Shown here: positions 1-19,866 of the stretch, one piece after another | Layout: each line of letters opens with the position of its first letter | How positions within the stretch are numbered: the first letter of the stretch is position 1 | Origin: a virus | Taxonomy: Duplodnaviria; Heunggongvirae; Uroviricota; Caudoviricetes | DNA: 19,866 nucleotides | Reading direction: 5' to 3' (one strand) | Virus record (IMG/VR): IMGVR_UViG_2579778613_000002 | Location: 1-19,866 of that record | Notes under the pieces: model-generated | The model's input: only the letters and a program-made list of their open reading frames with translations | Database searches by the model: none | Told to the model about the DNA's origin: nothing | Program-made: the position numbers and the translations under genes

Positions 1-793
<793 letters not shown>

Positions 794-866
794 GTCGTTA
801 ATTCCTATGCGTGGTTTTACGATACCGAAGCCCTGACTGTTACCGCAGTTGGGGCTTCAACTTTCT
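794..866 (+). ncRNA. sar: sar-like small antisense RNA (about 70 nt) complementary to the ant start codon and RBS region
   Basis: Plus-strand promoter-like elements: -35 TTGATA (759-764), 17-bp spacer, -10 TATACT (782-787), predicted start near 794. Hairpin at 827-858 (GAAGCCC / GGGCTTC stem extended by ACTG/CAGT, hexaloop TTACCG) followed by a U-rich run AACTTTCTGCTCT. P22 has an antisense sar RNA of similar size at the equivalent position. Confidence 0.45.
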
Positions 867-1060
867 GCTCTATCAGTTATATCTTTCCCTTCATATACTT
901 CACCTATATTGCTAATGCTGGCAGAACATCCAAGATGCTTGTATCTTATGATGTCCAACACGCAGTCACTACACAGCATCCGACCTGTTTCTTTAGAGTA
1001 AATGTATGTTTGATCAGCGTCTGATTCGCTAATGCCGCAGAAACAACATTCTTTACTCAT
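857..1060 (-). CDS. Small Cys-rich protein (67 aa) with two CxxC motifs, putative zinc ribbon; function unknown
   Basis: ORF-track ORF. Its ATG (1060-1058) overlaps the arc stop in an ATGA arrangement, indicating translational coupling. CxxC pairs at C5/C8 and C30/C33 with a further Cys at 44. A GAGGGG SD-like element lies upstream inside arc. Confidence 0.6.
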   Translation of the reverse strand: MSKECCFCGISESDADQTYIYSKETGRMLCSDCVLDIIRYKHLGCSASISNIGEVYEGKDITDRAES

Positions 1061-1197
1061 ACCGTTATCCCCTCTCTCTTCAGGCTGTCCATCACCCGTT
1101 TAATTACTTCTGCACTAAATGAGCGACACTCTTCCTTTGCTTTCTCTTCAAGGATTTTTTCTAACTTCTCTGGCATACGCAGTGTTTTTACCTTCAT
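1057..1197 (-). CDS. arc: Arc-like ribbon-helix-helix repressor (46 aa)
   Basis: Below the ORF-track size cut-off; found by hand translation from ATG 1197-1195: MKVKTLRMPEKLEKILEEKAKEECRSFSAEVIKRVMDSLKREGITV, ending TGA 1059-1057. Pattern (beta-strand RMP, two helices, ...RVMDSLKREG) resembles P22 Arc. SD GGAGGA is 4 nt upstream of the ATG. Confidence 0.7.
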   Translation of the reverse strand: MKVKTLRMPEKLEKILEEKAKEECRSFSAEVIKRVMDSLKREGITV

Positions 1198-1302
1198 TGC
1201 ATCCTCCGTTGTATGTGGTACGCATACATAGTATTTAGGTACGCATTGATAGTCAATAGATACCTACATATCCTGTGGTAAAAAATTATTCAGGATGCGC
1301 CG
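1198..1302. promoter_or_regulatory. Divergent immI-type control region: Pant-like (minus) and Pmnt-like (plus) promoters with operator-like palindromes
   Basis: Minus-strand promoter: -35 TTGACT (complement of 1251-1256), 17-bp spacer, -10 TACTAT (complement of 1228-1233). Plus-strand promoter: -35 TTGATA (1246-1251), 17-bp spacer, -10 TATCCT (1269-1274). The two -35 hexamers overlap inside the perfect palindrome ATTGA-TAG-TCAAT (1245-1257), which is nested in a larger inverted repeat TAGGTA...TACCTA (1236-1266). Direct repeat GGTACGCAT occurs at 1217-1225 and 1238-1246, 21 bp apart. Confidence 0.55.
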
Positions 1303-1554
1303 ATGTCTGATCGTAAGTACAAAAACCCTCAAGTGAATCTGAGGCTTCCTGTAGAGATAAAGGAACGTCTTATTGAACTGGCTGAGGCTAATTCTCGTTC
1401 ATTAAATGCTGAGATGGTCGCAGCACTTGAAGCATGGACCGAAAAAAACAAACACATTCAAGCACTAGATCTTGCAACTATAGCATCGCGACTGATAGAG
1501 CTTGAGCATGATGTTGAGAAGTTAAAATGTATGCATGGCAATGGTGAAAAATGA
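1303..1554 (+). CDS. mnt: Mnt-like ribbon-helix-helix repressor (83 aa)
   Basis: ORF-track ORF. N-terminus ...NLRLPVEIKERLIELAEANSRSLNAEMVAALEAW has the RHH pattern of P22 Mnt (FNFRMPMEVREKLKFRAEANGRSMNSE...). C-terminal part looks coiled-coil like Mnt. Divergent from arc; SD AGGA at 1292-1295. Confidence 0.75.
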   Translation: MSDRKYKNPQVNLRLPVEIKERLIELAEANSRSLNAEMVAALEAWTEKNKHIQALDLATIASRLIELEHDVEKLKCMHGNGEK

Positions 1555-1868
1555 AACGTATCGCTATCCTATTGCTCCTGTGTCTCTCGAGCATAGCTAA
1601 CGCAGAAACAAAATCAGACGATAGCAGTTTTGATGAAATACAAGGCCTCATGATAGCTTCTAAAATGGCTGGTATGTGTGGTGCAATCAAACAAATGGCA
1701 ATATTCCAAGAATCTACAAACATGCCAGGTGGGAATGAATTCTTACAGAGATTCCTTACTACAGAGCAAGCAAGGCTCGGGATGACTCCGCAGCAATTTC
1801 TTGAAGCATGTCAGAAATCAATCTCTATTTATACCACCTATTACAATATGAGCTCTGAGAAAAAATAG
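1551..1868 (+). CDS. Predicted secreted (periplasmic) protein with cleavable signal peptide (105 aa); function unknown
   Basis: ORF-track ORF. Its ATG overlaps the mnt stop (ATGA), indicating translational coupling. N-terminus MKRIAILLLLCLSSIANA-ETK is a typical Sec signal peptide with an AXA cleavage site. Mature part has two Cys. Confidence 0.6.
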   Translation: MKRIAILLLLCLSSIANAETKSDDSSFDEIQGLMIASKMAGMCGAIKQMAIFQESTNMPGGNEFLQRFLTTEQARLGMTPQQFLEACQKSISIYTTYYNMSSEKK

Positions 1869-1877
1869 ACTAGGATT

Positions 1878-2063
1878 TCAACGGCTTCCGCGTCCCTGAG
1901 TAATTCTGTTGCGGATTTGCTTCTTGCGGTGGTTTAAGCTGGATAGCTTGGCTTCTGCTTCTGATATTTGCGCATCTAGATCTTTAAGCTCAAGATCTGA
2001 AAGTCGCTGGTCAAGCAGGGTTTGATTCAACTCAATGTTGTTCAAACGTTCTTCTATGGTCAT
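1878..2063 (-). CDS. Small charged coiled-coil protein (61 aa); function unknown
   Basis: ORF-track ORF. Strong SD AAGGAG is 5-6 nt upstream of the ATG (ATAAGGAGTAATC-ATG). Sequence is heptad-like and highly charged. Lies immediately downstream of the terminator at 2077-2105. Confidence 0.55.
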   Translation of the reverse strand: MTIEERLNNIELNQTLLDQRLSDLELKDLDAQISEAEAKLSSLNHRKKQIRNRITQGRGSR

Positions 2064-2076
2064 GATTACTCCTTAT

Positions 2077-2105
2077 AAAAAACCCACCTGACGGTGGGTT
2101 TCATT
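2077..2105 (-). terminator. Rho-independent terminator (bidirectional hairpin) downstream of the lipoprotein gene
   Basis: Plus strand reads AAAAAA-CCCACC-TGAC-GGTGGG-TTTCATTTC (stem 2083-2088 / 2093-2098). On the minus strand the hairpin is followed by UUUUUUAU; on the plus strand by UUUCAUUUCUU. Confidence 0.65.
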
Positions 2106-2107
2106 TC

Positions 2108-2539
2108 TTAATCTTGCTTTGTGGACGGTATAAGGGATGCGTTTGCCTCTTTTGGCTTCAAGGTATACATCCCACCATTAAATGGATCAACAGCAAGCCA
2201 ACCAATTAACCCACCAAACACAAGGTTTCCACCAATATACCAACCATTAGCATTGGCTTTGATTGGCAGGGTAACTGGTTCATACCCATCCTTCTCCATA
2301 GTGATCTGGTAGTTCTTTTTGCCAAAATAGCTACCATCTGACTTGGCGAGCGTTACACCTTGTGGGGTCCTACCTTGCGCAACAATCACACCTGACTCAT
2401 CTTTTACCTTAAAGCTCGCGCCAGAAGGATTGCTGTTCACTTGCACAAGTTGCGTTTCATCACCAACAATAGTTGCGCACCCAGATAACATCATAGCGCC
2501 AGCAACGACGCCAATAATCCTCTTCATATCAATTTCCAT
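2108..2539 (-). CDS. Predicted lipoprotein (PEGA-like beta region plus glycine-zipper hydrophobic segment); candidate moron/superinfection-exclusion protein
   Basis: ORF-track ORF. Signal peptide with lipobox: MKRIIGVVAGAMMLSG-C. The true start is probably the ATG at 2527 (MKRIIG...). Middle region (VQVNSNPSGASFKVKDESG...GRTPQGV...KDGYEPV) fits the PEGA-type pattern; C-terminal GWYIGGNLVFGGLIGWLAV is a glycine-zipper-like hydrophobic stretch. Own terminator downstream. Confidence 0.65.
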   Translation of the reverse strand: MEIDMKRIIGVVAGAMMLSGCATIVGDETQLVQVNSNPSGASFKVKDESGVIVAQGRTPQGVTLAKSDGSYFGKKNYQITMEKDGYEPVTLPIKANANGWYIGGNLVFGGLIGWLAVDPFNGGMYTLKPKEANASLIPSTKQD

Positions 2540-2644
2540 ATTTAAAAAACCGGAAACATCCTAATGACAAACCATTCAAATGTGAAGTAGGCAAAAGATG
2601 TTTACTTTTTTCATGGTATCCTGCTCAAAACTAAGGAGGTTGGT

Positions 2645-2833
2645 GTGAAGAAAAAATTTGTAAACGTTGCAAAGTGCGCAATTTTTATATTTTTTATGAC
2701 CTTTTACGGATTTAGTGCCGGAGAAGGTTTCGATCGTGATGCCAATGCATTCAGTTTCTTTTGTCTGTCTATAGTGGTCATAATTGTATGGGTGGAATTA
2801 AAGCAAACATTGTTTCATGTGCTAAGGAAATAA
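2645..2833 (+). CDS. Small hydrophobic membrane protein (62 aa, two predicted TM helices); function unknown
   Basis: ORF-track ORF with GTG start preceded by a strong SD AAGGAGGT (2633-2640). Two hydrophobic stretches (AIFIFFMTFYGF and FFCLSIVVIIVWV). Visibly AT-rich. Convergent with gp16; no convincing promoter found. Confidence 0.5.
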   Translation: MKKKFVNVAKCAIFIFFMTFYGFSAGEGFDRDANAFSFFCLSIVVIIVWVELKQTLFHVLRK

Positions 2834-2850
2834 CCATCCATGGCATTTAG

Positions 2851-4692
2851 TCACTGCTGTGTTGCCTCAGTGGCAAGCAGCGGTCTGATGGCATTTGCAG
2901 CGTTACTTAATGCTCTTTCATAGGCTGGCGTTCCTGCTTTGGTGTTTGCCAGACGTAAGAGCGCATTCCTTGCTGCTTTGGACTCATACAAGCGCATCAT
3001 TGCACCGAAACCAGCCTCAAGCCCCATTGATACGCCAAGAGTCGCAGTTGCGCCAATCGTCCTTATCCTGTTGGCTTGCGATTGCCCCGTCTGAGTTACT
3101 ACATTTGCGGTGTCTGACCTTGCTGTTTGCTGTAGAACTTCATGAAGAGCATCAAGCTCTTTCATGTGCTTTCCAGAAAAAATAGTGTTGTAAATTTCAC
3201 CACCTGACTGAGATTTCAGCTTATTAACTTCAGTGATGAACTTGGCTGGAGAGTCACCGGCCTTTTCCGCTATTTTGCTGACGTAAGCTGCACGCATAGC
3301 ATCTTTCCCTTTATCATCCAGTGCGCTCCAGATTCGTTTCACGTCAGATGGTTTTCTGCTTAATACAACGGTATTTATAAGTTCAGGACTGGCTTCACTG
3401 CTTGCCTTGTTGAGCTTGTTGGCAATGTTTTTATTAAGCACCTTATTATAAACGTTTGCATAATCGGAATTTGCTTTAAGGTATTTTGCTGCGTCTGATG
3501 CACCGAGGTTTTTAGCAACTGCGTTACGAAGGTCTTTTGACATTGCATTCTCTACCATATTGGTAGCTGCTTTTGCCTGGTTGGGGAAGACCATAGCATC
3601 TCCCTGAACATTAGATCTAAATGCTGTTCTGTGCTGACGCAAGAGATCAAACGTAACATCCAAATCAGTTGCAGGGTTTGCTAATTCTTCACGTAGGTTA
3701 CGCAAGGATGTAAGCAGGCTTTGATTGGCAGACGTCCCAAGCCGTTCCTGTCTTGCGATCGCTGTATTCAGAGCATTCATGGTATTTGTGGTATCAACTG
3801 CGGCATTACCCATTTTATTGGTGACGTCATTGATAACAGCGCCAGCGGCATCCTTCCGCCCCCTTAACGTGGTGGTAAGAGATTTCACCACATCATCAGG
3901 GTTGTACTCACCAAAACGGTCAAAATAATTGCTTACCAGCTTACTACGCGTTGCATATTGCTCAGCTCGCTTTGAGCCTGTCCCGAGCAAAGCCCCCTCA
4001 GCATCCTGAGTAAGTCCGCGAGTGAAAGCATTTTTCGGCGGGATAACATCAGATGTCATTGGTGTCACGCCCATCGATTCTGATGTGGCAATTTTCTTCG
4101 CCACTTCTGGCGCAATATCACCTTTTATAGCCGTTATTCCACGCCCTATTCCCTTTGCTGCTGCGGAAAGAACACCCTGAGCGGCAAGGTTAACTCCGGC
4201 ATTTTTAGCTGCATTTTGTGCGAAATCGCCTTTCTGATTTGCGGCCTCTGCCAGTGATCCAATAGCCATGCTTCCTGCCGTTCCAACTCCTGGAACTAAA
4301 TACCCGCCAATTGTTTCTCCAGCTTGCGCATAAGGGTCTGTCGGTCGCTCGACAGGGCGATAAACATCATCCAAAACCTTGGGGCCGCCAAGCCCCTGGC
4401 TGATTGCATTAATCAGACTTGCGCCACCCTGCAATACGTCAAATGGTATGTTTACCAGACCACGACCAGCCTGTTCTGCAATTTGCCCTGCACTTTTACC
4501 ACCTGTGAGCCAATCACCAGCTTGTTGCATCAATGATGGTTCTTCCCGTGTTGGTGCATTATTGGCCTGATTAACTGTTTGTTGCTGAACAGCCTGACCA
4601 GCAAAATACTCATCAATGGCGGTGCCAATATCTTCGGTGCTCGTACCATCAGGAAAGGTAAATGTCTTACCGTTTGCAGTTACTTTCATCAT
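2851..4692 (-). CDS. gp16: Ejection (DNA transfer) protein, P22 gp16 homolog (613 aa)
   Basis: ORF-track ORF. Size and position (last gene of the late operon, after gp20) match P22 gene 16. Gly/Ala/Gln-rich composition typical of ejection proteins. Start overlaps the gp20 stop. Confidence 0.8.
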
Positions 4693-6104
4693 TCCACCGT
4701 AAATTGAATGCCTGATTTTGAGGTATATGACCCAACCTGATTCCGTGGTTCTCCTGAAGGTGTCGAATCTTGTGCTGGCGCTGCGTCAGTATTCATTGAC
4801 ATATACCGCTTAACGGCACTCCCCAATGATTCACCTTTTTTAACATCCAACCCCAATATCTGACCGCCATTACGCGATTGTCCTGGATTGCCATTCGCGC
4901 TCATCCACTCGGCTTTAAACTCATTAAACTGCGCGTTTCGTCGCTCAAGGTTTGCCATCGCATCAAGCCATCTTGCGACCGTCTCAGGGTTATCCATGTC
5001 AGTTGGTGCACCCTGCCGAACGATCTCAACGTCTTTATCCGTTGCGGGGCCGGGAGGTAGGAATTTAAGAACCTGACTGTTAACAAGGGCATTTTGGCGG
5101 ATGCGCAAATCACGCAATGTTGTATCGCTTCCGGTAAGTTTTGCGAACATGTTCTGTGCGTTACCGAACAAACCTGTCGTTGGTTTTTCTGCTCTGAACT
5201 GTTGAGCAAGCGCACTCATGGAATTGGCTGAGTTTGATGATGCTGTAGCATTGTTTACAGCCGTCTCGATGCCTTTTTCCATGTTTACTGACAGCTTAGG
5301 TGCTTCGCTAATCAACTGCTGAGCCTTTTCCTGTGCTTGCTGCATCTTAAACCCGAACTCTTGCTGATCCAGAGCCAAGCGTTGTGCTGCGATATTGTGT
5401 CCAGTCATTGCTGACTGATAGGAAAGGTTTTGCCCTCTCGCCTGAAGTGCTTCTCCAGCCTGATTGCTGCGGATTGTCTCTGCAAGTTTGCCTCGGTCAA
5501 TTTCACGACCAGCCATCTTGTCCTGAACAGCAAACGCCTTTTCTGGTCCAAGCGCACCGAGAGACATAGTAGTCAACATGTGTGATAGCTGCTCTGGATT
5601 ATGGATACCTGTCTGAATCATCCAGTCAGCATTCGCCCCCACGCGATTTAACCTGTCCTTGTTGTCAGTAATGAATTTACTGTAGGCTTCCGGTCCCTGA
5701 GAAAGAGCGACGTTAGCCCTTATGGCTAAATCGCCCATATCGTTGCGTTGCTGATCATTAAGACCGGAAAACGCCTGTTGTGCCTGTGCAACAAACGCTG
5801 GATTTTCCTGGGCAAACTTAAATAGTCCCGATGGATCACCAGAAGCCCATGCATCAGCGTGAACCTTATTGAACGCACTAATCGCTTTCTGTTGCTGTTC
5901 CTGATTGTAAATATCAGCAACTCCAGCCAGACCACGTAACGCGGTCAGACCAACGTTATTTGCACCTGAGCGAGCCAGTTCATTGTTTTCGCGGATCAGA
6001 CCAAGCGTTGCGTTAATGTCGCTTGCCTTTGGCGCATTCTCATTTTGCGTACCGATGCCAGCCAGAAAACCACCAGAATTAATACCCTGTTGCCACGTAG
6101 CCAT
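4689..6104 (-). CDS. gp20: Ejection protein, P22 gp20 homolog (471 aa)
   Basis: ORF-track ORF. Length and position between gp7 and gp16 match P22 gene 20. Confidence 0.8.
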
Positions 6105-6114
6105 TGATTACTCC

Positions 6115-6807
6115 TTAAAACAACGAGCCAAGCAGACCAAGACCGCCGCCGATCGCAGCCCCCCACGGAGTTGATGAACCAATTAATTTCGCAAGTCCGG
6201 CCCCAGCAATAGCACCAGACGCACCTCCGCCAATAGCAGATTGCATTGCTGATGGTCTGTTGGCATTTGCCGCTGCAAGAGCCGCACTTTGCTGCGAAAT
6301 CTGACTCATGTTGTTGGCATATGTCTGCCCGGCGTTTGCCTGACCTTGCAGTGCGCCAAGACCAATATTTGCCAGATTCTGGTAGTTGTTCATCTGACCA
6401 GATAGCCATTGCTGACCAAGCGTTGGTGCGATTGTTGCTAACTGATTACTGGTTGCGGTGGAACCCAATCCACCTGTTGCTTCCGCTGCCGCCAGACTCT
6501 GATAGCGAGCCTGACCAGCAAGATCTTTGTACTGCTGAGAGTTGTAATACTGGTTAAGCGCCTGACCTTGCCCCTCCAGAGACGATAAGTTTTCGAGGCT
6601 TCCGACATACTTATCAGCCAGAGGAGTAAACGGCTTCAGGTTGTTCATGATGGTGTTGAACTGCTGATTTTGCAGGTCTGCTGCATACTTCTGAGCTTCT
6701 GCGGCATACTTTGCGCTTTTATCAGAACTGCCACCTTTCCCACCCTTTTCAGGGCAATAAGGTTCCTCGCCGCGCAGTTTTCTGCCCAGCTTAAATGCAT
6801 ATAACAT
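6115..6807 (-). CDS. gp7: Ejection protein, P22 gp7 homolog (230 aa)
   Basis: ORF-track ORF. N-terminus MLYAFKLGRKLRGEEPYCPEKGGKGGSSDK... and the Gly-rich C-terminal tail match P22 gp7 as I recall it (229 aa). Confidence 0.8.
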   Translation of the reverse strand: MLYAFKLGRKLRGEEPYCPEKGGKGGSSDKSAKYAAEAQKYAADLQNQQFNTIMNNLKPFTPLADKYVGSLENLSSLEGQGQALNQYYNSQQYKDLAGQARYQSLAAAEATGGLGSTATSNQLATIAPTLGQQWLSGQMNNYQNLANIGLGALQGQANAGQTYANNMSQISQQSAALAAANANRPSAMQSAIGGGASGAIAGAGLAKLIGSSTPWGAAIGGGLGLLGSLF

Positions 6808-6809
6808 GG

Positions 6810-7265
6810 CTATCTCCCGTGATTCAGGAAGTCGATTAGTTCTTCGCGTGTGGCGCTGTAAAAAGTCACGTCATCCACGCCTTTAAAGTATTTCTTGATG
6901 GTTCCTACACGCTTAAGGCCAATCATTGCGCAGTACATCTGCCCGTGGCGGAATTTGCGTGCAGCGAACGATGTGACGCACTGAACGGTGGTGTTAGTCA
7001 GAATGTATCGCCAGAACGCCATCCCGATTTCCTTGCTGAATCCGCGAATCTCTGGCAGGTACATGGCGTGGCAATCAAAGGTCAAAGGCTGAATCTCCTG
7101 ATAGTAAACAATTCCGCCGAACTGCCCGTGCACGTTCACCTCAAAGTAACGGCAATCAGGTTTGTAGTCGTATCCATCACCGTTGTTGCTCCCGGCGATA
7201 ATGTCAGGGTGATTTCCGACTGCTTCGATCAGGTCAATGTTTCGCGTTGGTTTGAATGTAATCAT
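6810..7265 (-). CDS. Gene-14-position protein (151 aa); putative head/ejection-protein assembly factor
   Basis: ORF-track ORF located between the tail-needle gene and gp7, where P22 has gene 14. Assigned by synteny and size only; I do not recall the sequence well enough to confirm homology. Confidence 0.5.
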   Translation of the reverse strand: MITFKPTRNIDLIEAVGNHPDIIAGSNNGDGYDYKPDCRYFEVNVHGQFGGIVYYQEIQPLTFDCHAMYLPEIRGFSKEIGMAFWRYILTNTTVQCVTSFAARKFRHGQMYCAMIGLKRVGTIKKYFKGVDDVTFYSATREELIDFLNHGR

Positions 7266-7966
7266 CAGTCAATCAGCCCATGTAATCTAAGTGCCGTTTC
7301 AAGCGCCAGAATACGCTGCCGCGCCTGCTGCAAACCTGTAGCGAGAGATGCGACTTCGGATTGTGTGTACGTAGTGCCGACAGTGTATGACTGGTTAGCG
7401 TTGAATGAGCCAAGAAGTGGCGTACCTGTGGCTGCTGTCCACCCTGTCTGACGAGCACCAATAACCTTGGTGCCGCCGACCGAATAGGATGTTGTTACAT
7501 TGAGGGGAGATGCCAGCGATTGTGTTGCAGTGGCTGTTTTCGATACATAGTCGTCCTGTAATGCAGAAATGTTGCTCTCAGCAGTCGTAACCCGGCCATC
7601 AAGAGCGCTGACGTCAGCCTGTAAAGTGACTATTTCTCCTTCAGCCGTGGTTAGTCTGACATCCAGCTCTGCAATTGCCGCAGTATTCGCAGCAATACGG
7701 ATTTCATGGTCATCTACTTCAATGCGGAGCTGACGAATTCTTTCTTCGTGATCGACCAGAATCACATCCTGCTCATCGTTCCTGACTTGTGCGTCATAAG
7801 CGCCCTGTCCGGCCTCGTTGGCCTTGTTCGCCACGTTACCAACATCAGTACCCTGTGCGATAACGTAAAGCAGATATGACTGCGAGAAGATATTGCGTGG
7901 AAGGATTGATGTATCGAGCTGCGTCGCCTGAACAATAACAGGTGTATTGAGATTCGAATCAGCCAT
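7265..7966 (-). CDS. gp26: Tail needle protein, P22 gp26 homolog (233 aa)
   Basis: ORF-track ORF. N-terminus [43 protein letters not shown] and the central coiled-coil region (RVTTAEGEI...[17 protein letters not shown]) match P22 gp26; same length. Confidence 0.85.
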
Positions 7967-9384
7967 TACTCAATCCTTATCTGGCAGCCAGACAGAGTGA
8001 CAGGTGACTTCGTGATAACACGCAATTTGAAGCCGACATTTTTCCTGATGCGCCCAACTCGCTTCCACAAAACGCGCTTGTCGTAAACGAACGGTTCATT
8101 CTGCTCAATCATCTGCTCACGACCGTAATTGATGCCGTCAGTGGTTGCAGAGAGGAACAGGCGGTCAGCGTACTGAGCGACACCAGTCGATGATTCAACT
8201 TCCAGATCAAAACATCTGGCGTTCTCAGCTTTGAAGAGTGGTGTAAACAACAGGTGTTCTTGCTGTAGTCCATACTGGCTGCTGATATCGAACTGCAATT
8301 TGCCGGTCACGGACTCCAGCTTATCGCCGCACGTTATCTGATTGCCTTCGTAAATAAAGTCGATAGCGCGGTACACATCGTCATACAGTCCAGTTTTCAG
8401 CGCACACCATTGCGGACCATTGGTACTTGAAGATGCGTCGTACACGAGTACATGGCGCGGAAGATGGATAATCAGCAACTCATGCGCATCAAACCGCAGC
8501 GATTCCATCACACCATCAGCCAGTTCATCAGCAGTGTAGGAGCGGAGAATTTTCTCAATGCTCGCGCTGGCGATTGGTGATACCTGACCGGAGCCGATGA
8601 TGTATACAGACGGCGCACCTGTTGCCGGATTGCTGATGAACGCATAAGAATCAGCAAACGGCGTTTTGCAGTAAGTTCCGGCAATACCTTTCTGCACCAT
8701 CAATGATGGCTGTGCGACATACAAAGCGGCACCAGCGGTGGTTGCCCCCGTCAGGGAGAAATATTCAATCGTCGATGAACCAAAGCAGACGATGAAGTCT
8801 CGCCATGTTCCGATGCCGATGATGCCGTCAGGCTGAGACTCTGCACGATATTGTGCGCTGTATCGGTCAGGGTGCGATTCGTCTTCAAGGTCAGTGATAA
8901 ACCATGAATCAGTGCCGTCTTTTGACCACGCATAACGCCCACGCAAGCGCGTAATGTCACGAACCGAACCTAACTCATACTGAGTGAATCCGCTATCTGC
9001 AGGCCAGTTTGAGACGGTTTTAACCGTGCCATCATAGCGATACTCTACCAGTTGACCATTAACGCCTACAGCCTGAGATGTCCGACCATGCGCCATTGAT
9101 ACACGACCACTTCCGGCAACATCACCGACTTCGCTTTCGCCCTTATACAGCTTGCCCCCACACACGCGATATACAGCACTCTGCGCCATGTTGTACTCGA
9201 CGCCGCGCGATATACCGTTCACATCAGAACGTTTGGCAATGCCCGGGAATGAGCGAAGATATCCGCTGCTGTTAAGGATTTCTTTGGGTGTAGCCAGCAT
9301 ATTCACTGGCAGATAGTCGATGTAGTCGGCGTTTCGGAAATCTTTGCCGACACCTTTCATAAGCGGAAGTTGCTGAATCGGCAT
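7966..9384 (-). CDS. gp10: Tail hub / head completion protein, P22 gp10 homolog (472 aa)
   Basis: ORF-track ORF. Length identical to P22 gp10 and position between gp4 and gp26. Confidence 0.8.
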
Positions 9385-9885
9385 TTATTCGCCCCCGTTA
9401 TCGCAAGGTTCCTTCCGGTGGAAGTAATTCCAACCATTCCACTTCGCCAACTGGTTACCGCTACCAACAGGCATACGGTTTGGATAACCGGACTTACATT
9501 TAGCGGCTTTTGCTCTGTCCATTGCAGACAGTTTGACGAGTCGCTCTTTCCCGTATCTGGCAGTGGTTATAAGTTTTGCTGGCGCTTCCAGCGCATAATC
9601 TGGAGCAATGCGGCAGGCAAGGTTGAAAATGACGGCATTGATAGCGTTATTTGATAAACCGTGCTCATCGCCCGGTTCTGGAGCGACATCTGCATCAGCG
9701 AAAATGTAGCCAACGTTGATACCAGGTGACACATCACCGCCAAGCCATTCAGCCATCATCATTTCAAGGTCGTTGACGCCGTCTTCCATAGACTGCGGTT
9801 CTACATCGGTTAACGTGGCATTTGATGCCACACCGAGCTTACGTAATGCCGCAAGAACTAAATCACCCTTCGTTGTCAGGTTCAT
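9385..9885 (-). CDS. gp4: Tail adaptor / head completion protein, P22 gp4 homolog (166 aa)
   Basis: The ORF-track ORF (9385-9966) has a spurious N-terminal extension. Homology to P22 gp4 ([33 protein letters not shown]...) begins at the internal Met, [33 protein letters not shown], giving 166 aa as in P22. Confidence 0.8.
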
Positions 9886-10105
9886 CTGCTGCCGCCTTAG
9901 GTTTTCGACCAGGCTTTTTACGCTGTTTTTCTTCTTGCTCTGGCTCTGGCTCTGACTCTGCAACATCCTTCAGAAGATCATCAGGATGTGCAAACCAGCC
10001 AGCATCCAGATATTCCTGAAGCTCTTCGGCTTTCACGATTTCAAAGTCGTATCCAACGCCTTTCCACTTCTTCATGTTGCCATGGCGAAAGATCATGTGT
10101 GTCAT
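9863..10105 (-). CDS. Small protein with acidic Pro/Glu-rich and basic C-terminal tail (about 80 aa); function unknown
   Basis: ORF-track ORF 9863-10153. Preferred start is the ATG at 10105 ([16 protein letters not shown]...) because SD GGAGA lies 5 nt upstream; alternative starts at 10096 or 10075. Contains an in-frame (GCTCTG)x3 repeat at 9937-9960 encoding EPEPEP. Overlaps the gp4 start by about 23 nt. Confidence 0.45.
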
Positions 10106-10118
10106 GCTTGTCTCCAGA

Positions 10119-10141
10119 TAAAAAAGGGAGCCGAAGCTCCC
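10119..10141 (-). terminator. Rho-independent terminator/attenuator immediately after the coat gene
   Basis: Minus strand reads GGGAGC-UUCG-GCUCCC followed by UUUUUUAU (stem 10126-10131 / 10136-10141). It lies 9 nt downstream of the coat stop codon, inside the late operon. Confidence 0.7.
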
Positions 10142-10149
10142 TCTGGTTA

Positions 10150-11445
10150 TCACGCGGTCTGGTTAGGCAGACCAACACCAATTGCCTCTGGTCGTACAGC
10201 ACATGCTGAATACCACACAGCAATACGGCACTTACCAGACAGAGTGTTGATATCACCCTGCGTTGCGAAGATGCCGTTAACACCAATACCAGGAATGCTG
10301 AAGGAAGACGTTTTCATGCCAGCAAACAGTTCATGGGTTACCGGGATCGGCTGAGACAGCAGACGGATTGAGTCATCAGCCCAGAACACGTTAGCGGTGG
10401 TTGTTGCCACGTTCAGAACGTTTACCGGAGTGGTATCAGCAAGAGAGGTGTTTACGTTAGCGTAAGCCTTCTCTTCTTTTGTCAGTGACGCGTCATCCAG
10501 TGCAATCGGCTTCGGCGTGATTTCGATGTGAGTACCATCGATCACACGGGTGATTGAGAAAGTCGCATCATCAGTCAGCACGTTCTTCGCCATCTGAGAC
10601 AGGAATTTCACACCAGTGAAGCTGATTTTGTCGCCGCGCTTAAATCCGGTGGTGGAGGATACGGTCACCGTTGCAACACGGTTGTCGACGTTCTCTTTGT
10701 TACCATCGGTATCAAGGGTGTATGCCTGCGGCTTAAACTTCTGCGCTCCAGACACAGTTACACCAGTAGCGGTTGACTTGGTAACTGCCGGAAGTTTCGG
10801 TGAGCGAAGAATTTCATCAAAGCCAGCAATCTGACGCTGAATAGTACCGTTGCGATACGCTTCTTCAGGAACGCGCCCAAAGATGTCACCATCTACCAGG
10901 TTGCGGCCTGCTTTGCGGTAATCGTCAGGGTTCAGGAAGTAACTGATGCCCATATCGCGGTTTAGCTCACGGGAGAACATCAGGCGCTCTGCATCAGACA
11001 CAAAATCCCAGCCAGACAGGCCAGTAGATGGACCAATTGCGCGGGTATCGTGAACAACAAGTGAGCCCATTTCGGTTGCCTGTTTGGCAATCGCTGACTC
11101 AATGTTATTCGCCAGTTTTTTGGCGGATGCCTGGATGCGGCGACGGTAAGAACGCTCATCACGCAGGTCATCTGCACGAAGCTCGAAGAAATCGTTATCC
11201 GGATCGCCCATGTTGCACTTCACGGAGAGTTCCAGAATCCCGGTTGCGTTGCCAGTTAAATCCCAGCCAGTCTGGGTTGGCGCTTCCTGCTCAACAGGCA
11301 TCCACACGGTGTTGCTTGAACGCTGCATGGATTCTGCCGGAGGGGTGTATTTTGTCACTTTGGACGCCATTGGCGTCAGGTTCTGGACGGTTTCGATGAT
11401 TTCATCGATAGCGTAAGTAACTAACTGCCCTTCTTTGAGAGTCAT
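10150..11445 (-). CDS. gp5: Major coat protein, P22 gp5 homolog (431 aa)
   Basis: ORF-track ORF. Sequence (...[22 protein letters not shown]...[10 protein letters not shown]...CRIAVWY...[14 protein letters not shown]) closely matches P22 coat protein (430 aa) as recalled; downstream of scaffold. Confidence 0.9.
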
Positions 11446-11512
11446 ATATTGAATACCTTACTTTCTTTATGTGCTATACTATTGTTATATCAACATATAG
11501 CGCATTAGGGTT

Positions 11513-12034
11513 ATGAGCATGGAACTGAATGAATACTTCGAATACCGCGATGGCTCTTTGGTTTGGAAAGCCAGAAGCTCTGAATTTTTCAACAACAAAA
11601 AGAATCGCAACTATCACAACGTTTGGAATGCAAAACACGCTGGGAAAGTTGCTGGTCTTTTAGAAAGCAATGGATATATCCGCATAAGAATTAACGGCAT
11701 TAAGTGGCTAGCACACCGCATCGTATGGGTGATGTTTAACGGAGATATTCCAGAAGGCATGGAAATTGACCATATAAATGGGATTCGCCACGACAACAGA
11801 ATTGAAAATCTTCGTCTTGTGAAAAAATCAGCAAACCAAAGGAATAGAATCAAACTATCTAAAAATAACTCCAGCGGAATATCTGGAGTTTACTTTTGCA
11901 ACACGCGGAAAAGATGGATCGCTCATAAGCGACTGCTTAATGCAAGAGTGCAAAAAGTATGTTCTTCATTCGAAGAGGCGAAAGAAGTAATCAGAAAGTT
12001 TGACGAGGAAAACAACATCACGATATCGAAATAA
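11513..12034 (+). CDS. HNH homing-type endonuclease (NUMOD4-like N-terminus, HNH motif, AP2-like DNA-binding domain), inserted between scaffold and coat genes
   Basis: ORF-track ORF, antisense to the late operon. HNH motif EIDHINGIRHDNRIENLRLV; N-terminal YRDGSLVWK and downstream GISGVYF...KRWIAHK fit the NUMOD4/HNH_3/AP2 architecture of phage homing endonucleases. Start is more likely the second ATG at 11519, which has AGGG 8 nt upstream. Extended -10 TGcTATACT at 11472-11480. Its TAA stop (12032-12034) directly abuts the scaffold stop codon (12035-12037). Visibly AT-rich. Confidence 0.8.
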   Translation: MSMELNEYFEYRDGSLVWKARSSEFFNNKKNRNYHNVWNAKHAGKVAGLLESNGYIRIRINGIKWLAHRIVWVMFNGDIPEGMEIDHINGIRHDNRIENLRLVKKSANQRNRIKLSKNNSSGISGVYFCNTRKRWIAHKRLLNARVQKVCSSFEEAKEVIRKFDEENNITISK

Positions 12035-12946
12035 TTATCGAATTCCTTTATTCAGTTGCGCCTTAAGCTTGCGGTATGTCTCTACATCCCCTTTGTTTGC
12101 TGCCGCTTCCATCTGCTTTTCAATCGCAGATATATTTGCAGCAACAGCGTGTCCCTGAATGGGTTCATCAGGTAACGGGGCTTCTGAAACAGGCTTGGCT
12201 CGAGGCTTGAGAGTTAAACGTTCTGACAGTCGAGTGAGTTCAATCAGCGCGGATTGCCCGTCCATCGCCAGCAACTGGCGTGTTTTCTCAGGATTAGCAC
12301 CAAGGTGATACATGAGAGCGGCGGATTTCTCCGGGAAGAGGCGCATGATGTCGGCACCGACTGCTGGCGGCACCAGTTGCATGAATGCATCCTCTTTCTC
12401 CTGATAGTCAGGGATATTGAGCTTTTCCGCTGCGTCGTAGTGCTTACGGGCTGCCTCGACGTATTGCGCTGATTGCTGGGTGAACTCCTGAGTTTTTCGA
12501 CCCTGCTCGGCGACAGCCTGGCTTCGTGCATCCATAGCCTTGATCTGCCATTCACTGTTTGCCTGCTGGAAGGCAGCCAGTGCGCGGCTCTGGTCATAGT
12601 CGTACTTAGCCAGTGCGTCTTCGGAAAGATAATCGTTAGGGTCTGGTTGTTTTGGTAACTCAGGGCTCACCCGCAGGTGCTCCGGCAACTCTCCACGCTT
12701 AACTGCTTCCATCTGCTGCTCAAGCTCACGCTGGCGTTTGCGTTCGATGCGGCGACGGGCAAATTCAGCATTAGTTGCCGGGTCTTGTTTTGGTTTCTCA
12801 TCGTCTTTCAGGACAATCTCGAAGCCTTCTTCCTGACCTGCGTTGTCGTTGGCATTATCGACAACTAAGCCATCAGCAGATGCCGCTGCATGATTGCCGG
12901 GCAGGGTTAATTCTTCAGAAGCCTGAATGTCGGTGGTTTGGTCCAT
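12035..12946 (-). CDS. gp8: Scaffolding protein, P22 gp8 homolog (303 aa)
   Basis: ORF-track ORF. Same length as P22 gp8 and near-identical stretches (e.g. [12 protein letters not shown]..., ...[49 protein letters not shown]...). Confidence 0.85.
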
Positions 12947-12959
12947 GATTAACTCTCTC

Positions 12960-15128
12960 TTATTGAGGTGTCTCGGCTACTCCGCCGGAGGGGATTTGAA
13001 CTTGACGCATAAGATTCGCGAAATCCATGCGTTGTGAATGAGTCTGGTCTGCATCTTTAAGAAGCAGCTCAGCGTTAGCACGAGCATCTTTGCTGCGCTG
13101 TTGCTGGAATTGACCTACGAGCTTGAGGTACTCACGCAGTTCTGCCTGCTTGTCGAGGTCCATATTGTTGAAGATTTCTGCAATCTTCGCGGCGTTGAGT
13201 TGGTTTTGAGCTTCAACCTTGGCGGCTTCAACCTGAATCTGCGCCTGTTGGTTCTCTGCCTTGAGCAATTCAGCCTGACCTTGCAGAAGGATACCCTGCG
13301 CCTGAATTTGCTCTGCTGATGGCTGCTGCGGCTGCTGTTGAGCCTGCTGTACCATCTCCATCTCTTCAGGTGTTTCTGGTTTCTTCAGCCCCATCATCAC
13401 CAGTTGCTTGTTCGCGTACTCTCGCATCATCTCGACGCCTTTACCGTCAAGCAGCGTGAAGTATTGCAGCATCAGCATCTGGAACTCTGGAGTACCTTGC
13501 GGAACCTTTGTTAGCAACTCCTGAATCTCTGCGCGATTCTGTTCCTTCATACTCTGGAAGGATGGTCCAACGTCTGTATAGCACTCATAGCGACCGCGAA
13601 TGTCGTTGAGTGTGACCACATTGCCGGACTGGTAATCGACAACTTGCGCATAGAGTTGAACGTCTTTCTCGCTTCCATCTTCAAGTGTCAGCGTTACATG
13701 ACGAGGAACGTCATAAATATCGTTGACCATTGAGGCATAAATCTCGCCATCACGTCGCATTGCGGTAGCCAGGTTATCCTGAAACACGTATGTCTCAAGA
13801 TCTGCCCGCATGTTCAGTTGATTGACGGTATCGAAAGCGACCTGAGAGTTTGCCGCCTGCGCATCCACGCCAAGACTAGCCACCTCTTTCACTGCGTTGG
13901 TGGCAGCCTCAAGCATGTAAGCGTTGGCTTGCGGCACTTCAGGGTTTTCCATGTAGGAGATTGGACCAATCGGCAGGTCGTTACCGTTTTCATCGGTCCT
14001 GTTCTGCAGATAGTACGGATAGTCATCATTTCCACCGTACATGTATTCGTAGCCTTCGATTTGCTCAGGGAAGAAGGTCGGTTTCTTCTTCGGTGAACGA
14101 GCAACAATATCGGCGTTGAACGACATGATCATGTTACGAAGGCGCTGACCGTCTTTCGTCAGCCTTACCACTCCTTCGTAGCACTCCTTGTCACCAGCGA
14201 ATGACCATTCGCCATACACTGGAACGATTGGAATATGCTCTCCGGCTATCTTCTCGCGGTCTTTCAGTATCTGCGTGCAGGTGATGATCGACTTATACAC
14301 ACGCCGACGCTTCACCTTGCGCTCTGCTACCTTAATGAATCCACGATTAGCCAGGTCGTCGATGACGTCTTTGATATCCTGCTGGTAATAGCTGACCGGC
14401 TCACCTGTCAGCGGGTCGCGGTAGATGAAGACCTTCTCCTTCTTCTCTTCTACCTCGTAATACTCAGCGACGTAGACGACATCATTCGACACCCACGGGA
14501 ATAGCCATGTATCGTTAGGATTCTGGAAAGATGGCAAGGTATCCGGGTCAATACCGTAATCCTCTGCGAACTCTTTCCAGCCATTGCGCGACAAGGCGTT
14601 AATCACCGTGCAATGCTTAGCGTCGCTCTTATCCATCTGCTTGCTGTTGGCGTCCCATATAACGTGTGAGCAAGCTTCATGGATTGGCAGGCGTCGGATT
14701 ACCTGATTGTTGCTTGTTGGGTCGTTGTCTTCGTACTGCGTGACCAGACGCCATGCACCAACGCCTGACTCTATCTGCTCACGAACGCCAACGTTAACGG
14801 CAATTTTTGCCGTATTATGGCGCATATCAGTACGATACATTCCCATCAACACATCGGCAGCATCAGGATTAGCACCGTCTTTTGGTCGGAAGAGAACGTC
14901 GATAGGGTTCCGGCGCATCTCTGCGACCAGTTTCCTGACCACCGGGCGAACAACATCGAATTGTCCGCGATATTGCAGGGTGGTGTAGTTTGATAGCCAG
15001 TCATCCCATTGGCTTATGCGACTGAAGTATAAATCGTTAGAAGCTTCTGTTCTCGCCTCGTCGGAAGACATCCAATCAACATCGAATGCTTGCAGTATCT
15101 TATTTAATCGCTCTGCGTTGTCAGTCAT
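12960..15128 (-). CDS. gp1: Portal protein, P22 gp1 homolog (722 aa)
   Basis: ORF-track ORF. Strong similarity to P22 portal as recalled (e.g. [56 protein letters not shown], and the C-terminal Gln-rich barrel region). Confidence 0.9.
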
Positions 15129-15147
15129 AACTTTACCGTGATAAAAT
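15118..15147 (+). promoter_or_regulatory. Sigma70-type promoter for the antisense HNH endonuclease gene, overlapping the portal start
   Basis: -35 TTGTCA (15118-15123), 18-bp spacer, extended -10 TGaTAAAAT (15139-15147). Followed by SD AGGAG (15166-15170) 8 nt before the GTG start at 15179. Confidence 0.5.
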
Positions 15148-15178
15148 CAATGGGACAACTTCAACAGGAGATTCTATT

Positions 15179-15679
15179 GTGAGCCATCCATCTATAGAAG
15201 ATATAAGGAAAAATTTCACATACGATGCTGAAACCGGAATTTTGTACGCGGCTAATCGCACAAGGAGGACAGACCTTAACGGCAAGCCAGTTGGGTGCCA
15301 GCATGGAAACGGATACCTTGATGTAAGGCTTGGTAAAAAACTGTACTACGTGCACAGAATTTGTTTTGCGCACTACTATGGTTACTGGCCCGAAGCAGTA
15401 GATCACATAAACGGAAACCGTGCTGATAACCGCATCTGTAATCTTAGAGATGCCAATAAGCAGTTGAACGGACTAAACCGTGGCATGGATTGCGACAATT
15501 CAACTGGATACAAAGGAGTTTCCTATCGCAAGGACACAAATAACTACATGTGGCAATTTGTGGTAGAAGGCAAGAAATACACAAAAAGCGGATTCGCTAC
15601 AGCATTAGATGCATACAAGCATAAGGTAGCATTTATTAACGCTCTGAATTCCGCTGCCTCTGAATTTCTCAAGCCGTAA
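15179..15679 (+). CDS. HNH homing-type endonuclease (paralog of the 11513-12034 gene), inserted between TerL and portal genes
   Basis: ORF-track ORF with GTG start, antisense to the late operon. HNH motif AVDHINGNRADNRICNLR; same domain order as the other HNH gene (NUMOD4-like FTYDAETGILY, HNH, AP2-like GYKGVSYRK...MWQF). Ends 9 nt from the TerL stop codon. AT-rich. Confidence 0.8.
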   Translation: MSHPSIEDIRKNFTYDAETGILYAANRTRRTDLNGKPVGCQHGNGYLDVRLGKKLYYVHRICFAHYYGYWPEAVDHINGNRADNRICNLRDANKQLNGLNRGMDCDNSTGYKGVSYRKDTNNYMWQFVVEGKKYTKSGFATALDAYKHKVAFINALNSAASEFLKP

Positions 15680-15688
15680 CAACAGTAT

Positions 15689-17191
15689 CTATCTTGTTGA
15701 CCGTGCGATGGGCCTGATTGGGGCTGGTATCTTTTTCTCTTTTGGTTTTTTGATGTCGCGCATCATTTTTGCGAAGCGGCGCATCATGTATGCATAGCGA
15801 ACGGCGGATAGCACGTCGTCGTTAAGCTTGACGATTTTCCCGTTTTCATCGCGGTGATAGAGGCGGAACTCCTCAAAGAATGGCTCACAGGTGTTGAATA
15901 CTTTGAAGCGACCATCAAGCATCATGTCGCGCAATTCAGTGATTCCAGGCTCCACCGCGTTACCGCCATCAGGCCATGTCGCATGCTCCTGCAACATCAT
16001 AAAACCAGCATCTGCATACTGCCCTTTGAGCTGCTCACCGCCGCCCTTCTCGTGCTGGTTTCCGTCATGAGGCCATGCTGTTGGCACTTTATGCGCCCAT
16101 GATTTAACAGCTCCCCATGCCTGAACGGCTGTTTTTTCTTTCGCCTTCCACACGCGTGAAACGTAGATTGTGTCTGCGTCCTTATCCCACCAAAGCTGAA
16201 CCTGCGCCTGTGGGTGATCCCATCCGAAATCCATCCCGCCAATTACGTAGAAGTGATCAGGACACTCGAACGGCTGACACTTAATCGTCTCTTCCGGTAT
16301 CTGGAATATTCGCCCGCTACCCATCGTAGGAATACCGCGAGCACGCGCCTCTCTCTCATGCTCAGGATAGGATGCGATGATTTGCTCTTTCTGCTCGTCG
16401 GTGTAGTGCTCAGCGTCATAGATGGTCATGTTGACCACTTTCTGAGACTTGCTGGGATTCTTCAGGAACTTGGTAACAACGTCAGACATCCCCATCAGCG
16501 GGGTAAACGTCAGAATTGAGAATTGCCCGTATTTGTTGGTACGGGTAAGACCTTCGCCATAAATGCTGTATGGTGGCTCTTCGTCAAACCACACGCCGTG
16601 GATTGTGTCACCCTGCCAGCGAGCACGGCCTTGCGAGTATGGCTTGAAGTAGCAGATTGAAATGCCATCTTCAACGCCATCAGCCGTGTGATGCTTAACC
16701 AGAAGATGATCAACAAGGTTCGGAAAGAAAGGAGACTTCTTCCAGCTAATGATGTCTTCTTTAGGTATGGAACCGTAGCCTGGCTCATCATTCTCTTCGA
16801 TACGACCACACAGGATGCGTTGAGTCGTTTTGGTTACAGTCTCGTTTGTCTCGCCGCCAATCCAGAAGACAACAGGCTCATAGAAACGCTTACCTTTCCA
16901 CTCCCCACCATATTTACCATCAGCCGGATAGCCTTTTGTTCCCGGATAACGCCCGGTAAGGTGAAACGCGACTTCAGCAGCACCAGTAAATGACTTACCA
17001 AGCTGGTTACCAGCCATAAAACAGCGCTCTGGATAGTCATGCCCGGCGTCGATGAACTCACGCTGTTTGCTGTATGGCGTAAATTCATATAGCAGGTGTG
17101 TGTTCCGGTAGTTCTCTTCTTCTTCGAGTAGCTCGAGCAATTCTATTTGCTCTTCGTCGCTCAGGTTATCAAGAATCGCGTCCAGTTCCAC
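15689..17191 (-). CDS. gp2: Terminase large subunit, P22 gp2 homolog (500 aa)
   Basis: ORF-track ORF. N-terminus [70 protein letters not shown]... matches P22 TerL as recalled, with a Walker A-like GNQLGKS. Start overlaps the TerS 3' end. Confidence 0.9.
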
Positions 17192-17663
17192 GGTTGAATA
17201 GCTCCTTGATACGAGAGCGTCGCTTATCGCGATCTCCCTTATCAGGTGTCACGTCTTCAACTTGCGACTGCTCTTTGAGGCCCAAATCACGGGCGATAAT
17301 GTTAGCGTTGAGAAGGTCAGCGGCTGCGCCAGAGAATTTCTGGTCGTAGATGACCTGCTCTGCTCGCGTAACGACTTCAGATAAATCTTCTCGCAGGCGA
17401 TATGTGCGCCATGTTTCAAGAGTCACATCAATGAACAGAGTGAGGCCGGTAATGGTCATCGCTCGCATCTTGGCGATAGGCTCTTGTATCACTTCACCCT
17501 GATACGAGAACGCCTTCATCTCCCATAGCGGGTTAGCTTCTACCCACTCGAAGTATTCACAACAAGCAGCCCACAGCGCCTCAGGCGATTCGAATTTAGG
17601 ATTTCGCCCATGACTACTGCGGGCCTCCCAAAATCGGTTGCCCTTTGGTGCTGCCATATTCAT
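17169..17663 (-). CDS. gp3: Terminase small subunit, P22 gp3 homolog (162-164 aa)
   Basis: ORF-track ORF. Sequence (M)[51 protein letters not shown]... matches P22 gp3 as recalled. The start may be the ATG at 17657 rather than 17663. Confidence 0.85.
17369..17390 (-). other. pac: pac site (headful packaging initiation sequence) within the TerS gene
   Basis: Minus strand reads GAAGATTTATCTGAAGTCGTTA, encoding EDLSEVV of TerS. This matches the 22-bp P22 pac sequence as I recall it, at the expected place inside gene 3. Confidence 0.5.
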
Positions 17664-17692
17664 CTCACTTATTTGTTATTTCAGGTTGAGCA

Positions 17693-17935
17693 TCATGCTC
17701 CGGTAGTGAACAGGTCTAACGCTTCCTTCGATTTACGCACCGCTTCGATAGTGCGGGTCGTGATATCTGAATTAGCGCCGCCTGACTGGAAGTGAATTTT
17801 GAATAGCTCAAGCTTCAGCTCGTCAGTGCCAATGAATTGAAATGCTTCTTCTGCGGCTGCGTTCTGGTTCATGACCAGTTTGTAAATCTCTAACTGGAAT
17901 TTCTGTTCTTCAGTCATGGGAATAATCTCTGCCAT
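17693..17935 (-). CDS. Hypothetical protein (80 aa) immediately upstream of TerS
   Basis: ORF-track ORF. SD GGAG about 6 nt upstream of the ATG at 17935. Predicted helical; no recognisable motif. Confidence 0.5.
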   Translation of the reverse strand: MAEIIPMTEEQKFQLEIYKLVMNQNAAAEEAFQFIGTDELKLELFKIHFQSGGANSDITTRTIEAVRKSKEALDLFTTGA

Positions 17936-17956
17936 TGTTGGCTCCGTTTATCCGTT

Positions 17957-17982
17957 AAAAGGGATATCAGTTAAGTTATCCC
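17957..17982 (-). terminator. Weak terminator- or attenuator-like hairpin between the gp49/gp66-like gene and the 80-aa ORF
   Basis: Inverted repeat GGGATA-N10-TATCCC (17961-17982), followed on the minus strand by UUUUAACGG. A second inverted repeat AAGCCATT-N20-AATGGCTT lies at 17994-18029. Confidence 0.3.
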
Positions 17983-18038
17983 GTGTAGGGTATAAGCCAT
18001 TATCAAAGCCACTCAGTAAGGAATGGCTTTTGTAATAA

Positions 18039-18410
18039 CTACTGTTCGCTTAGCTTCTGCTTCAGCAAGTAACCTTCGAACATCCAGATTTTGTTTACAG
18101 CATTCTGCCGGGCAATCTTCCGACCAATTTCTGCATCAAAATTTTCCGGACTTGCACAGGCACTCTCTCCGGTGACGGTGAAGCCGTTGCGCAGCACCAG
18201 GACGCAGAACGTCAGCAGAGAAAGTGATTCGTGCGGCTGGTAGTTTACCTCTCCGCCAGTATGTTTCGCTTTTATGGCTTTGCCAAAGGCACCATCCTCT
18301 GCTGTGAAATATGCCTCCTGAGCAATAATTCCTTCGATATGGTCTGGCGTAACTCGCGGTGCCGTTTTGCCTTTCTCAACGATTTCTTTTTCGATTTGCT
18401 GGTCGTTCAT
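18039..18410 (-). CDS. Conserved phage protein of unknown function, possibly Gp49/Sf6-gp66 family (123 aa)
   Basis: ORF-track ORF 18039-18479. The annotated N-terminal extension starts at a TTG and overlaps the terminator at 18453-18477, so the ATG at 18410 (MNDQQIEKEIV...) is preferred. Motif ...LTFCVLVLRNGFTVTGESACASPENFDAEIGRKIARQNAVNKIWMFEGYLLKQ resembles a widespread prophage family; family name from memory only. Confidence 0.55.
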   Translation of the reverse strand: MNDQQIEKEIVEKGKTAPRVTPDHIEGIIAQEAYFTAEDGAFGKAIKAKHTGGEVNYQPHESLSLLTFCVLVLRNGFTVTGESACASPENFDAEIGRKIARQNAVNKIWMFEGYLLKQKLSEQ

Positions 18411-18452
18411 AATTATGACCTTGTTGGTTGTTAAAGATGTTTTTGTGGTGGC

Positions 18453-18477
18453 AATAAAAAAGGCCGCCTGAGCGACC
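18453..18477 (-). terminator. Rho-independent terminator downstream of the AT-rich 80-aa ORF
   Basis: Minus strand reads GGUCGC-UCAG-GCGGCC (one G-U pair) followed by UUUUUUAUU (complement of 18453-18461). Confidence 0.6.
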
Positions 18478-18494
18478 AATTTAATAATTAATTA

Positions 18495-18737
18495 TCAATA
18501 ATGTGGGAATTGGCTACTATTTTGCAAGATAACCCAAGATGGGCGAAACAAGTCAAAAACATTGATGCTTAACAGGGCTTCATTTATTGATTTTTTTTCA
18601 TCCGTAGAAACTCCGCGTCCTGCATTTGACATTACAAGCTGACCATTAACTATTTCACTACATTGTTTTACATAACTACCTGGCGGTATTGATTGAAAGT
18701 TACATGTACCATTTATTATTTTATCAATTTCACTCAT
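18495..18737 (-). CDS. AT-rich moron ORF (80 aa); function unknown
   Basis: ORF-track ORF. SD GAGG 5 nt upstream of the ATG. Strikingly AT-rich compared with neighbours, and followed by its own terminator. Protein has no motif I recognise. Confidence 0.5.
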   Translation of the reverse strand: MSEIDKIINGTCNFQSIPPGSYVKQCSEIVNGQLVMSNAGRGVSTDEKKSINEALLSINVFDLFRPSWVILQNSSQFPHY

Positions 18738-19176
18738 ATCAACCTCGTCTAGTTGTTCGTCATAGATTCAGTGGCTGGCGGTGACGATTCCGCTTTTCGG
18801 GAGCTACCCTAGCCACTGCTTGATTCTATCCGATGTCTTTCCATCAGTCCGCCACCACAAAGAATCTTTTTTGCCATAAGGCAGGAGGTTCATCTTTCAG
18901 TGGCTGCCAGTGTTATTTCCCCGCTTTCTGGCTTGGGTTGTTTCGCTGTACTGCCGTAACTGGTTACCAAGAATAAATTTTGGTTTCATTATCAAGCCCA
19001 TCCGTAGATAGGCTTTGTAATGAACTGGCTCTTATCTCAACGCAGCCCCTTACCGCGCGCCATATGCTTAACTTCAAGCATCAGCAATGAGATGTTAAAT
19101 CTGGATTCACTCCAGAAGTGATCACCACCCTGTCTACAGAGCCAGATGTGAAGGATGATGAGTAAAATTATCGCTA

Positions 19177-19653
19177 TCATCGAAGGCATTGCGTCCTGAT
19201 GTATTCCTGAAGCGTTCTCAGTGCTGTTTGGTCGCGGATAATTCCGTCCCGGACACCGAGAACGTTTCGTCCAGCAACTGGAGAGAGTTCGACGGTGGCA
19301 TCATTGCCCATGCCGGAGGCGCCGGAGGCGCCGGAGGTTTCGGCTGAGGATGGCACAGGGCATTTTCCTTTGACGAGCACCCTGCCACCATTATCAAGCT
19401 TGCGCCGAAGAGCATCATTTTCAGCTTTCGCATCAGCTAACTCCTTCGTGTATTTAGCATCGAGTGCATCAGCAGCACGCTGGCGTTGCTGCATGTCAGT
19501 AATGGTGGCGGTCGCCTGCTTCAGCTCACTGACTTTTTTATCACGCTGTTCTTTGTAGGCGATGGCGTTATCACGGTAATGATTAACAGCCCATGACAGG
19601 CAGACGATGATGCAGATAACCAGAGCGGAGATAATCGCGGTTACTCTACTCAT
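19177..19653 (-). CDS. Rz: Rz-like inner-membrane spanin (i-spanin), P22 gene 15 homolog
   Basis: ORF-track ORF 19177-19665 begins at a GTG. The ATG at 19653 ([23 protein letters not shown]...) is preferred: SD GGGGG lies 5 nt upstream and it overlaps the lysozyme stop (ATGA). N-terminal TM helix followed by a charged coiled-coil periplasmic domain. Confidence 0.85.
19218..19433 (-). CDS. Rz1: Rz1-like outer-membrane lipoprotein spanin (o-spanin), embedded in Rz in a different reading frame
   Basis: ORF-track ORF lying entirely within Rz. [19 protein letters not shown] lipoprotein signal with lipobox, followed by a proline-rich segment [14 protein letters not shown] typical of Rz1. Confidence 0.8.
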
Positions 19654-19865
19654 TGTTGCCCCCACAAACAGACTTCACGCTCAATCTCACGGCGAGTCAT
19701 CAGCCCTTTCCATTGCTTACCGCCAGCGTATGTCCAGCGCCGTAGCTGATCACATGCGCCTTTGATATCGCCCTGGTTTATTTTGCGAAGAAGCGTCGAT
19801 GTTCTGAAATTTCCAGCACCAACGTTGTAAACGAACGAGTAAAGAGCGCCGCGCGTTGTTTCCGG
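19650..19865 (-). CDS. gp19: Phage lysozyme (endolysin), C-terminal 71 codons; 5' end lies beyond the window end, P22 gp19 homolog
   Basis: Hand translation of the minus strand from the window edge gives [71 protein letters not shown], a T4-lysozyme-like C-terminus matching P22 lysozyme as recalled. Stop TGA overlaps the Rz ATG. Confidence 0.8.
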
Positions 19866-19866
19866 T

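Follow-up and report, generated by a model that had tools for sequence, protein, structure and literature searches.

A predicted ClpX-type zinc finger encoded in a variable slot between arc and the sar terminator of a P22-type immI region

Introduction

The immI region of phage P22 is a textbook regulatory module, and its two repressors, Arc and Mnt, are model proteins. From the work of Susskind, Youderian and Sauer it is known that Pant is on right after infection and is then shut off by Arc, and that Mnt exerts repression in lysogens. Neither in P22 nor in epsilon34 is there any gene from arc to the sar terminator. Here we describe an immI region in which this stretch carries a small gene, orf67, and we find that the position is a precisely bounded slot, running from the arc stop codon to the sar terminator, that exchanges small genes. 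Even in so well known a module the slot has no description in the literature searched; the domain type that we discuss is known, and the ORF67 family is present in databases but unnamed.

Two described zinc fingers serve as points of comparison for the protein. The N-domain of ClpX (PF06689; PDB 1OVX, 2DS5-2DS8) is a CxxC…CxxC treble clef, in which F16 and I46 make up a hydrophobic patch on which lambda O, SspB, RssB and trigger factor dock (PMC7804408). CsfB, or Gin, of Bacillus subtilis (PDB 5N7Y) is a treble-clef zinc finger, small and free-standing, to which the ClpX NTD is the closest relative in structure; it works purely via the binding of another protein (PMC5890618).

Results

A P22-type immI region with one added cistron

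The window, by which we mean the whole stretch of DNA that was analysed (19,866 nucleotides of a Caudoviricetes genome, IMG/VR record IMGVR_UViG_2579778613_000002), contains a complete P22-type immI with one added cistron. Its features are:

1..793, minus strand: ant, antirepressor gene, 5' part, continuing beyond the window (P22_AR_N 150.8 bits, P22_AR_C 61.3 bits)
759..787, plus strand: Psar-like promoter within the 5' end of ant (TTGATA-17-TATACT, 10/12 with a TG extension; a consensus match only)
795..862, plus strand: sar antisense RNA (Rfam RF00262, 85.7 bits, gathering score 43, model positions 1-68 of 68)
826..859, minus strand: sar terminator hairpin, TGAAGCCCCAACTGCGGTAACAGTCAGGGCTTCG (34 nt), the 3' boundary of the cargo slot, invariant in the junction alignment
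857..1060, minus strand: orf67 (67 aa, from the ORF listing), the cargo of the arc-sar slot and putative third cistron of the Pant operon arc-orf67-ant
1057..1197, minus strand: arc, 46-aa ribbon-helix-helix repressor, whose stop codon overlaps the orf67 ATG (Pfam Arc 37 bits, cutoff 20.4)
1256-1228, minus strand: Pant-like promoter (consensus scan)
1246-1274, plus strand: Pmnt-like promoter, overlapping and divergent to the Pant-like site (joint span 1228..1274; consensus scan)
1303..1554, plus strand: mnt, 83-aa Arc/Mnt-family repressor (Pfam Arc 40.2 bits; phrog_795 1.7e-24)

The Arc and Mnt repressors, Ant and sar are all present in the P22 order according to Pfam and Rfam, with mnt divergent from arc-orf67-ant, and these elements and the promoter-like sites also have the orientation of P22 immI. 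The hairpin and the start of ant are about 83% identical to those of P22. The sar RNA is complementary to the ribosome-binding region of ant, and its 3' end covers the last 6 nt of orf67. The Psar-like site lies where Psar is annotated in epsilon34, and the layout of the Pant- and Pmnt-like sites is that of the Pmnt/Pant annotation of the same phage; the 3 promoter-like matches in the region are no excess over shuffled sequence (3.7±1.9). The original prediction had placed the gene between arc and ant in the immI operon, behind a Pant-like promoter, and the complete unit around it supports that location. The window Arc ends in …SLKREGITV, whereas P22 Arc ends in …SFKKEGRIGA; in STEC346 the arc product bears the RefSeq label 'Arc family DNA-binding protein'. 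A further difference from P22 immI is the cistron that the window carries between arc and the sar terminator. In P22 and epsilon34 ant follows arc directly, so orf67 is indeed an extra gene relative to P22, as had been proposed.

Evidence that orf67 is a gene

The translation of orf67 is MSKECCFCGISESDADQTYIYSKETGRMLCSDCVLDIIRYKHLGCSASISNIGEVYEGKDITDRAES (MSKECCFCG…DRAES; 67 codons), with cysteines at positions 5, 6, 8, 30, 33 and 45, which include the pairs C5xxC8 and C30xxC33. The original prediction of a 67-aa reading frame with these two pairs between arc and ant agrees with the coordinates, the cysteines and the Pfam matches of Arc and Ant, and its further claim of an ATGA overlap is borne out: the ATG (1060-1058) shares bases with the TGA of arc (1059-1057). 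A Shine-Dalgarno-like GGGG lies 8 nt 5' of the ATG, and the TGA of orf67 is formed by the first 3 bases of the sar-terminator hairpin. Length by itself is weak proof of a gene here, as the first 4 kb of the window hold 33 ORFs of at least 30 aa.

The identical protein is encoded on at least 1000 public contigs, mostly from E. coli and a few from Salmonella, and it is named 'hypothetical protein' throughout among the matches listed. Over its full length it matches phrog_7150, a family to which no function is assigned. The entire arc-orf67-ant stretch is found in 56 of 5426 complete E. coli genomes. In IMG/VR, orf67 is intact in 28 of 39 loci, and the intact alleles differ from the window copy by at most 2 nt, whereas their flanks differ by about 10%; with just 5 variable sites among the alleles, dN/dS is uninformative. 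Among the phages of the collection, only CUS-3 carries ORF67, unannotated and within the feature 'bsq2 boundary sequence'. Neither the 46-aa arc nor orf67 is annotated in the CUS-3 record, and RefSeq does not call orf67 in the genomes inspected. The CUS-3-type ant morons are apparently without arc in the description by Villafane et al. (PMC2629481). The short CUS-3-type arc and orf67 were evidently overlooked.

More distant relatives are few. Comparison of ORF67 with 1.84 billion representatives by phmmer gave 13 matches, 12 of them long multi-repeat proteins. We do not regard these as homologues: the two inspected, one TPR-type and one with Ig-like repeats, align with the low-complexity tail of ORF67. 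The only true relative among the 13 is P0014, a protein of 68 aa from Salmonella. Word-indexed searches returned near-identical clusters, P0014 and a second 68-aa Salmonella protein, P0019, only, and the use of a canonical 60-aa ClpX-type finger (described below) as a query added none; a scan of genome contigs with the ORF67 family alignment yielded no confirmed locus. P0014, P0019 and a 63-aa variant are 26-37% identical to ORF67. Three sequence types keep the four zinc ligands in the pattern M-x-x-x-CCFCG...SK-T...C-x-x-C and occupy the same genomic slot. In UniRef, P0019 is a 'ClpX-type ZB domain-containing protein'.

The occurrence on at least 1000 contigs, the relatives that keep these motifs in the same slot, the Shine-Dalgarno-like GGGG and the ATGA overlap in all intact copies argue that orf67 is a real gene. 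An alternative explanation is that it has no function and represents a decaying remnant, or a chance frame in the arc-ant spacer. The lack of RefSeq calls and the 'boundary sequence' of the CUS-3 record are what one would expect in this case, dN/dS is about 1 between Salmonella alleles of the family, and in several hundred O55:H7/O157:H7 genomes the copy is frameshifted, always by the one-base insertion in the CCFCG codons that they share. However, we consider this explanation very improbable. The frameshifted copies lie in defective prophages: the O55:H7/O157:H7 copies sit in a defective lambdoid prophage, and the O157 copy inspected lies beside a truncated arc. The low divergence of the 28 intact IMG/VR copies relative to their flanks, the retention of the four ligands, CCFCG and SK-T at about 30% identity, the coupling to arc and the hairpin stop codon that all intact cargoes share among the loci listed (see below), and a confident model with a specific fold all speak against it.

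Similarity to the N-domain of ClpX

The protein can be divided into two parts:

929..1060, minus strand: residues 1-44, predicted ClpX-N-domain-like treble-clef C4 zinc finger (ligands C5, C8, C30 and C33; extra conserved C6), from profile comparison and model
860..928, minus strand: residues 45-67, acidic tail at the C-terminus with predicted disorder (in the full-length model, residues 39-67 stay below a pLDDT of 50)

The tail is not conserved in the alignments with the Salmonella and 63-aa relatives. Residues 1-44 are, as judged from profile and model, a divergent treble-clef zinc finger of the ClpX-N-domain type, and they are predicted to bind zinc. Single-sequence searches remain below the thresholds: zf-C4_ClpX (PF06689) matches residues 1-44 with 11.7 bits (E 0.26; family threshold 27 bits), and for full-length ORF67 this family is unlisted at E≤1, NCBIfam gives no match and no Pfam match exceeds its threshold. 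Among sub-threshold Pfam matches, zf-C4_ClpX is nevertheless the sole match of three relatives, P0014, P0019 and the 63-aa variant, while ORF67 has one other besides it; the relatives of ORF67 score 10.2-18.9 bits, likewise below threshold. ORF67 (6.7e-5) and the canonical 60-aa ClpX-type finger (1.2e-7, its top match) have phrog_5259 in common. The family profile has no significant match among PDB sequences. Size and cysteine spacing had also suggested a zinc-finger activator of the Ogr/Delta type; this candidate was rejected, as no Ogr_Delta Pfam match was found at E up to 10.

Profile-profile comparison gives a clearer picture. The reference alignment for ClpX comprised nine genuine domains, from E. 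coli ClpX, phage ClpX homologues and stand-alone phage fingers. With hhalign the ORF67 family matches this alignment with 90.9% and 89.7% probability (E about 1e-6) over 30-40 columns that include both zinc knuckles, and C5, C8, C30 and C33 fall on the ClpX ligand columns. The score is 32-33; when the non-ligand columns were permuted 100 times with the cysteines kept in place, it fell to 12.9±2.7 (maximum 20.2), a distance of about 7 sd, so the similarity to ClpX amounts to more than four cysteines. The AF2 model of full-length ORF67 is poor (pLDDT 55) and has only generic treble-clef structure matches. The model of residues 1-46, for which one of the five alignment rows was the canonical ClpX-type finger, reaches a pLDDT of 81.3, and its predicted treble-clef fold superposes on the ClpX N-domain. 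The double CxxC had initially been read as a zinc-finger signature, a reading that the profile-profile comparison and the fold uphold and narrow to the ClpX zinc-binding domain.

ORF67 and the ClpX N-domain share the treble clef and the motifs C-x-F-C-G and (I/L)-C-x-x-C-(V/I). The two knuckles are separated by 21 residues in ORF67 and by 18 in ClpX, a 3-residue insertion, and ORF67 lacks the fifth conserved Cys of ClpX but has the extra conserved Cys6. Unlike ClpX, ORF67 is free-standing, without an AAA+ module; its reading frame closes after 67 codons, and ant follows. It is also encoded by a phage, presumably under Pant/Arc control. In the hhalign alignment F7 of ORF67 falls on the column of ClpX F16. 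The DIIR of ORF67 can be placed on the DIIR of ClpX that holds I46 by eye only, by opening a gap of 3 residues that is absent from the hhalign alignment. The positions of F7 and DIIR would fit a role in ligand binding.

Two other proteins help to place the finger. The canonical finger WP_047668240.1 (60 aa), from E. coli/Salmonella prophages, is like ORF67 in slot, size class and fold family; unlike ORF67 it scores above the Pfam threshold, with 42 bits, and its E against 1OVX is 5e-8. The two are 29% identical over 31 residues only. CsfB resembles ORF67 in architecture, but it is a Gram-positive sporulation protein that is not phage-borne and has no detectable sequence relationship to ORF67, and its structural match to ORF67 is weaker than that of ClpX.

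The arc-sar slot

A comparison of arc-ant junctions across P22-like genomes, as the original prediction had called for, reveals that the position of orf67 is a variable cargo slot. We aligned the junctions of the window, P22, epsilon34, E. coli AR_0118, one Salmonella prophage and O157. The 34-nt hairpin is invariant in all six, and the preceding gene stops at its first TGA. The slot is thus bounded by the conserved 3' end of arc (…SLKREGxxx-stop) and the sar terminator hairpin. In E. coli AR_0118 it is filled by a bona fide zf-C4_ClpX protein of 60 aa (42 bits), in phages Emek and 611R6 by a protein of 73 aa and in phiv205-1 by one of 57 aa.

A scan of IMG/VR for the hairpin provided a sample of at least 119 contigs or loci, 113 of which were assessable and were classified by what precedes the hairpin. 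Among these loci listed, the slot is empty in 62, holds a deletion remnant of the 57-aa gene in 3 and is occupied in 48, by at least eight types of cargo:

ORF67, intact: 15 loci among the matches listed
ORF67, frameshifted: 4 loci among the matches listed
57-aa protein: 9 loci among the matches listed
89-aa membrane/coiled-coil protein: 7 loci among the matches listed
73-aa protein: 6 loci among the matches listed
80-aa protein: 2 loci among the matches listed
74-aa CxxC…CxxC protein (zf-C4_ClpX 18.9 bits): 2 loci among the matches listed
canonical 60-aa ClpX-type finger (one truncated): 2 loci among the matches listed
63-aa CCFCG variant: 1 locus among the matches listed

ClpX-like fingers of four sequence types fill 24 of the 48 occupied slots among the loci listed, and each intact cargo there overlaps the Arc stop codon with its start (ATGA or GTGA) and takes its own stop codon from the hairpin TGA. 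ORF67 accompanies two or more types of Arc and three or more types of the Ant N-terminus, each of which also occurs with an empty slot or with unrelated cargo. The arc-sar junction is a recombination-bounded variable cargo slot, and its cargo is independent of the type of Arc and Ant. The joint identity of orf67, as a genuine gene that encodes a ClpX-type zinc finger and resides in a variable slot, is one in which we have high confidence.

The location of orf67 between arc and ant, in an operon dedicated to antirepression, could also mean that its product regulates the immunity circuit, either as a CsfB-like zinc-finger dimer that inactivates a transcription factor such as the C2-type repressor, Mnt, Arc or a sigma factor, or as a helper or stabiliser of Ant; it would then be a second antirepressor or a modulator of Ant. 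The combinations of Arc and Ant types just described do not favour this idea, and the circuits of P22 and epsilon34 run without any slot gene. The independent assortment, together with P22 and epsilon34, makes a dedicated partner of Ant or Arc unlikely and weakens the candidate of an Ant-specific cofactor; a role in the circuit as a whole appears doubtful to us.

The variability of the slot fits the original hypothesis that the cargo serves in anti-defence, in which case ORF67 would be a stoichiometric inhibitor of the immunity of the host or of a resident prophage, made in an early burst that Arc limits, as in acr-aca operons. The slot is hypervariable, its cargo being shuffled independently of Arc and Ant, and in WP4-S18-ESBL-08 identical, window-type arc and ant flanks enclose a mere 12-codon deletion remnant of the 57-aa gene. 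Alleles of the Salmonella cousins have a dN/dS of about 1.2, compared with 0.17 in the adjacent arc (only 17 differences, not significant), and the 'ant moron' of the relatives includes defence-type and toxin-antitoxin genes (Panacea domain, HicA/HicB). The likeness to acr-aca operons is one of architecture alone: a variable small cargo adjoins a conserved small autorepressor, and an early burst is limited. In the immI slot, unlike acr-aca, the repressor gene comes first, the cargo is coupled translationally, and half of the cargo is of one fold, which makes the slot less diverse than typical acr loci. PADLOC, a library of defence rather than anti-defence systems, has no match for ORF67, its relatives or a ClpP-like neighbour, and the literature searched describes no anti-defence protein that is a ClpX-like finger. 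In these searches nothing tied ORF67 to anti-CRISPR, anti-restriction or other anti-defence families. We regard anti-defence as an unlikely function of ORF67; it would be compatible with mimicry of ClpX if the targeted defence depended on ClpXP. If anti-defence were the correct explanation, immI could, like acr-aca, guide the finding of anti-defence genes by position.

The ClpP-like gene itself lies next to mnt in the Salmonella relatives and was considered as a partner of the zinc finger. It lends this idea no specific support, as it is likewise present where the cargo is not a zinc finger (phiv205-1) and where the slot is empty (PhiR12_1).

Discussion

Expression of orf67 can be projected from P22. 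The gene is translationally coupled to arc and would form a third cistron of the immediate-early Pant operon in this CUS-3-type immI. Its expression would then follow that of Arc, with a brief burst upon infection or derepression and subsequent shut-off by Arc, and it would be silent in a lysogen under Mnt. The early, Arc-limited expression that was originally proposed is a fair inference from P22. The sar RNA pairs with the ribosome-binding region of ant, downstream of orf67, so sar should not block the translation of orf67.

As to function, the fold suggests something more specific than the original prediction did, namely a mimic of the ClpX N-domain or a CsfB-like binder. In the mode of action that we favour over the others, ORF67 may act as a stoichiometric protein binder that resembles the ClpX N-domain. 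It would either sequester an N-domain ligand, be it the tail of an adaptor or a degron that depends on the N-domain, or pair with the N-domain of ClpX itself. In either case ClpXP would transiently choose its substrates differently during the opening minutes of infection, and the phage would benefit. The isolated ClpX N-domain, supplied in trans, reportedly blocks N-domain-dependent degradation (Wojtyra 2003 JBC; Thibault 2006 PNAS). CsfB provides the precedent of a free-standing, ClpX-NTD-like finger as a stoichiometric inhibitor; its authors also caution that a protein with a fold like that of the ClpX NTD may have other binding partners (PMC5890618). The mimic mechanism rests on fold resemblance and genomic position. 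Taken on its own, an alteration of ClpXP substrate choice by an N-domain mimic strikes us as somewhat unlikely. The full account that we prefer, in which a cistron of the Pant operon supplies a ClpX-type finger as slot cargo that acts through N-domain mimicry, is a tentative one, quite possible but short of probable.

A ClpX-related role is not a property of the slot as such, because the 57-, 73-, 80- and 89-aa cargoes are not zinc fingers. A broader proposal is that the arc-sar slot is a dedicated site for host-takeover or counter-defence functions, autoregulated by Arc much as in acr-aca, and that the ClpX N-domain would here have its first phage-encoded decoys, namely ORF67 and the three sister types; we think that this is rather unlikely. 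In the literature that we searched for stand-alone phage ClpX fingers, for this slot and for links between antirepressors and ClpXP, we found none. If mimicry is true, ORF67 would represent a novel means by which a virus adjusts a AAA+ protease of its host, and if the decoy reading is true, ClpXP would be blinded selectively to adaptor- or N-domain-dependent substrates while the protease is not inhibited overall. The hypotheses for ORF67 are directly and cheaply testable.

The Salmonella alleles also bear on the history of the cargo. Their dS is 0.076 in the cargo, compared with 0.69 in the adjacent arc. This suggests that the Salmonella cargo was recently transferred as a cassette.

Turnover of cargo between arc and sar

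The slot between the arc stop codon and the sar terminator hairpin, which in the window holds orf67, a 67-aa ClpX-type zinc-finger gene, is occupied by different cargo in different phages. The turnover of this cargo is seen directly in E. coli WP4-S18-ESBL-08 (L062, about 650-715), where arc and ant are the same as in the window and the slot contains only a 12-codon ORF (VIRLDAAKKSKQ). This ORF is the 57-aa slot gene of phiv205-1 with an internal deletion, which apparently occurred between two LDA repeats. A survey of the arc-sar slot contents in IMG/VR loci L064-L182 yielded five cargo types other than ORF67, all uncharacterised, in this slot.

Other cargo in the arc-sar slot
89-aa membrane/coiled-coil protein, phrog_27312
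73-aa protein, phrog_11805
80-aa protein, weak FlbD-like match (21.5 bits)
57-aa protein, phrog_17642
74-aa protein, CxxC…CxxC

In many of the loci bearing ORF67, similarity to the window starts only at about window position 1140 and runs leftwards from there. This position within arc marks a mosaic breakpoint, and the N-terminal half of arc and the promoter/operator region are swapped separately from the arc C-terminus and the cargo.

Annotation and decay of the arc-orf67 region

In CUS-3 (CP000711.1, L001), the entire arc-orf67 region (3759-4240) is labelled 'bsq2 boundary sequence', and ant morons of the CUS-3 type were described as apparently lacking arc (Villafane et al. 2008, PMC2629481). 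Positions 3759-4240 of CUS-3 contain both a 46-aa Arc and orf67. A one-base insertion common to E. coli O55:H7 (L063) and O157:H7 (L004, FDAARGOS_293, 2001-2427) frameshifts orf67, and in the O157 copy inspected (FDAARGOS_293) arc carries a premature stop as well. There the immI unit (in P22-type phages arc, ant, mnt and the sar RNA) is located in a lambdoid tail-gene region, not in a P22-like genome; the gene for minor tail protein L lies on one side and that for a C40 peptidase on the other, and nleL is nearby.

Genes adjoining mnt

Salmonella prophages and the E. coli phages phiv205-1, EC.P3, E212 and PhiR12 carry a gene for a 178-aa ClpP-like protein (PF00574) that overlaps the end of mnt.

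Positions of the ClpP-like gene in the comparison loci
2967-3503, minus strand, in L006-L011
2501-3037 in L058
2501-3037 in L059

Inspected by eye, the protein has Ser and His at positions that are catalytic in ClpP. Expression of the gene in the lysogen would be driven by the mnt promoter, Pmnt. Because it co-occurs with zinc-finger cargo, non-zinc cargo and empty slots, it has no specific link to ORF67.

ORFs near mnt in the window
1551-1868, plus strand, 105-aa ORF matching phrog_19844
1878-2063, minus strand, 61-aa coiled-coil-like ORF, phrog_7586
2108-2539, minus strand, 143-aa ORF, lipobox-like motif (LSGC)

The ATG of the 105-aa ORF overlaps the mnt stop codon (ATGA). Its product has a signal-peptide-like N-terminal segment (MKRIAILLLLCLSSIANA) and no Pfam match, and is presumably a secreted moron expressed in the lysogen. 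The 61-aa and 143-aa ORFs are located in the variable stretch from gene 16 to mnt; the former has a weak PADLOC match to PbeC (E 7e-4), and the latter has no match in Pfam.

Other elements in the window

11513-12034, plus strand, 173-aa HNH_3 ORF (PF13392, 78 bits)
15179-15679, plus strand, 166-aa HNH_3 ORF (PF13392, 50 bits)
18757-18819, minus strand, match to int-alpA RNA (RF02996; Rfam, 41.8 bits with the gathering threshold at 35.8)

Both HNH_3 ORFs are antisense relative to the late operon; the coat and scaffold genes flank one of them, the portal and large terminase genes the other. They resemble insertions of free-standing homing-endonuclease genes. In AR_0118, an E. coli locus with a canonical 60-aa ClpX-type finger in the slot, and in the Salmonella relatives, a similar HNH_3/AP2 gene separates ant from the tailspike gene. 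For an RNA of this family the location of the int-alpA match is unexpected: the gene on one side (18039-18479) is Sf6 gp66-like, and on the other side lies Rz (19177-19665).

Follow-up and report, generated by a model that had tools for sequence, protein, structure and literature searches.

A probable P22-type immI control region with 21-bp-phased boxes and divergent promoters in a CUS-3-like prophage

The 105-bp segment at positions 1198–1302 of a 19,866-nt stretch of viral DNA (IMGVR_UViG_2579778613_000002; hereafter, the window) very probably comprises the divergent promoters and the operators of a complete P22-type immI module, carried by a CUS-3-like E. coli prophage of the P22 family. 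It is the exact spacer between two divergent ORFs, encoding 46 aa on the minus strand and 83 aa on the plus strand. The control region is a variant of the known P22-type immI switch, from which it differs in its DNA sites and promoter layout. More telling than the perfect palindrome at its centre are three boxes phased at 21 bp and a 60-bp footprint that is conserved across genera.

Arc and Mnt are textbook models of β-sheet DNA recognition, and the only characterized Arc and Mnt operators of which we know are those of P22. The module described here is a natural second specificity class, with a putative operator of ~60 bp conserved from Escherichia and Salmonella to Photorhabdus, Xenorhabdus and Arsenophonus. 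The same putative operator stands beside Arc-like proteins with different strand residues, and it offers material for studying the evolution of ribbon-helix-helix (RHH) specificity and of operator architecture. Presumably the module also determines by which superinfecting phages these prophages can be induced via Ant.

The immI module and its prophage context

We regard the P22-type immI module as complete because an Arc-like gene, an Mnt-like gene, sar and a P22-type ant are all present (Table 1). The 46-aa protein has the size and fold family of the Arc repressors (~50 aa, RHH only), which as dimers of dimers bind a partly symmetric ~21-bp operator in their own promoter; its best relatives in the PDB are P22 Arc chains, and over 39 aa it shares 38% identity with P22 Arc. 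The 83-aa protein matches phrog_795 at full length (residues 1–80) and finds its best PDB match in 1mnt (P22 Mnt; E 4.5e-5). Its identity to P22 Mnt, 42%, is restricted to the RHH domain, and no similarity to the P22 Mnt C-terminus was detectable in its own C-terminus. A separate helix was predicted at residues 57–78 in an AF2 single-sequence model (pTM 0.33), of which the secondary structure alone is usable. In Mnt repressors the RHH domain is followed by a C-terminal helical tetramerization domain, and in the working model set out below the Mnt-like protein would probably be a tetramer assembled through its C-terminal helix. Residues R4, Y6, K7 and P9–L15 (strand PQVNLRL) are invariant in 11 diverse homologues. 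In RefSeq and PHROGs, Mnt homologues go under the name 'partition protein ATPase', apparently a misannotation that has been propagated.

The minus-strand ORF starting at 793 was identified as ant because it carries the Pfam domains P22_AR_N (E 2.1e-44) and P22_AR_C (E 9.7e-17). The sar antisense RNA scored 85.7 bits against an Rfam gathering score of 43 (E 5.3e-18), and 7 nt separate the end of the Psar-like site from the Rfam sar start at 795; the annotated Psar and sar of P22 are placed as in the window. Bases 758–770 (ATTGATAGTAGAT) resemble the operator palindrome, with 2 mismatches. Between arc and ant lies orf67, whose product has two CxxC-like pairs and gave no match in Pfam, and which is probably co-transcribed from Pant. 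CUS-3 has an identical ORF; some E. coli prophages do without it, ant following arc directly (locus L098).

The arrangement shares with P22 an mnt gene divergent from arc, followed by ant, with sar antisense over the ant start, as well as the pair of RHH repressors and, apparently, the position of the module beside ejection-protein genes in a late operon of P22 type. A gp20-type injectosome gene (Inj_translocase) occupies 4689–6104 and adjoins a 613-aa gene in the gp16 position; the tailspike, which comes after ant in CUS-3, lies beyond the left window end. The nearest phage is CUS-3 (CP000711), at 96.7% DNA identity over window positions 850–1541. It has the same module, with a control region that differs at 4 positions. 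In Salmonella phage SEN22 the same module is 82% identical, and the block 1210–1276 is almost unchanged; neither phage shows a functional difference from the window. Of 5426 complete E. coli genomes, 146 have the control region, among them UTI89, where it lies at 2604240–2604360 of NZ_CP062228.1, and the lineage of K1 phage CUS-3. A literature search for experimental work on a CUS-3-type immI module (binding, footprint or transcript start) returned none.

CUS-3-type regions have been said to be without arc (Villafane et al. 2008; PMC2629481), a conclusion reached for CUS-3 because arc is unannotated in its record. Positions 6505–6986 of that record are labelled only as the boundary sequence 'bsq2', and they hold an intact, unannotated arc-like gene (46 aa) and orf67; the interval concerned in locus L001 of our collection is 4008–4348. 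The literature statement that CUS-3-type regions lack arc is hereby corrected.

Table 1. Coordinates of the module features in the window and of the corresponding P22 control elements
Feature	Position	Strand	Description
ant antirepressor gene	1–793	minus	N-terminal 264 aa; continues past left window edge
Psar-like promoter	759–787	plus	TTGATA-17-TATACT with upstream TG (extended −10); 10/12 match; inside 5' end of ant
sar antisense RNA	795–862	plus	Rfam RF00262, full length; complementary to region just upstream of ant start
orf67	857–1060	minus	67 aa, Cys-rich; lies between arc and ant; matches phrog_7150 of unknown function (E 3.4e-50)
arc-like gene	1057–1197	minus	46 aa (MKVKTLRMPEKLEKIL...); RHH; Pfam Arc PF03869 (E 2.9e-9)
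Conserved block A	1210–1230		TGTATGTGGTACGCATACATA; over Pant −10 and start; 67–100% conservation per position
Box G1	1217–1225		GGTACGCAT; over predicted Pant start
Pant-like promoter (arc-orf67-ant)	1228–1256	minus	−35 TTGACT 1256–1251; 17-bp spacer; −10 TACTAT 1233–1228; consensus scan 9/12
Extended inverted repeat	1232–1270		Arms 1232–1249 and 1253–1270, 14/18 complementary; 3-nt centre
Box G2	1238–1246		GGTACGCAT; in Pant spacer, abuts Pmnt −35
Central palindrome	1245–1257		ATTGA-TAG-TCAAT; arms are the TTGA of both −35 hexamers
Pmnt-like promoter	1246–1274	plus	−35 TTGATA 1246–1251; 17-bp spacer; −10 TATCCT 1269–1274; consensus scan 9/12
Box G3	1259–1267		GATACCTAC; degenerate third box (6/9); in Pmnt spacer
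mnt-like gene	1303–1554	plus	83 aa; RHH domain and C-terminal helix; Pfam Arc (E 3.1e-10)
P22 Pant	394–422	plus	BK000583, locus coordinates of this analysis
P22 Pmnt	427–399	minus	BK000583, locus coordinates of this analysis
P22 Oarc	399–419		Between hexamers of both promoters; BK000583, locus coordinates of this analysis
P22 Omnt	423–445		Over Pant start; BK000583, locus coordinates of this analysis

Promoters, boxes and their conservation

A preliminary description of this DNA had proposed two back-to-back promoters with overlapping −35 elements. One promoter-like site was indeed found in each direction, with equal consensus scores and backing from conservation. The predicted Pant start lies near 1221, with GGAGGA (1207–1202) 4 nt ahead of the arc ATG, and the predicted Pmnt start near 1281, with AGGA (1292–1295) 7 nt ahead of the mnt ATG. 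The two −35 hexamers do touch inside the palindrome, as described, but they abut rather than truly overlap, base 1251 being the only one they have in common. Among 56 distinct relatives, the Pant −35 is invariant and the Pant −10 varies only at hexamer position 3 (1231). For the Pmnt −10, T1269, A1270 and T1274 are 98% conserved, compared with 46–70% at 1271–1273 and 50% at the flanking positions 1268 and 1275. These conservation patterns, with a TAnnnT signature at both 1228–1233 and 1269–1274, support the two promoters predicted from the sequence. A P22-like interdigitated Pmnt (−10 GATAGT at 1248–1253, −35 TACATA) is the weaker and less probable candidate, with 3/6 matches in its −35 and without the TAnnnT signature of 1269–1274. 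Rejected as a terminator was a 'terminator-like' hairpin at 1210–1228: there is no plus-strand gene end there, the minus version is without a T run, and the hairpin is the symmetry of block A.

The 9-bp direct repeat that had been noted two helical turns apart over the Pant spacer and start is present. Its copies G1 and G2 lie 21 bp apart from start to start, both within a 21-nt direct repeat (1217–1237 and 1238–1258; 76% identity), and a search of the 19.9-kb window for the exact 9-mer found no copy besides these two. G1 falls within a near-palindrome, GTACGCATAC (1218–1227), which is perfect in several relatives (GTATGCATAC), and its TAYGCAT is retained in nearly all relatives. Read on the minus strand, G3 supplies the inverted repeat with its right outer arm. 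The G3 position, exactly 21 bp from G2, is occupied by a direct GGTACGCAY or GGTATGTAC in relatives that include Photorhabdus and Chimaeribacter. Because distant relatives have this third direct copy, we take the basic architecture to be three GTAC-type boxes at a 21-bp period. GTAC is itself palindromic, and G2 and G3 can therefore also be read as the outer arms of a long inverted repeat. The perfect palindrome, nested as had been described in the longer repeat TAGGTA...TACCTA, is likewise found, with TAGGTA at 1236–1241, TACCTA at 1261–1266 and the 14/18 inverted repeat around it. It is nearly invariant, including its asymmetric TAG, and forms the core of a conserved 20–21-bp block (1240–1260, centred at 1251), the palindrome centre falling at about −30 of both predicted starts.

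The likelihood of such elements arising by chance was estimated from 2000 dinucleotide-preserving shuffles of 1198–1302. A perfect palindrome with 5-nt arms was matched in 1111 of them and is unremarkable alone; a 9-nt exact direct repeat occurred in 60, a 14/18 inverted repeat in 4, and both together in none of the 2000. An 8-nt inverted repeat, GGTAAAAA (1185–1192 and 1277–1284), was discarded as chance-expected, with one arm in arc coding sequence and the other unconserved.

The strongest evidence against a chance origin of the spacer elements is their evolutionary conservation. Relatives were gathered in three ways, via the Mnt-like protein, via the Arc-like protein and via the palindrome, and the alignment with related immI regions that had been proposed earlier showed the control region to be conserved above its flanking coding DNA: in 27 non-redundant protein-anchored loci, 1211–1270 is 87–97% conserved per 10-bp bin, compared with 58–85% in the coding sequences of arc and mnt on either side. 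There are nearly no indels across these 60 bp in Escherichia, Salmonella, Photorhabdus, Xenorhabdus, Arsenophonus and Chimaeribacter. Positions 1240–1243 and 1245–1248 at G2 are 100% conserved in the protein-anchored set, and conservation at 1218–1227, 1240–1245 and 1261–1267 is 86–100%, even where the flanking genes fall to ~50% protein identity. Because conservation thus reaches bases that the promoters do not need, it argues for protein-binding sites. Furthermore, arc, mnt and the control region are invariably co-inherited. Scans of IMG/VR with a DNA pattern and with an Arc alignment found no palindrome or Arc-like protein with a different partner; true instances carry all three, and the remaining palindrome-pattern matches, for which ~20 are expected by chance, are without the GTAC boxes and both repressor genes.

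Comparison with P22 and assignment of the repressors to their sites

In P22, the annotated order of elements is mnt–Oarc–Omnt–arc (BK000583), and Mnt represses arc and ant, with Arc additionally repressing mnt (PMC11016777). Like P22, the window has two conserved intergenic blocks of ~20 bp, one central to both promoters and one at the Pant start. Block A, with G1, is the positional counterpart of P22 Omnt, and the central block 1240–1260 agrees with P22 Oarc in size (~21 bp) and partial symmetry (6/10). The layouts differ in that the P22 promoters occupy the same 34 bp, each −10 lying over the −35 of the other, with inferred starts ~37 bp apart, whereas in the window the −35 hexamers alone touch and the predicted starts are ~60 bp apart. 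Three 21-bp-phased boxes stand in the window where P22 has two adjacent operators and, unlike P22, the window has an extra 67-aa ORF between arc and ant. P22 Oarc (ATGATAGAAGCACTCTACTAT) and Omnt (AGGTCCACGGTGGACCT) were both absent from the whole window with up to 3 mismatches allowed, and the window repressors are ~40% identical to those of P22, in the RHH domain only. For these two reasons a different immI specificity, which the preliminary description had anticipated, is well founded; with both operator sequences and promoter geometry unlike those of P22, the module should have an immI specificity of its own.

If the P22 order is carried over to the window, Arc falls on the centre and Mnt on the arc-proximal GTAC boxes. 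There is mild support for this arrangement from the order of the sites, from regulatory logic and from a small number of arc-less relatives, and we tentatively adopt it, by analogy, as the preferred working model. The leftward promoter very probably drives arc, orf67 and ant and the rightward promoter mnt, both overlain by a conserved composite operator made up of G1, G2, the degenerate G3 and the central block on the dyad. According to the working model, an Mnt-like tetramer would occupy G1 and G2 and shut off Pant in the lysogen, leaving Pmnt active, and the weak G3 would let Mnt regulate its own synthesis once its level is high. After infection, Pant would supply the small Arc-like protein, which would occupy the central block and close both promoters, and sar RNA would add post-transcriptional control of ant. 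By analogy with P22, a site at about −30 of both promoters would suit Arc, not a maintenance repressor that has to silence Pant while still being made.

The old arc-less or arc-dead lineages (L070, L342/344, L330/331 and L340) bear on this assignment in that none of them retains an intact central palindrome. The central TAG is replaced by ATG in L070 and by TGG in L342/344, and the right palindrome arm is missing in L330/331 and L340, loci that are without arc and Pant. Three of the four lineages still have a G2-type box beside the mnt −35; L342/344 keeps G1 and has lost G2. In L340, which is without arc, three GTAC-type boxes ~10.5 bp apart surround the mnt −35. These lineages add weak support to the preferred assignment, being four to five anecdotal cases in which the effects of losing Pant and of losing arc are confounded. 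Against the preferred assignment stands the identity of G1 and G2, which are the same 9-mer, whereas the counterpart positions in P22 are bound by two different proteins. In addition, the sub-sites of known Arc and Mnt operators lie at half the 21-bp spacing of the boxes.

The preliminary description had proposed the palindrome as a plausible Mnt operator and the repeats of GGTACGCAT as Arc half-sites. We consider it unlikely that an Mnt tetramer binds the central palindrome and inverted repeat (1236–1266) with Arc dimers on G1 and G2, and that assignment is probably reversed. Nothing else is as invariant as the DNA-reading residues of Mnt (R4, Y6 and K7 together with PQVNLRL, of the N-terminal arm and β strand) and the central 20 bp, which counts against the preferred assignment inasmuch as it fits Mnt at the centre equally well. 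Mnt at the centre would also agree with P22 Omnt being the more symmetric of the two P22 operators, the window centre being a palindrome, and with the Emek/N7 site at the P22 Omnt position, which starts with CATTGATAGT as found in the window palindrome; with G1 and G2 bound by Arc, Pant would be autoregulated as it is in P22. However, a site at about −30 cannot tell Pant from Pmnt, and Mnt bound there would repress its own synthesis as strongly as that of ant. The palindrome arms are accounted for by the TTGA of the two −35 hexamers, and the resulting site order is opposite to that of P22. Lineages that have lost the right arm (L330/L331, L340) or the TAG (L070, L342/344) likewise speak against Mnt at the centre, as does the G box beside mnt in three of the four. 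We hold it still less probable that the repressors have no separate operators and instead read alternating or overlapping sub-sites of a shared array, competing or cooperating along one DNA face at ~10.5-bp intervals (GTAC at 1219.5, ATAGT at 1230, GTAC at 1240.5, ATAGT at 1251 and (G/A)TAC at 1261.5). The 21-nt unit of 1217–1237 and 1238–1258 does repeat a GTAC box plus ATAGT, the 21-bp phasing is strict, with nearly no indels across genera, and G2 extends across the left edge of the conserved central block. Position 1231 (ATAGT or ATATT) largely follows the type of the Arc-like protein, with T in 12 of 13 P-S-R and G in most V-T-R types. But the first ATAGT is the Pant −10 and the second the −35 overlap, so that their likeness may be incidental, the association at 1231 may reflect shared ancestry, and we know of no precedent for mixed Arc/Mnt arrays.

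A rather improbable elaboration is a three-site RHH switch resembling λ OR, in which an Mnt tetramer would bridge G1–G2 strongly and G3 weakly, sharing or competing for overlapping sub-sites with dyad-bound Arc. If this were true, the paralogous repressors would make up a single graded nucleoprotein array instead of acting at two independent operators; to our knowledge, a graded three-site architecture is undescribed for Arc or Mnt. It is very improbable that the region contains no dedicated operator and that its conservation stems from two promoters and a recombination boundary sequence (bsq2) of mosaic phages. Such an explanation would agree with the CUS-3 GenBank record, which annotates 6505–6986 as 'boundary sequence' only, and with the palindrome arms and ATAGTA being promoter hexamers. 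It is contradicted by the conservation of the spacer and start bases named above, which promoters do not need, by the two RHH repressor genes that flank the region, the P22 homologues of which act precisely there, and by the two intact unannotated ORFs within bsq2 itself.

Residue-level comparisons were rejected as guides to the assignment. The window Mnt has Q-N-R as in P22 Arc, which reads TAGA boxes, and the Mnt of L/ST64T also has Q-N-R, its site being AGACCAC-G-GTGGTCT. Covariation between Arc type (KVKTLRMP, KKVKTIRMP, PSSVRFP and EPVSVRMP) and DNA gave no clean pattern, V-T-R and P-S-R strands occurring beside identical DNA. Position 1231 alone tracks the Arc-like type, which is probably due to shared ancestry.

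Other immI types, decayed loci and neighbouring genes

The immI region is known as highly variable among P22-like phages (PMC2629481; PMC8022706), and the window is one more immI specificity class in this region. At least four other immI site types were observed in related phages. The modules of ST64T/L, Emek/N7 and 611R6/Proteus all include an RHH gene of Mnt type, which a divergent Arc-like gene may or may not accompany, and their spacers contain short symmetric sites. The L/ST64T site given above lies at 1413–1427 in phage L (locus L003). The Emek site is TAGTAC-C-GTACTA (L005, 1434–1459), and those of 611R6 (L099, 1690–1760) and Proteus (L096) are TGTGATATCACA-type repeats.

Several loci related to the window form a natural decay series. 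In L070, arc is cut to 13 codons, and in L342/344 it is a C-terminal remnant; the stretches concerned are 1359–1448 in L070 and 920–1117 in L342. Unrelated sequence replaces everything left of mid-G2 in L091, the control region is replaced up to 1276 in L029, and mnt stands alone beside unrelated genes in L330/331 and L340. The decayed loci L070, L342, L091, L029, L330/L331 and L340 could act as natural mutants for operator assignment. A search for further relatives of the arc-dead locus L070 found that contig alone.

Downstream of the Mnt-like gene, 1551–1868 on the plus strand is an ORF of 105 aa whose N-terminus resembles a signal peptide (MKRIAILLLLCLSSIANA...) and which matches phrog_19844 (unknown function). 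Because its start overlaps the mnt stop (ATGA), the ORF probably shares a transcript with mnt, is translationally coupled to it and is expressed from the prophage; it is a candidate lysogenic-conversion or exclusion gene. A strong hairpin at 2080–2101 on the plus strand (AAACCCACC...GGTGGGTTT), between convergent genes, looks like a bidirectional terminator. Beside it, 2108–2539 on the minus strand encodes a probable lipoprotein of 143 aa with a weak PEGA-domain match (phrog_6823).

Follow-up and report, generated by a model that had tools for sequence, protein, structure and literature searches.

Two genes in the ant moron of a P22-like prophage are likely to be independent mosaic modules joined by a reusable terminator element

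Morons, in the sense of Hendrix and Juhala, are independent transcription units inserted in a phage operon. Cor of phi80 and N15 and Llp of T5 are small phage-encoded outer-membrane lipoproteins that block the FhuA receptor. In P22, sieA lies between gene 16 and mnt, on the strand opposite to gene 16. P22-like phages carry an 'ant moron' that separates gene 16 from the tailspike gene (Villafane et al. 2008, PMC2629481); for gene 15 of epsilon34, the same paper listed no matches other than bacterial genes without a known function. In HK97, gp15 is a superinfection-exclusion moron (Cumby et al. 2012, as cited in PMC10883804).

We analysed two genes in a window of 19,866 nucleotides, the whole of the viral DNA under study (IMG/VR record IMGVR_UViG_2579778613_000002). 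Both lie at 1878-2539 on the minus strand, in the sense of the late operon. A first-pass annotation had interpreted them as a two-gene accessory cassette, and the elements that it described (a lipoprotein gene, a hairpin with a U6 run, a Shine-Dalgarno (SD) sequence and a small open reading frame) were all found in their places on that strand. The features of the locus are as follows.

1303..1868, plus strand: convergent mnt operon, consisting of the gene for the Arc-family protein Mnt (1303..1554) and orf105 (1551..1868)
1878..2063, minus strand: orf61, a 61-aa acidic/basic single-helix protein of the coiled-coil type (phrog_7586)
2061..2098, minus strand: 38-nt portable junction made up of hairpin core, U-run, AAGGAG, spacer and ATG (exact-match scan)
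2077..2101, minus strand: intrinsic terminator with a 9-bp stem, GTCA loop and U6 run, annotated as rho-independent in epsilon34 and Emek
2108..2527, minus strand: lipoprotein gene, 139 aa, reading frame formally open from 2539 (phrog_6823, E=8e-85)
2558..2586, minus strand: sigma-70-type promoter of the lipoprotein moron (promoter scan)
2614..2647, plus strand: 34-bp conserved leader (AAGGAGG and GTG) of a divergent small gene, a recurrent junction
2645..2833, plus strand: orf62, a small two-segment hydrophobic protein (phrog_21338), divergent from the lipoprotein gene

The slot has the position of P22 sieA and carries accessory DNA, and to this extent its earlier designation as a sieA-equivalent locus was appropriate; the equivalence does not extend to orientation, as sieA is opposite-stranded relative to the lipoprotein arrangement. 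Syntenic relatives contain a YafO pair, a Panacea pair, P63C, HicA or the lipoprotein at this slot, or have it empty, which is the presence/absence pattern of a moron. We consider it likely that 1878-2539 consists of two independent mosaic modules in the hypervariable ant moron of a P22-like (Lederbergvirus) prophage, joined by a reusable terminator element. The first module (2586..2077) has the classic form of a moron, a single gene standing between a sigma-70 promoter of its own and an intrinsic terminator. The second is orf61, encoding a separate conserved small coiled-coil cytoplasmic protein of P22-like ant morons. Gene 15 of epsilon34 encodes the same lipoprotein at the same location (96% amino acid identity to gp15). 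In its promoter-gene-terminator build, its presence/absence pattern and its expression from the prophage, the lipoprotein module agrees with the ant moron kind, and nothing essential differs. Beyond the 2008 paper, the present data show the epsilon34 gp15 family recurring as a moron in several phage types, and fix the exact boundaries of the module.

On the upstream side, orf62 together with the end of gp16 was 100% identical in phage JEP4, and orf62 is a neighbouring module outside the moron. The same 34-bp leader stands before different divergent genes in Emek, L016, L017, L018 and epsilon34, and is the second mosaic junction to recur at the borders of the cargo slot. On the other side, orf105 encodes a signal-peptide protein and overlaps mnt by ATGA. 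The block of mnt, orf105 and orf61 moves as one unit, with approximately 99% identity, in several E. coli genomes. From the geometry of the locus, mnt-operon transcripts run antisense through orf61 up to the hairpin. P22 orf59a was considered as an equivalent of orf61 and rejected; it lies on the mnt strand downstream of mnt, and its positional counterpart is therefore orf105.

The distribution of the two genes was determined in 5,426 complete E. coli genomes. The lipoprotein gene was present in 124 and orf61 in 130, and the adjacent pair was found in 18, a number for which the chance expectation has a rough denominator. E. coli LR-24 (NZ_AP027494) is a lysogen with exactly the arrangement of the window. 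Approximately 85% of E. coli carriers of either gene had no partner gene. None of the deposited phage genomes contained both: epsilon34, Gally and 720R6 have the lipoprotein only, and Emek, Kapi1 and S.Kent have orf61 only. In viral contigs, orf61 followed the lipoprotein at 2 of the 9 lipoprotein sites with the 38-nt element, equal to the background of 9 in 41. Homologues of the lipoprotein were also located in E. coli and Proteus prophages, where tail chaperone T and the tape measure gene flank them; others lay between gpI and gpJ, near Q/Bro-N in Actinobacillus, and in ordinary non-phage chromosomal loci of Enterobacter, Kosakonia and Leclercia. In none of these other phage slots or chromosomal loci did orf61 lie beside the lipoprotein homologue. 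These counts contradict the proposed two-gene cassette, and conservation of the pair as a unit, which had been suggested as a check, was not seen above background co-occurrence.

The hairpin (5'-AAACCCACC GTCA GGTGGGTTT-3', 2101..2080) is GC-rich and begins 6 nt past the lipoprotein stop codon. The U6 run occupies 2082..2077, its first three U residues being the last three bases of the stem, and is followed by AT, AAGGAG (2074..2069), five nucleotides and the ATG of orf61 (2063..2061). The RNA of this region folds with -18.7 kcal/mol (z = -3.8), and 0 of 200 shuffled sequences folded as well. It thus has the GC-rich stem-loop and U-tract of an intrinsic terminator, the 6-bp GC core leaving a minus-strand tail of UUUUUUAU. 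The terminator scan flagged the plus strand only, since the stem is extended through A/U pairs. As the hairpin is nearly symmetric, it is terminator-like on the plus strand too, and in that direction it would end the convergent mnt operon. On the minus strand it would provide insulation, blocking cargo transcription in the prophage from running antisense through mnt into arc-ant, as P22 biology suggests. A minimum free energy structure pairing the lipoprotein stop region with the orf61 start across the hairpin was discounted; its upstream partner is cargo-specific and is not conserved.

The 38-nt element was found by exact-match scanning of IMG/VR at 41 sites in 40 viral contigs, downstream of at least five unrelated genes: the PEGA lipoprotein (9 sites), a Panacea-partner gene (8), the YafO toxin (7), P63C (7), lambdoid tail gene L (5) and HicA (1). 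It is common to many P22-like and some lambdoid prophages, whatever the upstream gene, and approximately 100 E. coli genomes contain it with neither the lipoprotein gene nor orf61. At 32 of the 41 sites there is no orf61, and the ATG merely starts a reading frame antisense to a ClpP-like gene. Because the element and its ATG are kept at these sites, conservation of the element is independent of orf61. The fusion of terminator and ribosome binding site had been taken for an attenuator that sets the ratio of this particular pair of proteins, an interpretation that does not survive its occurrence behind YafO, the Panacea-associated gene, P63C, HicA and tail gene L. The element and the 34-bp leader probably serve as short homology linkers through which unrelated cargo is exchanged at the slot, and they may be dedicated linkers for cargo exchange across phage families.

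These data bear directly on the possibility that the lipoprotein gene and orf61 form one operon, in which a leaky attenuator fixes a low ratio of orf61 to lipoprotein and the products act jointly as an envelope exclusion or defence pair. The layout is what such an operon would show: the genes are on the same strand, 44 nt apart, the SD sequence is 2 nt past the U-run, and orf61 is without its own promoter, so that its expression in a lysogen would need read-through. However, each gene occurs alone in most of its carriers, co-occurrence behind the hairpin is at background, the identical hairpin-SD-ATG arrangement follows five unrelated genes, and the lipoprotein homologues of other phage types and of chromosomes never adjoin orf61. 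The two products are also predicted to reside in different cell compartments. The lipoprotein would be exported and lipid-anchored and orf61 has neither signal peptide nor membrane segment, so that a physical complex is topologically unlikely. Judged on gene distribution, the operon interpretation is largely refuted and we regard it as very improbable; a weak functional link between the two genes is formally conceivable, with the pair recurring in 18 E. coli genomes and 2 viral contigs.

The promoter of the lipoprotein module has the -35 hexamer TTCACA (2586..2581), a 17-nt spacer and the -10 hexamer TAGGAT (2563..2558). In three unrelated upstream contexts, the -35 hexamer was the exact point at which homology between copies of the module set in, and the hairpin was the point at which it stopped. 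In the Gally copy both hexamers and the 17-nt spacing are retained and the spacer sequence has diverged. A PhoP box looked for by eye in the promoter was rejected, its spacing being wrong. The module therefore has its own upstream promoter and its own downstream terminator, and its prophage expression is known from the Gally homologue. This gene, GALLYPH_14, is 97% identical and belongs to prophage Gally of E. coli LF82; it had log2 FPKM values of 9.4-11.0 in four of five conditions, compared with 3.6-4.1 for the adjacent upstream injection gene and 9.9-12 for the C2 repressor (PMC9928086, S1 Table). Its expression in this published RNA-seq (PMC9928086) was approximately 100-fold over that of the flanking late genes, LB overnight culture excepted. 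In LB overnight it was just approximately 3.3-fold over the prophage background, under the 5-fold cut-off used for morons, and it is for this reason that the authors, whose cut-off was LB-based, called Gally moron-free (PMC9928086). The lipoprotein gene is thus independently transcribed and active in the prophage at a time when the late genes are off, as shown in the 97%-identical homologue. The ratio of lipoprotein to tailspike RNA in Gally was also considered as a measure of terminator efficiency; it varied approximately 10-fold across conditions, which is not simple read-through, and this use of it was abandoned.

The product of orf61 is predicted to be one continuous helix (pLDDT 94). Just 42 clusters make up its family, each of them from Escherichia, Salmonella or Serratia. 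The gene is confined to the ant moron of P22-like phages, where it always has gp16 and mnt on either side and the orientation of the late operon. Values of dN/dS were 0.04-0.15, even at dS >1, with substitutions concentrated at third codon positions, and the frame and length of orf61 are kept in Serratia at 73% nucleotide identity. We conclude that orf61 is a genuine gene. That it is not a gene, and that its conservation reflects a non-coding role, for example as a 3' UTR or antisense target of the mnt operon, might be argued from its shortness, its convergence with that operon and its inconsistent annotation as a protein of 61 aa or as an 'XhlA family' protein of 89-92 aa. But the substitution pattern, the strong SD sequence at ideal spacing and the constancy of the frame in Serratia make this scarcely credible, and the long forms proved to be start-codon over-extensions at the N-terminus, into the divergent gene. 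Membership of the XhlA family (PF10779), the PGAP label of the long forms, was likewise rejected at 14 bits against a cut-off of 34.7. The likeness is restricted to a short N-terminal coiled-coil segment, and in contrast to XhlA orf61 has no C-terminal membrane segment and lies outside any lysis cassette. Matches of orf61 in PADLOC-DB were just coiled-coil noise (PbeC, E=7e-4; JetC, E=0.01).

The space upstream of orf61 is too short for a promoter of its own, and the gene can be reached only by read-through of the hairpin; in Kapi1 and one Serratia prophage orf61 has no upstream hairpin. Given the lack of promoter space, the upstream terminator and the convergent mnt transcription across the gene, orf61 is most likely silent in the lysogen and would be expressed when antiterminated late-operon polymerases read through. 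A different view is that orf61 is a generic hitch-hiker of the lysogenic state, the terminator-SD fusion being a low-level expression device through which any cargo promoter leaks. Purifying selection on orf61 is strong, and the element before it is kept without a single base change downstream of four or more different cargoes, as this view would have it. Against it, the same element, including the ATG, is present at the 32 sites lacking orf61, Kapi1 and the Serratia prophage have orf61 without the hairpin, and by the geometry of the locus mnt-operon transcription would oppose expression of orf61 in the lysogen. We consider it unlikely.

The lipoprotein had been assigned 143 residues. An open reading frame of this length exists (2539..2108), but translation almost certainly starts at the second ATG (2527, MKRIIG..., 139 aa), because all homologues begin there and phage Gally has no upstream ATG. 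The signal peptide ends in MKRIIGVVAGAMMLSG|C with the lipobox L-S-G-C, which conforms to the pattern used, [LVI][ASTVI][GAS]C, and the Cys (Cys17) is invariant in 30 of 30 homologues. The +2 residue is an invariant Ala. In E. coli, lipoproteins without Asp at +2 are sorted to the outer membrane by the Lol system. From its sequence the protein is thus expected to be processed by Sec, Lgt and LspA and, given the Ala at +2, to be delivered by Lol to the outer membrane, on its inner leaflet.

The PEGA model PF08308 matched the lipoprotein with 18.1 bits (E=0.0026), under the Pfam gathering cut-off of 20.8, and a precomputed match to PF08308 was present in just one of the homologues listed. The AF2 model contains a beta-sandwich at residues 25-93 with pLDDT >90. 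Its best Foldseek matches were to Cna-B/SpyCatcher-type and PEGA/CarboxypepD_reg-like sandwiches (E 1e-2 to 1e-3). The predicted sandwich may be of the kind of PEGA PF08308 (CarboxypepD_reg/transthyretin-like) and NCBIfam LEPBI_I2678; the protein has the K-x-G-Y-x-P motif, and PGAP names some copies 'peptidase associated/transthyretin-like domain-containing protein'. Unlike PEGA domains, the most conserved part of the family, NGWYIGGN...GG..G...VDP.NGGMY, lies outside every Pfam model. It forms an invariant Gly/aromatic hydrophobic segment, NGWYIGGNxxFGGLIGWLxVDPFNGGMY; N101, G105/G106 and D114 are invariant. The Gly-rich hydrophobic segment that had been described as a C-terminal glycine zipper is real, but it occupies residues 94-113 of 139 and is not C-terminal; in the AF2 model a conserved beta-hairpin comes after it (121-131, pLDDT ~90) and folds back against the sandwich. 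The segment is modelled with low confidence (pLDDT ~58) as a membrane 'foot', which probably dips into the membrane or drives oligomerisation.

Foldseek searches of the lipoprotein model against PDB and BFVD, one of the checks suggested earlier, returned generic beta-sandwiches only, and alignment profile searches with both proteins against PDB sequences gave only generic beta-sandwiches and leucine zippers. The lipoprotein matched no PADLOC-DB defence model. The literature on characterised PEGA lipoproteins and P22-like lipoprotein morons yielded nothing functional. The earlier statement that neither protein falls in a nameable family was thus borne out, Pfam, NCBIfam, PHROGs and PADLOC giving sub-threshold matches or families without function. 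The lipoprotein family is large (3,677 clusters at 50% identity, E<=1e-3). Assignment to a housekeeping family, which the first-pass annotation had named as evidence against its own proposal, is approached in part, in that non-phage chromosomal members exist. Among 17 long family members scanned for domain fusions, one distant homologue was fused to an OmpA-type barrel and there was no other fusion; a single case is too thin to serve as a clue to the target of the lipoprotein.

Acting alone on the envelope, the lipoprotein would work through a periplasmic PEGA-type beta-sandwich and the hydrophobic foot. P22 SieA, HK97 gp15 and the lipoprotein are alike as single, prophage-expressed envelope proteins (the location of the lipoprotein being predicted) encoded beside DNA-delivery genes, and homologues of the lipoprotein are found in exactly the position that gp15 has in HK97, with tail chaperone G/T and the tape measure on either side. 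HK97 gp15 (62 aa) and SieA, in contrast, reside in the inner membrane, lack a lipobox and have no sequence similarity to the lipoprotein. The lipoprotein resembles Cor and Llp as a small phage lipoprotein that would act alone at the outer membrane and is encoded among tail or late genes. Its mature domain, the PEGA sandwich and Gly-rich segment, differs from theirs, and no Cor homology was found in the mature lipoprotein, matches being limited to the signal peptide (NF047972, residues 5-33, E=0.11; phrog_1119, residues 5-24).

Superinfection exclusion by the predicted lipoprotein is plausible, and our best single guess, which is a tentative one, is that it interferes with DNA delivery by incoming phages. 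A role in host-envelope fitness is almost as likely. The lipoprotein would then be a lysogenic-conversion factor that tunes the envelope in host-like conditions, akin to lambda Bor or Lom and not directed against phages, and we regard this as a real though still doubtful possibility. Strong induction of the Gally gene in LF82 outside LB and in macrophages, approximately 10-60-fold relative to LB (PMC9928086), fits such a role, as do the very large family with non-phage chromosomal members and the fusion of one family member to an OmpA-type barrel. Deletion of the whole of Gally, however, left macrophage survival unchanged (PMC9928086). A role directed at phages is hinted at by the repeated occurrence of the gene beside those for DNA delivery (gp16, tape measure, gpJ), the HK97 gp15 slot being one such site, and other cargo found in place of the lipoprotein gene is of a toxin-antitoxin or defence-like nature. 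Interference with DNA delivery could be extended to the more speculative proposal, which we consider rather unlikely as a whole, that the PEGA-sandwich/Gly-foot lipoprotein (phrog_6823) represents a new and widespread class of prophage outer-membrane exclusion factors, switched on in host-like conditions and blocking DNA delivery by podo- and siphophages from the periplasmic face. Example targets would be an OmpA/OmpC-type secondary receptor or the nascent conduit of ejection proteins or tape measure. Such a function would account for unrelated temperate phages placing the lipoprotein beside their own DNA-delivery genes.

These results correct an attractive attenuator and operon model, and present the terminator-RBS fusion as a portable junction for cargo swaps in P22-like and some lambdoid prophages. 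The lipoprotein is a concrete target for testing, from a large uncharacterised family (>3,600 clusters at 50% identity) that has been captured repeatedly by different temperate phages. Inside macrophages, its transcription in the Crohn's-associated E. coli LF82 ranks with the highest of any gene of the dominant prophage. If it is an exclusion or envelope-fitness factor, this would provide an annotation for many of the 'hypothetical lipoproteins' of Enterobacterales prophages.

The window is a segment of a P22-like (Lederbergvirus) prophage or phage. The features framing the two genes under study are:

6807..6115, minus strand: gp7, ejection protein
6104..4689, minus strand: gp20, ejection protein
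4692..2851, minus strand: gp16-type DNA transfer protein
2645-2833, plus strand: orf62, a divergent small gene behind the 34-bp leader
2614-2647, plus strand: 34-bp leader (AAGGAGG and GTG), recurring before different divergent genes
1551-1868, plus strand: orf105, signal-peptide protein (phrog_19844, a family with no annotated function), with an ATGA overlap with mnt
1303..1554, plus strand: mnt, Arc-family
1197..1057, minus strand: arc
795..862, plus strand: sar antisense RNA (Rfam RF00262, 85.7 bits)
1-~860, minus strand: ant, running past the left window end

The immI region (sar, arc, mnt, ant) is complete, with ant cut by the left window edge, which is why the ORF list has no entry for this gene. 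With the gp16-type gene on one side and immI on the other, the lipoprotein gene and orf61 fall in the gene 16-to-tailspike interval, the "ant moron", which is in rapid genetic flux (PMC2629481). P22 has sieA and orf59a in this interval, on the other strand from its gene 16; both genes here, unlike P22 sieA, lie in late-operon sense.

All the sequence features in the first-pass annotation are present. Translation of minus-strand ORF 2539..2108 gives a lipobox, LSG/C, as described there. The true start is the second ATG (2527), giving 139 aa and not 143, since homologues all begin MK and the copy in Gally, a prophage of E. coli LF82, has no upstream ATG. A Gly-rich hydrophobic segment is present, but it is internal (residues 94-113) and not C-terminal, and is followed by a conserved beta-hairpin. 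The terminator described between the two genes was also found: the hairpin 5'-AAACCCACC-GTCA-GGTGGGTTT-3' lies at 2101..2080 (minus strand), six nt past the lipoprotein stop codon, and the first three U of its six-U run (2082..2077, minus strand) pair within the stem. The U-run is followed by AT, the SD AAGGAG (2074..2069), 5 nt and the ATG of a 61-codon ORF, orf61 (2063..1878). For the hairpin region the folding energy is -18.7 kcal/mol (z = -3.8), a value matched by 0 of 200 shuffles.

The two genes had been read as a unit, with the terminator-RBS fusion as an attenuator setting their ratio. Among deposited phages, epsilon34 (gp15), Gally and vB_EcoP-720R6 carry the lipoprotein gene and hairpin followed directly by the convergent mnt, without orf61, while Emek, Kapi1 and S.Kent 1-2-1 carry orf61 without the lipoprotein. 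In Emek the same hairpin stands 5' of orf61, but behind a Panacea/DUF4065 gene pair. A census of 5,426 complete E. coli genomes found the lipoprotein gene in 124, orf61 in 130 and the two side by side in 18; about 100 further genomes had the hairpin element without either gene. Independent assortment would give about 30 pairs, taking a rough denominator of ~540 neighbourhood-matching genomes, so that there is no enrichment. As a cleaner co-occurrence test, the exact 38-nt string of hairpin, SD and ATG was scanned for, yielding 41 sites on 40 IMG/VR viral contigs.

Gene immediately 5' of the 38-nt element (41 sites)
PEGA lipoprotein: 9
139-aa Panacea-partner gene: 8
YafO-family toxin: 7
P63C-domain protein: 7
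lambdoid tail gene L: 5
HicA toxin: 1
other: 4

orf61 lay 3' of the element at 9/41 sites overall and at 2/9 in the lipoprotein class (both 22%). The predicted compartments of the products also differ, the lipoprotein being exported and lipid-anchored and orf61 a soluble helix without signal or membrane segment. The lipoprotein and orf61 are independent of each other, and an attenuator tailored to the pair is not supported, the identical element standing behind several unrelated genes. The earlier interpretation is thus supported only in part: the region is accessory, and it holds a moron.

Because orf61 follows the lipoprotein at the overall rate and the upstream genes are varied, the terminator-RBS fusion is a portable junction and not a device specific to the pair. 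At the 32/41 sites without orf61, and at two other prophage loci (L016 3001-3042 and L018 3001-3046), the SD and ATG open an 85-aa ORF (MIYPSNNPPVCLIG...) that runs wholly antisense to the mnt operon's ClpP-like gene; this ORF is unlikely to be genuine, though its SD and ATG are kept to the base. The terminator scan flagged the hairpin on the plus strand, and in many prophages it lies a few nt past the ClpP-like gene stop codon. This near-symmetric hairpin would also end the convergent mnt operon, and in the lysogen would terminate the cargo transcripts. If it were missing, they would continue in antisense across orf105, mnt and then arc-ant and, from P22 immI biology, Ant antirepressor expression would threaten lysogeny.

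The 34-bp leader is kept before several unrelated divergent genes for small membrane or secreted proteins (orf62 here, an hkcB-like gene in epsilon34, others in loci L016-L018), which suggests that the cargo slot has a second linker for recombination; cargo may be exchanged through the short homologies of the leader and the 38-nt element. One viral contig (L061) has two hairpin copies, at 6663-6700 closing a YafO cassette and at 7887-7924 closing a HicA cassette, and a Salmonella prophage (L015) has two orf61 paralogues in one ant moron (5001-5177 and 6983-7168; 58 and 61 aa, ~76% nucleotide identity); cargo cassettes can thus be stacked in tandem. At ~6930-6980 in L015 a hairpin variant with its loop reverse-complemented (TGAC vs GTCA) lies farther from the orf61 SD, consistent with use of the near-palindromic element in either orientation. 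In E. coli ED1a-type lambdoid prophages (L004-L008; for example L005 10762-11900) a P22-type immI-like module, with Arc/Mnt, a ClpP-like gene and an adjoining Bro-N/P22_AR_C antirepressor, is inserted in the tail cluster after gpL with the same hairpin element at its boundary. These prophages also bear a PEGA-lipoprotein homologue at the T/tape-measure junction.

To define the lipoprotein unit, the upstream regions of 13 copies were aligned. Three contexts were seen, namely the 34-bp leader of the divergent gene, direct abutment to gp16, and that of Gally; in each of them the homology sets in precisely at the -35 hexamer, CTTCACA. The Gally copy keeps the -35, the -10 (TAAGAT vs TAGGAT in the window) and the 17-nt spacing with a changed spacer sequence. 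Downstream, homology ends at the hairpin. These alignments set the boundaries of a unit of ~510 bp comprising promoter, gene and terminator, a textbook moron.

Expression of this unit was examined in published RNA-seq data for GALLYPH_14, the 97%-identical copy in Gally (PMC9928086, S1 Table). Its log2 FPKM was 6.2/4.8 in LB overnight, 9.8-10.5 in conditions B1 and B6 (bacterial samples from neither LB nor macrophages, presumably grown in cell-culture medium), 11.0 in macrophages at 1 h and 9.4-9.5 at 6 h; the injection gene directly upstream gave 3.6-4.1 and the C2 repressor 9.9-12 (PMC9928086). These data support independent expression of the lipoprotein gene by the prophage, in a near-identical homologue. 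The authors report the five rightmost Gally genes as 6- to 40-fold up in macrophages, and classed Gally as moron-free because GALLYPH_14 in LB is only ~3.3-fold over background, under their 5-fold cut-off (PMC9928086). Within genes 13-17, mnt, tailspike, GALLYPH_17 and the divergent GALLYPH_13, co-induced with the lipoprotein gene, are all macrophage-induced, and the packaging and head genes remain silent. The lipoprotein/tailspike RNA ratio shifts ~10-fold between conditions (PMC9928086), so that plain read-through of the terminator fails to account for the pattern.

The lipoprotein family is phrog_6823, with no function on record, and comprises 3,677 clusters at 50% identity (E<=1e-3; 1,320 at E<=1e-10). 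Its best-kept part is not the PEGA-like sandwich but N-G-W-Y-I-G-G-N-x-x-F-G-G-L-I-G-W-L-x-V-D-P-F-N-G-G-M-Y, with many invariant positions and no Pfam model over it. The AF2 model (pLDDT 78) has a confident sandwich (25-93), a low-confidence hydrophobic helix (95-112) and a confident hairpin (121-131) that returns to the sandwich, placing both ends of the hydrophobic segment on one side; the segment would thus more likely act as a "foot" that dips into the membrane or drives oligomerisation than span the bilayer as an anchor. Foldseek and sequence searches against solved structures, as the first-pass annotation had proposed, gave only generic Ig-, Cna-B- or PEGA-like sandwiches. In E. coli the +2 residue governs Lol sorting, Ala directing lipoproteins to the outer membrane, and the invariant Ala at +2 here predicts that destination. 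One distant family member is fused to an OmpA-type barrel.

At eight other loci the gene stands alone, never beside orf61:

P0062, E. coli ED1a-type lambdoid prophages: between tail chaperone T and tape measure
P0072, Proteus lambdoid prophages: T/tape-measure slot
P0010, Pseudescherichia prophage: between gpI and gpJ
P0120, Actinobacillus: near antiterminator Q and Bro-N
P0030, Enterobacter: ordinary chromosomal locus
P0057, Kosakonia: ordinary chromosomal locus
P0091, Leclercia: ordinary chromosomal locus
P0042, metagenome-assembled contig: adjoining DinI/JAB prophage-remnant-like genes

This distribution points to a bacterial envelope lipoprotein captured repeatedly by temperate phages, usually beside DNA-delivery genes. 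The T/tape-measure site is also the slot of HK97 gp15, a superinfection-exclusion moron as cited in PMC10883804. Interference with incoming phage DNA delivery is tentatively favoured, short of being probable, because the sites adjoin DNA-delivery genes, including two slots known for exclusion genes, the alternative cargoes are toxin-antitoxin or defence-like, and the location is the envelope. Induction in host-like conditions and the chromosomal relatives speak instead for an envelope-fitness or conversion factor, a role almost as likely; some other function takes the remaining probability.

orf61 is a real gene by its substitution pattern. Close copies encode proteins 100% identical over 60/61 residues at 96-98% DNA identity, and in comparisons with copies at dS above 1 (from Serratia, and a second Salmonella paralogue) dN/dS is 0.09-0.15 and substitutions clearly favour third codon positions. 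The family (42 clusters at 90% identity) comes only from Escherichia, Salmonella and Serratia, and in every context examined lies in the ant moron between gp16 and mnt, in late-operon sense. orf61 is more often linked to the mnt side than to any cargo; a block of mnt, orf105 and orf61 recurs at ~99% identity in several genomes, with a breakpoint just before the hairpin. Annotations of orf61 as an 89-92-aa "hemolysin XhlA family" protein reflect over-extended starts, Pfam XhlA scoring 14 bits against a cut-off of 34.7. AF2 models orf61 as a single uninterrupted helix (pLDDT 94), which presumably forms a homo-oligomeric coiled coil, acidic over the N-terminal two-thirds and basic at the tail. 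The 2 nt between U-run and SD leave no room for a promoter. With the terminator upstream and convergent mnt transcription across it, orf61 would be off in the lysogen, and would come on once antiterminated late-operon polymerases cross the ant moron toward the tailspike gene, as they do in P22 (PMC2629481).

orf105 is presumably made with Mnt in the lysogen, since the ATGA overlap couples its translation to mnt, which makes it another candidate for a conversion or exclusion role; in other prophages its position is taken by a ClpP-like protease or orf77/orf69. Between arc and ant, a 67-aa Cys-rich ORF (857-1060, minus strand; CC-x-C ... C-x-x-C, zinc-ribbon-like) has no Pfam match; hypothetical genes occupy this position in LR-24 (73 aa), Emek (orf73), L016 and L018 (57 aa each).

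Both this kind of element and the variable locus that holds it were known before, and the lipoprotein gene was listed in 2008 as epsilon34 gene 15 (PMC2629481). Membership tests placed the lipoprotein with none of Cor/Llp, SieA, HK97 gp15, XhlA or any PADLOC family. New here are the exact boundaries of the lipoprotein module, a portable terminator-SD-ATG junction common to varied cargo types, even across phage families, and the recognition of the lipoprotein family as a recurrent, strongly expressed prophage moron. Together they offer a testable lipoprotein family and what appears to be a clean example of linker-mediated moron exchange.

Follow-up and report, generated by a model that had tools for sequence, protein, structure and literature searches.

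A 62-codon open reading frame (ORF62) in a P22-like Escherichia coli prophage occurs, as comparison across genomes indicates, as an alternative to the exclusion gene sieA, in the same slot beside gene 16, behind the same leader and before the same boundary. Given this place, leader and boundary, together with a predicted inner-membrane product, the most economical reading is that ORF62 encodes a non-homologous analogue of SieA, which would exclude superinfecting P22-like phages. Because position and architecture are the whole of what backs the function, we put the chance that it is so at about even.

The ORF62 locus in a P22-like prophage

We analysed a 19.9-kb stretch of DNA (the window; positions count from its first letter) that belongs to a P22-like E. 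coli prophage with its late genes on the minus strand (Table 1). The gene convergent with ORF62 encodes a 613-aa product and was identified as a gene 16 homologue because it follows gp7 and gp20 homologues and has an N-terminus in common with the BTP1 injection protein, to which that part of the product is nearly identical. The first-pass annotation had called this the end of the late operon, which is inaccurate in P22-like phages, where the immI region is followed by the tailspike gene. An Rfam scan of the left 5 kb of the window returned the sar RNA and nothing else, and ORF62 is the sole open reading frame in the 311-bp interval from the lipoprotein gene to gene 16.

Table 1. Positions of ORF62, its flanking signals and the surrounding features in the window
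Feature	Position	Strand	Remarks
ant	left window end lies inside the gene		immI-type region left of gene 16
sar RNA	795-862		Rfam, 85.7 bits
Arc-like gene	1057-1197	(-)	
Mnt-like gene	1303-1554	(+)	
143-aa lipoprotein gene	2108-2539	(-)	last of three small accessory genes right of the Mnt-like gene
sieA-type leader	2598-2647	(+)	96% identity to the DNA upstream of P22 sieA
Leader core block TCATGGTATCCTGCTCAAAACTAAGGAGGTTGGTGTG	2611-2647	(+)	kept across many upstream contexts
Shine-Dalgarno AAGGAGGT	2633-2640	(+)	4 nt before the GTG; unique 8-mer in the 19.9-kb window
ORF62, putative two-helix membrane protein gene	2645-2833	(+)	62 codons, GTG start, TAA stop
Right-hand boundary motif CCATCCATGGC	2834-2844		inside the 17-bp spacer from ORF62 stop to gene 16 stop
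Gene 16 homologue, 613-aa ejection / DNA-transfer protein	2851-4692	(-)	convergent neighbour of ORF62
Weak terminator-like hairpin with T-rich tail	3144-3172	(+)	antisense of gene 16; candidate 3' end of the ORF62 transcript
gp20 homologue	4689-6104	(-), late-gene strand	PF16928
gp7 homologue	6115-6807	(-), late-gene strand	PF25688

What the same annotation had read from ORF62 itself was borne out. The frame has a GTG start and two hydrophobic helices, and it converges on gene 16, stopping 17 bp short of it. Its ribosome-binding site is strong, the octamer being present as a single copy when both strands of the window are counted, and it is more AT-rich than its neighbours, with a GC content of 34.4% (upstream spacer, 34.3%) against 47.3% for gene 16 and 47.9% for the window.

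ORF62 as a conserved protein-coding gene

Length by itself makes a weak case for ORF62: an ORF of at least 62 aa turns up in 5.6% of shuffled versions of the 311-bp interval, which makes the length barely unusual. The case for a gene therefore rests on comparison across genomes. A frame arisen by chance, or a remnant decaying in an AT-rich spacer, would be in keeping with that shuffle figure, with the fact that PGAP and most phage annotators skip ORF62, and with its being missing from close relatives such as WP4-S18-ESBL-08. Against this, ORF62 matches the PHROG 21338 profile from end to end (E 5.3e-45, residues 1-62 on positions 1-62 of 62), and its length, start and Shine-Dalgarno are kept in a family that extends over four named enterobacterial genera, Escherichia, Salmonella, Serratia and Pectobacterium, in addition to unassigned metagenomic contigs. 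Pairwise dN/dS among the E. coli, Salmonella and Serratia alleles is 0.14-0.42, and the frame is intact in 50 of 50 collected loci. Judged by these comparisons, ORF62 is a real, selected, protein-coding gene, and the probability of a chance or decaying frame is negligible.

Homologues from Salmonella and Serratia fonticola are exactly 62 aa long, with 77-81% identity to ORF62, and more distant ones, including one from Pectobacterium, have 61-66 aa and identities down to 32%; none is longer. Five residues, K10, F14, M18, G22 and W49, do not vary across the family, and S37, F38, I43, I46, I47, E51 and K53 hardly vary. Serratia, the distant members and one E. coli-type allele start with ATG, at the corresponding position of the alignment. 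The Shine-Dalgarno reads AAGGAGG or AAGGGGG in almost every context from E. coli and Salmonella, and AGAGG or GGAG in distant members. We searched for the family with a profile search over 1.8 billion representatives and with a second, word-indexed search. The profile search yielded 12 proteins, all stand-alone and of 61-66 aa or carrying spurious N-terminal extensions from upstream start calls, which rules out a fragment of a larger protein. The breadth given here comes from IMG/VR, the protein database and complete E. coli genomes; species-representative genomes gave one locus (Serratia).

Full-length ORF62 at 95% identity or more is found in 89 of 5,426 complete E. coli genomes, about 1,250 of which have a gp7-like gene. 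An identical or near-identical protein is catalogued by PGAP in a minority of E. coli genomes as the hypothetical protein WP_000726292.1. Most genomes have no annotation of the frame, and neither do phages JEP4, phiv205-1 and UPF_BP1 (three phages in four records, all that were found). The family is thus catalogued, as a PHROG and as a RefSeq hypothetical protein, under entries that carry no function, and it usually goes unannotated; we found no literature on it.

A fixed slot beside gene 16 that ORF62 occupies in place of sieA

In every locus collected (n = 50), the prophage is P22-like and ORF62, convergent with its gene 16, adjoins the 3' end of that gene. The gap between the two is 17-20 bp, with one case of 45 bp and one of a 4-bp overlap. 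The neighbour on the other side is of at least 14 types, and in several distant members of the family (L018, L020 and L021) ORF62 is the lone gene from gene 16 to the tailspike. The close relative WP4-S18-ESBL-08 has no ORF62, and there a lipoprotein gene is followed by a short spacer with the boundary motif and then by gene 16. The fixed slot and this absence from a close relative indicate, at the level of genome comparison, that ORF62 is an accessory cassette with a fixed docking position. Like a moron, it is an insert, found in some genomes and missing in others, between genes that relatives have side by side, and its base composition is deviant (34% against 47-48% GC).

The left-hand edge of the cassette is a leader that resembles the DNA before P22 sieA (Table 1) and stops doing so exactly after the common GTG, the coding parts being unrelated. 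The block conserved across upstream contexts reads TCAT(C)TGGTATCCTGCnCAAAACTAAGGAGGTTGGTGTG. Four different cargos stand behind this one leader, namely sieA type A (P22), sieA type B (HS1), a 161-aa lipoprotein gene and ORF62. E. coli HS carries sieA type B behind the same leader and the same HTH/S24 gene that precede ORF62 elsewhere, and in Salmonella prophages the leader is followed by the 161-aa lipoprotein gene, with ORF62 as the second gene. At the right-hand edge, a motif of the form CCATCC[A/T/G]TGG(C) adjoins gene 16 in the ORF62 loci of every lineage. P22 sieA and HS1 sieA are followed by similar forms (GCCGTCCTTGGC and ACATCCATGAC, respectively), and another is present in a relative that is without ORF62 (L016).

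ORF62 accordingly shares with SieA, of which types A, B and C have been described (Leavitt et al. 2024, PMC10883804), the slot, the leader, the ribosome-binding site, the position of the start codon, a similar right-hand boundary motif and an inner-membrane product, predicted or shown. Like sieA, it lies between the homologues of gene 16 and gene 9 and is convergent on gene 16. In no locus examined do the two occur together, and neither SieA nor its FxRYPxEAxxFN motif was found within 6 kb of ORF62 in any ORF62 locus. At the protein level, however, they differ. A SieA is expected to have about 160-210 aa and at least three transmembrane helices, and the described proteins have 164-212 aa and 3-5 helices, whereas ORF62 has 62 aa and two hydrophobic helices, shows no sequence or profile similarity to SieA and is without the cytoplasmic FxRYPxEAxxFNK motif. 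Aligned with hhalign, the ORF62 family profile reached a probability of 0.7% against P22 SieA and 0.2% against HS1 SieA (type B). Values below 1% against both types, together with the missing motif, speak against ORF62 as a shortened or diverged sieA, and we discarded that reading. Among 66 sequenced P22-like phages, sieA is present in only 22 (PMC10883804).

The interval from gene 16 to the tailspike also holds other cargo, including lipoproteins, a secreted 105-aa protein, a Rap1a-like protein, HicAB, and ClpP-like or S24 repressor-like genes. In some prophages ORF62 lies downstream of unrelated secreted or lipoprotein genes, either that for the 161-aa lipoprotein or that for the Rap1a-like protein, whose Pfam family we take to be T6SS immunity proteins. 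The slot thus gathers several kinds of cargo, and exclusion genes are not alone in it. Near-invariant ORF62 alleles stand beside very different gene 16 types, encoding 605-743 aa, and among the collected loci we saw no co-variation of ORF62 alleles with gene 16 type that would single out gp16 as a partner. Both the diversity of cargo and this want of co-variation are what one would expect of a host-directed membrane protein of lysogenic conversion that rides a moron hot-spot and acts on a transporter, a sensor kinase, envelope stress or susceptibility to T6SS or colicins. Such a role would also suit the many small bacterial membrane proteins that regulate larger membrane proteins. Envelope small proteins are mentioned in PMC3594210. 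ORF62, unlike the other cargo, nevertheless keeps its position abutting gene 16 over identities of 32-100%, is the lone gene of the interval in some phages, replaces sieA exactly from leader to boundary, and belongs to a family found in P22-like prophage contexts only and never as a chromosomal gene. We consider a host-directed role unlikely on balance, while counting it a serious candidate.

Expression signals and probable activity in the lysogen

A plus-strand scan upstream of ORF62 turned up no canonical sigma-70 promoter. Of the PsieA promoter annotated in P22, the window has other DNA in place of the -35 half. The earlier remark that no convincing promoter could be seen holds in this sense; it does not hold for the block from about -36 to the start codon, which is the same as that before functional sieA genes. 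Cloned sieA excludes fully when it retains only 85 bp of upstream sequence in the case of P22, or 106 bp in that of HS1, and 22 bp downstream (PMC10883804). Since such short constructs still exclude, the ORF62 promoter is probably close to the conserved block. As to its elements, TTTCAT (2609-2614) and TGgTATCCT (2614-2622) are guesses, and the latter, an extended -10 candidate, is weakened by the HS1 leader variant CGGTGTTCT. A sigma-54 reading of the leader was discarded because the spacing is wrong.

Downstream, scanning found no terminator between ORF62 and gene 16. The boundary motif is unconvincing as a terminator on either strand, and RNA folding of spacer and leader gave nothing better than shuffles, the leader being unstructured. 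With no terminator downstream, an ORF62 transcript should enter gene 16 antisense. The first terminator-like site is a weak hairpin 319 nt into gene 16, which is the relative position of the annotated 3' end of STnc6030, a transcript of the P22-like prophage BTP1. The number of terminator-like sites is not above shuffle expectation, and as a marker of where the ORF62 transcript ends the hairpin is no more than suggestive. Serratia and some E. coli prophages have ORF62 at the far end of a plus-strand operon headed by mnt, the gene of the maintenance repressor, and these contexts argue for ORF62 expression in the lysogen.

A predicted two-helix membrane hairpin

The ORF62 product has two hydrophobic segments, at about residues 11-25 and 35-50, an N-terminal KKK followed by K10, an acidic loop GEGFDRD (within GEGFDRDANA) and a basic C-terminus. 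By the positive-inside rule, this charge pattern fits a hairpin with both termini in the cytoplasm. AlphaFold2, run with a 7-sequence alignment, places helices at residues 3-24 and 29-61 with moderate confidence (pLDDT 71). Pfam, NCBIfam and PADLOC scans of ORF62 gave zero matches, and a Foldseek search of the model against viral structures returned generic helical hairpins with a best E not below 0.9. The protein contains a VAKC sequence; there is no lipobox, and a lipoprotein reading was dismissed.

The first-pass annotation had listed toxin, holin-like protein, abortive-infection effector and exclusion factor as candidate functions. The last of these is favoured by the sieA slot and leader, whereas a holin or a type I toxin is weakly backed. 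A membrane-damaging toxin or abortive-infection effector, either type I toxin-like or holin-like, would kill or depolarize the cell upon phage attack or loss of control, and a small, very hydrophobic protein with two helices and a charged C-terminus could do so. Class II holins and some type I toxins have the same general architecture, and class II holins use the N-in/C-in two-helix topology. One structural neighbour of the model is annotated as a holin, at a non-significant E of 3.7. Place, strand, timing and translation signals all differ, however. A type I toxin-antitoxin system is at odds with the consensus Shine-Dalgarno, with the short, unstructured leader and with the Rfam result of sar only. 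A neighbouring antitoxin or antisense RNA, which the first-pass annotation had suggested looking for, was not to be seen, neither a partner nor an antisense promoter being conserved across the at least 14 upstream contexts. A class II holin is not expected in the immI/sieA interval, outside the lysis cassette, a long way from the place of the annotated lysis genes in P22-like relatives and on the strand opposite to the late genes. Furthermore, the mnt operons of Serratia and some E. coli prophages imply constitutive expression in lysogens, and ORF62 is intact in every genome seen, including all 89 E. coli carriers. We rejected both the type I toxin-antitoxin and the class II holin assignments, and consider a membrane-damaging function in general to be improbable.

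A model for exclusion by ORF62

Under the preferred reading, ORF62 as a SieA analogue, the gene would be a moron, an accessory gene of the prophage, which the lysogen would transcribe from the sieA-type leader, counter to the late genes, and translate efficiently from its consensus ribosome-binding site. The product, a predicted 62-residue inner-membrane hairpin whose two ends face the cytoplasm and whose short acidic loop faces the periplasm, would then halt incoming P22-like phages after adsorption. It may act on the trans-envelope DNA conduit that gp16 and gp20, the ejection proteins, build, or on a membrane factor of the host on which this conduit depends. Mutations that escape SieA lie in the C-terminal regions of gp16 (G532W, P546S) and gp20 (PMC10883804), and residues 536 and 550 of the window gp16 align with the P22 positions G532 and P546.

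Small inner-membrane proteins with this kind of activity have precedents. One is HK97 gp15 (Cumby et al. 2012; PMC3594210), which is likewise a small prophage inner-membrane protein encoded by a moron among virion genes and which stops genome entry without masking the receptor, its specificity coming from the DNA-delivery proteins of the incoming phage. It differs from ORF62 in being a YebO-family protein of a siphovirus whose target is tied to the tail tube and tape measure and not to ejection proteins. A second comes from T4, whose Imm protein, an inner-membrane protein of about 83 aa with hydrophobic helices, stops DNA injection by superinfecting phage. Imm, unlike the prophage-borne ORF62, is a protein of a lytic myovirus and is made early in infection.

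A parallel in the BTP1 exclusion transcript STnc6030

Another unit of the same interval has demonstrated exclusion activity. STnc6030, from the P22-like prophage BTP1, confers complete exclusion of incoming BTP1 when cloned alone and does not lower the titre obtained by prophage induction; four escape SNPs were recovered, all of them non-synonymous in gp16 (Owen et al. 2020, PMC7067206). The authors labelled the transcript non-coding because it holds no ORF of more than 60 aa (PMC7067206), and the published model, to which the literature still adheres in calling it an antisense RNA, is antisense pairing (PMC7067206; PMC12197685). By its published coordinates on the BTP1 genome, the transcript maps to 13703-14488 on the minus strand. 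STnc6030 is a plus-sense unit of the gene 16-tailspike interval that runs opposite to the late genes and into the 3' part of gene 16 in antisense, as the ORF62 transcript is predicted to do. STnc6030 is highly expressed in lysogens and its exclusion has been demonstrated, whereas that of ORF62 is predicted.

The parallel could be taken to mean that RNA is the active product of ORF62 too, that is, a transcript antisense to the 3' end of gene 16 and directed against incoming or late phage mRNA, with the ORF secondary. It would accord with the lack of a terminator between ORF62 and gene 16, with the STnc6030-like geometry of the first terminator-like site and with the published pairing model. Against an RNA product stands constraint at the protein level (dN/dS below 0.5, length conservation, and a hydrophobic pattern that persists even at 32% identity), as does the occurrence of the same ORF62 allele beside unrelated gene 16 3' ends (for example, in L036), which an antisense function could not tolerate. 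P22 sieA functions with only 22 bp of downstream DNA, and an antisense RNA against late mRNA should hurt induction, which STnc6030 does not do. A functional ORF62 RNA is, in our estimation, very improbable.

The cloned STnc6030 fragment holds a hydrophobic ORF of 23 aa, MERDLLNFVFLIFGLVVGKLLFA, which has a GGAGGG Shine-Dalgarno and a stop that overlaps the stop of gene 16 in BTP1. It is found in four diverged phages, BTP1, L, S9-5 and Klebsiella phiKp_30, always with 23 aa and at about 75-79% DNA identity, and is unannotated in every phage record inspected. Between the BTP1 and phage L alleles, compared by hand, 11 codons differ; 7 of these changes are synonymous, and the other 4 bring mostly conservative replacements. 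The predicted product is a single-helix peptide unrelated to ORF62. One distant member of the ORF62 family (L018) has the same upstream DNA as BTP1, the cassette alone differing; as a query, the BTP1 intergenic and cassette DNA matched no ORF62-bearing phage.

The escape SNPs of STnc6030 cluster at residues 583-595 of BTP1 gp16. When the C-termini of gp16 are aligned, the partner of P22 P546 is BTP1 residue 589, at the centre of this cluster. Because these mutations sit at the SieA-escape region of gp16, we infer that the 23-aa peptide may be the exclusion effector of BTP1; this is a reinterpretation and not the authors' conclusion, and we found no paper in the literature that proposes an STnc6030 peptide. 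A block at entry, escape in gp16 at the SieA position and unaffected induction together suggest a SieA-like membrane protein rather than antisense decay of late mRNA. The BTP1 parallel in turn increases the prior probability that a small membrane protein encoded here serves in exclusion. Taken to its full extent, the slot 3' of gene 16 in P22-like phages could be a dedicated exclusion slot, filled time and again by unrelated small membrane proteins, in which SieA (164-212 aa), the ORF62 family (61-66 aa) and the 23-aa peptide all jam the gp16/gp20 conduit and STnc6030 is the mRNA of a 23-aa exclusion peptide. We offer this wider scheme tentatively and lean somewhat against its holding as a whole.

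Implications

If the 23-aa peptide acts in this way, it would be among the smallest phage-defence proteins known, and STnc6030, a textbook case of an antisense exclusion RNA in phages, could be a peptide-coding mRNA. Since sieA is present in about a third of sequenced P22-like phages, ORF62 shows what others may hold in its place. Should ORF62 prove to be a SieA analogue, it would represent a fourth, non-homologous solution to exclusion in the sieA slot, and its 62-residue hairpin would provide a tractable probe of how gp16 and gp20 cross the inner membrane. Exclusion of phages by a frame so seldom annotated would also mean that standard annotation overlooks prophage defence genes.

Conserved motif and apparently stacked reading frames at the end of gene 16

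In every P22-like locus seen, the stop codon of gene 16, which encodes an ejection protein (gp16), adjoins the short motif CCATCC[A/T/G]TGG(C). The motif takes the form GCCGTCCTTGGC in loci carrying type A of the exclusion gene sieA and ACATCCATGAC in those carrying type B, and it is also present in loci with ORF62, the gene for a 62-aa two-helix membrane protein, and in loci without any cargo. Its folding as a terminator was not convincing; it may mark a recombination boundary or act as a weak RNA element. One P22-like prophage from a metagenome (L019) has a 77-aa two-helix membrane ORF ahead of its ORF62-family member, with the motif, here TAGCCATCCATGGCT, separating the two and a 4-bp overlap between the family member and the gene 16 stop. 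L019 therefore appears to hold two small membrane cassettes, one behind the other, in the slot.

Features antisense to gene 16

STnc6030, the exclusion locus that BTP1 carries in the same slot, was published as an antisense RNA, and the RNA cloned under that description contains a hydrophobic 23-aa micro-ORF (MERDLLNFVFLIFGLVVGKLLFA and variants). This unannotated frame is conserved in BTP1, phage L, S9-5 and phiKp_30, has its own Shine–Dalgarno sequence and has a stop that overlaps the one of gene 16 by 12 nt. SNPs conferring escape from STnc6030 map to gp16 residues 583-595, an interval that takes in the position aligned with P546, the P22 SieA-escape residue. The annotated 3' end of BTP1 STnc6030 falls at the same relative position as a terminator-like hairpin in the window; terminator-like sites in that region showed no excess over shuffle expectation.

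Neighbouring genes

Beside ORF62 in the window lies a cluster of accessory genes (1303-2539). Further left, a 67-aa Cys-rich ORF that is not in the closest relative examined is inserted between arc and ant, the latter cut by the window's left end. In Serratia fonticola prophages (L008-L011, L022), the gene for a signal peptide-bearing Rap1a-like protein (PF18602, a family of T6SS immunity proteins) lies ~350 bp upstream of the ORF62 homologue, with mnt on its other side, and the three genes appear to form one plus-strand operon. Several P22-like prophages carry, directly upstream of the sieA/ORF62 slot, an HTH and peptidase S24 (LexA/CI-like) gene, which is a second repressor-like gene distant from the main immunity region.

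Coordinates of features in the window and in related loci (L-numbers; L016 lacks ORF62)
Feature	Position	Strand	Remarks
sar antisense RNA	window 795-862	+	Rfam RF00262, 85.7 bits
67-aa Cys-rich ORF	window 857-1060	-	PHROG 7150
mnt-like gene	window 1303-1554	+	overlaps 105-aa protein gene by ATGA
105-aa protein, signal peptide	window 1551-1868	+	PHROG 19844
61-aa coiled-coil ORF	window 1878-2063	-	PHROG 7586
143-aa lipoprotein	window 2108-2539	-	PHROG 6823; weak PEGA-domain match
Shared leader	window 2598-2647; L001 1501-1550; L005 3430-3485; L056 26101-26140 (minus)
Boundary motif	window 2834-2844; L016 ~4893-4902; L001 ~2046-2057; L056 ~25447-25457
Terminator-like hairpin	window 3144-3172	+	319 nt into gene 16 antisense
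77-aa ORF and ORF62-family member	L019 4741-5195		metagenomic P22-like prophage
HTH and peptidase S24 gene	L012, L024-L028, L045, L056 26166-26807; also L014, L015, L051		213-aa or 286-aa
23-aa micro-ORF, BTP1	L054 (LT714109.2) 14011-14082	minus
23-aa micro-ORF, phage L	L055 909-980
23-aa micro-ORF, S9-5	L058 609-680
23-aa micro-ORF, Klebsiella phiKp_30	L057 609-680

Leader shared by unrelated cargo

Four unrelated cargo genes, namely sieA type A, sieA type B, the gene for a 161-aa lipoprotein and ORF62, each have a common leader (…TGGTATCCTGCnCAAAACTAAGGAG…) placed in front of them. This leader looks like a portable expression module, a putative one, for prophage-expressed genes.

Follow-up and report, generated by a model that had tools for sequence, protein, structure and literature searches.

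The minus-strand hairpin that directly follows the coat gene in the 19,866-nucleotide stretch of phage DNA analysed here (the window) is, judged by sequence and placement, the orthologue of the Rho-independent terminator called 't coat' or 'tGP5' in P22-like phages, and is not new. The hairpin is genuine, looks functional and is strongly conserved, yet whether it attenuates strongly is doubtful. The RNA of the late operon can fold here into a very stable GC hairpin capped by a C(UUCG)G loop and followed by a U-tract, and comparison of related sequences shows that selection has maintained both hairpin and U-tract in phages with different coat-gene types and from different host genera. We give about even chances to the reading in which this orthologous terminator is leaky, leaves hairpin-capped RNAs and causes a step-down from the procapsid genes to the head-completion genes, whose products are needed in low copy number. 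Any attenuation in late infection would probably be modest.

Gene order and anatomy of the hairpin

Every long ORF in the window is encoded on the minus strand, and the order is Rz-like spanin, small and large terminase, portal, scaffold, coat, hairpin, small ORF, Ad3 adaptor (P22 gp4), Hc3 (gp10), tail needle (gp26), gp14 and the ejection proteins gp7, gp20 and gp16. The window is thus late-operon DNA of an E. coli phage of the P22-like group. In the coat/gp4 region, megablast gives 96–98% identity to the E. coli Lederbergvirus phages Louie, Dewey, HZ41, Bas106, APC_JM3.2 and IME10, and the same 338-nt locus is found as a prophage in 217 of 5,426 complete E. coli genomes. Nucleotide similarity of the window to Sf6, HK620 and CUS-3 does not begin at the hairpin but further on, at the gp4/gp10 junction. 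The window begins at Rz, and gene 23/Q lies outside it; in phage Louie (98% identical), a Q-like antiterminator gene is located just upstream of the lysis genes, and the Sf6 record annotates Q, PR', qut and tR'.

The coat (major head) protein gene, encoding 431 aa, occupies positions 10150–11445 of the minus strand and was assigned from the ORF list and by its match to PHROG 283/22632 (E 3e-151); its counterparts are named coat or major head protein in Louie, APC_JM3.2 and IME10. The stop codon, TGA, is at 10152–10150. The gene of the gp4-type head–tail adaptor (Ad3; 166 aa) is at 9385–9885 on the same strand (PHROG 637, E 8e-66), and its product is 61% identical to P22 gp4. The true gp4 start is the ATG at 9885, although the longest ORF begins at 9966, and the first 23 nt of gp4 are shared with the end of the small ORF. 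An equivalent over-long gp4 is annotated in three relatives.

The hairpin occupies the 44-nt gap between coat and the next gene. Its core, GGGAGC-UUCG-GCUCCC, lies at 10126–10141 on the minus strand and was identified from the sequence and by a terminator scan. The 5' stem (10141–10136) and the 3' stem (GCTCCC, 10131–10126) enclose the loop TTCG (10135–10132) and form six perfect pairs, five of which are G-C; the stem can be extended to nine pairs over 10144–10123. The U-tract, read from the sequence at 10118–10125 of the minus strand, consists of T6 (10125–10120) followed by A and T. The Shine–Dalgarno (SD) sequence of the small ORF, GGAGA (10111–10115, minus strand, also from the sequence), is placed 4 nt past T6, 2 nt past T6-A-T and 5 nt before the ATG (10105–10103). 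The coat stop had been put 9 nt from the hairpin in the original prediction; the actual distance is 8 nt to the GC stem and 5 nt to the extended stem.

The element has the form of an intrinsic (Rho-independent) terminator, a GC-rich hairpin with an immediate U-tract. The terminator scan reports it with nine pairs, including five G-C pairs, and with the top score on the minus strand. The calculated ΔG of the extended hairpin is −14.3 kcal/mol, and its 66-nt context has a folding z of −2.5. When a perfect stem of at least 6 bp, at least five G-C pairs and at least six T within the next 8 nt are required, the window contains four sites compared with a mean of 0.05 per dinucleotide shuffle; the post-coat hairpin and its T-run are therefore not due to chance. 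At that stringency, the late-operon strand has just one further site besides the post-coat one. An Rfam scan of the whole window at the gathering threshold returned sar RNA and int-alpA, both away from the hairpin, and no match at the hairpin itself. A bidirectional terminator was also considered and rejected, the tail on the + strand being TCTGGTTA. The placement within a single late operon stands as predicted: the head-completion, needle and ejection genes are all downstream of the hairpin, on the same strand as coat.

Known counterparts and conservation

The counterpart of the hairpin is marked in three GenBank records. In Sf6 (AF547987), the note describes a stem-loop and likely transcription terminator, 't coat', which is the only annotated terminator within the late operon downstream of tR' in that curated record. 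In HK620 (AF335538), it is a consensus termination sequence after the major capsid transcript, 'tGP5', and in P22 (NC_002371) it is a stem_loop at 6102–6119, the location of which is likened to that of the HK97 and lambda stem-loops. In IME10, Louie and the other closest relatives, the hairpin is unannotated. The elements of Sf6, HK620 and P22 share with the window the strand, a GC stem with a 4-nt loop, and the order of coat stop, hairpin, U-run, SD and an ORF (orf69/hkbT/gene 6) overlapping the gp4 start; the small ORFs are homologous (22–33% identity) and gp4 is 40–61% identical. Three differences are evident. First, the window stem has an extra A-U pair, giving GGGAGC/GCUCCC compared with GGGGC/GCCCC in the P22-type element. 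Second, the loop is UUCG in the window, whereas it is UGCG in P22 and UUAC in Sf6 and HK620. Finally, the small ORF of the window carries a Glu-Pro repeat linker, which is absent from the ORFs of P22, Sf6 and CUS-3.

Similar elements are found past the capsid genes of lambda and HK97. The lambda E/FI gap is composed of the E stop, ATGGCCC-TTCG-GGGCCAT, TGTTTCTCTGT, GGAGGAG and the ATG of FI, and the HK97 gp5/gp6 gap is composed of the gp5 stop, GGGCGGG-GAAA-CCCGCCC, TTTTAACGT and ATG, with the annotation 'terminator, putative'. Both share with the window the succession of stop, hairpin, T-rich run, SD and ATG directly past the most abundant head protein, and both elements are within a Q-antiterminated late operon. 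The UUCG tetraloop is shared with lambda, whereas HK97 has GAAA. In contrast, neither the head modules nor the downstream genes are related, the stems differ in sequence, and the T-tract of lambda is weaker. FI of lambda, which has the same position past the capsid gene as the small ORF, shows no similarity to it. The lambda and HK97 stem-loops are analogous to the window element and not demonstrably homologous. Putative terminators are also annotated before and after the major tail gene of HK97; together with those past lambda E and HK97 gp5, they show that hairpins follow the most abundant structural genes.

A further comparison is offered by T7, in which the incomplete terminator T-phi stands right past capsid gene 10 and leaves fewer transcripts for the tail genes. 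T-phi acts on T7 RNA polymerase with no antitermination factor, and its efficiency has been measured experimentally. The likeness lies in the placement, directly past the major capsid gene, of a terminator that is partial in T7 and would be so in the window; the difference is that T-phi works on a phage polymerase instead of the host polymerase, and without an antitermination factor. For T7, there is documentation of leaky terminators that balance expression (cited in PMC9163698).

Among close relatives of the window, the hairpin is invariant in seven isolated phages, one of which has a T-to-C change in the U-run. A set of 80 IMG/VR loci with near-identical gp4 includes 76 with sufficient upstream DNA, and the hairpin is present in all 76. 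In these relatives, the loop is UUCG, UUAG, UUCU or UUUG, the U-run has 5–7 T, and one stem variant contains a G.U pair.

We also compared a diverse set of 34 prophage loci (one genome per species, gp4 identity down to 39%), the hosts of which include Escherichia, Shigella, Citrobacter, Kluyvera, Buttiauxella, Xenorhabdus, Pantoea, Rahnella, Pseudescherichia, Providencia, Tatumella, Rosenbergiella, Erwinia, Yersinia, Yokenella and Proteus. A hairpin of the form GGGGC-NNNN-GCCCC or GGGAGC-NNNN-GCUCCC follows the coat stop in 32 of these 34 Enterobacterales prophages and in turn precedes a T-rich run, an SD and an ATG. The two hairpin-less loci are both from Symbiopectobacterium, one IS-disrupted and one rearranged. 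The extended stem begins 2–21 nt past the coat stop in 30 of the 32 hairpin-bearing prophages; the other two are a short Xenorhabdus contig, on which the coat end is not assessable, and an Erwinia locus with a frameshifted coat gene. The stop-to-stem gap is at most 8 nt in 26 of 34 related loci and 12–21 nt in the other eight. P22, Sf6, HK620 and CUS-3, which represent three different coat-gene types, have the hairpin as well.

In an alignment of 30 distinct versions, the eight invariant columns are all stem positions. Four stem pairs are invariant, and two pairs covary between G-C, A-U and U-A: pair 13–22 is G-C (23), A-U (6) or G-U (1) and is unpaired in none, and pair 10–25 is A-U, G-C or U-A. 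The covariation score is reached in 0 of 500 shuffles and is above all slid controls. Pairwise identity is 82% for the hairpin and tail, 66% for the coat 3' end and 63% for the small ORF, where the flank values come from global alignment and have to be read against a shuffled baseline of ~59%. In the 112 pairs with flanks at this baseline, the hairpin is still 81% identical.

The sequence past the stem is conserved in composition. The T fraction at +1 to +9 past the GC core is 0.72 compared with a background of 0.24 (32 lineages), the first U positions past the stem are 72–97% T, and at least six T in 9 nt are found in 27 of 32 lineages. A weak U-tract is seen in a few lineages, namely L108 (ATTCTCAC), L113 (ACCTTTGC) and L103–107 (TTTCTTAC). 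The UUCG loop is present in 24 of 32 lineages, and a GGAG or GAGG motif stands at the SD position in nearly all of them; the distance from stem end to ATG is ~15–26 nt across loci, and the spacer preceding the stem is poorly conserved overall. Selection on the U-tract itself argues for termination rather than for a bare stabilizer hairpin. Thus, the hairpin with a UUCG loop and U6 run that had been predicted directly past the coat gene is confirmed in the sequence, conserved and under selection.

The small ORF and its hexamer repeat

The 80-aa ORF past the hairpin (9863–10105, minus strand; stop codon TGA at 9865–9863) is a homologue of P22 orf69, HK620 hkbT and Sf6 gene 6, as assigned by PHROG 1175 (E 4e-37, residues 1–78) and by alignment, in which P22 orf69, Sf6 gene 6 and the CUS-3 ORF match it at 22–33% identity. 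The protein is tripartite, with an N-terminal domain (residues 1–46), an acidic Glu-Pro linker and a basic tail of pI 9.8. It is net acidic (pI 5.0; 19 D+E compared with 13 K+R), as the original prediction had stated. Close relatives differ hardly at all in the N-terminal 46 residues, and the substitutions among them in the ORF are mostly synonymous. A Pfam search with the small ORF gave no family, only a sub-threshold DUF6660 match, and a PDB profile search gave no relative. The AlphaFold2 model is poor (mean pLDDT 58, pTM 0.32); at this low confidence, it predicts a β-hairpin and a helix in residues 2–34 and disorder in residues 48–76.

The 337 database homologues are named 'hypothetical protein', and two large searches returned near-identical proteins only, so that a deep alignment of the small ORF is impossible. 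A few homologues are misnamed dihydrolipoamide acetyltransferase, presumably due to the Glu-Pro linker, and the ORF is missed or mis-started in the annotations of IME10, Louie and Dewey. The epsilon34 paper describes the gene as varying in length and of unknown role, and the P22 homologue as nonessential (PMC2629481).

A hexamer tandem repeat (CAGAGC/GAGCCA units; 9933–9960, minus strand) was detected in the ORF by TRF, with a period of 6 and 4.7 copies, and encodes E-S-E-P-E-P-E-Q. The + strand reads (GCTCTG)x3 plus ACTCTG. The predicted (GCTCTG)x3 is therefore present on the + strand, but the encoded peptide is ESEPEPEQ and not the predicted EPEPEP. A comparison of hexamer copy number among related phages had been suggested with the prediction, and the number does vary: the repeat units differ among seven isolated phages, 1 to 14 Glu-Pro units are found in 78 relatives by a translation-based count, and the hairpin-to-gp4 distance varies in 6-nt steps from 239 to 317. 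Twelve of 80 relatives have a WDGH domain (PF25311, E 1e-39) inserted ahead of the linker; 11 of these 12 have enough upstream sequence for the hairpin to be seen.

Expected strength and competing explanations

The 2021 phage L paper describes the roles of intra-operon terminators as 'not known' and puts forward two options (PMC8022706). The first is partial termination, which lowers the amount of downstream mRNA, and the second is the halting of spurious transcription that lacks gp23/gp24 antitermination. The attenuator idea of the original prediction is the first of these published options.

In the leaky step-down reading, we infer the termination efficiency, the routes of readthrough, the stabilization of RNA and the effect on stoichiometry. 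The hairpin would form a leaky transcript boundary between scaffold and coat (hundreds of copies) and the head-completion, needle and ejection proteins (~3–30 copies). Part of the polymerases would stop in the U-tract, just before the SD of the next gene. Terminated and processed RNAs would both end in a hairpin that resists 3' exonucleases, and the coat/scaffold message capped in this way would thus outlast and outnumber the downstream message. Most polymerases would read through, since the late operon would be transcribed by Q/gp23-modified polymerase. It is established that Q-modified RNA polymerase resists terminators in lambdoid late operons. As a second route, the ribosome ending the heavily translated coat gene would occlude the 5' arm of the stem. 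Q/gp23 modification and ribosome occlusion would together make the step-down modest rather than a strong block. Portal is a 12-copy protein and tailspike is made abundantly in P22; the portal gene is upstream of the terminator and the tailspike gene far downstream. Given these positions and amounts, which count against this reading, mRNA dosage cannot be the main determinant of stoichiometry.

Occlusion of this kind has been described in E. coli for the lambda tR2 terminator, which is ~90% efficient with a stop codon 28 bp upstream and <10% efficient with the stop at 5 bp (PMC4824070). The repression was assigned to ribosome occlusion and was lost once translation was uncoupled (Li et al. 2016, PMC4824070). 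The coat stop of the window, 5–8 nt from the stem, is in the same occlusion range; the tR2 system differs in being an engineered reporter, and eight lineages in our set have gaps of 12–21 nt, so occlusion is not a conserved requirement. Regarding the U-tract, strong sites have been found to need a GC(U)7RU bubble-edge motif (2026 preprint, bioRxiv 10.64898/2026.05.29.728758). When this motif is phased on AU at 10119–10118, the window fits at −10C, −2A and −1U and has C for G at −11, with C also at the first tract position; this 3-of-4 match suggests a terminator of intermediate strength. An approximate d'Aubenton-Carafa score, re-implemented with modern energies, is around zero for several members and shifts according to whether A-U extensions are counted as stem or tail, and it was not used for grading strength. 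A literature search returned no transcript 3'-end data at the post-coat site for P22-like phages or lambda. Q-modified polymerase and ribosome occlusion could also leave termination negligible, with no step-down.

An unlikely but substantial alternative is that the hairpin is only an insulator, which would stop polymerases that are not Q/gp23-modified (from spurious or internal initiation, in lysogens or early in infection) and would leave the coat-to-downstream ratios unaffected. This corresponds to the second option of PMC8022706. In BTP1, dRNA-seq reported four coding-strand promoters within the capsid cluster, whereas promoter-like sites in the window are not enriched (17 compared with 24.6 expected). 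Two other good minus-strand terminators of the window follow seemingly independent units, a moron (18737–18495) and a gene ending at 2108, so that terminators transparent to late transcription are normal in this operon; however, no lysogen-expressed gene lies directly upstream of the post-coat terminator. A pure insulator also hardly explains why the top-conserved non-coding feature is located exactly at the coat boundary in every lineage, and the same placement past lambda E and HK97 gp5 is equally hard to account for.

It is rather improbable that the element acts purely after transcription, as a barrier to 3' exonucleases or a processing landmark, with RNase E cutting 3' of it in the AU-rich stretch and the hairpin stabilizing the scaffold/coat mRNA. 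Several observations are consistent with such a role. The hairpin core is better conserved than the U-tract, with all eight invariant columns in the stem; the UUCG loop is kept in most lineages (24/32), and the hairpin is retained with a poor U-tract in L108 and L113. Little termination would be expected given the short stop-to-stem distance, and likewise given Q antitermination. Scaffold expression in P22 is reportedly modulated post-transcriptionally, which also fits. However, a pure stabilizer would not need first U positions of 72–97% T, with overall T at three times background in most lineages, nor would it need the constant place of the hairpin 5' of the next SD.

Slightly less probable again is a translation-gated checkpoint, which would tie the mRNA supply of the downstream genes and the small ORF to coat translation. 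Only polymerases that carry Q, or that are trailed closely by a coat-translating ribosome, would continue, and transcripts that are uncoupled or untranslated would end at the hairpin, which caps them. Very fast folding, in this kinetic race, would then be the property for which the near-universal C(UUCG)G loop was selected.

Finally, a DNA-level boundary, in which the ~35-nt block from stop codon to SD serves as a homology patch for head-module exchange, is very improbable: an identical 14-nt core (GGGGCTTCGGCCCC), often preceded by TAATCAAYA, is common to phages with P22-type, Sf6-type and CUS-3-type coats, and curated 'boundary sequences' occur elsewhere in the Sf6 genome, but the compensatory changes that keep pairing (GGGAGC/GCUCCC compared with GGGGC/GCCCC, and one G.U) are a signature of RNA structure, conservation of the spacer before the stem is poor overall, the same layout is built from different stem sequences in lambda and HK97, the curators of the Sf6 record left the post-coat site unmarked as a boundary sequence, and similarity of the window to Sf6, HK620 and CUS-3 begins at the gp4/gp10 junction.

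In summary, the records of HK620, Sf6 and P22 already annotate the element and the attenuator idea has been published before, so the discovery value is small. For annotation, the small ORF and the gp4 start at 9885 should be called correctly. Our comparison adds that nearly all P22-like prophages across Enterobacterales carry the post-coat hairpin, that the UUCG tetraloop and U-tract are retained and the stem covaries, that the hairpin is usually within ribosome-occlusion distance of the coat stop, and that the same layout is found past the lambda and HK97 capsid genes. The element thereby provides a clean test case for the role of intrinsic terminators inside antiterminated phage late operons.

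Hairpin sites with the post-coat layout

The post-coat hairpin, which lies between the coat gene and the small ORF preceding gp4, was compared with sites in lambda and elsewhere in the window. Between genes E and FI, in the segment 7161-7204 (1462-1505 of our lambda locus, L125), lambda carries a hairpin with a UUCG tetraloop (ATGGCCC-TTCG-GGGCCAT). It is followed by a T-rich stretch and then by the SD sequence of FI. The E/FI gap has the same architecture as the post-coat site of the P22-like phages; the hairpin carries no annotation in NC_001416. Within the window itself, a predicted bidirectional terminator (CCCACC-GTCA-GGTGGG, 2098-2083), with T-runs on either strand, is placed after a 143-aa gene that ends at 2108. 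On the minus strand, the hairpin is immediately followed by the SD sequence AAGGAG and by a 61-aa ORF, whose ATG is at 2063. Read on that strand, the segment 2063-2108 and the post-coat site have in common the order of hairpin, U-run, SD sequence and ATG.

Variation and annotation of the small ORF

A version of the small ORF of about 200 aa occurs in 12 IMG/VR loci with near-identical gp4 genes (L020, where it lies within 450-1223, and L037, L038, L045, L052, L063, L067, L074, L075, L078, L089 and L090). It retains the N-terminal motif, the Glu-Pro linker and the basic tail, but its central part contains an inserted WDGH domain (Pfam PF25311, E 1e-39). Eleven of the loci extend far enough upstream to show the post-coat site, and all 11 keep the hairpin, with a UUCG, UUAG or UUCU loop; L074 was left out of this count since its upstream sequence is too short.

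On the minus strand of the window, the longest ORF for gp4, the head-tail adaptor, starts at 9966 and encodes 193 aa, and the conserved 166-aa gp4 starts at 9885. Over-long gp4 genes are annotated in the E. coli phages Louie, Dewey and IME10, and the small ORF is missed or misplaced in these records; in those of Louie and Dewey, a 45-aa ORF overlapping the end of the coat gene is called instead.

Other units in the window

The scaffold and coat genes are separated by an inserted 173-aa HNH endonuclease ORF (11513-12034, plus strand; PHROG 99, E 1e-50), which is antisense to both. Comparison of phage records shows that Louie likewise has this ORF, and the coat gene has identical record coordinates in Dewey and Louie. 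The ORF is absent from APC_JM3.2, in which the coat start directly abuts the scaffold stop. It looks like a homing-endonuclease insertion into the head module. A terminator-like site lies within the scaffold gene at 12266-12280 (plus strand), about 230 nt downstream of the HNH ORF.

Between Rz and the terminase gene, the late operon contains a moron-like unit (18462-18819, minus strand). On this strand, it comprises an int-alpA RNA match (18819-18757; Rfam, 41.8 bits), a promoter-like site (TTGATA-16-AATAAT, 18742-18715), an AT-rich ORF of 80 aa (18737-18495) without a PHROG match and, 3′ of this ORF, a predicted intrinsic terminator (GGTCGC-TCAG-GCGGCC followed by T6, 18477-18462).

Finally, the plus strand encodes a sar antisense RNA (795-862; RF00262, 85.7 bits), an adjoining Arc-like repressor ORF (1303-1554) and a further ORF (1551-1868). 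This region is of the immI type, as in P22.

Follow-up and report, generated by a model that had tools for sequence, protein, structure and literature searches.

HNH-AP2 homing endonucleases of phages, cyanobacteria and ciliates were reportedly described by Magnani et al. in 2004. In T4-like phages, the Seg and Mob nuclease genes are intergenic selfish elements whose presence varies among close relatives and which spread by break repair; co-conversion of flanking sequence and embedded signals that protect the neighbouring genes are established for such free-standing homing genes, and one of them, T4 segD, lies antisense and adjoins the major capsid gene (PMC2988022). An HNH insertion has also been published for Salmonella phage SEN22, at the junction of the large terminase (TerL) and portal genes (PMC5261728). 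Here we describe a cassette inserted at the scaffold–coat junction of a P22-like phage or prophage which, judging from sequence and comparative evidence, is probably (roughly 80%) a free-standing HNH-AP2 homing endonuclease gene. Its product, HNH1, is already labelled 'HNH endonuclease' in the records of E. coli phages Louie and Dewey and in E. coli RefSeq records, a public annotation that the original prediction for this locus had overlooked. HNH1 goes unmentioned in the publication on Louie and Dewey, and our literature search found no paper on the scaffold–coat HNH lineage.

The scaffold–coat insertion

The window, that is, the whole 19.9-kb stretch of DNA analysed, represents the minus-strand late (morphogenesis) operon of a P22-like (Lederbergvirus) phage or prophage, in which the coat gene is followed by genes for gp4, gp10, the tail needle and the ejection proteins (Table 1). 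Its nearest phage records are Louie and Dewey, followed by IME10, HZ41, APC_JM3.2 and CurroJimenez (~97–98% identity), and an E. coli prophage in CP191548 matches across the full 5-kb query at 98.8%. The scaffold–coat site is filled in the window, Louie and Dewey and empty in IME10, HZ41 and CurroJimenez. At the empty site of IME10 (CATTATCG, TAATG on the sense strand), the scaffold stop codon overlaps the coat start codon by 1 nt, so the net gain from the cassette is 590 nt. In filled sites, the scaffold-side sequence is unaltered up to the stop codon. These alignments show that the HNH1 cassette is an optional insertion located exactly between the scaffold stop and the coat start; the interval given in the original prediction (11446–12034) coincides with this inserted cassette and not with the ORF.

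Table 1. Coordinates of the genes, cassettes and sequence elements in the window.
Feature	Position	Strand	Basis or remark
Coat gene	10150–11445	-	
Recoded block, coat codons 2–13 (14 substitutions, 3 amino-acid changes)	11407–11442	-	Linked to the HNH1 cassette
HNH1 cassette, inserted, 589 nt	11446–12034		Alignment with Louie (filled) and IME10 (empty)
Substitute coat Shine-Dalgarno, GTAAGG, cassette-borne	11456–11461	-	
Predicted extended -10 promoter element for HNH1, TGCTATACT	11472–11480	+	Conserved in orthologous cassettes
HNH1 ORF, 173 aa	11513–12034	+	ORF list
HNH1 from alternative start (second ATG), 171 aa	11519–12034	+	PGAP annotation of the closest prophage, CP191548 (516 nt)
HNH_3 catalytic core, residues 66–110	11708–11842	+	Pfam
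C-terminal AP2-type DNA-binding domain (predicted), residues about 122–166	11876–12010	+	Predicted fold: three beta strands, then a helix
Abutting convergent stops of HNH1 and scaffold (TAA/TTA)	12032–12037		Sequence, TAATTA
Scaffold gene	12035–12946	-	
Portal gene	12960–15128	-	
Recoded portal 5' end, about codons 2–39	15012–15128	-	Linked to the HNH2 cassette; alignments with IME10 and Louie
HNH2 cassette, portal–TerL junction	15129–15688		Absent from Louie and IME10
Extended -10 element upstream of HNH2, TGATAAAAT	15139–15147		
HNH2 ORF, GTG start, AGGAG Shine-Dalgarno	15179–15679	+	
Large terminase (TerL) gene	15689–17191	-	
Small terminase gene	17169–17663	-	

The nuclease ORF is an intergenic insertion outside any intron or intein. 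The Rfam search returned no intron or other RNA family in or near the HNH1 cassette, and an intron context is therefore excluded. As had been predicted, zero bases separate the two convergent genes: the HNH1 stop codon (TAA, 12032–12034) is directly followed by the complement of the scaffold stop codon (TTA, 12035–12037). At the other end, the second ATG (11519) may be the true start of HNH1, its spacing from the AGGG Shine-Dalgarno sequence at 11507–11510 being better than that of the first (11513). A terminator-like hairpin within the ORF (11867–11890, both strands) is not kept in orthologues and was dismissed as chance.

On other P22-like contigs, the scaffold–coat junction holds antisense genes whose products are 82%, 74% and 59% identical to HNH1, showing that a diverged orthologue lineage occupies the same site in the same orientation. 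The TAATTA stop junction is kept in the 82% and 74% orthologous cassettes, and an 11-nt spacer is found in the 59% orthologue. This conservation of the abutting stops had gone unnoticed in the original prediction.

HNH1 and the second copy, HNH2

The expectation of an HNH endonuclease antisense to the scaffold and coat genes is borne out by an intact plus-strand ORF matching Pfam HNH_3 (PF13392) at 78 bits over residues 66–110 (cutoff 24.8; E = 3.9e-22). Both HNH1 and HNH2, the latter encoded at the portal–TerL junction, also match phrog_99 'HNH endonuclease' over nearly their full length (E about 1e-50). All 19 copies of the ORF found at the loci examined are uninterrupted, some contigs being counted twice, and dN/dS between HNH1 and its 82% orthologue is ~0.06. 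We regard the ORF as a real gene because of these family matches, intact copies and low dN/dS, the last of which indicates strong purifying selection on the protein. One N-terminally truncated variant occurs in the protein database (P0005). Relatives at E <= 1e-15 are present in at least 920 phage genome records; PADLOC matched HNH1 to generic 'homing endonuclease' models and to nothing else, and an NCBIfam search of HNH1 gave no match.

Residues D86, H87, N89, N99 and N108 are invariant in an alignment of 44 family sequences, and the core stretch containing them lines up with the DH...N...N segment of I-HmuI. We take these residues to have the catalytic and metal-binding roles assigned to their counterparts in the I-HmuI literature. 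In the predicted structure, the beta-beta-alpha-metal fold of HNH1 resembles that of a solved HNH homing endonuclease, and the C-terminal three-stranded sheet on one helix superposes on solved AP2/ERF domains. The 'HNH-AP2' designation of the original prediction thus holds by predicted fold, and it fails by profile: HNH1 (17.6 bits, E = 0.005) and HNH2 (15.7 bits, E = 0.02) both fall short of the Pfam AP2 (PF00847) cutoff of 33.3 bits. Matches to this model at E < 1e-3 occur in 15 of the 44 aligned relatives, and the AP2-type assignment of the HNH1 C-terminal domain is supported by these relatives and by the predicted fold rather than by its own profile score. As modelled, the ~20-kDa product consists of an I-HmuI-like N-terminal sheet, an HNH (His-Me finger) core and a C-terminal AP2-type domain.

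HNH2 matches HNH_3 at 50.1 bits (E = 2e-13). The motifs quoted in the original prediction are both present (DHINGIRHDNRIENLR in the HNH1 ORF and DHINGNRADNRICNLR in the ORF at 15179–15679), and pairwise alignment places the two proteins in one family, with 41% identity over an 85-aa core (E = 7e-17) and about 30% overall. An orthologue of HNH2 in SEN22 (YP_009191456; 68% identity) occupies the same TerL–portal site, also antisense. Because each protein has its own site-specific orthologues, HNH1 and HNH2 appear as separate acquisitions of one family and not as a recent duplication. Along with the HNH2 cassette, the TerL C-terminus is altered from ..RRT* to ..RSTR*.

Distribution and spread

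We surveyed 5,426 complete E. coli genomes, 222 of which carry this capsid module, and the 80 IMG/VR contigs with the closest coat genes. The HNH1 cassette is present in 20 of the 222 E. coli genomes, always as a single copy at this site and with at least 99.2% identity, and in 10 of the 80 IMG/VR loci. HNH2 cassettes were found in two of the 222 genomes, one carrying both cassettes and the other HNH2 alone; about 200 have neither, and all four combinations exist. Near-identical genomes with both, either one or neither cassette agree with the repeated insertion that had been proposed.

This distribution bears on a structural role. P22-like phages package DNA by a headful (pac) mechanism. HNH1 sits in the head and packaging cluster and HNH2 adjoins the large terminase gene, an arrangement that would suit an HNH protein of the HK97 gp74 type, aiding terminase cutting as part of the head-assembly module. 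We rejected this role for HNH1 as highly improbable: the gene is antisense to the operon, and about 90% of the near-identical phages and prophages do without it and are viable, the isolates IME10 and CurroJimenez among them. Nor is its product one of the short HNH proteins associated with terminase; it is a member of the HNH_3/I-HmuI-like family and has a sequence-specific AP2-type domain.

Divergence among the flanks of loci with the cassette is 1.65% per site, similar to that among empty loci, and diversity inside the cassette is 0.42% per site, four-fold below the flanks. Flanks with and without the cassette are interleaved: for 10 of 13 cassette-bearing loci the nearest flank neighbour is cassette-less (or tied), and for 3 it is strictly cassette-bearing. 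Low cassette diversity on varied flanks is the pattern expected of a recently spreading element rather than of a vertically inherited clade, although frequent general homologous recombination among P22-like prophages might contribute to it, or could alone scatter the insertion over different backgrounds. In its strict form, the latter account holds that the cassette arose by one illegitimate recombination and spread only by general homologous recombination, the endonuclease being inactive in mobility. P22-like genomes are indeed highly mosaic (PMC11990801), frequent recombination would also be expected to cause the rapid loss of linkage to the flanks described below, and one truncated variant exists. 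Nevertheless, we consider this account unlikely, given a dN/dS of about 0.06 over a long divergence with all surveyed copies intact, invariant catalytic residues, same-site orthologues down to 59% identity, and a four-fold lower diversity of the cassette than of its flanks that points to recent spread across backgrounds.

Expression signals at the junction

In empty sites, the final scaffold codons contain the coat Shine-Dalgarno sequence (AAGGA), and the coat ATG and the scaffold TAA share one nucleotide. Since the native signal sits in the scaffold end, the cassette must supply a substitute. Its coat-proximal end, AAGGTATTCAATAT-ATG, is similar to the native AAGGAATTCGATA-ATG and is kept in orthologues, and the GTAAGG complement 10 nt before the coat ATG is likewise retained in orthologous cassettes. 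The insertion thereby swaps the native translational coupling (TAATG) for a new coat Shine-Dalgarno sequence, a replacement that the original prediction had missed, together with the recoding of coat codons 2–13.

An HNH1 promoter overlapping the coat ribosome-binding site had also been proposed. A predicted extended -10 element at 11472–11480, back to back with the coat Shine-Dalgarno sequence at 11456–11461, speaks for this proposal, whereas a generic sigma-70 scan yielded no plus-strand promoter in 11446–11512, where TTGAAT and TATACT stand 20 nt apart. From the position of the element, transcription would be expected to start near 11487. The 82%, 74% and 59% orthologous cassettes carry TGCTATAAT, TGCTATACT and TATAAT, respectively, in otherwise diverged surroundings, and the 59% orthologue has a consensus TTGCAT-17-TATAAT. 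The pattern TGNTAWAMT has only four matches in the window, two of them just upstream of HNH1 and HNH2 and one upstream of sar RNA; by a rough estimate, about 0.007 matches would be expected by chance in the two short HNH spacers. Rfam gave a match to sar RNA in the window, and the 9-mer at 779–787, just upstream of it, is identical to the HNH1 element and falls where a promoter for sar RNA would be expected.

For I-TevI-style autoregulation, we compared the empty-site target with the HNH1 promoter region. The score of 9 against a null of 8.2 +/- 1.3 (p = 0.34) indicates no operator-like copy of the target at the HNH1 promoter, and the single match reflects the likeness of the native and substitute coat Shine-Dalgarno sequences. 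No terminator lies ahead of the abutting scaffold stop. An HNH transcript would continue into the scaffold gene, antisense to its mRNA, and could shift the relative expression of scaffold and coat in phages that carry the cassette.

The recoded coat start

In cassette-bearing loci, coat identity with empty alleles resumes only after codon 13. Among the 80 closest IMG/VR loci, the recoded block is present in 10 of 10 with the cassette and in 0 of 70 empty ones, all of which have the wild-type start. Cassette-associated SNPs are confined to coat nucleotides +3 to +38, with none in 1.4 kb on the scaffold side or in the remaining coat gene; linkage to the flanks is thus gone within 40 nt on one side and at once on the other. 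The sharp right edge of the block may reflect only a scarcity of informative differences beyond it. Coat codons 5–7 are GAA GGG CAG in each of the four diverged lineages with the cassette and GAA GGT CAA in empty alleles, and the fully linked 36-nt block is about as long as the footprint of an extended monomeric homing endonuclease. We put at about even odds that the HNH1 target lies at or near coat codons 2–13. The block is a candidate for an altered (immune) homing site or a co-converted donor tract; alternatively, the block may have no part in immunity and be donor sequence that hitch-hiked, or a coat variant of natural origin.

A partial block (+11 to +38) is found in eight E. coli genomes that lack the cassette, together with wild-type codons 1–3 and a restored TAATG. 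This allele occurs on at least two backgrounds, and the two compared differ at ~50 positions in roughly 3 kb. Its origin by deletion of the cassette between flanking imperfect 14-nt repeats was rejected because codons 2–3 are wild-type. It may be a product of repair or an allele that escapes cutting; just as plausibly, it is the natural variant into which the cassette was first inserted.

Its resemblance to an escape from cleavage, in eight genomes and at least two backgrounds, is one argument for an exclusion weapon: a nuclease made constitutively in lysogens from a host-type promoter would cut superinfecting or co-infecting cassette-less P22-like relatives (marker exclusion), and homing would be a by-product. 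This reading overlaps the homing explanation. The conserved extended -10 element belongs to the host sigma-70 class and has the 9-mer also seen upstream of sar RNA; the antisense orientation uncouples HNH1 from the late operon, which is silent in lysogens; and PADLOC counts homing endonuclease models among candidate defence proteins. However, the recoded cassette-less allele may have other origins, the cassette is found in just about 9% of prophages with this capsid module, and exclusion by the T4 Seg/Mob enzymes is viewed as following from homing rather than as a function in its own right (PMC2988022). On balance, exclusion as the primary role seems possible but rather improbable. Slightly more doubtful still is the proposal that the cassette goes beyond a passenger, with a host-type promoter acting in the lysogen to provide a prophage weapon that cuts the coat-gene start of cassette-less P22-like rivals; if it were true, the allele with recoded codons 4–13 would mark escape in an arms race that is still under way.

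Proposed homing mechanism and its implications

Under homing, which we prefer, HNH1 would be driven by its own sigma-70 extended -10 promoter, so that expression from a prophage would also be possible. When filled and empty relatives share a cell, the enzyme would nick or cut the empty allele near coat codons 2–13, about 5–40 bp from the insertion point. Enzymes of the I-HmuI type nick a single strand, so that a double-strand break need not follow; the two routes, direct cutting of both strands and conversion of a nick into a break at replication, are equally likely (PMC2988022). Recombinational repair off the filled genome would then copy the cassette together with the adjoining recoded coat codons, which would presumably render the new copy immune to cutting. 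The insertion would be tolerated in this essential coupled pair because the scaffold frame is kept intact to its stop, the coat Shine-Dalgarno sequence is replaced, and the gene faces away from late transcription.

An essential coupled gene pair is thus split without visible harm, the upstream stop being kept and a new downstream ribosome-binding site provided. Near-identical E. coli prophages carry all three kinds of allele (filled, empty and partly recoded), and both filled and empty sites are represented by cultured isolates (Louie and Dewey filled; CurroJimenez and IME10 empty). These alleles and isolates form a clean natural system in which homing, target immunity and the costs and benefits of an antisense selfish gene are directly testable. 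The annotation and phylogeny of P22-like capsid modules are also affected, as each cassette brings with it the start of the adjoining gene, the opening 13 codons of coat in one case and roughly the first 39 of portal in the other.

Comparison with known systems

The HNH1 cassette represents a known type of element, HNH-AP2 homing endonucleases being very common in phages. Members of that group (PF13392 plus PF00847) share the domain order of HNH1, although HNH1 and HNH2 lie below the AP2 gathering threshold. The C-terminal module of I-HmuI is helical, of the helix-turn-helix type. That of HNH1 has a predicted AP2 fold, and the two proteins share about 23% sequence identity; I-HmuI (PDB 1U3E) is encoded within a group I intron of the DNA polymerase gene of Bacillus phage SPO1, whereas HNH1 is free-standing and intergenic. 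The SEN22 HNH protein, an orthologue of HNH2 with the same extended -10 context, differs from HNH1 in its site and is only about 30–40% identical to it. Most T4 elements point the same way as their neighbours, they are often promoterless, and their cut sites can be hundreds of base pairs from the gene; HNH1 is antisense with a conserved predicted promoter, and its linked block lies within 40 bp of the insertion. Unlike the T4 elements, HNH1 separates two translationally coupled genes, and its host is a temperate phage or prophage. To these systems, the present locus adds the exact anatomy of a harmless insertion in a coupled pair with its linked recoded coat start, a conserved predicted promoter and Shine-Dalgarno sequence, and population evidence consistent with active spread.

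The second HNH cassette, located between the portal and TerL genes, shares the anatomy of the cassette that carries HNH1, the plus-strand endonuclease gene between scaffold and coat, including the antisense orientation. Its open reading frame (HNH2) is accompanied by a predicted extended -10 element, a recoded portal 5′ end and an altered TerL C-terminus (Table). The cassette is rare: of the 5,426 E. coli genomes, two contain it. A gene of Salmonella phage SEN22 is an HNH2 orthologue with 68% identity.

Coordinates of features in the window and in related loci
Feature	Coordinates	Strand	Remarks
HNH2 cassette	15129-15688		
HNH2 ORF	15179-15679	plus	GTG start, preceded by AGGAG Shine-Dalgarno
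Predicted extended -10 element of HNH2 cassette	15139-15147		TGATAAAAT
Recoded portal 5′ end	about 15012-15128		about 39 codons
TerL stop region	15689-15700		C-terminus RRT* becomes RSTR* with HNH2 cassette
Additional match to extended -10 element	18718-18726	minus	TGATAAAAT
sar RNA	795-862	plus	Rfam, 85.7 bits
Extended -10 element upstream of sar RNA	779-787		TGCTATACT
int-alpA RNA family match	18757-18819	minus	Rfam, 41.8 bits vs gathering score 35.8
Terminator-like hairpins in HNH1 ORF	11867-11890, 11918-11933	reading on late-operon strand	
Coat-gp4 spacer	9967-10149		
Spacer content, phage Louie	L001 2547-2684		46-aa ORF
Spacer content, CP191548	L003 14496-15107		203-aa ORF
Spacer content, L073	L073 796-1448		two ORFs, one a WDGH-domain protein
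Third HNH gene, CP191548	L003 13293-13877		between gp10 and gp4
Pseudogene fragment, CP191548	L003 13926-14018		annotated as partial packaged-DNA stabilization protein

Further HNH relatives were observed outside these two positions. The closest prophage, in E. coli CP191548, contains a third HNH endonuclease gene, which lies in the same orientation as the operon and adjoins a pseudogene fragment; the window lacks this gene, and its gp4 directly adjoins gp10 (9384/9385). The E. coli phages Louie and Dewey, which carry the HNH1 cassette, each encode a second, more distant HNH1 relative elsewhere in the genome (two places per record), at a site other than TerL-portal. Downstream of coat, the content of the coat-gp4 spacer differs among relatives, and the head module seems to have a second spot for variable insertions there.

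Cassette-type coat sequence was also found apart from the cassette. In two cassette-less prophages, of E. coli PEC301 (L067) and ECONIH6 (L068), the coat gene starts at locus position 1550 with the native TAATG overlap, codons 1-3 are wild-type and nucleotides +11 to +38 are cassette-type. The two loci differ from each other at ~50 positions in roughly 3 kb, and six more cassette-less genomes share this coat start, TAATG overlap included. The allele may resist cleavage, may have arisen through repair, or may be the ancestral variant.

Among the Rfam matches in the window is sar RNA, known from P22 as the antisense RNA of the ant region; it is preceded by the very extended -10 9-mer that also precedes HNH1. 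Another match, to the int-alpA family, falls between the lysis genes and the small-terminase side. Within the HNH1 ORF, two terminator-like hairpins were identified, exemplified by AACTCCAGATATTCCGCTGGAGTT followed by ATTTTTAG. Conservation of the 11867-11890 hairpin was sought in orthologous cassettes and not found, so this hairpin is probably a chance occurrence; if functional, it would separate the scaffold and coat portions of the late transcript.

A truncated form of HNH1 was observed as well. The NCBI protein P0005 (E. coli; 102 aa) is an N-terminally truncated variant that begins MGDVYGDIPEGM, and its remaining C-terminal residues are identical to those of HNH1. Its sequence suggests a frameshifted or decaying state of some HNH1 copies, a state that homing endonuclease genes are expected to reach late in their life cycle.

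Follow-up and report, generated by a model that had tools for sequence, protein, structure and literature searches.

Why do the large terminase (TerL) and portal genes of a P22-like prophage stand apart, with a nuclease-like gene between them on the opposite strand, and does that gene belong to a mobile element? We addressed this question in a 19,866-nucleotide stretch of Caudoviricetes DNA (IMG/VR record IMGVR_UViG_2579778613_000002), hereafter called the window. The window corresponds to the late region, for virion assembly, of a P22-like (Lederbergvirus-type) prophage, reads on the - strand, and contains the following features:

17169-17663, - strand: small terminase gp3
15689-17191, - strand: large terminase TerL, with Terminase_6N and Terminase_6C
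15680-15688: spacer of 9 nt, from the endonuclease stop (15677-15679) to the TerL stop (TAG, - strand, 15689-15691)
15179-15679, + strand: endonuclease ORF, GTG start, 166 aa, stop TAA at 15677-15679
12960-15128, - strand: portal gene (P22_portal, E=8.8e-163)
12035-12946, - strand: scaffold
10150-11445, - strand: coat
9385-9966, - strand: gp4
7966-9384, - strand: gp10

An insert of 560 bp with a single + strand ORF, antisense to both neighbours, separates the portal start from the TerL stop. The original prediction, made from the window alone, described an AT-rich gene on the opposite strand, and the GC content is indeed 42-44% across the insert versus 50-53% in the flanks. The position of the start codon is backed by an ATG or GTG at the same aligned site in 10 lineages. 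An Rfam scan of 14500-16300 at E<=1 returned no RNA family, indicating that this interval holds no intron or riboswitch.

As predicted, the ORF encodes a free-standing HNH endonuclease. The protein matches Pfam HNH_3 (PF13392) at 50.1 bits against a cutoff of 24.8 (E=2e-13), with residues 56-98 covering profile positions 1-45 of 46, and PHROG 99 'HNH endonuclease' also matches the ORF (E=4.7e-50). The sole solved structure related by sequence is I-HmuI (1U3E, E=0.015), an intron-encoded HNH nicking endonuclease of Bacillus phage SPO1, whereas the window gene is free-standing. D75, H76, N88, and N97 of the window protein align with D74, H75, N87, and N96 of I-HmuI, so that the catalytic HNH residues are all present. 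The roles given to these four I-HmuI residues reportedly go back to Shen et al. in 2004. Moreover, H59, D75, H76, N78, D83, N84, R85, N88, L89, R90, and N100 are invariant across 82 homologues, among which N97 is at least 90% conserved. For the C-terminus, the proposed AP2 domain finds no backing in the sequence profile, since Pfam AP2 stays below threshold (13.6 bits versus a cutoff of 33.3, E=0.083), but it agrees with the predicted fold of approximately residues 109-155, a three-stranded sheet packed on a helix as in AP2 domains. Additionally, many homologues at 30-45% identity have a precomputed PF00847 (AP2) hit. On the strength of the predicted fold, we take this region as an AP2-fold DNA-binding domain. 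In I-HmuI, by comparison, the C-terminus is a helix-turn-helix DNA-binding region, and the two proteins share 24% identity. NUMOD4 (PF07463), which had also been assigned, gave no match even at E<=10 and has to be withdrawn; NCBIfam holds no model for this protein.

Comparison with relatives that lack the insert (HEG-less, or empty), as had been proposed, defined the insertion site. No gap separates the TerL stop from the portal ATG in IME10, E. coli M9, P22, epsilon34, SPN9CC, and a Proteus phage; the two adjoin or overlap, which bears out the expectation that the genes are normally adjacent. The empty junction reads ..TAAATGGCC.. or ..GATAATGGCC.., and the last TerL codons of empty alleles contain a strong GGAG or GAGGA ribosome-binding site for the portal gene. 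The insert was found in 2/215 complete E. coli genomes matching the flanks and in ~18/472 (~4%) IMG/VR loci with a related P22-like portal; among 114 phage records matching the portal N-terminus at E<=1e-30, only Salmonella phage SEN22 has it. Collectively, the endonuclease gene is a rare insertion that occurs sporadically at one defined site. Three loci first classed as carrying other insert types at this junction turned out to be ordinary empty sites with a PPPI TerL tail, so that no second kind of insert emerged here, and a single-protein peptide-pattern scan of genome contigs gave no matches, the patterns being too specific.

This sporadic distribution bears directly on a possible role in DNA packaging. 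P22-like phages use headful pac packaging, for which, to our knowledge, no HNH partner is needed. A packaging accessory would be an HNH protein that aids terminase cleavage, like HK97 gp74 in cos phages, and both the position of the gene next to that of the large terminase and the HK97 precedent (PMC10448857) could be cited for it. However, the gene is absent from >95% of close relatives with TerL and portal 96-100% identical, including the viable phages P22, IME10, and Dewey, and it is encoded antisense to the packaging operon. The sporadic distribution effectively refutes this role, to which we give next to no credence.

To delimit the inserted unit, we set up identity profiles between occupied (HEG+) and empty alleles in three independent lineages of near-identical genomes: the window versus E. 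coli M9 and IME10, SEN22 and L017 versus P22 and epsilon34, and L018 versus L128 and L129. In 3/3 lineages, identity is 96-100% both in TerL, up to a point 0-12 nt short of its stop, and in the portal gene from ~nt 118 on, while portal nt 1-117 alone are divergent (43-83% nt identity). In codon alignments, portal codons 1-39 show 15-22 synonymous and 8-12 non-synonymous codon differences, and the last difference falls at codon 38 or 39 in every pair. The cassette extends over 15012-15700 (~689 bp), takes in 117 nt of the portal gene and 12 nt of TerL, and comprises recoded portal codons 1-39, the promoter with the 5' UTR, the endonuclease gene, the 9-nt spacer, and the rewritten end of TerL. 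The original prediction of a mobile insertion holds as regards sporadic occurrence at a seamless junction, but its interval (15118-15679) was too short and missed the portal and TerL portions. These portions and the cassette edges are located as follows:

15012-15128, - strand: recoded portal 5' end, codons 1-39, which travels with the endonuclease gene (43-60% nt identity to empty alleles that are elsewhere 96-100% identical)
15015-15020, - strand: portal codons 37-38, CGC ATA (Arg-Ile), the last cassette-specific position
14994-15011, - strand: block CAA TGG GAT GAC TGG CTA (Q-W-D-D-W-L, portal codons 40-45), right edge of the cassette
15689-15700, - strand: altered TerL tail, three rewritten codons and the stop, left edge of the cassette

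At the right edge, homology with empty alleles resumes at the Q-W-D-D-W-L block, which is largely conserved in HEG+ and empty alleles, including the GAT and GAC synonymous sites (shared form CAR TGG GAT GAC TGG CT). The same edge is seen in 3/3 lineages although the patch itself holds usable identity runs. Codons 37-38 read CGC [A/C]TA in 14/14 distinct HEG+ alleles, codon 38 never being GTN, and in 3/3 near-isogenic pairs Val (GTN) at codon 38 of the empty partner is replaced by Ile or Leu (ATA or CTA). The third bases of codons 37 and 38 vary freely in empty alleles. Portal codon 38 is a candidate immunity or recognition determinant. As a clean marker of HEG+ versus empty alleles, it was perfect in the first 16 loci but failed on a wider sample; Ile or Leu stands at this codon in 15/60 distinct empty alleles. 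At the left edge, the TerL tail is ...PIAR-STR-stop in the window versus ...PIAR-RT-stop in empty alleles. The strong GGAG ribosome-binding site of the portal gene and its translational coupling are lost in the window, with a weak SD instead, and this loss is probably a cost to the phage. If only the ORF is annotated, the mobile unit looks smaller than it is, since it also replaces codons 1-39 of an essential gene together with the ribosome-binding site of that gene. Separately, the late operon contains another antisense HNH_3 gene (11513-12034), likewise preceded by an extended -10; no recoded patch was found beside it, and its flanks can be aligned almost throughout with those of empty relatives.

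Three putative expression signals precede the endonuclease gene:

15118-15147, + strand: predicted sigma-70-type promoter (promoter scan, 10/12 matches)
15151-15155, + strand: TGGGA motif, 4-8 nt 3' of the -10, at the expected transcription start
15166-15170, + strand: Shine-Dalgarno AGGAG, 8 nt before the GTG

The predicted promoter consists of a -35 TTGTCA (15118-15123), an 18-nt spacer, and a -10 TAAAAT (15142-15147) with a TG at 15139-15140. Read on the other strand, the -35 hexamer falls in portal codons 2-4, in agreement with the near-consensus extended -10, the -35 inside the first portal codons, and the good SD that had been reported from the window alone. With 2 promoter-like matches seen in the region versus 2.7 expected in shuffles, a single match is not above chance. 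Nevertheless, the CCGTGATAAAAT block, or its consensus-keeping variants TAATAT/TAGAAT, is present in 9/10 diverged lineages, and this retention of the extended -10 despite saturated synonymous sites supports the promoter call. Furthermore, the TGGGA motif is invariant in the alignment of 10/10 lineages, and a purine-rich SD-like element (GGAG, AGGA, or GAGG) occupies the same place in most of them. The comparisons support a conserved predicted promoter that belongs to the endonuclease gene and faces the late operon. A search for terminators 3' of the gene found no conserved one among the lineages; a weak + strand hairpin within the TerL coding sequence is probably due to chance, as its TerL sequence is also present in empty alleles.

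To reveal whether placement and protein sequence are maintained, we compared the close homologues (66-99% aa identity), namely SEN22 and contigs from Salmonella houtenae, Obesumbacterium proteus, and metagenomes. All that could be placed run antisense in the gap from portal to TerL; ~45-50 nt separate them from the portal ATG and no more than ~10 nt from the TerL stop, which some of them overlap. They adjoin three small-terminase types, GP3_package, Sf6_terminase, and Terminase_2. The ORF is intact in 11/11 orthologues examined. Pairwise pN among orthologues is 0.075-0.226 and pS is ~0.8; at this value, synonymous sites are saturated and dN/dS is not computable, so pN and pS are given instead. 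The endonuclease protein appears to have been long maintained by purifying selection, which argues against an inert relic.

The population signature of the cassette was analysed in nine distinct E. coli-type HEG+ loci. These vary at 0-5 nt in the 560-nt HEG segment and at 0-2 nt in the 117-nt portal patch, compared with 9-44 nt (portal) and 15-35 nt (TerL) in the adjacent 1 kb. Nucleotide diversity (pi) is ~0.45% in the cassette versus 2-5% in the flanks; the cassette is about six times less diverse. In 100-nt windows, the flank diversity of HEG+ loci (1-5%) equals that of 67-71 HEG-less genomes, and dxy between HEG+ and HEG-less genomes equals the within-group pi right up to the cassette edge. 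Collectively, a single young cassette is combined with numerous old flank haplotypes. This pattern is predicted by homing and is compatible with it, and frequent unassisted recombination of the flanks gives the same pattern.

In the second case, the element would be an inactive or irrelevant, moron-like insert moved only by ordinary flank recombination, and the recoded portal stretch would be a leftover from a diverged donor phage. Such cargo would be consistent with the rampant flank recombination indicated by dxy = pi, with mosaic joints among empty alleles (e.g., SPN9CC), with a cassette edge falling at a nucleotide-conserved block that favours crossovers, and with the low prevalence. However, an inert insert would decay, whereas the ORF is always intact with pN of 0.08-0.23 across lineages with saturated synonymous divergence, the catalytic residues are all invariant or nearly so, and the promoter and SD are conserved. 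The identical edge in 3/3 lineages, despite usable identity runs within the patch, also speaks against cargo. We consider this explanation improbable.

We regard it as quite likely that the element is an active or recently active free-standing HNH_3/AP2 homing endonuclease cassette related to I-HmuI; its nuclease activity, cut site, immunity, and transcription are parts of this explanation that we infer from sequence comparisons. An extended -10 sigma-70 promoter of its own would drive the endonuclease gene, against the direction of the late operon. When HEG+ and HEG-less P22-like genomes share a cell, the enzyme would nick or cut the TerL/portal region of the HEG-less genome, and recombinational repair off the HEG+ genome would copy in the ~689-bp cassette (15012-15700). 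The recoded portal stretch most likely removes or alters the recognition site, which would render the carrier immune to its own nuclease. On the other side, the low cassette diversity and randomised flanks could come from ordinary homologous recombination without a nuclease, and a prevalence of 1-4% is modest for an efficient drive.

For the cut site, we favour the distal end of the recoded stretch, around portal codons 36-42 of empty alleles, and the cassette ends there in 3/3 lineages. Free-standing phage endonucleases, such as those of T4, typically cleave at some distance from the gene that encodes them, with unfailing co-conversion of the sequence in between (PMC2988022); a site at the distal end agrees with this precedent. 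Moreover, the empty allele L168 bears exactly the distal half of the HEG-type patch, including CTA at codon 38, as would be expected of a resistant, HEG-less reciprocal recombinant. The empty alleles with Ile or Leu at codon 38 (15/60, as above) count against this position, and the shared edge could be merely the first identity island that allows recombination of diverged genomes. The alternative cut site is the TerL-stop/portal-ATG junction (..TAATGGCCGAC..), which is interrupted by the insertion. In empty-allele junctions, ATGGCCGAC is near-universal, and the insert splits it; several HEG+ lineages retain an ATGGC relic beside the TerL stop. GCCGAC at the junction resembles the RCCGAC core that plant DREB AP2 domains bind, which we take as a lead only. 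Taken alone, the cassette is an ordinary selfish element. Its three near-isogenic occupied/empty pairs with the same sharp edges and the half-patch empty allele constitute a natural experiment that leaves two short stretches as candidates for the probable target; with them, homing, immunity, and possible prophage exclusion can be put to a direct test in P22/E. coli, a genetically tractable system.

Prophage exclusion would be the main function if the nuclease were domesticated. The prophage would produce it from the sigma-70 promoter at a time when the late operon is off, and HEG-less P22-like phages entering the cell would be cut. The nuclease would serve superinfection exclusion or interference competition, and homing would be a side effect. 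An antisense gene with an autonomous conserved sigma-70 promoter would have its expression decoupled from the late operon, and the other antisense HNH_3 gene of this operon, also with an extended -10, and weak 'HEase' matches in PADLOC point the same way. Interference competition by phage HEGs is, furthermore, an established idea (marker exclusion, PMC2988022). However, the rarity of the gene among prophages is unlike that of a strongly beneficial exclusion gene, and we find domestication doubtful; it is compatible with the homing explanation. A joint reading, which we offer tentatively and consider rather unlikely, is a self-immunising, prophage-expressed cassette that would combine gene drive with exclusion of HEG-less P22-like phages. 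Recognition would then occur at the start of the invariant SQWDDWL-coding portal block (~codons 36-42), and the cassette would carry a cleavage-resistant portal 5' end with CGC [A/C]TA at codons 37-38. The antisense gene with its autonomous sigma-70 promoter suggests that the nuclease could be made by the resting prophage, where it would cut superinfecting HEG-less P22-like phages. If true, the exclusion system would target an essential gene of competitors.

To place the element among known systems, we compared it with its closest counterparts. SEN22_3 (YP_009191456) of phage SEN22 lies at the same TerL-stop/portal-start junction in the same antisense orientation, and, like the window endonuclease, has 166 aa (68.7% aa identity); this insertion was noted in one sentence by Mikalova et al. 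2017 (PMC5261728). SEN22 also has the CCGTGATAAAAT block in its predicted promoter, and its cassette likewise ends at portal codon 38-39. Between SEN22 and the window, synonymous sites are saturated and the recoded portal patch sequences differ; SEN22 retains a P22-type TerL tail and, from the former portal start, an ATGGC relic, whereas the TerL tail of the window is the rewritten one of 3 codons. More broadly, HNH-AP2 homing endonucleases are known from phages, cyanobacteria, and protists (Magnani et al. 2004, as cited in PMC10448857), and HEGs cluster beside terminase and other essential genes and mark genetic-exchange boundaries (PMC10448857). Like the window gene, HNH-AP2 HEGs, including 'IPA-HNH' of ICP1, combine an N-terminal HNH with a C-terminal AP2 domain, are phage-borne, and lie near terminase or other essential genes. 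The IPA-HNH domains of ICP1 have diverged too far to be recognised by Pfam HNH_3 (PMC10448857), whereas the window protein clearly matches it, and the window gene differs further in its phage group (temperate P22-like) and its antisense placement.

Similarly, T4 SegF, SegG, and MobE ('intronless homing') are free-standing genes between essential genes. The T4 free-standing enzymes have a distant cut site, obligatory co-conversion, and localised marker exclusion (PMC2988022), and we infer the same for the 117-nt patch. In contrast, the Seg enzymes are GIY-YIG proteins of a virulent phage, while the window enzyme is HNH-type, belongs to a temperate P22-like phage, and has predicted activity. A sharply bounded recoded segment of a neighbouring gene that recurs across lineages is not described for T4 in the accessible text of PMC2988022. 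Overall, the HNH-AP2 HEG family and the SEN22 homologue at the same junction are already known, and the window gene is the E. coli counterpart of this homologue; the recurring bounded recoded segment and the uniform antisense placement are worthwhile details and no new principle. More distant relatives (37-47% identity) also lie directly after the TerL gene, but in sense orientation, and in one of them (L125) the next gene encodes a P22-like portal.

The endonuclease protein (P0003), the tail of the large terminase (TerL) and the portal start are all identical in two contigs, L014 and L015. The small terminases of these contigs belong to different families, Sf6_terminase in L014 versus GP3_package in L015, and their TerL proteins differ in length (485 versus 502 aa). 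Therefore, the same cassette, comprising the altered TerL tail, the endonuclease gene and the recoded start of portal, resides on different packaging modules. Furthermore, distant relatives of the endonuclease lie directly after the large terminase gene, in sense orientation, in L125 (IMGVR_UViG_3300023222_000123, 1489-1959, 37% identity) and L124 (1411-1887, 47% identity). The L125 gene has a Terminase_3-type TerL on one side and, on the other, a P22-like portal whose start it overlaps. The position of these sense-strand relatives indicates that the association with this junction predates the antisense clade.

Within the recoded portal patch, the third bases of codons 37 and 38 (window 15015-15020), both synonymous positions, are fixed as C and A, respectively, in 14/14 distinct alleles carrying the endonuclease gene (HEG+), in which the neighbouring synonymous sites are saturated. 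In empty alleles, both positions vary freely (codon 37: C17, A17, T10, G17; codon 38: T14, C11, G19, A17). Additionally, codon 28 is GAA throughout the HEG+ lineages examined. Adjoining the patch, portal codons 40-45 (window 14994-15011) are largely kept as nucleotides, CAR TGG GAT GAC TGG CT, across about 75 distinct HEG+ and empty alleles, a sample whose collecting pattern itself required the block and allowed Y at both Asp codons. This conservation extends to the synonymous sites of GAT and GAC within the block, and the codons around it are variable.

Two empty alleles are mosaic in this region. In L168 (IMGVR_UViG_2871282230_000001), the TerL/portal junction is empty and portal codons 1-19 match the usual type of empty alleles (MADNEN...). 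Its codons 20-44, with CTA at codon 38 among them, are identical to the corresponding codons of L114, a HEG+ allele. L168 looks like a recombinant that lacks the endonuclease gene but has kept the patch's distal half. Similarly, the empty allele of Salmonella phage SPN9CC (L024) is chimeric over the portal codons 1-50 compared: the E. coli type spans the TerL tail and portal codons 1-24, and the sequence beyond is of the P22 type. A recombination joint therefore falls within the 117 nt that are recoded in HEG+ alleles, here in an allele that has no endonuclease gene.

The first 10 nt past the endonuclease stop were compared among the lineages L002, L114, L016, L118, L018 and L021. In several HEG+ lineages, TGG(C) directly follows the TerL stop, as in ..GATAATGGC.., a relic of the original overlap between the TerL stop and the portal ATG. 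Together with the last endonuclease codons (AAG CCA TAG on the other strand), the relic forms a short tandem, ATGGC-T-ATGGC, and it may show where, within portal codon 2, the ancestral insertion took place.

The translation signals of portal also differ between the two allele types. Upstream of the portal ATG, HEG+ alleles carry a weak Shine-Dalgarno-like sequence, CACGGTAAAGTT-ATG (window 15129-15142, - strand), where empty alleles have GGAG or GAGGA, and the coupling of portal to the TerL stop is gone. In most HEG+ lineages, portal codons 2-6 are rich in A, which possibly compensates for the weak Shine-Dalgarno sequence and the lost coupling.

The window contains a second endonuclease gene, situated between the start of the coat gene and the stop of the scaffold gene:

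11513-12034, + strand (antisense): second HNH_3 endonuclease gene, 173 aa, Pfam E=3.9e-22

Its product shares 41% identity over 85 aa with the first HNH protein, and its upstream signals, at about 11462-11500, include its own extended -10-like TGcTATACT. No recoded patch was found in its flanks. Phages Dewey and Louie carry this second gene without the TerL/portal insert; IME10 lacks the second gene. Both HNH genes of the window are also present in L003, a related prophage of E. coli 19451123 (NZ_CP191548), which has a third:

L003 5391-6116, sense strand: third HNH gene, at the gp4/gp10 junction

Because this third gene adjoins a pseudogene fragment annotated as 'packaged DNA stabilization protein', the arrangement suggests that its insertion duplicated or split a gene end.

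Follow-up and report, generated by a model that had tools for sequence, protein, structure and literature searches.

Background

Lambdoid phages carry morons in the sense of Hendrix and Juhala, with lambda bor and lom as examples, and stx genes are cargo of the lambdoid Q-to-holin interval. Control at the ribosome-binding site (RBS) is known from several RNAs: c4 RNA of P1/P7 acts on the downstream icd-ant leader, hairpins sequester the RBS of free-standing homing-endonuclease genes in T4, and the preQ1-II and SAM-II riboswitches are pseudoknots that sequester the Shine-Dalgarno (SD) sequence. The int-alpA RNA motif is associated with int and alpA genes and probably acts in trans. It was described by Weinberg et al. 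2017 (PMC5737381) and is listed in Rfam as RF02996; a literature search on its function returned nothing useful. Among P22-like phages, an "ant moron" has been described for epsilon34 (PMC2629481).

Here we analyse ORF80, a small gene in a P22/Sf6-like E. coli prophage; the window is the whole stretch of DNA that was analysed, 19,866 nt long. Like lambdoid morons, ORF80 is an addition that only some related phages carry, at a fixed operon position, with an atypical base composition and with a promoter-like element and a terminator on its flanks. Unlike them, it is an orphan payload in a unit with a conserved structured RNA leader, its leader/terminator chassis is reused for many unrelated payloads, and two hotspots are involved. 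We lean slightly towards the explanation that the late region of the prophage has received a compact accessory-gene cassette by horizontal exchange, with ORF80 as its payload (a moron). An earlier note on this DNA had called it a moron, and this reading gains support from its sporadic presence, base composition, sequence-level terminator and the mobility of the unit.

Genomic context of ORF80

The genes surrounding ORF80 all lie on the minus strand. The neighbourhood is composed of the following features:

19177-19653, minus strand: Rz (PF03245), by family match
19218-19433, minus strand: ORF nested in Rz, which we take to be Rz1 from its position and by analogy to the annotation of Sf6/P22
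19037-19189, minus strand: 50-aa ORF resembling Sf6 gene 65
18441..18830, minus strand: whole mobile cassette (promoter-like element, leader, ORF80 and terminator), 38.2% GC, delimited by homology extents
18495..18737, minus strand: ORF80, 80-aa orphan protein-coding gene, from the ORF call (ATG start) and evidence of selection
18039-18410, minus strand: gene of the Gp49/Sf6-gp66 family, downstream of ORF80, by family match
17693-17935, minus strand: DUF2560 gene, by family match
17169-17663, minus strand: terminase small subunit gp3 (TerS), by family match
15689-17191, minus strand: terminase large subunit (TerL), by family match

As the earlier note had proposed, ORF80 is located between lysis genes and terminase, with Rz/Rz1 on one side and the terminase genes on the other. 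Approximately 300 nt with no convincing ORF lie between the ORF resembling Sf6 gene 65 and ORF80. The AT-richness of the gene relative to its flanks, also pointed out in that note, is confirmed: its GC content is 34.2% (GC3 23.5%), compared to 47.9% for the whole window and 46-53% for the genes around it, with GC3 values of 51-55% in the four that were measured (the Gp49-family gene, TerS, TerL and Rz). Among all 243-nt windows, ORF80 ranks in the lowest 0.2% by GC. A gene on the opposite strand of the locus was considered and dropped, the sole ORF there being 31 aa long.

Coding status and homologues

In a collection of 5.8 billion proteins, six clusters in all match ORF80. The closest is from E. 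coli (96% identity, 62 member sequences); two are diverged full-length homologues, P0002 (73% identity) and P0004 (71%); P0003 is a related fragment of 71 aa with a divergent N-terminus; and the remaining two, P0005 (15 members) and P0006 (2 members), are truncated, frameshifted products. Residues C12 and C26, as well as the C-terminal motifs FRPSW and QFP.Y, are invariant in the four full-length sequences.

Judged by its pattern of substitution, ORF80 is a real gene under selection, because its dN/dS is close to 0.2 (0.18-0.21 at a dS of 0.74-0.86, measured against the 71-73% identical P0002 and P0004), differences are biased towards the third codon position (28-30 of the 47-50 nucleotide differences from these homologues), and the sole length difference from them is one whole codon, with the frame kept. 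The opposite view, that ORF80 is a decaying or non-functional frame and that the RNA cassette is the conserved and selected entity, draws on variation at an A8 homopolymer within the gene (18591..18598, minus strand, codons E47-K48-K49, read from the sequence). This tract is the site of +1 frameshift variants leading to 52-aa truncated products, which are seen in at least 17 deposited sequences and in the copy at locus L145; the existence of such copies implies that the gene is dispensable in some lineages. Homologues confined to a narrow clade and the low confidence of the AlphaFold2 model (below) point in the same direction. Set against this are the dN/dS of ~0.2, the 3:1 third-position bias, the in-frame codon deletion and the conservation of both cysteines and of FRPSW/QFP.Y in homologues that are only 71-73% identical, while homopolymer frameshifts could be assembly errors. 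We therefore regard decay as very improbable.

The earlier note had found nothing recognisable in the protein, and neither did we: searches of ORF80 against Pfam, PHROGs, NCBIfam and PADLOC and a sequence-profile search of the PDB gave zero matches, and a literature search on the protein accession returned nothing useful. AlphaFold2, run with a four-sequence alignment, produced a three-helix bundle of low confidence (pLDDT 65.9). In the fold comparison that the note had suggested, Foldseek with this low-confidence model against the PDB and BFVD returned best matches at E > 1 throughout, e.g. myoglobins.

HMMER, run exhaustively over 1.84 billion cluster representatives, recovered the ORF80 family itself and weak matches (E 7e-6 to 6e-4) to large, secreted repeat proteins, each matching over multiple stretches. 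These are of two unrelated types, one with CARDB repeats and the other with Cys repeats and dockerin domains. We rejected them as homologues: two unrelated families match the same stretch of 23-46 residues, the scores of single stretches are insignificant at database scale by our own rough estimate, and the CxxC of the repeat is not conserved in ORF80. These matches may hint that residues 16-38 form a beta-hairpin, as opposed to the helix of the AlphaFold2 model. The two cysteines noted earlier are C12 and C26, and the absence of an obvious transmembrane segment also holds, as the hydrophobic runs are too short to span a membrane. Neither a signal peptide nor a hydrophobic run of at least 18 residues was found in ORF80, and it was rejected as a membrane or secreted protein on these grounds.

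Elements of the cassette

Upstream and downstream of ORF80, the following elements were recognised:

18823..18828, minus strand: -10-like hexamer TAGAAT, read from the sequence, 86 nt upstream of the ATG
18757..18819, minus strand: RNA leader of the int-alpA class (Rfam RF02996), by cmscan
18811-18818 with 18769-18776, minus strand: helix P1 of the leader, 8 bp
18807-18809 with 18799-18801, minus strand: helix P2
18790-18793 with 18778-18781, minus strand: helix P3
18782-18789, minus strand: P3 loop, AAUCGUCA
18757..18762, minus strand: UGACGA, complement of the P3 loop segment UCGUCA and proposed pseudoknot partner, from duplex energy and covariation
18743..18749, minus strand: second GACGA copy (GACGA at 18749-18745), a possible alternative partner of the P3 loop, read from the sequence
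18456..18477, minus strand: intrinsic-terminator-like hairpin GGUCGC-UCAG-GCGGCC followed by U6, at the 3' end of the cassette, from a scan and folding

A structured leader upstream of ORF80 had been predicted, and the region indeed matches int-alpA significantly, at 41.8 bits where the gathering threshold is 35.8 (E = 9e-6 with the whole window searched), spanning model positions 1-71. The only Rfam matches in the window are int-alpA and sar, with no C4 and no riboswitch among them. Folded for minimum free energy, the leader adopts the int-alpA motif, P1 enclosing P2 and P3 (-25.4 kcal/mol); its folding energy is unexceptional compared to shuffled sequences (z = -1.5). The same element is found 5' of ORF80 at locus L001 and 5' of a DUF551 gene at L004 and L011. 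The UCGUCA/UGACGA duplex has an energy of -7.5 kcal/mol and is kept in the window, L002 and L004. The second GACGA abuts or overlaps the SD sequence GAGG (18743-18746), 7 nt before the ATG, and in DUF551 cassettes with the loop ACUCGUCA (L043, L078) the best complement is the SD-adjacent site, GACGAG.

At the other end of the cassette, the terminator stem (18477-18462) consists of six pairs, five of them G-C, followed by a U-run at 18461-18456; the stem begins 17 nt from the stop codon of ORF80, and the hairpin folds at -11.1 kcal/mol (z = -2.0). The scan reported four terminator-like sites in the region when 2.4 were expected, so a single such site is weak evidence taken alone. This one becomes credible because it recurs: at least six unrelated cargo ORFs are followed by a hairpin with the same stem and a loop that varies. 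The dedicated hairpin-U6 terminator described in the earlier note is thus present and travels with ORF80, but it is not private to it, as GGTCGC-N4-GCGGCC-T6 also ends cassettes with unrelated ORFs. At the sequence level, ORF80 can be said to have a putative terminator of its own.

Distribution and payload exchange

ORF80 is sporadic. It is carried by 15 of 5,426 complete E. coli genomes and by 12 IMG/VR prophage-derived contigs, and is absent from Sf6; no relatives were found in genomes representing 185,579 species. Two slots are occupied. The first, between Rz and DUF2560, holds P0002 and the copies in the window, L001, L002 and the 12 IMG/VR contigs, with a Rha or Gp49-family gene variably present around them; in other prophages, the same Rz-to-terminase flanks enclose a DUF551 gene or nothing. 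The second (the Q-slot) lies between the late antiterminator (PF03589) and holin and holds homologues of the P0004 type, each the first gene past the late terminator, with a tR'-like hairpin-U5 immediately in front. The sporadic ORF, the DUF551 gene between the same flanks elsewhere and the diverged unit in the Q-holin hotspot bear out the earlier description of the interval as a cargo hotspot.

Conserved presence or fixed synteny of ORF80 with lysis or packaging genes was absent, given two slots, different neighbours and no occurrence in 50,697 phage records searched by tblastn. The candidate role of a lysis accessory protein was rejected since the Q-slot copies are not syntenic with lysis genes. 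Neither a family match nor a fixed position, then, marks ORF80 as a conserved structural or lysis accessory protein, the outcome that the earlier note had named as contrary to its reading.

Between the window and the Q-slot copies, homology is confined to 18799-18446, that is the leader, ORF and terminator; it extends over 18830-18446 in the comparison with L002 and down to 18441 in that with L001. The Q-slot leader scores under the Rfam threshold, yet folds to the same architecture, with compensatory changes relative to the window in both P1 (G-C to A-U and A-U to C-G) and P3 (C-G to A-U and G-C to U-A), and the terminator is retained along with the ORF. In L002, P1 is degenerate and the fold is not that of the motif, so the leader is not indispensable.

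Contig L004 has an ORF80 homologue in the Q-slot and, at the same time, a DUF551 gene in the Rz-to-terminase slot. The sequence upstream of this DUF551 gene is 98% identical to window positions 19212-18740, ending 3 nt before the ATG, and a 37-nt stretch downstream of it is 97% identical to 18477-18441, starting at the terminator stem. The homology thus breaks off next to the start codon and resumes with the terminator stem, so the payload has been exchanged precisely between conserved leader and terminator. Taken together, the alignments show that the whole cassette travels between the Rz-to-terminase and Q-to-holin cargo hotspots, and that its payload is swapped precisely within these two edges. 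The leader and terminator are therefore probably recombination handles besides being expression signals.

Motif survey across viral contigs

We scanned IMG/VR with the motif core CTAG-N7-12-CGAAAAGCGG-N6-12-CCGCC, which matched at least 120 viral contigs. Among the matches listed, the outer stem has at least 6 bp in 88 of 120 instances, and the P3 loop finds its complement 10-35 nt downstream of P1; the two covary, as in the pairs UCGUCA/UGACGA, CCGUGA/UCACGG, UCACUCAA/UUGAGUGA and CUCCUGA/UCAGGAG. In a swap test on the 58 distinct loops among the matches listed, native loops were compared to foreign ones, with the upstream flank as a control. Native duplexes with the downstream sequence averaged -9.2 kcal/mol compared to -5.6 kcal/mol for foreign loops in this set; the native loop beat at least 90% of foreign loops in 62% of cases, against 10% in the upstream control, again over these 58 loops from the listed matches. 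From the covariation and the permutation tests we infer a pseudoknot between the loop and the downstream sequence.

A co-oriented ORF of at least 50 aa with SD and start follows hairpin 2 by 30-62 nt, most commonly by 40-45 nt, in 50 of the 57 distinct instances among the matches listed, compared to 1/57 in the reverse orientation and 7.2% at positions drawn at random. Two positions are seen for the end of the loop complement, one 3-7 nt ahead of the start codon, where it overlaps the SD, and one 17-22 nt ahead, off the SD; the second accounts for about half of the instances among the matches listed. The genes following the motif are heterogeneous and include HNH and NUMOD4-HNH endonucleases, a GIY-YIG protein, Rha, DUF1376, DUF551 and many with no family. 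The P22-like leader subtype alone (loop nAUCGUCA) carries at least 12 unrelated ORFs of 56-137 aa, and many of its units end in the GGTCGC-N4-GCGGCC-T6 hairpin. This suggests that int-alpA is mainly a cis-acting leader with covarying pairing between its loop and the RBS region.

The same observations bear on the alternative that int-alpA here is a separate, trans-acting sRNA that happens to neighbour ORF80 on its upstream side, with no control over it. Rfam types RF02996 as "Gene; sRNA", a U-run making P1 terminator-like follows in some instances (e.g. L019, L046), and a -10 directly upstream would fit a small transcription unit. In the window, though, P1 is followed by no U-run and by just 20 nt of leader before the SD and ATG; the 50 of 57 listed instances given above keep a fixed spacing to a co-oriented ORF; and a loop covarying with the adjacent downstream sequence makes the element its own target, in cis or from the same locus. 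We consider a separate sRNA improbable.

Promoter-like element

The earlier note had pointed to a possible -10 about 80 nt upstream of the gene, and TAGAAT is indeed found there (18828..18823, minus strand). A generic promoter scan passed over it because its -35 is poor. At the aligned position in the homologue L002 there is an extended -10, TGATATAAT. Among the matches listed, unrelated cassettes have -10-like hexamers clustered 7-15 nt ahead of the CTAG of the motif, a spacing that would place the start of transcription at the base of P1; they include TATAAT, TAGAAT, GATAAT, TACAAT and TAAAAT, and several are TG-extended. No -10 was found in the Q-slot copies, and with the tR'-like terminator in front of them, those copies at least should depend on late read-through transcription.

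This last observation, together with the co-orientation of ORF80 with the late operon and the poor -35 and missed promoter call in the window, is what speaks for ORF80 being an accessory gene of that operon that is not transcribed autonomously and whose expression has to wait for induction and Q-antiterminated polymerase. In that case the leader would act as a translational or stability element in a polycistronic RNA, and the hairpin-U6 would act only on stray, non-antiterminated transcription. Such an arrangement leaves the hexamers hard to account for: they recur at a fixed short distance before the motif in spite of unrelated upstream sequences, several of them TG-extended or a perfect TATAAT, and L002 has its extended form at the very position of TAGAAT. 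A conserved terminator would also be pointless for a purely antiterminated transcript. We hold a purely late-operon gene to be possible, if rather unlikely.

Proposed model

Our preferred reading remains that of an exchanged cassette, and its cassette and moron architecture, as read from sequence comparisons, we consider modestly probable. The order of its parts would be a weak sigma-70 -10, a 63-nt leader of the int-alpA class, the 80-aa ORF and an intrinsic terminator. In the lysogen, the -10 would fire and give a monocistronic mRNA of ~360 nt, from the base of P1 to the terminator, while during lytic growth Q-modified polymerase would read through the cassette as part of the late operon. 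By pairing to the SD region, the P3 loop most likely throttles or gates payload translation, and the conserved ends of the unit would serve both expression and recombination.

As to the product, it may be a binder or inhibitor that works on its own in conflicts of the phage with its host or with other phages (exclusion, defence or counter-defence), as opposed to a structural, lysis or packaging protein. This is a guess from context, held with far less confidence than the architecture, and was made because the protein is small, non-membrane and stand-alone with varying neighbours, and because of the sort of genes found with the same chassis and in the same slots.

A broader reading is tentative. 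It may be that int-alpA is not a free-standing sRNA and forms the 5' half of a portable expression chassis for diverse payloads, made up of a -10, a pseudoknotted leader matched to its own RBS region, the payload and a conserved terminator, with ORF80 as a conflict effector delivered by it. Such a chassis would let lambdoid/P22-like phages and many others pass payloads around under tight gating, often orphan or selfish ones such as HNH and GIY-YIG endonucleases, Rha, DUF551 and ORF80.

Comparison with known systems

As an orphan moron in a known cargo hotspot, ORF80 is ordinary, such orphan cargo genes being common. The main interest lies in the packaging, a leader and a terminator reused for many unrelated genes. 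The signature CTAG...CGAAAAGCGG...CCGCC upstream and GGTCGC-N4-GCGGCC-T6 downstream flags small accessory ORFs in prophages, a class of genes that yields anti-defence, exclusion and host-takeover proteins.

Like stx cargo, the P0004-type homologues come first after the late terminator, between antiterminator and holin, and by analogy with Stx they would be induction-dependent. Unlike stx, ORF80 of the window has no similarity to a toxin or other known cargo and is located in the Rz-to-terminase hotspot, with a -10-like element in front of it.

In its mode of control, the ORF80 leader can be likened to c4 RNA, the T4 hairpins and the preQ1-II and SAM-II riboswitches in the limited sense that it may work as they do: the loop of an upstream RNA covaries with, and can pair to, the RBS region. 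It differs from c4 and the riboswitches in that neither Rfam C4 nor any riboswitch matches it by sequence or model, and from SD-sequestering pseudoknots in the position of the int-alpA partner, which in about half of the instances among the matches listed lies 17-22 nt ahead of the start codon.

Compared to RF02996 itself, the ORF80 leader scores above the gathering threshold and has the P1/P2/P3 architecture. Unlike the int-alpA setting outlined in the Background, it is located in a P22-like late region, away from int and alpA; its P1 has no U-run after it, and the element is the 5' leader of a protein gene. The more interesting by-product of the analysis is that a curated sRNA family behaves like a 5' leader in a cargo-expression chassis that is used again and again.

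The 3' border and neighbours of ORF80

The orphan 80-aa cargo gene ORF80 is followed by a terminator whose stem, GGTCGC...GCGGCC-T6, recurs with a variable 4-nt loop and closes cassettes carrying unrelated small ORFs. The features concerned are as follows.

Window 18456-18477: GGTCGC...GCGGCC-T6 terminator
L004 8530-8566 (locus with an ORF80 homologue): terminator, same stem
L017, L021, L037, L042, L056, L067, L122 and L132: terminator, same stem
Window 18036-18441: Gp49/Sf6-gp66 family gene module
Window 18591-18598: A8 run within ORF80
Window 19037-19189 (-): 50-aa ORF of the phrog_11822 family (Sf6 gene 65 / epsilon34 gene 67), overlapping the end of Rz

The shared hairpin might act as a 3' handle for recombination when payloads are exchanged. 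The Gp49/Sf6-gp66 family gene is a presence/absence module in its own right: in locus L001 and most IMG/VR copies, the ORF80 terminator is joined straight to the upstream region of DUF2560, with a short ACAAAA repeat as the junction. On the other side, the 50-aa ORF has a strongly hydrophobic N-terminus (17 residues), belongs to a family widely conserved downstream of Rz, and is possibly a small membrane protein.

One added A in the A8 run leads to 52-aa truncated products, as seen in clusters P0005 (15 members) and P0006 (2 members) and at locus L145; these variants could reflect genuine slippage or inactivation, or else a homopolymer assembly error. Residues 4-49 of ORF80 (window 18591-18728) show weak, recurrent similarity to two unrelated repeat-protein families, one built of CARDB repeats and the other of Cys repeats accompanied by dockerin domains. 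The resemblance is probably due to chance, and may hint at a beta-hairpin where the AF2 model has a low-confidence helix.

RNA elements

A strong Rfam match (85.7 bits) at window 795-862 (+) corresponds to sar RNA, which in the immI region of P22 regulates ant as an antisense RNA; the prophage accordingly carries a P22-type 'ant moron'. Elsewhere, a Hammerhead_3-like match of 29.6 bits, below the gathering score of 48.5, lies in the interval from the late antiterminator gene to the ORF80-homologue cassette at three loci:

L004 5761-5821
L005 1207-1267
L008 334-394

The prophage at L002, which carries the diverged homologue P0002, has a match (44.2 bits, 2807-2885) to the Hfq-binding sRNA isrJ (RF01393) just 3' of its Q antiterminator gene.

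The int-alpA core (RF02996), the leader preceding ORF80, was found in at least 120 viral contigs (IMG/VR scan, loci L014-L133). Among the matches listed, the core is almost always followed, 30-62 nt downstream, by a co-oriented ORF (50 of 57 distinct instances). Covariation links the loop of hairpin 2 to a segment adjoining or on the Shine-Dalgarno sequence. A -10-like hexamer lies just upstream of the enclosing helix P1; in the window, the stretch with all these features is 18743-18828. Taken together, this spacing, hexamer and loop covariation point to a cis-acting leader with a pseudoknot and not (only) to a trans-acting sRNA, the type under which Rfam enters int-alpA.

Follow-up and report, generated by a model that had tools for sequence, protein, structure and literature searches.

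The window, by which the whole analysed stretch of 19,866 nucleotides is meant, has Lederbergvirus phages and E. coli prophages as its closest relatives, and a sar RNA found at another place in it confirms a P22-like phage. The locus described here belongs to the late region and lies between the lysis genes and the terminase genes. According to the ORF list of the window, all genes of the region are on the minus strand; besides those given below, they include a gp49/Sf6-gp66-like gene (PF13876), a DUF2560 gene and the genes of the small and large terminase subunits. The features, in the order in which the minus strand is read, are the following:

19177-19653, minus strand: Rz, with Rz1 lying inside it
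19037-19189, minus strand: 50-aa ORF with a hydrophobic N-terminus, its start overlapping the 3′ end of Rz
18985-19024, minus strand: imperfect 18-bp hairpin directly after the 50-aa ORF
18829-18984, minus strand: spacer body, with a predicted long hairpin at about 18852-18903 and a small hairpin at 18830-18847
18823-18828, minus strand: -10-like hexamer TAGAAT, ending 4 nt before stem P1 of the RNA motif, with a weak -35 (CGGACT) at 17 nt
18757-18819, minus strand: int-alpA RNA motif (RF02996), a three-way junction found by the Rfam covariance model
18495-18737, minus strand: 80-aa ORF, the cargo of the moron
18441-18477, minus strand: 3′ end of the moron cassette, a 37-nt block common to cassettes with different ORFs

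Between Rz/Rz1 and the 80-aa ORF, the late region of this P22-like (Lederbergvirus) phage has a mosaic junction, the 440-bp gap, which is present because cassettes have been swapped there. Its contents, in minus-strand order, are a 50-aa gene, a conserved non-coding spacer and the int-alpA leader of an inserted moron cassette. The first-pass annotation had described an unusually large empty gap, which was overstated: one third of it is a real small gene, and the non-coding remainder amounts to about 300 bp (18738-19036).

The small gene also disproves the earlier statement that the gap contains no credible ORF. The 50-aa ORF matches phrog_11822 end to end (50/50 residues, E 1e-36), has an AGGA 4-5 nt before its ATG and carries a CDS annotation in related phages and in prophages of E. 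coli. For its homologue in Kapi1, the record notes a predicted signal peptide. The gene may be translationally coupled to Rz. PADLOC gave no match for the 50-aa, the 80-aa or the gp49-like protein.

Mosaic breakpoints, moron cassette and conserved spacer

The breakpoints were mapped by pairwise comparison of the window with eight relatives. 611R6 lacks roughly 18425-18831, that is, the leader, the 80-aa ORF and the terminator, and its spacer is joined to 18424. Kapi1 lacks 18016-18826, which comprises the moron and the neighboring gp49/66-like cassette, with the spacer joined to 18015. These two joins indicate two insertions, one at 18441-18826 and the other, with the gp49/66-like gene, at 18034-18440. 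The moron cassette (18441-18826) consists of the leader, the 80-aa ORF and the terminator, is absent from close relatives, and is inserted between genes which are adjacent in 611R6 and Kapi1.

The relatives L006 and L130 keep the first 90 nt of the cassette (18734/18740 onward) and its last 37 nt (18441-18477), and a different ORF, either DUF551 or one of 89 aa, is placed between these same ends. The borders between leader and ORF and between ORF and terminator coincide exactly with mosaic breakpoints. Within the 37-nt block lies the stem of a terminator-like hairpin (18462-18477), and the T-run continues downstream. The cassette has the build of a moron in which the ends are conserved and the cargo can be exchanged. 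The cargo in the window is an orphan: the 80-aa protein has no match in Pfam, PHROG or PADLOC and is found in only 6 protein clusters, three of which carry a source name, in all cases E. coli.

Lambdoid morons consist of a promoter, an ORF and a terminator inserted between conserved genes. The cassette at 18441-18826 resembles them in its absence from close relatives, in its terminator-like hairpin end and in the -10-like element at its 5′ edge, but it differs by a structured, conserved leader common to many cargo ORFs, which is not part of the classical description. As for signals of its own, there is the terminator-like site at 18462-18477, and on the promoter side only the -10-like TAGAAT with a weak -35. 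Judged by sequence, TAGAAT is a candidate moron promoter; a consensus promoter scan of the window did not report this site. Read-through from the late operon must cross the int-alpA element too.

In relatives, 19014-19022 is the insertion point of cassettes, none of which is carried by the window. They contain rha in L005, L007 and P22, a KilA-N gene in L130, a 96-aa ORF in L004 and a 63-aa ORF in L008. The spacer (18829-19036) is common to P22 and many lambdoid phages; the stretch at 18827-19022 comes after these cassettes, directly behind rha in P22 and behind Rz in ST64T, and is also found in HK620, ES18, Kapi1, HK106-type lambdoid phages and others. Among 12 aligned phages and prophages it is highly conserved, and the indels of 1-2 nt seen in relatives rule out coding. 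The small ORFs considered within it were a minus-strand one of 29 aa, a plus-strand one of 47 aa and a GTG frame of 19 codons downstream of the AGGAGG; in relatives they are broken by indels or lost starts, and the 29-aa frame has no usable SD.

The spacer folds more stably than shuffled versions of it (z-score -4.1). The inverted repeat which forms the imperfect hairpin at 18985-19024 appears in both the minimum-free-energy and the consensus fold, and in the latter the changes are one-sided only, with pairing kept (C-G to U-G). No compensatory (double-sided) changes were found in the spacer hairpins among the aligned relatives, whose divergence is too low. For the spacer, a 3′ hairpin, a site of processing and a linker for recombination are the candidate roles.

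A decayed gene remnant had been offered as one explanation of the gap, with a protein-binding site array as another. For a remnant speaks the presence of rha, KilA-N, 96-aa or 63-aa ORFs at 19014-19022 in relatives. However, a tblastn search of the gap with five cassette proteins from relatives (including Rha, KilA-N and the 96-aa and 63-aa proteins) returned chance matches only, with E above 5, and in the alignment of homologous regions, which had been proposed as a check, the spacer is non-coding in all relatives compared, and equally so in the rha-bearing phages, P22 included. The remnant and the array, whose repeats are treated below, are both largely refuted, and either would now be extremely unlikely.

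An int-alpA element upstream of the 80-aa ORF

The search with Rfam covariance models, which had been suggested as a check, found int-alpA (RF02996) at 18757-18819 with a score of 41.8 bits, above the gathering score of 35.8 (E 9.2e-6 for the whole window). A covariance model of our own scored 67.4 bits and found a single copy in the window. The three-way junction is seen in both the Rfam consensus alignment and the minimum-free-energy fold. The element ends 20 nt upstream of the ATG of the 80-aa ORF (18735-18737), and its parts, together with those of the region up to the ATG, are:

18812-18818 with 18769-18775, plus U18811-A18776, minus strand: stem P1
18807-18809 with 18799-18801, minus strand: stem P2
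18790-18793 with 18778-18781, minus strand: stem P3, with the 8-nt loop AAUCGUCA at 18782-18789
18757-18762, minus strand: box 1, UGACGA, complementary to the P3 loop (UCGUCA)
18740-18755, minus strand: P4, a hairpin of CAACU and GGUUG which presents box 2
18745-18749, minus strand: box 2, GACGA, complementary to the P3 loop and overlapping the SD GAGG (18743-18746)

The junction of the Rfam consensus reads C-UA-G, C-GAAAA-G and C-CU-G, and the window has CA, not CU, in J31. The Rfam consensus also has a 3′ tail element (AgGG) which pairs with the P3 loop (CCuU), and its counterpart is present in the window. Every relative with the leader (related prophages and one phage, BIS08P22) has an int-alpA match, and none without the leader has one. 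The element therefore shares with RF02996 the stems P1, P2 and P3, the junction C-UA-G, GAAAA and C(U/A), the 3′ tail box and the setting in a phage or mobile element. It differs in having its place in the late operon, between the small ORF after Rz/Rz1 and the orphan 80-aa ORF, and not one flanked by int and alpA. A second difference is that the Rfam curators type int-alpA as a trans-acting sRNA, whereas a 5′ leader is indicated by the context statistics given below. The int/alpA neighborhood which gave the family its name is a habit of context which the covariance model does not include; on every model-based criterion the element is a member of the known family RF02996, outside the int/alpA context.

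The motif reportedly stems from the supplement of Weinberg et al. 2017. In the literature searched, no function of int-alpA was found; its name occurs only in two lists and the term RF02996 nowhere. The main text of the discovery paper names no int-alpA (PMC5737381).

Other RNA classes were considered for the same site. Proteo-phage-1 (RF03044) reached 16.8 bits against a gathering score of 42, with only the unpaired 3′ tail aligned and both stems missing, and it gave no match in P22. No tRNA-like gene was found by ARAGORN.

The inverted repeat of the first-pass annotation is thereby identified. Its 8-bp arms CAGTGGCT and AGCCACTG (18769-18776 and 18811-18818, with a spacing of 34 nt) are confirmed and form stem P1, whereas the two short GC stems enclosed, noted there as smaller stems, are P2 (GGG/CCC) and P3 (GCGG/CCGC). 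A structured non-coding RNA, which had been among the possibilities named, is thus supported for the inverted-repeat part, on the minus strand and with covarying P1 and P2; for the spacer, the structure is a predicted one.

The 11-bp direct repeat TTCAGTGGCTG is exact at 18767-18777 and 18896-18906, and the repeat family extends to 17 nt at 88% identity. With up to one mismatch, TTCAGTGGCTG has 3 matches in the window against 0.43 expected, a number reached in 1 of 200 shuffles. The second copy sits in the spacer, which is conserved in phages without an int-alpA element, and is part of the long hairpin predicted there (about 18852-18903). A further copy of int-alpA in a decayed state (about 18896-18960) was considered as the origin of the repeat, but our own covariance model finds one copy only. 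Most relatives have CAGTAAGTGGGG where the window has CAGAAAGCGGGG, which makes the extra int-alpA resemblance of the second repeat specific to the window. Among 48 int-alpA loci, the upstream copy of the 3′ strand of P1 occurs only in the lineage of the window; an upstream copy opposing P1 is therefore not a general feature of the int-alpA family, and the 11-mer is regarded as lineage-specific. The excess of the 11-mer over chance is what an array of protein-binding sites had in its favor, but the repeat has two copies only, one being a strand of an RNA stem and the other lying in a spacer hairpin, and its upstream copy is confined to one lineage. No evidence for such an array was found.

The AGGAGG at 18883-18888 is indeed present at this position, on the plus strand, opposite to the long spacer hairpin. 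That a start codon is missing after it, as reported, has no significance, because the AGGAGG is on the strand opposite to all genes of the region.

Leader position, covariation and loop pairing across the int-alpA family

Viral contigs and one genome per species were scanned with a sequence pattern, and about 120 loci were obtained from each. The pattern fixes CTAG, CGAAAAGCGG and CCGCC; the invariance of the junction and of P3 within this set is therefore circular, and independent support for these parts comes only from the Rfam consensus and from one divergent copy (L013), whose P3 of GCAC/GUGC shows that P3 can covary. When 18 diverse loci were re-tested with Rfam, all 18 passed the gathering score.

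Strong covariation of P1 and P2 is seen across 35 diverse sequences, which differ in their P3 loops. In detail, 93.9% of the stem cells are paired against 67.6% in shuffles, double-sided changes number 146 against 48.7 expected, the observed covariation was reached in 0 of 500 shuffles, and the signal is lost upon a shift of register. The compensatory base changes which the first-pass annotation had proposed to seek in homologues are thus found for P1 and P2 and not for the hairpins of the spacer. The counts of G-U and A-C stem pairs (18 vs 13) do not by themselves settle the strand.

The position of the motif is that of a leader. An SD and the start of a same-strand ORF of at least 50 aa follow 88 of the 94 unique instances, compared with 11.7% for random positions, and the start codon lies at a median of 42 nt after P3. 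Counted from P1, box 1 follows at 5-15 nt and box 2, on the SD, at 20-30 nt; the pairing with box 2 ends upstream of the start codon by a median of 8 nt, again on the SD. The P4 hairpin is found in 27 of 36 loci, with moderate support since the background is high (43%). It measures 4-7 bp and ends 0-5 nt before the start, with box 2 usually in its loop or 3′ arm.

The P3 loop is complementary to the boxes of its own locus. For box 1, the mean duplex energy is -7.7 kcal/mol with the locus's own tail and -3.4 kcal/mol with the tails of other loci (z -13); for box 2, the respective values are -8.0 and -5.2 kcal/mol (z -9.7). Neither observed mean was reached in 20000 permutations. Pairing of at least 5 bp with box 2 is found for 67 of 79 distinct loops (35 when loops are permuted) and with both boxes for 41 (10.8 when permuted, with a maximum of 18 in 300 permutations), whereas with box 1 only 44 of the 79 loops pair to this extent. 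The pairings are short, 5-8 bp at about -7 kcal/mol, and in the window the duplex energies are -7.5 kcal/mol for box 1 and -7.1 kcal/mol for box 2.

From this placement and complementarity, our best reading, made with moderate confidence, is that int-alpA is here a cis-acting translational leader of the cargo gene of the moron. The leader would fold as a three-way junction (P1, P2 and P3) with near-invariant junction nucleotides. Its 8-nt P3 loop would pair either with box 1, which would serve as a decoy 6 nt after P1, or with box 2, which overlaps the SD and is held within a small hairpin whose end is 2 nt upstream of the ATG. Only one of these pairings could form at a time, and they would be nearly equal in energy, so that access of the ribosome to the cargo gene would depend on the partner of the loop. 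In such a scheme the leader would toggle between an SD-free and an SD-captured state and set the translation of the cargo, and the conserved junction would be the likely site at which the ribosome, a protein or a signal acts. What the data show is the motif, its placement, the covariation of its stems and the complementarities; control of translation by the pairings, its direction and a signal or factor read by the junction are what we infer.

The 5′ side of the motif bears on a different explanation. Of 36 loci, 17 have a hexamer resembling a -10 element at a distance of 2-8 nt upstream of P1 (13.5% in control windows), and in L013 and L221 the motif begins about 3 nt after a tRNA gene. Both observations suggest that P1 is at the 5′ end of the mature RNA. 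This is the arrangement expected if the element were a 5′-terminal stabiliser or processing module, whose paired 5′ end protects the moron mRNA from 5′-end-dependent decay and whose loop-tail pairing merely compacts the leader. For such protection, however, a plain hairpin would suffice, and neither the near-invariant junction nucleotides of the Rfam consensus nor the locus-specific complementarity to the SD in particular would be explained; this role is quite unlikely.

Some other catalytic or DNA-level role was also weighed, namely that of a self-cleaving ribozyme or of a single-stranded-DNA or recombination site at the cassette borders, with leader and terminator as the homology for swapping. 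Phage genomes are rich in small ribozymes. Consistent with such a role are the breakpoints exactly at the leader/ORF and ORF/terminator borders, the strong conservation of the junction, the loci L013 and L198 with two copies each before its own ORF, and the Hammerhead_II of L013. On the contrary, no Rfam ribozyme family matches at the int-alpA site, and the constant orientation, the constant distance to the start codon and the pairing with the SD point to a function at the mRNA level; homology for recombination may be a side effect of any conserved leader. A role of this kind is very unlikely.

Cargo genes, comparison with known systems and significance

The 71 non-redundant downstream proteins are diverse in Pfam terms. 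About 12 are HNH-type nucleases, 6 have DUF1376 and 3 are Dam; DUF551, DUF6387, Rha, Endonuclease VII, GIY-YIG, ParB_N and methyltransferases are also found, and many proteins have no family. The family is common beside P4-type integrases, and the classical order elsewhere is a tRNA, a P4-type integrase, the RNA, an ORF of 270-350 aa and alpA, all on one strand. Two int-alpA copies, a few hundred nt apart, are present in L013 and in L198. L013 also carries one Hammerhead_II. In the P22-like lineage, many cargo ORFs that differ from one another stand behind one and the same set of loop and boxes.

Verified hits come from genomes of Pseudomonadota, Acidobacteriota, Planctomycetota, Bacteroidota, Chloroflexota, Nitrospirota, Methylomirabilota and Eisenbacteria; int-alpA is therefore present in at least eight phyla and not in enterobacteria alone. 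The leader variant of the window occurs in 51 of 5426 complete E. coli genomes, where it is never annotated.

The C4 antisense RNA of P1/P7 controls icd/ant, and the CI RNA belongs to the satellite P4. Both share with int-alpA the character of a small structured RNA, closed by a terminal stem and located just upstream of its target in the same transcript; the loop is complementary to the region where the ribosome binds the following gene and to another copy of this sequence, and loop and targets covary between elements. In the window, the P3 loop is complementary to GACGA over the SD GAGG. In an explanation built on this likeness, the junction would be excised as a processed antisense RNA, for example by RNase P, RNase E or the processing of a neighboring tRNA, and as a stable small RNA it would use its P3 loop to pair, in cis and in trans, with both boxes of transcripts of its own kind, thereby closing the ribosome-binding site of the cargo with an element-specific, immunity-like specificity. 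The topology agrees with that of C4, the sRNA type in Rfam and the frequent position beside P4-type integrases are in line with it, and for the copies which abut a tRNA gene (L013 and L221) tRNA processing would set the 5′ end. However, int-alpA has a single targeting loop, where C4 and CI have two, and both of its targets are downstream; the conserved P2 loop shows no variation that follows a target. There is no match to Rfam C4 even at E up to 10 (18600-19250 and 17800-19866), ARAGORN finds nothing tRNA-like, and no conserved 3′ end or terminator is placed between P1 and box 1. The cargo is unrelated to immunity, and the constancy of loop and boxes before many ORFs in the P22-like lineage gives no sign of a diversifying specificity. 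An antisense RNA of this type is accordingly an unlikely explanation.

The proposed translational leader can also be compared with preQ1-II and SAM-II/SAM-V, which are pseudoknot-type translational riboswitches capturing the SD. As in these, a hairpin loop would pair with the SD region to form a pseudoknot beside a conserved core, and the element is located 20-40 nt before the start codon. Nevertheless, the genes downstream of int-alpA share no function and no ligand is known, and int-alpA adds a decoy box and a hairpin presenting the SD. The junction is conserved and the cargo heterogeneous; the very mixed functions of the cargo argue against a classical metabolite riboswitch.

In T4, RNA hairpins mask the ribosome-binding site of free-standing endonuclease or late genes (mobE, I-TevI and the lysozyme gene e). 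The likeness lies in accessory phage genes, often HNH or GIY-YIG (about 12 of the 71 int-alpA cargo proteins are HNH), whose ribosome-binding site is masked by RNA structure. On the other hand, the T4 elements are simple local hairpins, relieved by transcription starting inside the hairpin, whereas for int-alpA a conserved three-way junction acting at a distance through its loop is proposed. By analogy, the element appears most like C4/icd-ant of P1/P7 or the SD-capturing pseudoknot riboswitches, while lacking defining features of each.

Taking the family as a whole, int-alpA could be a portable sensor-and-switch leader of phages, prophages and integrative satellites across many phyla, rather than an enterobacterial sRNA. 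A conserved three-way-junction core would read a universal cellular signal or factor, as an orphan riboswitch or as a fold bound by a protein or the ribosome, and the loop, the decoy box and the SD box, a triad free to evolve, would gate translation of any cargo, often enzymes which cut or modify DNA. We put this forward tentatively, as a possible but doubtful extension of the translational leader. The int-alpA family itself is already known, and the parts that may be new are the leader architecture and the breadth of the family.

For the phage, the seemingly anomalous gap of the window becomes ordinary phage architecture, made up of one small gene, a mosaic junction and a moron whose leader is structured. 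For the family, a start codon which nearly always comes at a fixed distance and a P3 loop which covaries with a decoy box and the SD, in at least eight phyla, offer a testable case of translational control in mobile elements. Should a ligand or host factor prove to bind the junction, many phages and satellites would have a new kind of regulatory input in common, and the int-alpA leader might find use in synthetic gene control as a compact, modular building block.

Spacer, hairpin and direct repeat

In phage P22 (L129 712-1544), rha and orf80 are separated by about 830 bp, in which the only annotated ORF has 25 codons. The first part of this interval is the conserved non-coding spacer, matching window 18827-18957. 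Immediately 3′ of the spacer in P22, Kapi1, and ST64T lies the hairpin GAGGYCAUUYAAUGAGUGGYCUC followed by GAYAAUGGC, and locus L011 carries a similar hairpin and TGTGATAATGTC upstream of its int-alpA copy. The sites of these elements in the compared loci are as follows:

L002, ~2450-2497: hairpin and GAYAAUGGC
L129 (P22), ~1365-1412: hairpin and GAYAAUGGC
L131, ~1455-1500: hairpin and GAYAAUGGC
L011, upstream of 1026: similar hairpin

This hairpin element, in P22, Kapi1, and ST64T as in L011, is a candidate for a promoter or processing element common to them.

The exact 11-mer match between window 18896-18906, in the spacer, and 18767-18777, in the int-alpA leader, requires the A at J31 (CCAGCC) of the window's leader variant; sister variants with CCUGCC match the spacer over just 9 nt. 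None of the readings tested accounts for this repeat.

Phage type and a second cassette

The immI (ant/arc/mnt) region of this P22-like phage is recognizable by the following RNA:

Window 795-862, plus strand: sar antisense RNA (RF00262), 85.7 bits

The gp49/Sf6-gp66-like gene (PF13876; window 18034-18440) is a second, independent cassette, present in 611R6 and missing from Kapi1 and prophages L003-L006.

Tandem cassettes and tRNA genes

Cassettes led by int-alpA stand in tandem in L013 (8795-9310) and L198 (1648-2095). In L013, a divergent copy with P3 GCAC/GUGC, placed in front of a 78-aa ORF, starts about 3 nt past a tRNA gene; it is followed by a second copy, upstream of a 313-aa ORF. The two copies of L198, a Planctomycetota MAG, are spaced 411 nt apart. 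L013, a gut-phage contig, harbors, besides its int-alpA copies, a ribozyme:

L013 4576-4645, minus strand: type II hammerhead ribozyme, 49.1 bits

In five genome contigs (L134, L145, L149, L163, and L191), a tRNA gene is located on the same strand, 1.3-2.6 kb from the int-alpA match, a placement consistent with the tRNA-integrase-RNA order at the edge of an integrative island.
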